Shown here: piece after piece, positions 1 through 37,935 of the stretch | How the letters are laid out: every line of letters starts with the position of its first letter | Position numbering within the stretch: position 1 is the first letter of the stretch | Origin: Planctomycetota bacterium | GTDB taxonomy: Bacteria > Planctomycetota > UBA11346 | Reading direction: 5' to 3' | Assembly (NCBI GenBank): GCA_038213805.1 | Contig: JBBQSO010000051.1 | Location: 1 to 37,935, forward strand | Length of the DNA: 37,935 bases | The notes under the pieces: model-generated | Told to the model about the DNA's origin: nothing | Seen by the model: only the letters and a program-made list of their open reading frames with translations | Databases searched by the model: none | Made by a program: the position numbers and the translations under genes

Positions 1-1844
1 TCGCTGGCCTGGACCACCCCGTCGCCGTTGAGGTCGAGCCACACCCGGCTGCCGTCGTCGGAGCGCGTGGAAAGGTTGGTGCCTCCCGTCGGCACCTGCA
101 GATAGCCGTCCCACTGCACTGAGAAGGTGTCCCAATCGCCGTCGTTGCCGCCGATGCCGAATGCGGCGCGCTCCGCGCCGGTGCCGAAAGCCGGTCCGAC
201 CTGGTTGATGAGCAGGTCGGTGCGGCTGCCAGAGATGGTGCGCGTCACGCGCCAGTCGTCCTCGGTCACCGAGCGCAGGCTCGTGGCGACGAAGCTGGCG
301 GTCGGTCCCACCGCAACGCCCGGCGCCACCACGCCGCCACTGGCCACCGTCACCGTGCCGCCAACCGTGCCGGTGCCGGTCAGGATGCCGCCGGACGCGA
401 CCGTCACCGCGCTGGCGGCGGCGGTGGAGCCGGTGACCGCCAGCGTACCGAGATTGACCAGGGTGATCCCCGTATAGGTGTTGGCCCCCGCCAGCGTGGT
501 GGTGCCGCCCGCCGCGCTGCGTTTGACCGCCCCATCGACGCCCCCGCCATTGCCGAGGCCTGAGATCACCCCGCTGAAAGTCTGGGTGCCCGTCGTATTG
601 GCGCAGGATACTTGGCTGTTGCTGTCGAGCGCGATGCCGCCGGCATAGGTCAGCGTGCTGTCGGTCAGGATCAGCGAGTGGATGCCGCTGTTGGTGGTGT
701 TGGCCAGACTCAGGACGGTGCCGCCGGTGCCCGTGAAGGCGGAGGTGGTAAGCGTAAGGTCGTCGCCATCGTCGGACTCGATGGTGCTGCTGGCGGTGAC
801 CGAGACCGCGTTCGCCAGGGTCGAGGCGCCGGTGTGCAGCAGCGTGCCGCCGTTCAAGATGATGGCGCCGGTGCCCGACAGCGCCCCATCGGTGGGATAG
901 CTGAGCTTGCCGCCGGTGATGGTGGTGCCGCCGCTGTAGGTATTGGTACCGGACAGCACCATCGTCCCGGTGCCCGCCTTGACCAGGGCGAGCGTGCCCG
1001 AGGTGTTCTGGATGGTGCCGGTGATCGACGACCCGCCGCCGGTCTGGCCGATGGTCAGCACCGAAGTCCCGCCCCCGGCGTTGGTGATGGTCCCGGCGCC
1101 CGACAGGGTGTTGAAGGCCTCGCTCCGGCTATTGGTGTCGAAGGTGCCGCTGGTGACCTGGATGGTCGCGTCGTCGTAGAGCTGATCACCACCCGTGCCG
1201 CCCAGTTTGACCGTCGCGCCGTTGATGGTCAGGGTCGCGCCGCCGATGGCATGCACACCCGACGAGCTGGTCTTCGCCAGGATCACCGTGCCCGCGTTGG
1301 CGGTCAGCGCGAAACCGTTGTTGTCTACCGTGCCGCCCAGCGTCAGGGTGTGGGTTCCAGATTTGGTCAGCAGCCCACTCGTGCCAAGCGCGCCGTTCAG
1401 GGTTATCGGCCCGCTGCTGCCGCCGACCCCGTAGACTCCCGAAATGTCGCAGGCCAGCGTCTCCGTTGCGGCACTGTTGTTGGTGATCGCGACGGTGATG
1501 GTGATGCGATTGCCGCCGATGGTGAACGCACCCGCGGTATTGTCGAACGTGATCGAAGCAAAACTGGTGCCGGCACCAAAATCATCGTTCGGCGTCAACC
1601 GCGTGCTGCCCGCGAACACCAGGTCATCGCCCGCCACTGGCGCGGTACCGCCCCAGTTCGCGGCGGTGGTCCAGTTGTCGTCTCCGCCGGCGCCGGTCCA
1701 CGTGCTGGTCGCCGCTGCCAATCCTGAACACGCGGCGAGCGCCAAAACCAAAGCCATCAGGCCATGGTGGATGCAGGTCCGCGCGCGGCGGACGCAGCTG
1801 GTCCGCACGGCCGCGGGACGCGGAAAGTGAGCACATTCGTTCAT
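1..1844 (-). CDS. Secreted autotransporter-associated beta-strand repeat protein with PA14 domain (3' end runs off the window)
   Basis: Absent from the ORF track because there is no stop in the window; translated by hand from ATG 1844 (alternative ATG 1757). Signal-like MALVLALAACSGLAAA, then TWTGAGGDDNWTTAANWGG, repeats such as LVKAGTGTMVLSGTNTYSGGTTITGGKL and GTTTLAGANTYTGITLVNLGTLAV, then PA14-like FSVQWDGYLQVP...STRSDDGSRVWLD. Confidence 0.85.
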   Translation of the reverse strand, partial: MNECAHFPRPAAVRTSCVRRARTCIHHGLMALVLALAACSGLAAATSTWTGAGGDDNWTTAANWGGTAPVAGDDLVFAGSTRLTPNDDFGAGTSFASITFDNTAGAFTIGGNRITITVAITNNSAATETLACDISGVYGVGGSSGPITLNGALGTSGLLTKSGTHTLTLGGTVDNNGFALTANAGTVILAKTSSSGVHAIGGATLTINGATVKLGGTGGDQLYDDATIQVTSGTFDTNSRSEAFNTLSGAGTITNAGGGTSVLTIGQTGGGSSITGTIQNTSGTLALVKAGTGTMVLSGTNTYSGGTTITGGKLSYPTDGALSGTGAIILNGGTLLHTGASTLANAVSVTASSTIESDDGDDLTLTTSAFTGTGGTVLSLANTTNSGIHSLILTDSTLTYAGGIALDSNSQVSCANTTGTQTFSGVISGLGNGGGVDGAVKRSAAGGTTTLAGANTYTGITLVNLGTLAVTGSTAAASAVTVASGGILTGTGTVGGTVTVASGGVVAPGVAVGPTASFVATSLRSVTEDDWRVTRTISGSRTDLLINQVGPAFGTGAERAAFGIGGNDGDWDTFSVQWDGYLQVPTGGTNLSTRSDDGSRVWLDLNGDGVVQAS

Positions 1845-2021
1845 GCGTTCGTTAGCGGAAGGATACCTCGCAAACGCCGCTGACACCAATCGCACTTTGG
1901 CTAGGCCCAGAAAGCCTATCGTGACATGACTTAGAGCTTTTCGCCCAGACGGGGTTGGGGTCCGATCGGCAGCCACGTGGGCGTGACGAGGCCACGTCGC
2001 CCCGCATGGGGGCCGCCGGCC

Positions 2022-4343
2022 TCAATGCACGAAATCCGTCGCCTTCGCCACCTCGACCAGGTACCCCCAGATCGACTCGAACTGGTCCTTCGCCTTGCCA
2101 TCCAGGATGGTGGTGATCGGCGTGGTGCCGTCCGGCGAAAATTGCGGCATGCGCGACAGCGGGTCGAAGCGCAGCGGCGCGCGCAGCCAGCGGTGGTAGT
2201 AGTCCTTCTGCAGACGCTGGGTGGCGTAGCCCAGGTTGACGCCCGGCGCTTCGAAGACCGCGGTGGGCGGTGCCGTGCCGATGCCGTGGCAGGCCGCGCA
2301 GTTGAAGCCGCCGGTGGGCGAGACCAGGTCCTTGCCGAACGAGGCGGGCGGGTCGATGACTACGGGGTCAGCGGGCGTCACCGGGGGCAGGCCGTGTTGC
2401 AGACTGAAGCCCTGGGCGAGCAGGTCGGCGGCGGCGGGGAAGGCCGGCATGCGCATCTGCAGCCACGGGCGCGGCCGGTACGTCAGCTCGCCGGCGATGA
2501 ATTTCGTCGCCCATTCCGGGCGCAGCTTGTCGCCGATGAACGTTAGCAGCGGGCGCGGCTGCTCGAACGCGCCGGTCGCGCCGTCGGTGTTGGCCGCATC
2601 GGGCTTGGGCGGCAGGTCGGCGAGAATCTTGTCGGCCGCAGGCTTGTAGTCGGCGAGCAACGCCTCGTTGGTGTCTCGGGTGTGGCAGGCGGCGCAGCGC
2701 AGTGCGGCGAAGCGGCGCTCGGCGAACTCGGGCAGATTGCGCCGCTTGAGCGCGGCCAGGTCGGTGGCGAGGATGGCGCGCAGGCCGGAGATGTCGGGGC
2801 CGCTGAGGGTGAACTCCGGCGCCTTGCCGCGCGCCGCGTCATCACCGCCGGTGGCCAGGCAGCCGGCCGCGGTCTTGCCCGCGAGGTCAGCAAGCTTGGG
2901 CGCGGCCGGCGGAGCGAAGCCCTCGCCGAGCTGATGACAGCCCGCGCAGCCCGAGCTCGCGACCAGCGCCTTGCCGCGCGCGGCGTCGCCGGCCAGGACC
3001 TTGGCATCCTTGCCCGCGTCCTGATCGGCGCGGGACAGCACAAAGGCGGCGAGCTGCTTCGCCTCGTCGTCGGTGAAGCCGAAGTTCGGCATGCGGATCC
3101 ACGCGTAGTGCTTGTTCGGCTGCTTGAGGAACTCGGCGAGCGCGGCCGGCTGCCACTTGGCCTTCACCCCGGCGAGCGAGATGTGCGCGGGCGTGTCGCC
3201 GGCGGGCGCGTGGCAGGCCACGCAGCCGAGCTTGGTGAAGATGTAACCGCCGGCGATGCGCTGTTCGTCGCTCGCCGCGAAGTCCGCGGCCTTGCCAAGG
3301 GTGGCGAGGAAGGCGGCGATGTCGGCTGCGGCCTGCGGCGCGTCGGTGCCGTGCAGCAACCGCGGCATGGCCGCGCCCGGGCGCAGCGCCTGGGGGTCGG
3401 CGATCCAGCGCGCCATCCACGCGGCGTTGAACTGGCCACCGGCCTCGCGCAGGTCGGGCGCGTCAGTGGCCAGCTCGGGCAGGCCGCCGGCCGCGGCGCT
3501 GGCATCGCTCTGGTGGCACTTCGTGCAGCGCAGCGCGCCGAGCTGGGCGAGGCCGTGGTGCTGCTTGAGCGCGGCTTTGAACGGCTTGTCGGCGACGTTG
3601 TGCACGAAGACCGTGGGTGGCACCGGCTCGCGCGGGATGTCGCGGGTCTCCCAGAACAGGCGCGCGCGCGCCACACCGCTGGCCGGCGCGGTATAGGTGA
3701 TGCGCACGCGCGTCCTGCCCTTGTCGACCTTGATGGTGCCGGTCGGGCCAGCCAGGTCGGGACCCGGGCAGGTCAGTATCGCTTTGTCATTGAGGGTCAG
3801 GGTGAGCGCGCCGCTGCCTTCGGCCGAGAAAGTGGTCTTCTCCCAGATGTCCTTGGTGATGTAGCCCTCCCAGGTCGCGATGAAGGGACCGGGGGCGACG
3901 AAGGGCGAGGCCGCTTCGTGATCAGGCACGTAGAGGGCGGCCAGGCGCGCGCTGCGCAGGTCGGTCCCGCCGCCGGCAGCGCTGGTCACGCCGAAGGTCA
4001 GGCCGGGTTCGAGCTTTTCGTCAGCCGGCTTGTCGGGGGTTGCTGGCGGTGGGGTGACCGCGACCGGGGACCCGGTACCGGCAGTGGGGGTGCCGGTTGC
4101 GGTTGCGGGCGTCGTGCCCGGGGCCTGGCTGGTCGCGGACGTCGCGTGCTCTGCTACCACGCCTGCACCAGCCGCGGAACCAGCGCCGGTCGCAACCGGC
4201 GGTGCGCCACGCCCGGCAAGCAGCAGCGCCCCCGCGCCGACGATGGCCAGCAACGCGACCGCGAGTGCGACCCGGGCCTGGGTGCGGCCCGGCGGGCGCG
4301 GCATGTCGTCATCGGATCCGGGGGTCTGCTCAACGGTGCTCAC
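2022..4343 (-). CDS. Membrane-anchored multiheme c-type cytochrome (5 CxxCH) with N-terminal PA14-like domain
   Basis: N-terminal hydrophobic helix, Ala/Thr/Pro linker, PA14-like segment (GPFIATWEGYI...ARLFWE), heme motifs CTKCH, CVACH, CAGCH, CAACH, CAACH, and downstream MP motifs (AMPR, RMPNF, RMPAF, RMPQF) typical of Met axial ligands. Confidence 0.85.
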   Translation of the reverse strand: MSTVEQTPGSDDDMPRPPGRTQARVALAVALLAIVGAGALLLAGRGAPPVATGAGSAAGAGVVAEHATSATSQAPGTTPATATGTPTAGTGSPVAVTPPPATPDKPADEKLEPGLTFGVTSAAGGGTDLRSARLAALYVPDHEAASPFVAPGPFIATWEGYITKDIWEKTTFSAEGSGALTLTLNDKAILTCPGPDLAGPTGTIKVDKGRTRVRITYTAPASGVARARLFWETRDIPREPVPPTVFVHNVADKPFKAALKQHHGLAQLGALRCTKCHQSDASAAAGGLPELATDAPDLREAGGQFNAAWMARWIADPQALRPGAAMPRLLHGTDAPQAAADIAAFLATLGKAADFAASDEQRIAGGYIFTKLGCVACHAPAGDTPAHISLAGVKAKWQPAALAEFLKQPNKHYAWIRMPNFGFTDDEAKQLAAFVLSRADQDAGKDAKVLAGDAARGKALVASSGCAGCHQLGEGFAPPAAPKLADLAGKTAAGCLATGGDDAARGKAPEFTLSGPDISGLRAILATDLAALKRRNLPEFAERRFAALRCAACHTRDTNEALLADYKPAADKILADLPPKPDAANTDGATGAFEQPRPLLTFIGDKLRPEWATKFIAGELTYRPRPWLQMRMPAFPAAADLLAQGFSLQHGLPPVTPADPVVIDPPASFGKDLVSPTGGFNCAACHGIGTAPPTAVFEAPGVNLGYATQRLQKDYYHRWLRAPLRFDPLSRMPQFSPDGTTPITTILDGKAKDQFESIWGYLVEVAKATDFVH

Positions 4344-4447
4344 CGGGAACTCCTCATCGCGCTCAACGACGCGAAGCTGACCGTTATGGCCAGCTTCGTC
4401 CAGTCACTTTCCGGCGTGGTCTGCCGCGGCGGACCGCAGCGGTGGAA

Positions 4448-4486
4448 GTGCCGGTCGCGCCCGCCCACGGCGCGCGCGACCGGTAC
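4448..4486 (-). terminator. GC-rich hairpin between the PA14/propeller gene and the cytochrome c gene
   Basis: GTGCCGGTCGCGC (4448-4460) pairs with GCGCGACCGGTAC (4474-4486) with one mismatch, just downstream of the stop at 4502; no U-tract. Confidence 0.35.
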
Positions 4487-4501
4487 CCCCCGGGGCCACC
4501 A

Positions 4502-7309
4502 TCAGGGCCCGGACTTCTCGCCCACCACGTTCACGGTGCCGTAGAAGTCCTGACTGATCTCGGTGCCGTCGGCGGCCGCGATGTGCGCGCTGAGCTTCAT
4601 CTGCATCACCGGCTTGATCGCCGGGATCTCAAGGAACACCGTCTTGCCGTCGGCCGACAGGGTGATCGCGGTGATGTCCACCGGATCATGTCCCGCCTGC
4701 TTGTTCTCGGTGCTCGGCTTCATCTCCGGCGAGCCGTAGTTGCCGGTCCACAGGTAGTTCCACTCGGTGGCCGTCCAGTTGGCCTTGTCGGCCGCCAGGG
4801 CACGGTCGAGCGGTACCTGGTATGTCAGCGAGATGCCGTTCTTCTTGACCACGTAGCCGACCGGCATGGTCATGGGCTTGCCGGTATAGCGCACGCGCTG
4901 GAAGCCGCCGTCGCGGGTACCGTTGGTCTGCCAGCCCTTGAGGCCGCACAGGTACAGCTGGCCGTCCTGGGTGTTGAAGCGGGCGCGCATCATGCCGGTG
5001 TTGAAGCTGACCGGGATCTTCACTGCGCCGCCCTGGGGCATGGTGCCCTCCTTGCTCCACGGGACCAGGAACAGCGAGCTGGTGCCATACGAGAGGTGGA
5101 CCAGGCTGCCCTTGGGCGCGCCCCACTTGTCGCCGCTCACCCAGGCCTGGCCGCCGCACGAGTTGTCGATGCCGCCATGGGGCAGCCAGAAGATCGGCTT
5201 GTCGTAGTCGGTCGGCACGACCTTGCGGTGCGCGAGGTCGGGCACGCCGTAGAAGCCGCCCTTCTCGACCAGATTGATGCGCGAGGTCGGGGTCCAGGTG
5301 CCCTCGTTGTCGCCAGTGGTGATCTGGCCGTCGGGGCCGACGCTCATGCCGTTGGGGGCGCGGAAGCCGGTGGCGTAGACCTCCGACGTGCTGCCATCCT
5401 TCGAGACTTTCAACATCACGCCGTTGTGCTCGCCGATGGTCTCCCATCCGCGGCCGCCAGCGCGCACCGGGCCCGCCTTGGCGTAGTAGAAGTTGCCCTG
5501 GGGATCGGTCTGCAGGTCGAAGGCGAACTCATGGAAGGCCGGCGTGGTGTGCACGTCGCCGTTGAAGTTCTCGTAGAAGTCGGCTTCGCCGTCGTTGTTG
5601 AGGTCCTTGAGGCGCACGATGCCGTCGCGGCAGGTGAGGTAAACCTGATCGGCGACGATCTTGAGGCCGAGCGGCTGGTGCAGGCCGGCCGCGAAGCGCC
5701 GCCAGCTGACCTTCTCAAGGCCGGCATCGATGCCGGAGACCACCCACACGTCACCGTTCCAGGTGCTGACCGCGGCGCGCCCATCGCTGAAGAAGTCGAA
5801 GCCGGTCAGGCGCATCTTCGACTTGAAGGGGTTCTCCTCGGGAATGGTGATGGTGTCGACCACGTAGGCCGCCTCACCCTCGCCCTTCACGCCCTTGGTC
5901 TCGATCGGCTGCGCCCAGTGCGGCGGTCCGCCCTTGGTCAGGGTCACCGGATCGGTGATGGTCGCGGCGCCCTTGAGCAGGGTGGCCAGGTCGGCGGCCT
6001 TCTCGGCGCTGATCACCAGCTTGAAGACCCCGGCCTTGAGCGCGGGCACCTTCATGACGATGCGGTTGTCGACCACCGCCAGGGTGACGCCCGCGGGCGC
6101 GCCGACCAGGCCGGCGCTGACGCGGTGCTCACCGGCGGTGAGCTCGGCGAGCGCGCCGTCGAGGGCGCCCTTGCCCTCGGGCAGCTCGGCGACCACCATG
6201 GTCGCGGCGGCGGCGAAGCCGCTGAGGTTGAAGGTCCGGCTGATGGCCTTGCCGGCGCCTTCAAAGGCGGGCAGCTCGAGCACCGTGCCAGCGCCGACGG
6301 TGTACGAGAACACCACCTGGTCACCGTACTGGTAGAGGCCCTTGAAGTGCGCCCAGTCGGCCGGCAGGGGGCCGAACGGCTCGCTGCGCGGATCAGCGAA
6401 GCTGTCGCCCTTGGCCCAGCCCGGGCCGACCGGGGTGCCGAACATCTGGGTACCGTTGACCAGCGGGCCGGGCACGCCGTGCGCGCCGTCATAGGCGACG
6501 CCCTTGAGTTCGAGGTAGCCACCCGTCCAGCCAGCCGCGACCCGCAGCAGGTCGCTGTCGAAGGCCACCGCCCCGACCACGGCCTCGTCGCCGGCGCCGG
6601 CGGTGAGCTTCACCGCGGTGCCCTTGATGGCGATGTTCTTGCCGGGGGCCTCGATGGTGTCAGCGATGAAGGGGCCGTACTGGGTCTCGTAGAACCAGCC
6701 AGCGCCCACGCCGCCGCCGCCCTTGCGCTTCTTCCAGGCGGCCTGATCCCAGGCGATCTGCGCCTCGACGCCATTGGCGTGCTTGAGCGCGCTGCCCGGG
6801 ACCGGGATGTCGTCGCCGCCACCAGGCGCCTTCCACAGCAGGCGGCAGCCGGCGCCGCCGGTGCCCTGGTAGTATTCGACCAGGATGGGATGGTCGCCGG
6901 CGCCGAGTTCGACCTGGCCTTCCTTGCGGATCATCCCGTGCGGGCCGCCGTTATCGACCACCTGCTTGCCGTCGACGGACACCCGCGACCCGTCATCGGA
7001 CTCGGTCGCCAGGGTGTAGGTGCCGGCCTTCTCGATGTGCAGCACGCCCGTCCAGCGCGCGTAGAAATCCGTGCTCAAGCGGGTCTTGTGGAACTCGCCA
7101 TCGGTGCTCGCGAAGTTGATGTCCTTGTCGACGCGCACCAGGGTCGGCTTCTTGTCTGCGGCAAGCGCCGGGAAGTCGCCCACCGTGGCGTCCATCGCGA
7201 AGTACTCACCGACCAGGCCGGGGGCGAGTTCGGCGGCGCCGGCGCCGGCTACTGCGGCAAGGAGGGAGACGAGCGAGGTGAGGCGGAATCCGGTGCGGGC
7301 GGAAATCAT
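4502..7309 (-). CDS. Exported PA14 domain + DUF6797-like domain + glucose/sorbosone dehydrogenase-like beta-propeller protein
   Basis: Real start probably ATG 7309 (MISARTGFRLTSLVSLLAAVAGAGAAE, signal peptide). PA14 motifs GLVGEYF...DFYARWTG...ESDDGSRVSVDG; YGPF...AVAFDSDLLRVAAGW segment; propeller repeats (W RRFAAGLHQPLGL, DLNNDGEADFYE, YATGFRAPNG, GDNEGTW). No CxxCH. Confidence 0.75.
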   Translation of the reverse strand: MISARTGFRLTSLVSLLAAVAGAGAAELAPGLVGEYFAMDATVGDFPALAADKKPTLVRVDKDINFASTDGEFHKTRLSTDFYARWTGVLHIEKAGTYTLATESDDGSRVSVDGKQVVDNGGPHGMIRKEGQVELGAGDHPILVEYYQGTGGAGCRLLWKAPGGGDDIPVPGSALKHANGVEAQIAWDQAAWKKRKGGGGVGAGWFYETQYGPFIADTIEAPGKNIAIKGTAVKLTAGAGDEAVVGAVAFDSDLLRVAAGWTGGYLELKGVAYDGAHGVPGPLVNGTQMFGTPVGPGWAKGDSFADPRSEPFGPLPADWAHFKGLYQYGDQVVFSYTVGAGTVLELPAFEGAGKAISRTFNLSGFAAAATMVVAELPEGKGALDGALAELTAGEHRVSAGLVGAPAGVTLAVVDNRIVMKVPALKAGVFKLVISAEKAADLATLLKGAATITDPVTLTKGGPPHWAQPIETKGVKGEGEAAYVVDTITIPEENPFKSKMRLTGFDFFSDGRAAVSTWNGDVWVVSGIDAGLEKVSWRRFAAGLHQPLGLKIVADQVYLTCRDGIVRLKDLNNDGEADFYENFNGDVHTTPAFHEFAFDLQTDPQGNFYYAKAGPVRAGGRGWETIGEHNGVMLKVSKDGSTSEVYATGFRAPNGMSVGPDGQITTGDNEGTWTPTSRINLVEKGGFYGVPDLAHRKVVPTDYDKPIFWLPHGGIDNSCGGQAWVSGDKWGAPKGSLVHLSYGTSSLFLVPWSKEGTMPQGGAVKIPVSFNTGMMRARFNTQDGQLYLCGLKGWQTNGTRDGGFQRVRYTGKPMTMPVGYVVKKNGISLTYQVPLDRALAADKANWTATEWNYLWTGNYGSPEMKPSTENKQAGHDPVDITAITLSADGKTVFLEIPAIKPVMQMKLSAHIAAADGTEISQDFYGTVNVVGEKSGP

Positions 7310-7789
7310 GAGCTGCGGTCCTGGGTGGTGATGGCGTCGGGCGGCAGGGCGCCGGGCGCAGGGGACGGGAAATGGGAAGAGCATGATACCGGCGAGGACG
7401 ACCAACGTGGACGGGAATATCGCCTGCGGAAGGACGTCCGATCCGGGTCGCGACGTGGTGCGGAAGGGCCTCTTCAATACCCCGCGAGGGGTCGCACTGT
7501 ACATCCCCGATCGCCAGGATGGAACAGCTTTCCGCCCCTCGGCGCCTGCTGCGGAACGGCCGGTTGGTGGGGTCGTGACGGCGGGCAGCGACTTCGCCAT
7601 GCGCCCGCACCTGCGATCTGCGGTTGCGCCGATGCGTGAGGGCGCACACTTCCCCCCGTCGTCGTGCGCGCCCCGGCACGACCCCTTGGCCACCCGCGCC
7701 GGAGCGCCGGTCGACGCCGACAGTCCCGCGCGGATTGCCGGCGCCACCCGACGCCCCCACCCACCCCCGCGGACGGAGACGTCGCGCCC

Positions 7790-8788
7790 ATGGATTCCAG
7801 CCCCTCCAACGCGCCGCTGCCCGTCGGCGATGTGCTCGCCGCGCACCCGCTGCTCGCCGGGGTGCTGGCGGTCTTCGCCTTCCTGCACCTGGTCTTCGCC
7901 GGCCTGACCGTGGGCGGCGTGCTGTTCACCCTGGTCTACCAGCTGCGCGGCCTGGCGGTGCGCGATTACGACCTCCTCGCACGCGACCTCTCCGGCCCGC
8001 TGATCGTGCTGATGAACCTCGCGGCGCTCACCGGCGTGGTCGAGATCATGCTCGGCACCACCCTGTATCCGGTGCCGTTCTACGAGGGCAGCTCGCCGAT
8101 CGGCAGCATCTGGCCGCTGCTGCTGCCGCCGCTCGCCGCTGCCTTCGCGGTCACCTGGCTGCACCAGCGGAGCTGGGATGCGCTGGCCCGTCACAAGGGC
8201 CTGCATGTGACCCTGATCGCCACCGCCGCGGTGCTGTTCCTGGCGGTGCAGCTGATCTCCATCACGGGGCTCGACTGCGCACTGCAGGGCGGCAAGCAGG
8301 CCCTGCGCTTCGCCGACGCGGCGCTGCTGCCGGCCGTGCTGCCGCACTTCCTCCACCTGGTGCTGGCCAGTCTGACGCTCAGTGCGGTGTTCCTGATGCG
8401 CGTGGTCGGTCGCAGCACTTACGCGGTCACCGGCCGTTTCCGCGCCCTCACCCGCACCGAGATCAAGACCCAGCTGGCGAGCGTCGCCCTGGCCACACTC
8501 GCACTCCAGGTATTGGCCGGTCCGCTGCTCTACGTCGCCGGCGCGGGCGTACACGACCTGCGCTACCACCTTGCCATCGGCCTGGGCGTCCTCTTCGCGC
8601 TGCCCGCGCTCCACTGGCTGTGGCAGGAGGTCACCGTGCCCACGCGCGGACCCGGCCGGCGCTACGGCTACATCGCCGGTACGCTCGCACTCGCCATGCT
8701 GTTCATGGTCGTCGCGCGCCAGCTCACCCACGCCGCGCACTTCACCCCGAAGGTCGCGGTCGCCGAGGCCCCGGCCGCCGCGCATTGA
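7790..8788 (+). CDS. Polytopic membrane protein, cytochrome bd subunit I N-terminal-like (putative heme b binding)
   Basis: ATG 7790 with upstream GGAG; about 8 hydrophobic helices with intramembrane His (FLHLVFAGLTVGG, KGLHVTL, LPHFLHLVLASL). Family assignment from motif recall. Confidence 0.55.
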   Translation: MDSSPSNAPLPVGDVLAAHPLLAGVLAVFAFLHLVFAGLTVGGVLFTLVYQLRGLAVRDYDLLARDLSGPLIVLMNLAALTGVVEIMLGTTLYPVPFYEGSSPIGSIWPLLLPPLAAAFAVTWLHQRSWDALARHKGLHVTLIATAAVLFLAVQLISITGLDCALQGGKQALRFADAALLPAVLPHFLHLVLASLTLSAVFLMRVVGRSTYAVTGRFRALTRTEIKTQLASVALATLALQVLAGPLLYVAGAGVHDLRYHLAIGLGVLFALPALHWLWQEVTVPTRGPGRRYGYIAGTLALAMLFMVVARQLTHAAHFTPKVAVAEAPAAAH

Positions 8789-8821
8789 ACGAGCACCTGG
8801 TCCAAGGTCGTTCGGGATAGA

Positions 8822-8915
8822 AACGCAGAGCGCGCAGAGCGGCCGGCACAGGGTCCCAAGTGCCGAGCCCTTCGCCGCTGCGGCCCTGAGCCCCCGCCTC
8901 TGCGCGCTCAGCGTT
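8822..8915. repeat. REP-like inverted repeat / bidirectional terminator between convergent genes
   Basis: AACGCAGAGCGCGCAGAG (8822-8839) and CTCTGCGCGCTCAGCGTT (8898-8915) are reverse complements with one mismatch. Confidence 0.6.
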
Positions 8916-8921
8916 AATCGG

Positions 8922-10031
8922 TCACGCCATCCCGGGTGCGGCGGCTGCGCCCGCGAAGCGATAGGGTTTCCCGGTGCGCGCCGACTCATAGATCCCGGTG
9001 ATGACCTCGATGGCAAGCACACCCTCGTGCGGACTGATCGACGGCTGGCCGCCGCTGCGGATGGCGCGGATCAGGTCCTCGACCTGGGCGCGGTGCTTGG
9101 GGAAGCGCGCCTCGACGTCCTCGGGGTCGGCGCGCGGCGCCACCAGTTCGGCGCGCAGCACGGTGTCGGCGGCGGTGGGGGAGGCGAACTCCCACTGGCT
9201 GAGGCGCTCGCCGCGCACCGCCACGGCGCCAGCAGAGCCGGTGACCGCCACCGTCACCGGCAGCTCGGGATCACAGCTGGTACTGGCCTCGATCACGCCC
9301 ATCGCGCCGCTGGCGAAGCGCAGCACCGCGCAGGCGGTGTCCTCGACCTCGACACCGGGGTGGGTCAAGGTGGCGGTGTAGCCGAAGACCTCGAGCGGCT
9401 GACCCATGAAGTGCACCAGCAGGTCGATGGTGTGGATGGCCTGGTTCATCAGGCAGCCGCCGCCGTCGAGCGCCCAGGTGCCACGCCACGCGCCGCTGCG
9501 GTAGTAGTCCATGGTGCGCTTCCACGGCATGGTCGCGCGCCCGGTCAGCACGCGCCCGAGGCGACCCGCGGTGAGCGCCTCGCGGATCGCCAGCGCCGCC
9601 GCGCCGTAGCGGTTCTGGAACACCGGCAGCAGGATCACGCCGTGGCGCGCGCAGGCCGCGACGATCGCGTTGGCGCGCGGCACGGTGATGTCGAGCGGCT
9701 TTTCGCACAGCACGTGCTTGCCGGCGGCGGCGGCGGCCATGGCATGCTCGGCGTGGTTGCCGGACGGCGTCGCCACCACCACCACCTGCACCCGCTGATC
9801 GGCGAGCAGCTCGGCGATGGTGGCGAAGGCGGTGATGCCGCGCTCCGTGGCGAATGCCGCGCGCTTGGTCTCGTCGCGTGAATGCACGCCGACCAGCAGC
9901 GCGCCCGGCACAGCGCGGATGGCGCGCGCGTGATGGGTGGCGATCATGCCGGTGCCGATGATGGCGAAGCCGACCGGCGGAAGGGCGGCGGTGTCGGCCG
10001 CCGTCGCTGCGGTACTGTTGGTCACGGACAT
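8922..10031 (-). CDS. Gfo/Idh/MocA family NAD(P)-dependent oxidoreductase
   Basis: GFAIIGTGMIA Rossmann motif, GKHVLCEKPL, DGGGCLMNQAIHTIDL, VEVED; GAGGAG immediately upstream of the ATG. Confidence 0.93.
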   Translation of the reverse strand: MSVTNSTAATAADTAALPPVGFAIIGTGMIATHHARAIRAVPGALLVGVHSRDETKRAAFATERGITAFATIAELLADQRVQVVVVATPSGNHAEHAMAAAAAGKHVLCEKPLDITVPRANAIVAACARHGVILLPVFQNRYGAAALAIREALTAGRLGRVLTGRATMPWKRTMDYYRSGAWRGTWALDGGGCLMNQAIHTIDLLVHFMGQPLEVFGYTATLTHPGVEVEDTACAVLRFASGAMGVIEASTSCDPELPVTVAVTGSAGAVAVRGERLSQWEFASPTAADTVLRAELVAPRADPEDVEARFPKHRAQVEDLIRAIRSGGQPSISPHEGVLAIEVITGIYESARTGKPYRFAGAAAAPGMA

Positions 10032-10382
10032 CTCCTCGGCTGATCGTGACGTGATGATGCCGGCTGCTCCGGGCGGGTCGAGGGCGTGCGGACTGCGGCG
10101 AGCGGGGCCGCAGCGGCGGACGAGTGCATGTGCGGGATGCTCCGGAACGGACGATCAGGTTGCGAGGGTGTACCGAGTGTCCGGGCAGTGGTTGCCTGCA
10201 GAAACCGCGAAGTCCCGGGCAGTTTTGCGCCGGCGCGGCCAGAGCGGGCGGCTTTTTGCCGAAAACGCTCCTCGTGTCCGGACTTGAGTGAGTCGCGCGC
10301 GCCCTGCTCACGGAACTCCCCGCTGGCGCTCGCGCTGGGCGCGGCGCTACTGGGCGCGCCGCCATCGACCCAAGGACCGCGC

Positions 10383-11690
10383 ATGATCGACTCCACGCCC
10401 ACCATTCCCGCCAGAGGCCTGCCCAAGGGCGCCTGGATGGCCCTCTTCGCCGCCTTCCTGGGCTGGATGTTCGATGGCGTCGAGATGGGCCTGTTCCCGC
10501 TGGTCAGCAAGCCGGCGTTGGCCGAGCTGATCACGGACGCGAGCCAGCGCCCGCTGTGGAACGGCATCATCATCGCCGCCTTCCTGATCGGCGCCGCCTG
10601 CGGTGGCGCGGTGTTTGGTTGGCTGGGCGACCGCTACGGGCGCGTGCGGGCGCTCTCGTGGACGATCCTCACCTACTCGCTGTTCTCTGGCGCCTGCGGC
10701 TTCGCCCACGACCCGTACACCCTCGCTGGCCTGCGCTTCTGCTCGGCCCTGGGCATGGGCGGCGAGTGGGCCCTGGGCGTGGCCTTGGTCATGGAGGTGT
10801 GGCCGGCGCGCTGGCGGCCGCTGCTCGCCGGCGTGATCGGCGCCGCGCTGAACATCGGCCTGGTGGCCATCGCCGTCGCCGGCCTGTACATCAAGGACCT
10901 TGGCGCCGGCCTCAGCGAGATGGGCCTGGGCGGCGACGCGGTCAGCACGCTGACCGCCAACGGCGGCTGGCGCATGCTTATGATGCTGGGCGCGGCACCG
11001 GCACTGCTGACCTTCGTGCTGACCATATTCGTGCCCGAGTCCAAGGCCTGGGAGCACGCCTCCAAGAAGGCGCCTGCGGCGCGCTTCAGCGAGGTGTTCT
11101 CTGCCGCCCTGCGCAAGCGCACCCTGCTCGCCGCCGGCCTGGCGACGGTCGCGCTGCTGGGCACCTGGGGCTCGGTGCAGATCCTGCCGATCGTCGCCGA
11201 CAGCCTCGACGGCAAGGGCGAATTCACCCGCCAGTGGACCCAGATCTGGTCCGGCTCAGGGTCGGTGGTCGGCGCGCTCATCGCCGCCCTGCTCGCCCAG
11301 GCCATCAACCGGCGCCTGACCTACGCCCTGATGTGCCTGCTCTCGCTCGGGGCCTGCGCCTATCTCTTCCGCAGCCACCAGGTTTATGGCGGCCCGTTCC
11401 TGACCTGGGTGTTCGTGGTCGGCGCCGTCACCGCCAGCTTCTACGGCTGGCTGCCGCTCTACCTGCCCGAGCTCTTCCCGACCCGCCTGCGCGCCGCGGC
11501 CCAGGGCTTCGCCTTCAACGCCGGACGCATCCTCACCGCCGTGGGCGTGGTGGTCTCGAACGCGCTGGTGAGCGGGGTCTTCCATGGCTGCTATGCGGAG
11601 ATGTGCGCGACCGTTTCCTTGGTCTACATCTTCGGACTGGTGGTGATCTGGTTCTGCCCCGAGACCAAGGGCCAGCCGCTGCCGGAATGA
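10383..11690 (+). CDS. MFS transporter
   Basis: Start ATG 10383 (MIDSTP); AAFLGWMFDG, motif A GWLGDRYGRVRAL, GMGGEW, PELFPTRLRA, PETKG; about 12 TM helices. Confidence 0.93.
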   Translation: MIDSTPTIPARGLPKGAWMALFAAFLGWMFDGVEMGLFPLVSKPALAELITDASQRPLWNGIIIAAFLIGAACGGAVFGWLGDRYGRVRALSWTILTYSLFSGACGFAHDPYTLAGLRFCSALGMGGEWALGVALVMEVWPARWRPLLAGVIGAALNIGLVAIAVAGLYIKDLGAGLSEMGLGGDAVSTLTANGGWRMLMMLGAAPALLTFVLTIFVPESKAWEHASKKAPAARFSEVFSAALRKRTLLAAGLATVALLGTWGSVQILPIVADSLDGKGEFTRQWTQIWSGSGSVVGALIAALLAQAINRRLTYALMCLLSLGACAYLFRSHQVYGGPFLTWVFVVGAVTASFYGWLPLYLPELFPTRLRAAAQGFAFNAGRILTAVGVVVSNALVSGVFHGCYAEMCATVSLVYIFGLVVIWFCPETKGQPLPE

Positions 11691-12664
11691 GCTGCGCGCC
11701 TATGCAATCGCCATCTTCGCTGACGGAAAAGCCCACTGGCAACCAGGGTGACCGACCTATCCTGGTCGGGATGCCCAGCCGGCCCCCTGCCCCTGGCCGC
11801 TGCGACCTGCTCGCGGTGGTGCCAGCCTACAACGAGGCCTCGCGTATCGCCCCGGTGGTCGCCGGACTGCTTGAGCAGGGCCTGCCGGTGCTGGTGGTCG
11901 ACGATGGCAGCCGCGACCACACCGCCCAGGCCGCGCGCCGCGCCGGTGCGGCGGTGCTGCGCCGCGCCAACGGCGGCAAGGGTACCGCGATCATCGCCGG
12001 CTGCCGCTGGGCCGTCCAGGAAGGCTACCAGCGCGTGCTGCTGCTCGACGGCGACGGCCAACACGACCCGCGCGAGTCGCGCCAGCTGATCGCCGCCGCC
12101 CGCCGCGGCGCCGACCTGGTGATCGGCAAGCGCATCCTCGACCTTGGCCGCCAGCCCCTGTACCGGCGCGGCTTCAATCTCCTGAGCAGCATCCTGGTCA
12201 CCCTCGACCTTGGCCGCCAGCCCCTGTACCGGCGCGGCTTCAATCGCCTGAGCAGCATCCTGGTCACCCTCGCCGCGGGCCGGCGGGTGGTGGACAGCCA
12301 GAGCGGCTACCGCGTCTGCGACCCGCGCCTGATCCTCAGCCTGCCCCTGGCGGGACGCCGCTATGACCTTGAGACCGAGATGTGCGTGCTCGCCGCGCGC
12401 GCCGGCTGGCGCATCCGCGAGGTGCCGATCACGGTCATCTACAACGACAAGGTCTCGGGCGTCCACCCGCTCTACGACACCCTGCGCTTCTTCCGCGCGG
12501 TGGCGGTCAGCCTGATGCGCTGCCGCGGCAACCGCCGCCTGGGCCCGGCACCGAAGCGTCGCGAGCCGCTGGCCATCGCCCCGTCCGAGCCGCTGCCCAG
12601 CGCCCCCGCCGCGGCCACGGCCCGCGAGAGCAACCGCTTCGCCTGGGTGCCGAGCGCGGGCTGA
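11687..12664 (+). CDS. Glycosyltransferase family 2 (DPM/DPG synthase-like)
   Basis: VVPAYNEA, VVDDGSRD, NGGKG, LDGDGQHDP, DSQSGYR. Start ATG 11687 (ATGA overlap with the MFS stop) or ATG 11771. Confidence 0.9.
   Translation: MSCAPMQSPSSLTEKPTGNQGDRPILVGMPSRPPAPGRCDLLAVVPAYNEASRIAPVVAGLLEQGLPVLVVDDGSRDHTAQAARRAGAAVLRRANGGKGTAIIAGCRWAVQEGYQRVLLLDGDGQHDPRESRQLIAAARRGADLVIGKRILDLGRQPLYRRGFNLLSSILVTLDLGRQPLYRRGFNRLSSILVTLAAGRRVVDSQSGYRVCDPRLILSLPLAGRRYDLETEMCVLAARAGWRIREVPITVIYNDKVSGVHPLYDTLRFFRAVAVSLMRCRGNRRLGPAPKRREPLAIAPSEPLPSAPAAATARESNRFAWVPSAG
12136..12267 (+). repeat. 66-bp tandem duplication inside the GT2 gene
   Basis: 12136-12201 and 12202-12267 are identical except for one base (AATCTCCTG vs AATCGCCTG); encodes LDLGRQPLYRRGFN(L/R)LSSILVT twice. 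Confidence 0.95.
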
Positions 12665-12716
12665 GTCCATCCCCAGGCGCCGGTTGGCGCCGGCGGCGCG
12701 CCCCTATGGTGCGCCC

Positions 12717-14648
<1,932 letters not shown>

Positions 14649-14740
14649 TTCCCGCCTTCCCGAGTCACGGGTCCCGGCCGGCGCGTCGCCCGTCACCCCT
14701 CCGCTCTTTCCCGCTCCCCGCGCCCCGGCACCATGCGCCC

Positions 14741-16027
14741 ATGGAACACGCCGCCCGCGACCTCTGTACCTTCATCGATGCCGCGCCCAGTTCTGCGCAC
14801 GCCGCGCAGGCCCTGGCCGACCGCCTGCTCGCCGCCGGCTTCCACGAGCTCGACGCGCGCGCCCCGCAGTGGCAGCTTGCCGCCGGCCGTTTCCTGGTGC
14901 GGCGCGGCGCCACCGTCATCGCCTTCATCCTGCGCGGCGCCGGCCCGCCACAGCATTTCCGCCTGATCGGCGCGCACACCGACTCGCCGCACCTGCGCCT
15001 GAAGCCGCGCGCCGCCTATCACTGCGAGGGCTGCCGCCAGTTCGGCGTCGAGGTCTACGGCGGGGCGCTGCTCAACAGCTGGCTCGACCGCGACCTCGGC
15101 CTGGCCGGCACCGTGCACACCGCTGACGGCGCGCGCCACCTGGTGCGTCTGCACCGCCCGCTCGCGCGCGTCGCCCAGCTCGCCATCCATCTCGACCGCA
15201 AGATCACCGATGACGGGCTGCGGCTCAATCCGCAGCTGCACCTCGCGCCGCTGTGGGGCCTGGCAGGCGACGAGAAGAATGGGCAGGAAGAGGCGGATGC
15301 GGCATTCGCCGCGCTACTCGCCACGGCCGGCATCCCGGCGGGCGAAATCGTCGCGCACGATCTCGCGCTGTATGACCTCACCGCCAGCACCCTCGGCGGG
15401 GCGGCCGAGGAATTCATCTTCGCACCGCGCCTCGACAACCTCGCCTCGTGTCACGCTGGACTAGCCGCACTGCTGGCAGCCGGCGACGGCGACGCGGCGA
15501 CGGTTCCGGTTCTTGCCTGCTTCGACCATGAAGAGGTCGGTTCGGGCAGCGACACCGGCGCCGACGGCCCGCTGCTCGGCGCGGTGCTGGAGCGCATCGC
15601 CCTGGAACGCGGACTGGGCCGCGCGGCCTTCCTCGCCGCACTCGCGAGCAGCGCCCTGATCAGTGCGGACATGGCGCACGCCGTGCATCCCAACTACGCC
15701 GACCGCCACGAGCCGCGCCACAAACCACGCCTGGGCGGCGGCCCGGTACTCAAGAGCAACGCCAACGTACGTTATGCCACCACCGCGGATTCGGCTGCGG
15801 CCCTGCGCGCAATGGCGAAGCGCGCCGACGTCACGCTGCAGGACTTCGTGGTGCGCAGCGATCTGGGCTGCGGCTCGACCATCGGCCCCGCCACCGCCGC
15901 GCGCCTCGGCCTATCCGTGGTCGACGTCGGCAACCCGATGCTGTCGATGCACAGTGCGCGCGAGTGCGCCGCGAGCGCCGACCACGCGCCGTACATCCGC
16001 CTGCTCACCGAACACCTGCGGGGGTGA
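14741..16027 (+). CDS. M18 family (aspartyl) aminopeptidase
   Basis: GAHTDSP, EVYGGALLNSWLDRDLGLAG, RLDNLASC, FDHEEVGS, SADMAHAVHPNY, CGSTIGP, LSMHSARE. Confidence 0.95.
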   Translation: MEHAARDLCTFIDAAPSSAHAAQALADRLLAAGFHELDARAPQWQLAAGRFLVRRGATVIAFILRGAGPPQHFRLIGAHTDSPHLRLKPRAAYHCEGCRQFGVEVYGGALLNSWLDRDLGLAGTVHTADGARHLVRLHRPLARVAQLAIHLDRKITDDGLRLNPQLHLAPLWGLAGDEKNGQEEADAAFAALLATAGIPAGEIVAHDLALYDLTASTLGGAAEEFIFAPRLDNLASCHAGLAALLAAGDGDAATVPVLACFDHEEVGSGSDTGADGPLLGAVLERIALERGLGRAAFLAALASSALISADMAHAVHPNYADRHEPRHKPRLGGGPVLKSNANVRYATTADSAAALRAMAKRADVTLQDFVVRSDLGCGSTIGPATAARLGLSVVDVGNPMLSMHSARECAASADHAPYIRLLTEHLRG

Positions 16028-16046
16028 GGGGACATACAGAGAGATT

Positions 16047-16163
16047 GAACAGGAGGCACGGAGGCGCGGAGGGCAGAGGAGGACAGCCCGTGGGGGTTCG
16101 GCACAGCGGGTCACAGGCAGGCCAGCAAGGCGCTTGGAGCAACCTCCTCCGCGTCTCCTATTC
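16047..16163. repeat. Imperfect inverted repeat between convergent genes
   Basis: GAACAGGAGGCACGGAGG (16047-16064) versus CCTCCGCGTCTCCTATTC (16146-16163): 15 of 18 positions complementary. Confidence 0.45.
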
Positions 16164-16190
16164 AGTCCTGCTGTCCGGTGCCCTGATGCC

Positions 16191-17510
16191 TCAGGCGAAT
16201 TCGTTGTAGATCGCGCGGATCGCCGTGGCCAGGTCGGCCTCCTCGACGCCGACGATGATGTTCTGCTCGCTCGAGCCCTGGTCGATCATGCGCACGTTCA
16301 CGCGCGCCTTGGCGAGTGCGGAAAACAGCCGCGCCGCAGTGCCGACCGCGTGGTTCATGCCCTGGCCGACGGTGGCGATCAACGCCATCCGCGCCGTCAC
16401 CTTGAGCGAGTCCGGCTTCAGGGCCGCCTGCAGATCCTCGAGCACCTCGTCGAGACGGTTGCCGAGCTGCTTGTCGGCGACCACCACCGACATGGTGTCG
16501 ATGCCGGTCGGGGTGTGCTCGTAGCTGATGCCCAGGCGCTCGAAGACGTCGAGCACGCGCCGGCCGAAGCCGACCTCGGCGTTCATCAGCGCCTTTTCGA
16601 GGTGCACCACGGTGAAGCCCTTGGTGCCGGCGATGCCCACCACCACCTGGTGGCCAGGGTCGCGGTCGGCGACGATCATGGTGCCGGGGTCCGCGGGCAG
16701 GTTGGTGTTGCGGATGTTGATCGGGATGCCCTTCTCGCGCACCGGGAAGACCGCTTCCTCGTGCAGCACGCTGGCGCCCATGTAGGACAGTTCGCGCAGC
16801 TCGCGGTAGGTGATCTCGACGATCGGCTTGGCCTCGGCGACCACGCGCGGATCGGTCATCAGCACGCCCGAAACGTCAGTCCAGTTCTCGTAGAGCGCCA
16901 CGCCCAGGGCGTTGGCCACGATCGCCCCGGTGACGTCCGATCCGCCGCGGCTGAAGGTCTTGATCTCGCCGTGGGGGTCGCGGCCGTAGAAGCCGGGGAT
17001 CACGTAGCGGCCGGGCCCGGCGCAGCGCGTGGCGATCAGCTGGTACGTGCGCGGGTCGAGGCGCCCGGCGCGGTCGAACAGCACCACTTCGGCGGCATCG
17101 ACGTACTCGGCGCCGAGCAGCGCTGCGAGCACCCGCCCGTGGATCGCTTCGCCGCGGCTGGCGGCGTAGTCGGCGTTGGCGCCGCCCTCGATGCGCGCCT
17201 TGGCCTCGGCCAGCACCGGGCGCAGGTCGAGATCCAGGCCGAGGTCGGCGACGATGCCGATGAAGCGCCGGGCGATGCCGTCCCACACCGGTCCCAACGG
17301 CTGGCCCTGGGCGGCAAGCTGCTGGGTCAGGTAGAGCAGGTCGGTGACCTTGGTATCCTTGCTGTCGGCCTTGCCCGGCGCCGACGGCACGATGAAGCGC
17401 CGCGCCGGATCGGCGTCGATGATGGCCTGGACCTTGCGCAGCTGGGCGGCGGTGGCGACGGAGGTGCCCCCGAACTTGGCGACTTTCGCGGGCGACACGG
17501 CGGTTGGCAC
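16191..17510 (-). CDS. lysC: Aspartate kinase
   Basis: KVAKFGGTS, VPSAPGK, TFSRGGSDVTG, YENWTDVSG, YRELRELSYMGASVLH, C-terminal ACT domains. Confidence 0.95.
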   Translation of the reverse strand: MPTAVSPAKVAKFGGTSVATAAQLRKVQAIIDADPARRFIVPSAPGKADSKDTKVTDLLYLTQQLAAQGQPLGPVWDGIARRFIGIVADLGLDLDLRPVLAEAKARIEGGANADYAASRGEAIHGRVLAALLGAEYVDAAEVVLFDRAGRLDPRTYQLIATRCAGPGRYVIPGFYGRDPHGEIKTFSRGGSDVTGAIVANALGVALYENWTDVSGVLMTDPRVVAEAKPIVEITYRELRELSYMGASVLHEEAVFPVREKGIPINIRNTNLPADPGTMIVADRDPGHQVVVGIAGTKGFTVVHLEKALMNAEVGFGRRVLDVFERLGISYEHTPTGIDTMSVVVADKQLGNRLDEVLEDLQAALKPDSLKVTARMALIATVGQGMNHAVGTAARLFSALAKARVNVRMIDQGSSEQNIIVGVEEADLATAIRAIYNEFA

Positions 17511-17634
17511 GGCTCGGCACTCCTGGTCCGCCCCGTCGGGGCGAAGCGCGGGAGGTTAACCGGGGCGCGGAAAAGTCACGGCCGAACCCGGCGTCGGAGA
17601 CGTGTAGTGCCCCCGCGCCAGCCCCTGCCGCAGC

Positions 17635-20451
17635 TCAACGCGTCATCACCACATACGAGTAGTTCACCTGCCGCGACAAGGCGATGCCGTACGGCGCGTA
17701 GGGCGGCGTGCCCGCGCTGCTCAGCAGGTCGTTGTTGAAGGTGATGTGCCGGGTCGGGGCGCCGTAGAGGTTGGGCGCCGGCGAGCTGCGGTCGGTCGGG
17801 ATGTCGCTGCCGGGGGTGCCCGTGCGGCTGTTACCGCAGTTGAAACCGCAGCCGTAGCGCCGCCCGTTGAGCACCACGATGCTGCCCTTGAAGTAGTAGT
17901 CCGTGCCACCCCAGTCCTCGAGGTACCACGCAAAGGTGTGCACCGACGCGTCATCGGTCGCGACCGATTGCACGGTCGGCATGTTGTTCACCACCAGGGC
18001 GACGTTGTAGGTCGTGGTGGCACCGCCGGTCATGCCGTTGTACCAGGTGCCCGCGCCGGGTGCCTCGACGCTGTTGTTGCTGGCGTCGCTCCAGTTGTTG
18101 GTCAGCACCGTGGCCATATCGCACATCACCGCCACCGGGGTGGTCTGCTGCACGCCCGCAGTGTCGGCGTGCGTCTGGGTATTGAAGTCCCCCTGGAAGA
18201 ACAGCTGGTTGGGCGTGACCACGGTGAGCTTGCTGGTGCCGAGCGGGTTGGTTGCGGCGATGTGATTCCAGCTGATGTCCGAGGCCTGGGCCAGGCGCAC
18301 GGCGGCGTTGAAGCCGAAGTGCGGCGCCGCCTCGAAGCCGTTCGGCTTCACGCCGGTGGGATTCGTAGTCGCATCGTAGGCGTTGCGGTTCTGGCGGTTG
18401 ACGAAGATCAGCCCGTTGAAGTGGCTGCGGATCGGGTCCGTGCCGGGGGCGGCCGCGCCGTTGATGGTCGTGCCGAAATAGGCGCGCCCCGCGTTGTTGC
18501 TGTCGGAATTATTGTTCCAGTTGGTCGTGGTCGAGTCATTGAGATTCTGCAGGGTGGCATTGCGCAGCATGTTTTGAATCGCGTTCCAGTTGAGCGTCAA
18601 AATGCTCTGCTGCGGCATCGACGCCGCGTTGTACTTGCCCTGGGCCCAATATTCGCGGCGATTGTAGATGGCGTCGTCGGTGGCGGTCGGGTAGATGGCG
18701 GACACCACACCGCCGGTGTAGACGTAGAGATCGCGTGCGTGGTAGAAAAACGCGTTGGAGATGTCGAGGCGCCCGAGATTGGCTTGGTACTGGCTGGCCA
18801 TGAAGTTGGAGTAGGTGTAGCGCATGTACCAGTAGGTAATCCAGCCGTTGTTATCGCTGGGGGTGGCGTTGAGGTCGGCGAGCGCCTGGTTGTACTGGGC
18901 CACAGTGGGGAACGGAGGCGCCGTCTGGCGCGTGGCGGTATTGGCCACGCCCGGGTCCCAAGACCAGGTCCGCGTCGGCGCGGCAACTGGGCCGCCGATG
19001 GTGCATTTCCACCAGCCGTACTGCGTCGGACGCTCACGGATGACCAGCCCGGCGACCACCGGGATCACCTCCTGCGTGGGGGTCGGCGTGGAGGTCGTGG
19101 TCGGGAAGTTCTGCATGTGGTAGAGGAAGGCCGACGGCACCTGGGGCGGGGAGAGCGACGCGGTGGCAAGGTTCGCAGGGCTGGTTTCCTTGGTCCAGCC
19201 CACGCCACCGGCCTCTTTCTGGCCCAGGCAATAGCTGACGTACACGCCATTGGCCAGATAGTTGGCGTCGAAGCCGGCGCTGCCCTCCACAACCTGCGGC
19301 GGCGGTACCTGGGCCATGGTCGCGGACTGCCATGAGCTGCGCTTCCGGGCCTGTTCGAGGATACCGGCCGCATCGCTGAGCCGCACCGGCTCGGTCGGAC
19401 GGCCCGCCAGCTCGGGGATGTTGGACAGGGTCTTGACCACCGTGGCGCCGGTGACGCTGGTGCGCACGTAGCCGCCCCAGGTGGTCAGCGAGTTGGTCTT
19501 GAAGCTGGCGTCACCGCGCGAATCACTGGTGTAGGTCATCGCGGTACCGTTGATGGTGCGCGCGCTGCCGCCGGTATAGAACAGGCTGGAATCGGTGATC
19601 TTGGTCGGATCCGGGTTGTTGGGATCGAACGCGGCGGGGTAGCCGGAACCGCCATGATTGTAGTAGTTGTAGCGCTTGTTCATCAGAAAGACGCCATTGA
19701 CCGCGGTCACCGTCACCTTGGTGCCGGCGCTGCCGATGATGGTCTGGCCACCGGCGTTGACGCCCGCGGTGGTGTTGGACGGGCTGGGGCAGTTGCTGCC
19801 GCCCATGTACAGCGCGCCGTTGGTGTGGATACCGCCGAGGACGCTGAGGTTGGGGCCGTGCGCGAACTCGATGTCCCCGGCCGGGCCGGTCTGCCCGTAG
19901 AAGATCGCGTAGCGGAAGAGCATCGAGCGCGACATCTGCACGACGCGCACCGCCTGGGCCTTGCAGCGCTGGACGCCGTTCTCGGAATAGACCGCCTCAG
20001 TAGCGATGCGGTAATGGTAGAGGTCGGTATTCTGCAGTTGCGGCGACGAGGGCAGGGCCGCATTCGGGTCGGGGTCGGGATTGGCCACGAACTGGTAGCT
20101 TGCATTGGCCGGGTCCAGCGGAGTTCCAACCATCACCGGTTCGATGCGCCACTTCACCTGGCAGTCGCCGAAGAAATTCTGCCCATAGGTCGAGGTCCAG
20201 ATGTTCAGCGCGAAGAAGTCGCCCGCCGAGAGTCGATTGGACAGGTCGGTCTCGTGACTGCTGCACACCGCCTCGGCGGCGGCCACCGTCTTCTGCTCGA
20301 TGAGCTTCGCCCGCAGCAGCTTGAAGCTGCCGCTCACGCTGTCCGACGAGCGCATCAGCATGGCCACGCTGGCGACCATGACGACCATGGCGACGACCAG
20401 GGCGCTGCCCCGGCGGGACCCATTGCGGCGTGCGGCGATGCTGATGTTCAT
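17635..20451 (-). CDS. Large PilX/GspK-like minor pilin (putative pilus tip adhesin)
   Basis: N-terminus RRG-SALVVAMVVMVASVAML is a class III signal without E5; LFRYAIFY...GGIHTNGALY; C-terminal YLEDWGG...GSIVVL...YGAPTRHITFNNDL...PPYAP; Thr/Asn/Ser-rich body. Confidence 0.7.
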   Translation of the reverse strand: MNISIAARRNGSRRGSALVVAMVVMVASVAMLMRSSDSVSGSFKLLRAKLIEQKTVAAAEAVCSSHETDLSNRLSAGDFFALNIWTSTYGQNFFGDCQVKWRIEPVMVGTPLDPANASYQFVANPDPDPNAALPSSPQLQNTDLYHYRIATEAVYSENGVQRCKAQAVRVVQMSRSMLFRYAIFYGQTGPAGDIEFAHGPNLSVLGGIHTNGALYMGGSNCPSPSNTTAGVNAGGQTIIGSAGTKVTVTAVNGVFLMNKRYNYYNHGGSGYPAAFDPNNPDPTKITDSSLFYTGGSARTINGTAMTYTSDSRGDASFKTNSLTTWGGYVRTSVTGATVVKTLSNIPELAGRPTEPVRLSDAAGILEQARKRSSWQSATMAQVPPPQVVEGSAGFDANYLANGVYVSYCLGQKEAGGVGWTKETSPANLATASLSPPQVPSAFLYHMQNFPTTTSTPTPTQEVIPVVAGLVIRERPTQYGWWKCTIGGPVAAPTRTWSWDPGVANTATRQTAPPFPTVAQYNQALADLNATPSDNNGWITYWYMRYTYSNFMASQYQANLGRLDISNAFFYHARDLYVYTGGVVSAIYPTATDDAIYNRREYWAQGKYNAASMPQQSILTLNWNAIQNMLRNATLQNLNDSTTTNWNNNSDSNNAGRAYFGTTINGAAAPGTDPIRSHFNGLIFVNRQNRNAYDATTNPTGVKPNGFEAAPHFGFNAAVRLAQASDISWNHIAATNPLGTSKLTVVTPNQLFFQGDFNTQTHADTAGVQQTTPVAVMCDMATVLTNNWSDASNNSVEAPGAGTWYNGMTGGATTTYNVALVVNNMPTVQSVATDDASVHTFAWYLEDWGGTDYYFKGSIVVLNGRRYGCGFNCGNSRTGTPGSDIPTDRSSPAPNLYGAPTRHITFNNDLLSSAGTPPYAPYGIALSRQVNYSYVVMTR

Positions 20452-20479
20452 GGCTGGTTCCTCTGCGTCTGGGGTCGGT

Positions 20480-21850
20480 TCAATGAAGGAGCATGGATCC
20501 GCCGCTGCCGAGTCCCGAGATCAGGCTGTTGAGAGCCTCGGTGTCGGTGGTCGAGCGCATGCTCACGGTCGCCTCGACGATGCGGTGCTGGGGGGCGTTG
20601 CCGTTGATGCTCTGATTTGACTGGCGGGACATGAAGACGCGCACCCGGATCTGGTTGATCTCCAGATTCCCATCGGTGCGGAAGGTGTCGAAGGTGATGC
20701 GGTCGACGTGGTCGGAAAGCACCTTGTCGATGACCATGGCGAAATCGCGGCTTGAGCCGCTGTCCGGGTCCGCAAAAGCACCGATCGAGAGACGGCGGTC
20801 GGATGCCACCAGTTGGTTGGTGGGCTTTTTATAGGCGCGCACCAGCTGGCCGCGGCTGTTATTGGACGTGTTCGGCACCACCGCGTAGGTGTACTCGCGC
20901 AGATCGCCGACGTCGACCCGCTGCGGCACGGTTGCGGTCGGCGTGGTCAGGGTCGGGTACTGGCTGATCGCCTCCCAACGTAGCGGCATGCTGATCGCAT
21001 AGACCGGGGCGTTGGTCGCTGGGCGCAGCCAGATGCCGTTGACGTTCGCCTCGAAGACCTTGCCGCCAGTGTCGGCGGCCACCGGGTCAGCGATGTAGTA
21101 TCTGCCATCGGTGCCACTACCGGCCGTCGGCGCGACATAGTTCGCCGGGATGCGCGCCCAATCGCTGATCTTGCGGATGCCGAGTGCGTGGTGGCTGTTG
21201 GCATCGATCGGATTCGCCGTGGTGTCGTAGGTGTAGCCGTTCTTGTTGCTGAAGTCGATCGGCGACAGCACCTGGGCGCGCGGATCCGCGTTATAGAAGC
21301 CGTTGTGCACCTGCAGGAACACCAACTCCTGGCTCAGCGCATAGAAGCTGGTGGTGTAGGCGGTGCCCATCGCGCCGGGCGCCAGGCTGGCGTCAGCGGC
21401 GGCTCCGGGCAGCCCAGCGAGGTGGGTGAGCGTTACCTGGCCGCTCGGGTTCGGTGTGGTGTTCTGGGTGCTTGAAATGCGGTGCGTGTGTGGGAAGCGC
21501 GTGCCGAGACCCGTGCTCCCCCCGCTGTTGTACTGAACCTGCACATACGGGTAGAAGTAGTACGTGCGGTCATTGGCGACCCCGCTGAGGGTCGGCTGCC
21601 CTTCCGGCAGGTACCAGCCGGAAGCCACCAGATCCTCGCTGATCACCGCCATGACGCGCTGGCCTTCGACGGTGAGGTCGTCCTGGATCTCGGCGCTGGC
21701 GACATAGCCGCTGATGCCCAGCATCGCCTGGAAGACCGCGGACATCACCAGGGTGAACAGCGCGACGGCGATCACCACCTCGAGCATGGAATAGGCCAGG
21801 CGGGACTGCTGATGACGGGTGCGGGTGGGTTCCATGAATTCTCCGGTCAC
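20480..21850 (-). CDS. PilW/PulJ-like prepilin-type N-terminal cleavage domain protein
   Basis: SRLA-YSMLEVVIAVALFTLVMSAVF prepilin-like motif with E5; the GTG start overlaps the upstream stop (alternative ATG 21835). Confidence 0.75.
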   Translation of the reverse strand: MTGEFMEPTRTRHQQSRLAYSMLEVVIAVALFTLVMSAVFQAMLGISGYVASAEIQDDLTVEGQRVMAVISEDLVASGWYLPEGQPTLSGVANDRTYYFYPYVQVQYNSGGSTGLGTRFPHTHRISSTQNTTPNPSGQVTLTHLAGLPGAAADASLAPGAMGTAYTTSFYALSQELVFLQVHNGFYNADPRAQVLSPIDFSNKNGYTYDTTANPIDANSHHALGIRKISDWARIPANYVAPTAGSGTDGRYYIADPVAADTGGKVFEANVNGIWLRPATNAPVYAISMPLRWEAISQYPTLTTPTATVPQRVDVGDLREYTYAVVPNTSNNSRGQLVRAYKKPTNQLVASDRRLSIGAFADPDSGSSRDFAMVIDKVLSDHVDRITFDTFRTDGNLEINQIRVRVFMSRQSNQSINGNAPQHRIVEATVSMRSTTDTEALNSLISGLGSGGSMLLH

Positions 21851-22548
21851 TGCTTGCGGGCGAGGAAGAGCTCGTGCCGGAGGGCCGGCACGCCGTTCGC
21901 GCCCTCGCGCCAGGTGATCAGGATGCGGATGACGGTATTGTTGGTCGTCGATGTGCCGGAACTGACGCTGAAGGTGGTCATGCGGTTGGTCACGCCGGTA
22001 CCGTTGGTGATGCGGGAATAGAAAGTCGCGCGATCCGGGGGCGGCGTCACTGCGCTGCCCACGCCACCAAGGAGGGCCGTGCCGTCATAATACTCGACGT
22101 AGACCTTGAGGTCCGGCACTCCCGACTTCTGCGAGAGGATGCCCAAGCCGATGAGATCATCGTTGGCGGTGGCCGCGTTGTTGTCCTTGAGCGGTGGATT
22201 GAGGGTGCTCACGGTGGTACCGTCACCGTCCGGATCAGAGGCATAGCGCGGCAGGGACCATTGGTTGCCGCTGTTCTGGCCACCGAGATCGGTCCAGGCG
22301 GTACCCATCAGCCGCTCGGACATGATCGCCGCGATCTGCTGGGCCTGCGCCATCTCGATGGCGAGGTTACGCGCCGAATTCAACGTCGGGATGTTGCTGA
22401 GCACCCCCATGATGCCGACCGTCAGGACCACCACCGCGAGCATGATCTCGATCATGGTCAGACCGGCGGCGCGCCTGGGCGTGCGCGCAACGCTTGGCGC
22501 GTTCGTGGCGCTCGCCGAGCACAGCGGATGGTTCAATGAGTGTAACAT
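21847..22548 (-). CDS. PilV/PulI-like prepilin-type N-terminal cleavage domain protein
   Basis: RRAAG-LTMIEIMLAVVVLTVGIMGVL class III signal with E5; C-terminal IRILITWRE strand. Confidence 0.8.
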   Translation of the reverse strand: MLHSLNHPLCSASATNAPSVARTPRRAAGLTMIEIMLAVVVLTVGIMGVLSNIPTLNSARNLAIEMAQAQQIAAIMSERLMGTAWTDLGGQNSGNQWSLPRYASDPDGDGTTVSTLNPPLKDNNAATANDDLIGLGILSQKSGVPDLKVYVEYYDGTALLGGVGSAVTPPPDRATFYSRITNGTGVTNRMTTFSVSSGTSTTNNTVIRILITWREGANGVPALRHELFLARKQ

Positions 22549-22844
22549 GTGCTTACCGTGCGCATGAAAGTGAAGTTGATCGGCCTGAACCGGTTTTTTT
22601 GCGTGTGATTCGATGTCATGGGCGTCATCTCATTGATTATATAAATGCGGAAGTTTTGACGATGGCTGATGCGGCCCGTGGCATTTTCGGTGTGTCATAC
22701 CAGGCATGTTTTCACGGCGCGTGCAGGCGCCGTTCGGTGGCAGGAAGCACACCGAGGATACCTCGCTTCGCGTCAGCCCGCAATTTTACGGCGTGCGGTG
22801 CACGAACGGAATGGTGTCAGCGCCGAGCAGTTCGCGCCCGCACG

Positions 22845-24149
22845 TCAGCCCGCCGCCGCCGCAAATGCCTGACGCGCCGCCTTCAACGTCGCCCGCACCT
22901 CGCGCGGCCCGTGCGCGCCCGACCAGAACGCCGCCTCGAACGGGCTGGGCGCCAAGTACACGCCGTGCGCGATCATCGCCGCACAGAAGCGGCGCCAGCG
23001 CTCCACATCGCTGGCTGCGGCCGTGGCATAATCGATTACCGGACGGTCGCTGAAGAAGAACCCCCACATCGTGCCGCTCTGGGCGAACTGGATGGCCACT
23101 CCGGCCTCGGCGGCGAGTTCGCGCAGGCCGCTGAGCATGGCGGTGAGCGCCGCGCCCTGGCGCGCATAGAATCCCGGCTTGGCCGCGAGCGCCAGAGTCG
23201 CCGCACCCGCCGCGACCGCGACCGGGTTGCCGCTGAGCGTGCCCGCCTGGTAGCACGGACCGAGCGGCGCCAGCTGCGCCATCACGTCGCGGCGCCCGCC
23301 GTAGGCCGCCAACGGCAGGCCGCCGCCGATGACCTTGCCCAGGCAGGTGAGATCGGGACGCACCCCGCACAGCCGCTGATAGCCGCCCCACGCGGTGCGG
23401 AAACCAGTCATCACCTCGTCGAAGACCAGCAGTGCGCCATGCGCCGTGCACAGCGTGCGCAGCCCGGCCAGATATCCCGCCTGCGGCAGCACCAGGCCCA
23501 TGTTGCCGGCCACCGGCTCGACAATGAAGGCGGCGATGCGGCCGCGGTTGCGCGTGAACATGCGTTCGGCCGCGGCGAGGTCGTTGTAGGGCACCGAAAT
23601 GGTGCACGCGGTGAAGGCCGCGGGCACGCCCGCGCTGTCAGGCTGCCCAAGCGTGGCGCAGCCGCTGCCCGCCGCGACCAGCAGATGGTCGGCGTGGCCA
23701 TGGTAGCAGCCGTCGCACTTGATGATGAGATCGCGACCGGTCGCCGCGCGCGCCACGCGCAGCGCACTCATCGTCGCCTCGGTGCCCGAGTTGACCAGGC
23801 GCACCTGGTCCATCCCCGGCAAGGCCGCGCACAGCGTCTCCGCATAGCTGCCCTCCGCCGCGGTCGGCGCACCGAAACTGGTGCCCGCCTTCGCCGCGCG
23901 CGTGATCGCGCGCACCACCGCCGGATGTGCGTGCCCATGGATGAGCGGGCCCCAGCTCAGCACGTAGTCGACGTAACGTCGCCCATCCACATCGGTCAGC
24001 CAAGCGCCCGCACCGCGCGCGATCACCGGCGGCTTGCCGCCCAGCCGTTTCCATGCCCGCACCGGCGAGTTGACCCCCCCCGGGATGCGGCGCATCGCCT
24101 TCGCGAACAGGGCGCGGGAGCGGGGACCGGTGAGGGCGCGTGTGGGCAT
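22845..24149 (-). CDS. hemL: Glutamate-1-semialdehyde 2,1-aminomutase
   Basis: IPGGVNSPVRA, DYVLSWGP, NSGTEATMSA, FDEVMTGFR, LGKVIGGGLP, YQAGTLSGNP; start ATG 24149. Confidence 0.97.
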   Translation of the reverse strand: MPTRALTGPRSRALFAKAMRRIPGGVNSPVRAWKRLGGKPPVIARGAGAWLTDVDGRRYVDYVLSWGPLIHGHAHPAVVRAITRAAKAGTSFGAPTAAEGSYAETLCAALPGMDQVRLVNSGTEATMSALRVARAATGRDLIIKCDGCYHGHADHLLVAAGSGCATLGQPDSAGVPAAFTACTISVPYNDLAAAERMFTRNRGRIAAFIVEPVAGNMGLVLPQAGYLAGLRTLCTAHGALLVFDEVMTGFRTAWGGYQRLCGVRPDLTCLGKVIGGGLPLAAYGGRRDVMAQLAPLGPCYQAGTLSGNPVAVAAGAATLALAAKPGFYARQGAALTAMLSGLRELAAEAGVAIQFAQSGTMWGFFFSDRPVIDYATAAASDVERWRRFCAAMIAHGVYLAPSPFEAAFWSGAHGPREVRATLKAARQAFAAAAG

Positions 24150-24346
24150 GCCTTCTCGTCGCGTCCCGTGCGCGTCGCGCAAGAGGAGAGCGGACCGCAG
24201 CGCGAGGCCCGTCACCTCACATCCGAAACCCTGCCATGGAGTTCTAGACCTCGCATCTCGTGCCCCAGGACTCCCCCATCTGCCCTTCCCCCTCCGCTCT
24301 CCCTTCCCGCCCTTGCGACCTCCCGCCATTCGGACTACCCTAGGGT

Positions 24347-24958
24347 GTGCTTTACCTCGCCAGCCGCAGTCCGCAGCGCGCCATGCTCCTCACCCGGGCC
24401 GGGGTCGCCTTCCAGGTGGTCGGTTCGCGCTGCGACGAAGAGCGCATCCGTCTGCCCCAACCGCAGATGCTGGCCATCGAGCGCGCCCGCGCCAAGGCCC
24501 GCGAAGCCATCCTCGACACCGCGCAACTGCATGGCCAGCCGTGCCTCGCCGTCGGCGCCGACACCGTGGTCGCACTCGGCCAAGAGGTGTTCGGCTCGCC
24601 CGCGGATAACGCCGACGCGCGTGCCATCCTCAGCCGCCTGCAGGGCACCACCCATCAGGTCTTCACCGGCCACGCCTGCACGGCCTTCGCCGCCGACGGC
24701 AGCCAGCTCACCGAGGCGGTGGCTCTGGCTTCGGCGCGCGTGACCATGCGCGCGCTCTCGGCCACCGAGATCCAGGCCTATGTCGACAGCGGCGAGAGCG
24801 ACGGCCGCGCCGGCGCCTACGCCATCCAGGAGACCGGCGACCGCTTCGTCACCGACCTGCAGGGCGGCTGGGATACCGTGGTCGGCCTCAACGTCGCCAT
24901 CCTCCTGCGCCTCCACCAGCAATGCCTGGACGCCCTCGCCGTCGGACCGCGCCCATGA
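24347..24958 (+). CDS. maf: Maf family nucleoside triphosphate pyrophosphatase
   Basis: LYLASRSPQR, GADTVV, HQVFTG, AGAYAIQ, VVGL. Confidence 0.9.
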   Translation: MLYLASRSPQRAMLLTRAGVAFQVVGSRCDEERIRLPQPQMLAIERARAKAREAILDTAQLHGQPCLAVGADTVVALGQEVFGSPADNADARAILSRLQGTTHQVFTGHACTAFAADGSQLTEAVALASARVTMRALSATEIQAYVDSGESDGRAGAYAIQETGDRFVTDLQGGWDTVVGLNVAILLRLHQQCLDALAVGPRP

Positions 24959-25701
24959 TCGCCATCGTCTCGGACCTCCATTCCAACCTCGAGGCGGTCG
25001 AGGCGGTGATGGACCACTGCCTGAAGCTCGGCGTGAAGCAGTTCCTGTGCCTGGGCGACGTCATCGGCTACGGCCCCGACCCGCTGGCGGTGACGCGCAT
25101 CGCGCAACAGACCTTCAACGTCTCGCTGATGGGCAACCACGAAGAGGCCCTGGTCACCGGCAAGCACCGCTTCAACCCCCTCGCGGCGCGTGCCATCGAC
25201 TGGACACGCACCGTGCTGGCCAACACCACCGGCCCCGACGCCGCGATCCCCTGGTTCAAGGAGCGCACCCCCTTCGTGCTCAAGGGCAACCTGCTGCTGG
25301 TCCACGGCTCGATCTACGACCCCGTCCACGACTATGTCGACGAGCCGGAGAATCCCGTCGAAGCGCAGCAGATGATCGAGACCCTGAGCCGCGACTTCTC
25401 GGGCTTCGACATCTGCTTCGCTGGCCACAACCACACTCCCTTCCTGGCCACCACGCTCGGCATCATGGTGCCGCACGACGGCCACCGCACCTTTCGCATC
25501 CCCAAGGGGCACAAGGCCTATGTCTGCGTCGGCTCGGTCGGCCAGCCACGCGACCGCGACAACCGCGCGAGCTTCGCCACCCTGGACGGCGATCACCTGA
25601 CCTTCCACCGGCTCAAGTACGACTTCCAGCGCACCCAGGACAAGATCATCAGCGCTGGCCTGAGTCGCTTCCTGGCGGAACGCCTCGAACAAGGGATGTG
25701 A
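24955..25701 (+). CDS. Calcineurin-like metallophosphoesterase
   Basis: SDLHSN, LGDVIGYGPDP, GNHE, HGS, GHNH, GSVGQPRD; ATG 24955 overlaps the maf stop. Confidence 0.92.
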   Translation: MIAIVSDLHSNLEAVEAVMDHCLKLGVKQFLCLGDVIGYGPDPLAVTRIAQQTFNVSLMGNHEEALVTGKHRFNPLAARAIDWTRTVLANTTGPDAAIPWFKERTPFVLKGNLLLVHGSIYDPVHDYVDEPENPVEAQQMIETLSRDFSGFDICFAGHNHTPFLATTLGIMVPHDGHRTFRIPKGHKAYVCVGSVGQPRDRDNRASFATLDGDHLTFHRLKYDFQRTQDKIISAGLSRFLAERLEQGM

Positions 25702-25918
25702 CCTCAGGGTCCAGAAGTCCGGGGTCCGGAAGTCACGGCGGCAGAAGCTGACGCCGGCTCAGAGCCACGCGATGACCCGCACATGGACTGCGCTGACCAC
25801 AGCGGTCCCCAGCCGCAGCCGCCGTCGACTTCCCGTCGCCGGACTGCCGCACGCTTCCCCGACTTGCGCCCGCCCCCGTGCGGCCACCATGCCGTCGCAA
25901 CGCCAAGGAGATCACGGC

Positions 25919-27205
25919 ATGGAGCGCTGTCCGCTCGGACTGGTAGGTTGGGGCACGGTGGGTGGCGGCGTGGTCGAGATCCTCGAACGCGATCCGGAGC
26001 TGTTCCGCGCACGCTGTGGGCTCGACCTCCACCTGCGCACGATCGTCACGCGCACCCCCTCGCGGCCGCGGGGCCGCACCCCGGCCGGGGCCACGGTCAC
26101 CGATCGGCTCGACGCCATCCTTGGCGATGCGGAGATCCGCACCGTCATCCACCTGGTTGGCGGCACCACGGTGGCGCGCGACATCGCCCTGGCCTGCCTG
26201 GCGGCCGGCAAGCACGTGGTCACGGCCAACAAGGCCATGCTCGCCGTCCACGGTGACGAGCTCTTCGCCGCCGCCGCCGCCCATGACGTCAGCATCGCCT
26301 TCGAGGCGGCGGTCGCCGGCGGCATCCCGGTCATCGCCGCCCTGCGCGATGGCCTGGTCGCCAACCGCATCGAGGCGATCTCCGCCATCCTCAACGGCAC
26401 CTGCAACTTTATCCTCACCAAGATGGAGGAGGAGGGCCGCAGTTACGCTGAAGCCCTGGCCGAGGCGCAGCGCCTGGGCTATGCGGAAGCGGATCCCACG
26501 CTCGATGTCGATGGTACCGACACGGCGCACAAGCTCGCCATCCTGGCGCGCATCGCCTTCCACACGCGCATTCCGATAGAGAACGTTCGCATCGAAGGCA
26601 TCCAAAACATCACTTTTCAGGACATCGCATCTGCTAAGACCATGGGAGCCCGCATCAAGCTCCTTGCGGTCGCCAAACGGCGACCGGAAGGGCTCGAATT
26701 GCTGGTTGCCCCCACCCTGGTTCCCATAGAGCACCCGCTTTCGTCTGTAAGTCGAAACTACAACGGTATTTACATAGTCGGATCGGCCGCCGGCCCCACC
26801 CTGCTCGTCGGCCAGGGTGCGGGCGCATTGCCAACCGCGAGCGCGGTCATGGCTGATGTTGTCGATGTCTGCACCGGACGGTATCAGGCCACAGCCCGTC
26901 GATTCCGGTTCTTCACCAATGCTGAGCCTTTGACCTTTTTGCCTGAGGACGAAGAAGTCACCAGTAGTTATGCGCGCTTCGCGGTACCTGATCGCGCTGG
27001 AATTCTTGCCGGAATCACGAATGGTCTGAGCCAGCAGGGGGTCAGCGTTTTGAGCATTCATCAGGGCGCAGCTGACGCTCAGGGGCATGCCTGCATTGAA
27101 ATCACGACGCACCCCCTCCGTGGCGGCCATTTCCTCAAGGCTATCAAACATATTGATGATAGTGGTCTAACCCTGCATCCGACGGTTACCCTTCGTCGTC
27201 TCTGA
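25919..27205 (+). CDS. hom: Homoserine dehydrogenase with C-terminal ACT domain
   Basis: AAGGAG before ATG 25919; GWGTVGGG, HVVTANK, FEAAVAGGIP, ILNGTCNFIL, GYAEADPTLDVDG, GQGAGALPTASAV. Confidence 0.96.
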   Translation: MERCPLGLVGWGTVGGGVVEILERDPELFRARCGLDLHLRTIVTRTPSRPRGRTPAGATVTDRLDAILGDAEIRTVIHLVGGTTVARDIALACLAAGKHVVTANKAMLAVHGDELFAAAAAHDVSIAFEAAVAGGIPVIAALRDGLVANRIEAISAILNGTCNFILTKMEEEGRSYAEALAEAQRLGYAEADPTLDVDGTDTAHKLAILARIAFHTRIPIENVRIEGIQNITFQDIASAKTMGARIKLLAVAKRRPEGLELLVAPTLVPIEHPLSSVSRNYNGIYIVGSAAGPTLLVGQGAGALPTASAVMADVVDVCTGRYQATARRFRFFTNAEPLTFLPEDEEVTSSYARFAVPDRAGILAGITNGLSQQGVSVLSIHQGAADAQGHACIEITTHPLRGGHFLKAIKHIDDSGLTLHPTVTLRRL

Positions 27206-27221
27206 TGTTCCACGTGGAACC
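27206..27221. promoter_or_regulatory. parS centromere-like site 1
   Basis: TGTTCCACGTGGAACC: perfect 14-bp palindrome GTTCCACGTGGAAC matching the bacterial parS consensus TGTTNCACGTGNAACA, directly upstream of parA. Confidence 0.9.
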
Positions 27222-27239
27222 GCCCCCCATTGGGGATCC

Positions 27240-27255
27240 TGTTCCACGTGGAACC
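27240..27255. promoter_or_regulatory. parS centromere-like site 2
   Basis: Second identical TGTTCCACGTGGAACC, starting 34 bp after the first. Confidence 0.9.
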
Positions 27256-27273
27256 AAGCCCTCTGGATCGCGC

Positions 27274-28008
27274 ATGGCCCATATCCTTGCCGTATCAAAT
27301 CAGAAGGGTGGCGTTGGAAAGACCACCACGGTCGTCAATCTGGCCGCTTTTTGCGCCCTGAGTGGGAAAAAGACCCTGGTCATCGACAATGATCCTCAGG
27401 GAAATGCCAGCAGCGTACTTCTAGGACGTGCCTCTGGTCCTTCCATTTATAGCGGGCAGAGCCCACATCAGACCGTGCAGGACAATCTCTGGGCCATCTC
27501 CTCGGGAGAAGACCTCCTGGAGCAGGAAAAGGCTCTCGCCCGCAGCGAAGGGGGCAGATTTGCCTTACGGAATGCCTTGACCCCCCTGCGTGAAGATTTC
27601 GATCTGATTTTCATCGATTGCCCGCCGAATCTTTCTTTCCTGCCGATGAATGCCTTCTTGGCGGCAGATCATCTTTTGATTCCCCTCCAGAGTGAATACT
27701 TCGCCATGGAGGGGCTCTCGCAGCTGCTTGCCTTCGTCGACGACCTCCGCCAAGATGTCCACGCAAATATCGCGGTGCTGGGGATCTTGCTGACCATGTA
27801 CGAGGCTCGCCATCCGCTTGCCCGCCAGGTTGCCGATCAAGTCCGTCAGCACTTCGGTCCGAAAGCCTTCGCCGCCGCCATTCCACGCGATATCGCCTTG
27901 GCGGCGGCGCCGAGTCATGGTCAAACGATCCTTTCCTACGACCCCCTTAGTCCTGGCGGCATCGCCTATCTTGACGCTGCCAAGGAGTTGCTGCATGTCC
28001 TTAAATGA
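27274..28008 (+). CDS. parA: ParA/Soj family ATPase
   Basis: Start ATG 27274; deviant Walker A NQKGGVGKTTT, IDNDPQGNAS, IDCPP, PLQSEYFAMEGL, APSHG. Confidence 0.96.
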   Translation: MAHILAVSNQKGGVGKTTTVVNLAAFCALSGKKTLVIDNDPQGNASSVLLGRASGPSIYSGQSPHQTVQDNLWAISSGEDLLEQEKALARSEGGRFALRNALTPLREDFDLIFIDCPPNLSFLPMNAFLAADHLLIPLQSEYFAMEGLSQLLAFVDDLRQDVHANIAVLGILLTMYEARHPLARQVADQVRQHFGPKAFAAAIPRDIALAAAPSHGQTILSYDPLSPGGIAYLDAAKELLHVLK

Positions 28009-28876
28009 CAATAGTTTAGGGCGTAGTTTGAGCGACGTTTTTGCTAAAACCGTGCGCCGCGACCCACCCAAAGGGTATTTAGAGGTCGATATTGGCCTGG
28101 TCGCGCCTCCGCGCGCCAACCCCCGACAGGATTTCGACGATCAGGCCCTCGATGAACTGGCCGCCAGCCTGCTCCAGCACGGCATGCTGCAACCGATCGT
28201 GGTGCTCAAGCGCGAGATCGGCTACGAGGTGCTCTCGGGCGAGCGCCGGCTGCGTGCGGCAAAAAAAGCCGGTTTGGCGAAGGTGCCCGTGGTGGTGCGC
28301 GAGGAAAATGATGCCCAGCATCAGGCCGAGCTGCGCCTGATCGAGAACATCCAGCGCGAGAACCTCAATGCCATCGAGCTGGCCGAAGCCTACCAGGCGC
28401 TGATCGAACAGCATGGCCTGACCCATGAGGCCCTTGCCGACCGCCTCAACAAGGAACGCAGCAGCATCAGCAACGCCCTGCGCCTGCTCGCACTGCCCGA
28501 AGAGCTGCGCGTCCTGGTGCGCAGCCAGGCCCTGAGCCTGGGCCACGCCAAGGTCCTGGTCGGGATGACCGACCGCGCTTGGCAGCTGACCGTGGCCCGG
28601 CGCATCCGCGACGAAGAGCTCTCAGTGCGCGCGACCGAGCGTCTGGCCAAGGAGGGGGCCCCCGTCAGCGCCGACGTTGCGAGCACCACCGTGGGCAAGC
28701 CCCCGCACCTGCGCGAGCTCGAGACCAACCTCTTCCACCTCTTCGGTACGCGTGTGAGCGTGAAGGAAAAGGGCGGCAAGGGTGCCATGACCCTGCATTT
28801 CGACAGCAAGGACCACTTCCAGCGGGTGGTCGCCATCATGGACCGCATCATCAAGCAGGCGAACGCAGGGGGCTGA
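27995..28876 (+). CDS. parB: ParB/Spo0J chromosome partitioning protein
   Basis: Start ATG 27995 overlapping parA; NPRQDF, GMLQPI, GERRLRA arginine patch, LIENIQRENLNAIE, HTH RSSISNALRLL. Confidence 0.96.
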   Translation: MSLNDNSLGRSLSDVFAKTVRRDPPKGYLEVDIGLVAPPRANPRQDFDDQALDELAASLLQHGMLQPIVVLKREIGYEVLSGERRLRAAKKAGLAKVPVVVREENDAQHQAELRLIENIQRENLNAIELAEAYQALIEQHGLTHEALADRLNKERSSISNALRLLALPEELRVLVRSQALSLGHAKVLVGMTDRAWQLTVARRIRDEELSVRATERLAKEGAPVSADVASTTVGKPPHLRELETNLFHLFGTRVSVKEKGGKGAMTLHFDSKDHFQRVVAIMDRIIKQANAGG

Positions 28877-28894
28877 TCCCCGCCGGGCGCCTGC

Positions 28895-30244
28895 TCAATC
28901 GCCCAGCTCAAGGCGCCCAACCGGGTTGCCCAGCCGGCAGTAGCGCCAGCCCTGGTCGAGGCCGGGCACCGCGACGCCGCGCACCGCGTATCCGGTGGCG
29001 GCGCGCAGCAGGCGCTCGCGGGTGATGGTGCGCGCGATGTTGGGACCACCGCCCTGGTCCTCGCCGAGCTGCATGAGGATCGCCCGGCGCGTACCGCCAT
29101 CGGCGGCGTTGAGCTGCATCACGGCGTGGCCGGTGGTGCCGGAGCCGGCGAAGGCGTCCAACACCAGCGCCGTCGGGTCATCGCGGCAGACCGTGCGCAG
29201 CAGGCACTCGACCAGCGAGACCGGTTTGGGGAAGGCGAAGGCGACGCCACGCTCGCTGCCGAGGATCTCCATGACCTCCTGGCTGGCGTCCTCGTTGGTG
29301 CCGACGCCGATGAGCGCGCTCAGCAGCGTGCTTGGGCGCTTGGTCTTCTGCGCCTGGTCCCAGCGCCGCACGTTCAGGCCAAAGGCGCGCGACACCGCGA
29401 TGCGCGTGCCGAGGGCGAGCTCGGCGTCGAGCTTGGGCTGGGTCCACACGAAGTTGCCGGTGATGGTGACGGCGCCGGCGATACGCCCATCCGCGACCAC
29501 CAGGTCCTCGTGGTAGCGCAGAGCGGTGCCGCCGCTGCCGCGCACACCGGCGGGATGCATGCCCGCAGCGAGCGTGGTCTCGGCCGCGCCGGCGGGAATG
29601 ACCAGGGTCTGGGTGCGGTTGGTGCGCTTGACCAGCGGCTGCCACTTCTCGGCATACGCAGCCTCGCCGAAGAGCGGCGGCAGGCTGCTCGCGTCCTTGG
29701 CCATGGCGACCACGAACTCGGTCATGCGGCGCAGGTGGCGGTCGAGGTGGCTGCCCTTCTTCTTGCGCACCCAGGTGAAGGTGGCGAGGCGGTTCTCGGA
29801 GCCGAACAGCTCGTCGAGCAGGAACTGCAGCGCCGCCAGCTCAGTATCGTCGATGCTGATGAACAGGCAGCCATCCGCCGCGAGCAGTTCGCGCAGCAGG
29901 GCGAGCCGCGGGTACATGAAGCACAGCCACTTGTCATGGCGGTCGAGGTCCTCGCGGCCGACCACCCGGCCCAGCCAGGAGCGCGTCGCCGGACTGTTGA
30001 CCGCGTCGTTGTAGACCCAGGTCTCGTTGCCGGTGTTGTAGGGGGGATCGATGTAGATGCAGCGCACGCGAGCGCGGTATTCCGGCACCAGCGCCGCGAG
30101 CGCCTCGAGGTTGTCGCCTTCGATCAGGGTGTGCAGCAGAGGGCCGGGGATGGCGAGATCCGGGTCCTCGCGCAGGTCGCGTATCGGCAGGTGGCGGTGG
30201 TGGTCGACCACCGCGTCCTTGCCCAACCAGCTCAGCGTCGGCAT
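28895..30244 (-). CDS. Site-specific DNA methyltransferase (beta class, type III Mod-like), orphan
   Basis: MPTLSWLGK, IEGDNLEAL, motif IV IYIDPPYNTG, FPKP, motif I LDAFAGSGTTG. Confidence 0.9.
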   Translation of the reverse strand: MPTLSWLGKDAVVDHHRHLPIRDLREDPDLAIPGPLLHTLIEGDNLEALAALVPEYRARVRCIYIDPPYNTGNETWVYNDAVNSPATRSWLGRVVGREDLDRHDKWLCFMYPRLALLRELLAADGCLFISIDDTELAALQFLLDELFGSENRLATFTWVRKKKGSHLDRHLRRMTEFVVAMAKDASSLPPLFGEAAYAEKWQPLVKRTNRTQTLVIPAGAAETTLAAGMHPAGVRGSGGTALRYHEDLVVADGRIAGAVTITGNFVWTQPKLDAELALGTRIAVSRAFGLNVRRWDQAQKTKRPSTLLSALIGVGTNEDASQEVMEILGSERGVAFAFPKPVSLVECLLRTVCRDDPTALVLDAFAGSGTTGHAVMQLNAADGGTRRAILMQLGEDQGGGPNIARTITRERLLRAATGYAVRGVAVPGLDQGWRYCRLGNPVGRLELGD

Positions 30245-30306
30245 GGCGCCATGGTCGCGCCGGGCGGAAGGCGGCAAGCGCGTTCACGGCGCCGGCAGGT
30301 GCCGTG

Positions 30307-30352
30307 GCAACGCAGACACCCGCCGAGAATCCCCGGCGGGTGTCTGCGTTGC
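30307..30352 (-). terminator. Perfect 19-bp stem-loop downstream of ppdK
   Basis: GCAACGCAGACACCCGCCG - 8-nt loop AGAATCCC - CGGCGGGTGTCTGCGTTGC, about 40 bp after the ppdK stop. Confidence 0.7.
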
Positions 30353-30390
30353 GCGGTGCGGACCGGGGTCCGCGCCGCCCGGATGCCTGC

Positions 30391-33357
<2,967 letters not shown>

Positions 33358-33436
33358 GATGGATCCTTTACGCTGCGGTGAGCGGCAGTGGAGCTTGAGG
33401 GGTTTGCCTCTGATCGGTCGGATCGGAGGGTCGGGG

Positions 33437-33464
33437 AACGTACGGGGCTTTCCCGGACGGTCAA
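33437..33464 (-). promoter_or_regulatory. Possible sigma70 promoter for ppdK
   Basis: Minus strand TTGACC-N16-TACGTT about 80 bp upstream of the start codon. Confidence 0.35.
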
Positions 33465-33604
33465 CGCACGTGCGGCAAGCATTGGCGGTCCCGGGCCCTA
33501 TCCCGACACCGAGGTCCGGGCTTTTCTGACGGTGCCAGCGGTCCGGGCTGCGGGTACTCTGCGCTCGCCACCGGGATGGGGAACGCGGACGGCCTGCGGA
33601 ACGC

Positions 33605-34804
33605 CTAGGCCGACGGGTCGGTTTGGATCCAAGCGCTTGCGAAGGCCTCCGCGCCGGCGCGGTCGGCGAATGCGCCCTCGAGCTGGGCGTCCTCGAGCGC
33701 ACGCAGCAGTCCGCCCAGGGCCGGTCCCGGTCGCGCGCCCAGGGCGATGAGGTCACTGGCGCGCAGCAGCGGGCGCCAGGGGGCGGCGGCGGTCTCTGCT
33801 GCCAGCCCTGCCGCCAGCGCGACGGTGGACGGTGCGCCGGACGTGCGCGCCGCGAGCAGCTGCACAAGACTTGCAGCGAGGGGGTGCTGCAGGACGCGAC
33901 GGCGCGCGCTGCGCGGCCCGGCGGCGAGTTCCGCCGCGGTCTGCTGCTGGTCGAGCAGCCAGCGGATGGCGTCGCTGCGCGCGCGGGGCAGCGGCTGGGC
34001 CGCAAGCCAGGCGCTCACCTGCCCCGGGTCTGCGGCGGCCAGCCAAACGGCGGCGGCGACCTCGGGCGCGGCTTCCTGCGGCAACGCGTCGAGGGCGACT
34101 CCCGTGGCGGCGAGATCAGCGGCCGTCAGGTCCGCGAGCGGCGGGCTGAATTCCGCGAGGCGGCCGCTGGCTGCAAGCAGCCCGAGCCACGCGCCGCGCC
34201 GCGGCCCGGCCAGGCCCTTGGCCCATTCCTGCAGCAGCCGTTCGGGGGCGAGGCCGGCGAGGCCGGTGGTGCACACGGCGGCCCAGGTCGCGGGCTCGAT
34301 GGCGAGTTCGAGTTGAGCGGCGAATCGCAGCGCGCGCAGCACACGCAGCCGGTCCTCGCGCAGACGAGCCGCCGCGTCGCCAACCGCGCGCAGGCAGCGC
34401 GCCGCGAGGTCGACAAGACCCTCGACATGGTCGATGACCAGGCCCTGCAGCGGGTCATAGAGCAGTGCGTTGATCGTGAAATCACGGCGCTGCACGTCGC
34501 AGGCGGCGCTGGTGAAGGCGATCGTGCTCGGCCGCCGCCCATCAATGTAGGCGCCGTCATGGCGAAAGGTCGCGACCTCGACGTTGGCCCCGCCGGGCGC
34601 CACGACGATGATAACGCCGAACTGGCGACCCACCGCGACGGTGCGCCAACCGGCGGCCGCGGCGCACGCTTCGACCTGTTCCGGATGCGCATTGGTGGCG
34701 ACGTCGGCGTCGTGCACCGCGCGGCCGAGCAGCAGGTCGCGGACGCAGCCTCCGACGAGGTAGGCCTCGTGGCCGGCCGCTATGAGGGCGCGTACGATGG
34801 GTAT
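33605..34804 (-). CDS. cca: CCA tRNA nucleotidyltransferase / poly(A) polymerase family protein (start uncertain)
   Basis: The frame stays open upstream of the ORF-track GTG 34717 and reads [37 protein letters not shown]; also [32 protein letters not shown]. 34804 is an in-frame ATA used only as a placeholder boundary. Confidence 0.85.
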
Positions 34805-34845
34805 CGCATCGCGCCAGGGCGGCTGGTCCGCTGGACAGGCGAGCG

Positions 34846-35013
34846 GCCGGCTGATGGCTGATGGCTGATGGCTAATGGCTGTCCCCTGACCATGAGCTGA
34901 GCGCGAACGGCGTCGCTAGGAAACTGCGGAGAACGCTGGTCGGGACGATCTCGACCTCTGCAGGTCCCGGTAGGATATCGCCATCAGCTGGCAGCCATCA
35001 GCCATCAGCCGGC
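34846..35013. repeat. Inverted pair of heptamer arrays (GGCTGAT)n ... (GCCATCA)n
   Basis: GGCTGAT x3 + GGCTAAT + GGCTG at 34849-34881 and GCCATCA GCTGGCA GCCATCA GCCATCA GCC at 34980-35010; 34846-34867 is the exact reverse complement of 34992-35013. Confidence 0.9.
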
Positions 35014-35020
35014 TATCGAT

Positions 35021-36178
35021 TCAGCTCGGCAGACTGATCGGCATGATCAGATACGTCGCATTCACCTCGCGCATGATCAGGCCGCGGCTCAGCTCGATCG
35101 CCATCTTGTCGCCCTTGAAGACCTTGAGCACGTCGCTGAGGTACTGGGCGTTGACGCCGAGCTTGAGCGGCGAGCCCTGGTAGACGCAGGGCACCGGGAT
35201 GCGCGCGCTGCCGTTGGTGTAGTTCAGGTTGCTGAACACCGCCTGATCCTTGTCCAGGCTGACCACGATGCCCTTGCTGGTCGAACTGGTCATCAGTGCG
35301 GTGCGGCGCACCGCCGAGGCGAGCTCGGCGGCGTCGAAAGTGACCGCGCTGGGCGCGGACTGCGGCAGGGCGTTGCGGTAGGAGGGAAAGTTGCCCTCGA
35401 CCAGCCGGCTGGTGAGTTCGACCTGCAGGCCGCCCTGGACGGAGAGACGCACGAACACCAGTTTGCCTGAGAACGCGAGATCGACGCGCTCCGAGGGCAT
35501 GCCGGCGAGGATGCGCTGCAGGTGGTTGATGGTCACCGCAGGGATGACCGCCTGCACGGCCTCGCCACCGGGCGCAAGCTTGAAGGCGTCACTCTTCTCG
35601 ACCGCCTCGCAGAGCATCTTGCCGTCGGTGGCGGCAAGCACGACCTCGCCGTGACCGATCGAGACGAAGATCCCGGAGAGCACGGCGCTGGTGCGATCCT
35701 TGTCCATGCCGAACACCGTTTGGCGGATCATCTCTTCGAAGCGCGGGCCGCGCAGCGTCACGTAGGGCACGTCGGTGGGAAAGAACTGCACCGGCGGGAA
35801 GGTCTCACCGACCACCGCCGGGATCTGATAATCGCCATCGGCGAGGATGATCTGCAGCTGGCTGCTCTCGGCCTTCTGATCGAGCCGCAGATTCACCGAC
35901 TGCGAGCGCGACTCCTTGAGGATCGCGGTCAGCTGGCGGGCCTGGACGACCGCCTGGCCGGGGCTGTCCACGACCACTCCACGCACCAGCGAGCGCAGGC
36001 CGACCTGCAGGTCGGTGGCGATGATGTCCAGGTGGTCCTTCTGCCCATCGAAGAGCAGGTTGGTGAGAATCGGCTTGGCGCTGTTGGAGGGCACCACCGC
36101 ATCAGCCGCCTGAATGCCTGCGAGCAGGTCATTGCGGTCGCAGCGCAGGGAGAGGGAGGTGGATGCGGTTTTTTCCAT
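35021..36178 (-). CDS. dnaN: DNA polymerase III subunit beta (sliding clamp)
   Basis: KPILTNLL, ATDLQVG, VLAATDGKML, SRLVEGNFPSY, GVNAQYLSDVL, C-terminal YLIMPI; 385 aa. Confidence 0.95.
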   Translation of the reverse strand: MEKTASTSLSLRCDRNDLLAGIQAADAVVPSNSAKPILTNLLFDGQKDHLDIIATDLQVGLRSLVRGVVVDSPGQAVVQARQLTAILKESRSQSVNLRLDQKAESSQLQIILADGDYQIPAVVGETFPPVQFFPTDVPYVTLRGPRFEEMIRQTVFGMDKDRTSAVLSGIFVSIGHGEVVLAATDGKMLCEAVEKSDAFKLAPGGEAVQAVIPAVTINHLQRILAGMPSERVDLAFSGKLVFVRLSVQGGLQVELTSRLVEGNFPSYRNALPQSAPSAVTFDAAELASAVRRTALMTSSTSKGIVVSLDKDQAVFSNLNYTNGSARIPVPCVYQGSPLKLGVNAQYLSDVLKVFKGDKMAIELSRGLIMREVNATYLIMPISLPS

Positions 36179-36544
36179 GACTGATAGACATCCTAATCGT
36201 CATCCTCCGCATGTCAAAAGCGGCTAATTCCAGGTAAGCATTTGCGGAACCGCAGCTTGGGTATGTCGAAAGCGATGGGGTAAAGAGTCCGGCTGTGGGC
36301 GGGAAGGGGGGGTTTCCGCCGTGCTCGTCCGGTAGGGGGGGTGGGTGTGGCGAAAACGTCGGAAACCCTTCGGGTATGCGACCGGTTTCAGGAATCCGCT
36401 GTCCGGCTTCAGCCAGAGGCGTTCCAGAGCATCCAGGACCAGCTGCGAAAGGCGTGGTAGGCAAGCCGCCAGCGGGTGAGGTGCCGTGCTCGGGAAGCTG
36501 CTGGCAGCTGTTGCCGCTTGCCGCAGGGGGTGGATGATCCGCCC

Positions 36545-37093
36545 ATGGTGCGACCCGGGCAGCTCGTCTCCGGCATCATGCTCACGTTGGCGGTGTTGGC
36601 CACCAGCGGCTGCGCAGACGCCATCTTCGGGGTGCTGCTGGCGCCAGACGAAGTGGTTGGCGGGGCTGCCAATGCCGTCGCATCGAGCGGCGCGCAGGTG
36701 CTCAGCAGCGGAAGCCTGAGCGACCTCACCGACAGCGCCCAGACGCTGTCCGACCTCGATCGCATCATCAAGGAGAACCCGCAGAACTCCGACCAGCTCA
36801 GCGAGCTGCGCAATTCGTTGGCCACGCAGGAGCCCACGGGTGCCAACGCGGCGACGACCAGTGCGATCTGGGAGGGCAAGCCGGTGGGCCGACGCACCAT
36901 GGATCAGACCACGCACACCCCGGTCAGCCGCCGTGGCCGCCCGGACCGGCTGCATCTCGACAATGATCATGAGATTTTGATGCGCACGCGTCGCGCCAAG
37001 GACCGCCCGGACACGCTGGCCGAAGGCAGCGCGCTGCGTGGCGAGGGTGAATCGTCGTTTGCGATGAGCCTGGAGCCGATCCGGCTCAAGTGA
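36545..37093 (+). CDS. Putative lipoprotein, unknown function
   Basis: ATG 36545; hydrophobic signal ending in lipobox-like LATSG-C; codon usage typical of the window. Confidence 0.6.
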   Translation: MVRPGQLVSGIMLTLAVLATSGCADAIFGVLLAPDEVVGGAANAVASSGAQVLSSGSLSDLTDSAQTLSDLDRIIKENPQNSDQLSELRNSLATQEPTGANAATTSAIWEGKPVGRRTMDQTTHTPVSRRGRPDRLHLDNDHEILMRTRRAKDRPDTLAEGSALRGEGESSFAMSLEPIRLK

Positions 37094-37105
37094 GGCGGGG
37101 CGGCC

Positions 37106-37678
37106 TCAAGCCGAAGCGCTGCCCGATTCCGGGACCACCGGACGTCCAGGGTCTGCGCTGCCGTCTGCACTTCCGATGTCCCCGCTCGCCGAATCCGTGA
37201 CTGCAAGCAGTCCGTCGAGCACATGCTGTTCCTCTGCCGGGGTCATCTGCGGGTCGCGGACGCGGTAACGCAGGTCCTTGACGCGATCCCCGAGCACCAG
37301 CACGGCCTCGCTCGGCCCGCGTTCGACGGTGATGAACTGCAGTTTGCGCGCGCGCACCAGCGCCAAGGCCACGACGTAGGCCAAGCACTGCTGGGCGCGG
37401 CTGCGCGAGTCCTTGAGGTTGGCGAAGATCTGGCCGAGGGTCTCGGCATTGAGGCGGAAGGCCTTGCGTTCATTGCCGGCCTCGGGCACGCGGGTGCGCC
37501 ACCAGCTCAGGTAGCGCTGTTGGTCCTCGGCGTCCCAGGCTTCGACCGAGAAATCGCGGCGCACGAAGCCGCCGTCCTCGAGCAGCAGCGCAGAATGGCA
37601 CCATTCGCCCGGCGCCAGCACCCGACCGCTGCTGCAGCAGGCGAGGCGAGGGGCGACGATCTTGCCTTCCCAGTCCAT
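37106..37678 (-). CDS. Hypothetical protein resembling a planctomycete-conserved family
   Basis: ATG 37678 with upstream GGAG; CCSSGRVLAPGE...RRDFSVEAW...LSWWRTRVP...YVVALALVRARKL pattern recalled from planctomycete hypothetical proteins. Confidence 0.65.
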   Translation of the reverse strand: MDWEGKIVAPRLACCSSGRVLAPGEWCHSALLLEDGGFVRRDFSVEAWDAEDQQRYLSWWRTRVPEAGNERKAFRLNAETLGQIFANLKDSRSRAQQCLAYVVALALVRARKLQFITVERGPSEAVLVLGDRVKDLRYRVRDPQMTPAEEQHVLDGLLAVTDSASGDIGSADGSADPGRPVVPESGSASA

Positions 37679-37734
37679 GGAGTCTCCGCAGGTGAGCCTG
37701 GAGTGTAGGCGGGTGGGGAGGGGGACAAGGGTAG

Positions 37735-37752
37735 GGCTGACGGCTGACGGCT
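37735..37752 (+). repeat. Short GGCTGAC heptamer array, inverted partner of the terminal array
   Basis: GGCTGAC GGCTGAC GGCT. Confidence 0.7.
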
Positions 37753-37834
37753 CTTGGTCCAGGGACCCGGCAAGTCCGGAGCGGCAGGATTGCCCCCAGG
37801 AACGGCAGAAGCCGGCGCGCACCGCGCCGGCCTC

Positions 37835-37928
37835 GCCATCAGCCATCAGCCATCAGCCATCAGCCATCAGCCATCAGCCATCAGCCATCAGCCATCAGCC
37901 ATCAGCCATCAGCCATCAGCCATCAGCC
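37835..37928 (+). repeat. Perfect heptamer tandem repeat (GCCATCA)13
   Basis: 13 exact units at 37835-37925 plus GCC, ending 7 bp before the window end. Confidence 0.97.
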
Positions 37929-37935
37929 CCGCATC

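Follow-up and report, generated by a model that had tools for sequence, protein, structure and literature searches.

A cca-like gene without a canonical start

The window, which is the whole 37,935-nt stretch of DNA analysed here, is contig JBBQSO010000051.1 of assembly GCA_038213805.1, a draft of 180 contigs (5.5 Mb, completeness 90%) from an uncultured Planctomycetota bacterium. It was compared with G010 and G003, separate assemblies from two sister species of the window organism. A cca-like gene lies behind dnaN, and the features of the junction are collected in Table 1. The frame of the gene is open for 436 codons (34915-33605, minus strand) and begins directly after the TAG at 34918-34916. 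An earlier note on this DNA had claimed that no ATG, GTG or TTG lies in frame back to this TAG, and both the minus-strand reading and the translation bear this out. The first such codon is GTG 34717, with which the corresponding entry of the ORF list (33605..34717) begins. In the open frame this GTG comes as residue 67, 15 codons past the Y of YLVGGCVRD, and starting there would cut off Pfam profile positions 1-16. It was rejected as a start because it comes too late, downstream of the GGCVRD motif; the same note was also right in placing the conserved motif upstream of it, as the translation and a Pfam match beginning at residue 51 indicate.

The protein matches the PolyA_pol head domain (PF01743) over residues 51-176 and all of the profile (positions 1-126 of 126), with an E value of 1.8e-32 and 112.8 bits against a cut-off of 23. 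Its best NCBIfam match is the CCA tRNA nucleotidyltransferase model (NF009814/PRK13299) at 213.2 bits, below the equivalog cut-off of 290, and the pcnB family comes behind it at 172 bits. The family motifs are the glycine motif GGxxRD, the two carboxylates of DxD, RRD and EDxxR, and the translation contains GGCVRD, HDADV, QRRDF and REDRLR. Compared with class II CCA-adding enzymes (PRK13299), the head domain and the catalytic motifs are shared, whereas the C-terminal half is divergent, with an overall identity to G003 of 70%, and the score stays under the cut-off. By profile and motifs the gene is thus a member of the class II tRNA nucleotidyltransferase/PolyA_pol family, with a predicted CCA-adding activity.

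Table 1. Features of the dnaN-cca junction, in window coordinates
Feature	Position	Strand	Remarks
cca-like gene, proposed extent	33605..34876	-	from ATT 34876 to the stop TAG 33607-33605
YLVGGCVRD	34736..34762	-	nucleotidyltransferase head domain begins
GTG, first canonical in-frame start	34715..34717	-	from the ORF list
CPADQPPW codons	34814..34837	-	most upstream clear coding signature; protein identical in all three species
ATG 34893, out of frame, with a 37-codon ORF that crosses the array	34780..34893	-	ATG is CTG in G010
ATC, second candidate start	34853..34855	-	31 codons before the Y of YLVGG; at most one codon from the L004 ATG
cca-proximal array, (CAGCCAT)4.7, reading AISHQPSAIS in the cca frame	34849..34881	-	Tandem Repeats Finder; length and frame as in G010 and G003
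ATT, favoured candidate non-canonical start (ATC in G010 and G003)	34874..34876	-	first in-frame near-cognate after TAG 34918
SD-like AGGGGA, 5 nt before ATT	34882..34887	-	starts at -11; within a 17-nt block identical in G010
Element core, non-coding	34882..34979	-	cores of 62 pairs unlike; window/G010 differences even over codon positions
Upstream in-frame TAG (CCG in G010)	34916..34918	-	closes the frame
dnaN-proximal arm, inverted array (CTGATGG...; TGA in every frame)	34980..35010	-	pairs with the proximal arm
dnaN (beta clamp)	35021..36178	-	upstream neighbour; strand and frame those of cca

The array is one arm of a dispersed element

Tandem Repeats Finder assigned to the cca-proximal array a period of 7 with 4.7 copies and 92% matches, and its longest perfect run is 25 nt, or ~3.6 units. 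The repeat is abundant well beyond this site. A two-unit 14-mer, with at most one mismatch allowed, has 16 matches in the window against 0.03 expected, and a three-unit 21-mer matches 803 times genome-wide, its reversed control 0 times. A genome scan returned 265 GCCATCA arrays and 64 inverted pairs of the form (TGATGGC)n-core-(GCCATCA)n within 300 bp, while the opposite arrangement was found 0 times. The cores, compared in 62 pairs, are mutually unrelated, and many contain terminator-like hairpins. In the window, the pair 34980-35010 / 34849-34881 occupies the whole dnaN-cca spacer, and the cca tract is one arm of this inverted-array element, which is dispersed genome-wide.

By inspection, the unit (GCCATCA/TGATGGC) holds no run of three G, and it is stop-free in all frames on the strand of the gene, as the earlier note had it for (CAGCCAT)n; the gene-facing arm is open in all three frames. 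Within the distal arm begins a short ORF that shares the frame of cca and has TAG 34918 as its stop. Rfam returned nothing at E<=1 on 34600-35150, and a consensus scan of 34600-35300 for promoters and terminators returned 0 and 0, with no sigma-70-like promoter in the core. An array of 13 units stands at the end of the window, 24 arrays lie at most 30 nt from contig ends, and the contigs of the assembly break at long arrays.

Coding frames adjacent to arrays were collected with filters (open for at least 100 codons, GC3 >=0.75, GC2 <=0.6) that drop genes of unusual composition, and of the 53 frames so obtained cca is the sole one without a canonical start. The adjacent genes mostly start 3-30 codons after the array. 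A crude GC3-based gene caller run on the genome missed cca itself. Two other loci resemble the cca junction in part. At the ABC ATPase gene C19:6377, an element between two opp-like genes replaced an ATG that is present in the sister species, and a new ATG with AGGA, located in the core, reads through the array. At the PRAI/TrpF gene C31:26364, an array follows directly after the ATG and is read in frame, with a net gain of 21 nt against both sisters. Together with a comparable array that stands in frame at the cca junction of two other genomes (G005 and G007, below), these loci show that such elements can replace the 5' end of a gene or move into it. It counts against an ATT or ATC start at cca that at the ABC ATPase gene, the only other overwritten start seen, a canonical ATG took over.

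Related loci place the array where the ancestral ATG was

A scan of a genome collection for relatives returned just G010 and G003, to which the window protein is 91% identical over 184 residues and 70% identical over 423 residues, respectively. Metagenome scans for closer relatives or strains gave 0 loci with a degenerate DNA pattern and 3 distant loci (39-46% identity) with the protein. The heptamer array at the cca site is carried by only three species, the window's, G010 and G003, which are related to each other, and this weighs against an ATT or ATC start. The whole case is computational, based on three related draft genomes.

The dnaN-cca synteny was read at nucleotide level and is present at 10 of 10 orthologue loci. 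Concerning the N-termini of orthologues, to which the earlier note had pointed, the array-free ones begin with a plain ATG, which in L003, L004, L006, L008 and L009 stands 32-41 codons before the Y or F of the motif. In L004 it is 19 nt from dnaN to this ATG, in L003 the ATG and the dnaN stop overlap, and in L006, L008 and L009 the ATG follows dnaN by 35-50 nt; that of L004 maps within one codon of the window's ATC 34855. By this comparison, the array has replaced the ancestral cca ATG and sits at its position. In G005 and G007, which belong to the same genus, an analogous inverted pair of octamer arrays occupies the same junction in frame, and its core contains a GTG preceded by GGGAGG; the octamer array is most likely read through from this core GTG.

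Array length and frame are constant in three species

In G010 and G003, the array at cca has the length and the frame that it has in the window, and from the first in-frame ATY codon through the head domain the three sequences align without a gap. That codon is ATT in the window and ATC in both G010 and G003, and the array, read in frame, gives AISHQPSAISR for the window, AISQRPSAISR for G010 and PISHQPSVISR for G003. The conservation of ATY is not independent evidence for a start, because the repeat unit itself dictates it. Between the window and G010, the dnaN-proximal arm differs, in a MAFFT alignment, by substitutions and small indels of 3 nt in total, without any change of unit.

The ATG at 34893 is in another frame and is followed by 37 codons that end at TAG 34782-34780. 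The earlier note had seen that it lies 176 nt upstream of GTG 34717, out of frame, and that one more unit or two fewer would restore the frame. The arithmetic is right (+7 nt, making 183, or -14 nt), and it could mean slipped-strand phase variation, in which cells with 5.7 (or 2.7) units would have ATG 34893 in frame and the assembly would represent the OFF state. A 7-nt unit, not being a multiple of three, fits such a switch, in-frame read-through from an upstream ATG occurs at PRAI/TrpF and the ABC ATPase, and in H. influenzae hmw phase variation is reported to be driven by heptamer SSRs (PMC12721329). However, the ATG of the ON state is unconserved (CTG in G010 and absent in G003) and has no SD-like motif before it. 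The tract has kept its length in three species despite pS values of 0.3-0.45 among them, and its perfect run of just ~3.6 units compares with at least 11 units reported for natural hmw tracts (PMC12721329). A majority of cells in the OFF state would also be hard to reconcile with the 19 of 59 tRNA genes that lack CCA (below) and with an omega of ~0.1 on the window branch. With the ATG unconserved, array length and frame constant and selection retained, we consider the extra-heptamer switch very unlikely. Ribosomal -1 frameshifting from ATG 34893 was rejected by inspection, which found no X XXY YYZ slippery site.

An error of assembly or consensus would lead to the same ATG, either through a missed unit or through a 1-nt indel in the GGGG at 34883-34886. 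A draft of this contig number and completeness that breaks at long arrays invites this suspicion, as does the standing of cca as the single exception among 53 array-adjacent frames; this last point also weighs against an ATT or ATC start, in that a local error is conceivable. By contrast, the independent assembly G010 has an identical 17-nt block, GGGG included, and an array of equal length. A 33-nt tract with an anchoring variant unit is, moreover, far shorter than the arrays at which contigs break, and the real start under such an error would again be the unconserved ATG 34893 without an SD-like motif. We judge such an error distinctly unlikely, and the collapsed repeat considered by the earlier note improbable in particular, since the sister assembly reproduces the 33-nt tract length exactly.

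Selection and coding pattern delimit the start

Between R22 and W33, the window and G003 differ by 8 synonymous and 3 non-synonymous changes, those within CPADQPPW being all synonymous, and by this pattern the coding region extends as far as the array. Against G010 (171 codons) omega comes to 0.10, against G003 (420 codons) to 0.35, and the window branch alone carries 22 synonymous against 5 non-synonymous codon changes. These substitution patterns indicate that cca is under purifying selection, the window branch included. Taken together with the shared array, this selection means that the gene has stayed functional in its present frame from a time before the three species separated.

Upstream of the array the picture is a different one. 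In the spacer above the 17-nt block GGTCAGGGGACAGCCAT, a count by eye gives 9 differences in 36 nt between the window and G010, spread 4/3/2 over the codon positions. In G003, the first canonical in-frame start is an ATG 81 codons above the first ATY and 119 before the Y of YLVGG, and these 81 upstream codons have a GC3 of 0.65 against 0.87 in the gene body. Because of the even spread in the one comparison and the low GC3 in the other, the spacer is non-coding. Given a coding pattern up to the array and a non-coding spacer beyond it, the start must lie between TAG 34918 and codon C27 (34837), and the only near-cognates in this interval are ATT 34876 and ATC 34855. Further downstream in the frame are ATA 34804, ATC 34798 and ATA 34783; all three were rejected as starts, since the signature of coding is already seen above them.

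In G010, an in-frame GTG precedes the first ATY by 17 codons, and at its place the window has GCA followed three codons on by the TAG; this GTG could act as a start in G010, which speaks against ATT or ATC there. Lineage-specific upstream starts that read through the array (the GTG in G010, the ATG in G003) are another way to read the junction. The window would then have recently lost its start (GTG to GCA, CCG to TAG), and its gene would be a young pseudogene or be rescued, for example by ribosomes that start at in-frame ATGs of the distal arm and read through TAG 34918. Such in-frame starts without an intervening stop do exist in G010 and G003, the octamer array of G005 and G007 offers a probable parallel, and the short ORF of the distal arm has the frame and the end that read-through would call for. 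The stretch from the G010 GTG to the array nevertheless evolves as non-coding sequence, and the G003 upstream region lacks the GC3 of coding DNA. As for a pseudogene, the 436-codon ORF is intact in DNA of 69% GC, the window branch shows the 22 against 5 changes given above, and CCA addition is needed. We regard this course of events as unlikely, if less so than an error in the assembly.

Need for CCA addition

Aragorn found 59 tRNA genes in the genome, 40 of which end in CCA and 19 of which do not, the sole tRNA-Cys being among the latter. On contig C23 lies the sole paralogue of the cca-like gene, which at 310.6 bits exceeds the PcnB subfamily cut-off of 305.65. The earlier note had raised both points, a second CCA/PAP paralogue and the encoding of CCA by the tRNA genes, and the answers are one paralogue of PcnB type and 19 of 59 genes without an encoded CCA. 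By family assignment, the window gene is the only candidate CCA-adding enzyme found in the genome. A cca gene that is permanently OFF is therefore unlikely, since these 19 tRNAs would depend on it and no other CCA-adding candidate was found.

A start codon proposed to be supplied by the repeat

We propose the following course. In a common ancestor of the three species, which share a genus, an inverted heptamer-array element would have come to fill the dnaN-cca spacer, and its cca-proximal arm would have replaced the 5' end of the gene together with the ancestral ATG. The gene would have remained needed and expressed, with translation beginning at the array's first in-frame near-cognate, ATT 34876 (ATC in the sisters), aided by the SD-like AGGGGA or GGAG just upstream. 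The protein would begin with (M)SHQPSAISRPLACPADQPPW..., and little of it would be produced. Initiation at this ATT/ATC is the best reading of the data, and we give it about an even chance; the use of ATT/ATC as an initiation codon and the low expression level are both what we infer from the comparison. ATC 34855 would be the less likely of the two starts. The earlier note had left four options side by side, and the comparative data favour one of these, its non-canonical in-frame start; the note had recognised neither the tract as an arm of a genome-wide element nor the loss of the ancestral ATG to that element.

AGGGG stands at -11 from the first ATY in the window and in G010, and G003 has GGAG at -10 in a flank that is otherwise different. 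Before ATG 34893, no SD-like motif was found. In a survey of 2915 first ATGs of the genome, SD-like 4-mers preceded 37%, a share that the crude start calls may understate, against 13-14% in two control windows, and their start positions peaked at -12 to -9. As judged from the 184 flanks listed, arrays do not generally have this motif beside them. The 16S 3' end that would carry the anti-SD is absent from the assembly, and the motif is weak, which weighs against an ATT or ATC start.

The two arms are predicted to pair as RNA in a stem of 22+9 bp (MFE -101.4 kcal/mol, z -6.7), and the arm stem of G010 is weaker (z -2.7). If dnaN and cca were transcribed together, this predicted stem of ~31 bp would enclose the array, and the core has no promoter-like site; this counts against initiation at ATT or ATC. 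RNase III might cut the arm stem in the dnaN-cca transcript, free the array and set a 5' end for the ribosome, with the start still at ATT/ATC. Apart from the strong predicted fold and the lack of a core promoter, this idea draws on H. influenzae, where processing of a heptamer hairpin in the 5'-UTR is reported to raise hmw expression (PMC12721329). It is derived from the fold alone, however, and the G010 arms pair less well; it would refine initiation at ATT/ATC and brings no alternative start codon. We assign such processing little probability, about as little as an assembly error.

In its full form, the proposal is that the element erased the ATG of the only CCA-adding gene, that the repeat supplies AUU or AUC instead, that this arrangement has long been kept in three species, and that expression may be gated by folding of the arms or by RNase III. 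We advance it tentatively, at slightly less than an even chance.

Relation to known systems

In E. coli, translation of pcnB is initiated at AUU (PMC2939334, citing Binns and Masters 2002), and infC and pcnB are given as the two confirmed AUU-initiated genes of E. coli (PMC2939334; bioRxiv 10.1101/063800). Initiation from AUA, AUC, AUU or CUG in E. coli is reported at 1-2% of that from AUG (bioRxiv 10.1101/063800). Both ATT and ATC are very weak and rare starts, ATC especially, which weighs against either of them at cca. The infC of the window genome, checked as a possible non-canonical start, begins ATG ATG. Like E. coli pcnB, the window gene belongs to the PF01743 family and has no usable canonical start upstream of its conserved motif, an in-frame AUU, and an SD-like motif at working distance from it, and as in pcnB a weak start would restrain the level of a low-abundance RNA-tailing enzyme. 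Unlike pcnB and infC, its codon would be supplied by a repeat after loss of an ATG, the sisters have the weaker AUC, the start is a predicted one, and the enzyme is of the CCA type, with a PcnB paralogue elsewhere in the genome.

Like the tract of H. influenzae hmw, the cca tract consists of tandem 7-nt units, stands immediately before a gene and forms an arm of a long hairpin (PMC12721329). The hmw tract is described as having at least 11 units in variable number, located in the 5'-UTR of an adhesin gene (PMC12721329), whereas the cca tract has few units, does not vary in length among three species, adjoins the coding frame or runs into it, and is that of a housekeeping gene. Long heptamer SSRs have been described in Xanthomonas (GGGAATC, with 70-75 convergent pairs per genome), in Nostoc (GGGGA(C/T)T) and in Beggiatoaceae (TAACTGA, before start codons) (PMC4692102; PMC4679880). 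The GCCATCA arrays resemble these in being dispersed 7-mers that are mostly intergenic, lie near start or stop codons and often form inverted pairs (PMC4692102; PMC4679880). They differ from the Xanthomonas and Nostoc type in having no G-runs, so the G-quadruplex idea is inapplicable to them. Intragenic heptamer repeats are reported to be rare, and removal of a start codon by an array is not described in the available text of the two papers (PMC4692102; PMC4679880). No report of a repeat that erases a housekeeping ATG and supplies a non-canonical start was found in the literature searched. Taken singly, the repeat class and initiation at AUU are both known; their proposed combination at cca in three species appears to be new.

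Very few bacterial starts besides AUG, GUG and UUG have been confirmed, and the E. coli paper (bioRxiv 10.1101/063800), in its available text, names just infC and pcnB. If the proposal is true, cca would be a second member of the pcnB/cca family with an AUU/AUC start, in a distant phylum, and weak initiation would look like a recurring brake on RNA-tailing enzymes. It would also be a housekeeping gene whose non-canonical translation start is borne by a repeat. The case also shows what heptamer arrays can do to genes: they replace start codons and move into reading frames by 21-nt steps, and the host gene survives.

Gene callers are affected by such a junction in more than one way. In the window, they would truncate the protein at GTG 34717, with loss of the active-site glycine motif, or call the gene a pseudogene. 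In G003, they would add a spurious 119-codon leader, 81 codons of which precede the first ATY.

Orientation of the heptamer element and its arrays within genes

Throughout the genome to which the window belongs (G000), the heptamer element has a fixed orientation, with 64 pairs spanning no more than 300 bp arranged as (TGATGGC)n-core-(GCCATCA)n and none reversed. Arm 1 carries TGA in all three frames while arm 2 is open in all three, and this holds whichever strand is read. The need to form a simple hairpin would leave this asymmetry unexplained. Four G000 arrays lie in frame within genes and read (P)SAISHQPSA.

Coordinates of repeat arrays and related features
Feature	Position	Remarks
Heptamer element, window copy	window 34849-35010	
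Heptamer array, PRAI/TrpF gene	C31:26364-26394 (L028)	after the ATG; net +21 nt vs sister species G003 and G010
Heptamer array, ABC ATPase	C19:6377-6407 (L029)	N-terminus; ATG of sister species replaced
Heptamer array, E2 acyltransferase	C61:8062-8092 (L034)	in the lipoyl-E3-binding linker
Heptamer array, TonB-dependent receptor	C73:12887-12917 (L035)	signal peptide/Plug domain interval
Octamer array pair	L005 1350-1500 (G005); L007 1340-1500 (G007)	dnaN-cca junction
Short ORF	window 34919-35008, minus strand	cca frame; stop TAG 34918
tRNA gene cluster	C70:4968-7308	13 genes in 2.4 kb
PcnB-subfamily paralogue	C23:48611-50221 (L026 1612-3222)	TIGR01942, 310.6 bits
Contig-end GCCATCA array	window 37835-37928	perfect, 13.4 units

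The dnaN-cca junction

In two other species of the genus (G005 and G007) the dnaN-cca junction carries two 8-nt arrays in inverted orientation, (GTCCGGAA)n ... (GGACTTCC)n, of which the arm nearer the gene is in frame and reads TSGLPDFRTSGLP. One and a half of these octamer units match the native coding sequence of the array-free cca orthologues (loci L008 and L009). The junction seems to be a repeated target of such array elements. In the window, dnaN, the short ORF and cca share one frame and are separated solely by TGA 35023-35021 and TAG 34918-34916. The short ORF begins at ATG codons located within the dnaN-proximal arm.

tRNA genes and the PcnB-type paralogue

About half of the 13 clustered tRNA genes of G000 do not encode CCA, and the cluster could represent a tRNA array of mobile or phage type. 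The genome also encodes a PcnB-subfamily paralogue, in which some 90 residues precede the YLVGG motif and the tail is Gly/Arg-rich.

Arrays at contig ends

The G000 draft has 360 contig ends, and 24 arrays are found no more than 30 nt from one of them, indicating that long arrays break this assembly. The window contig itself terminates within a perfect GCCATCA array.
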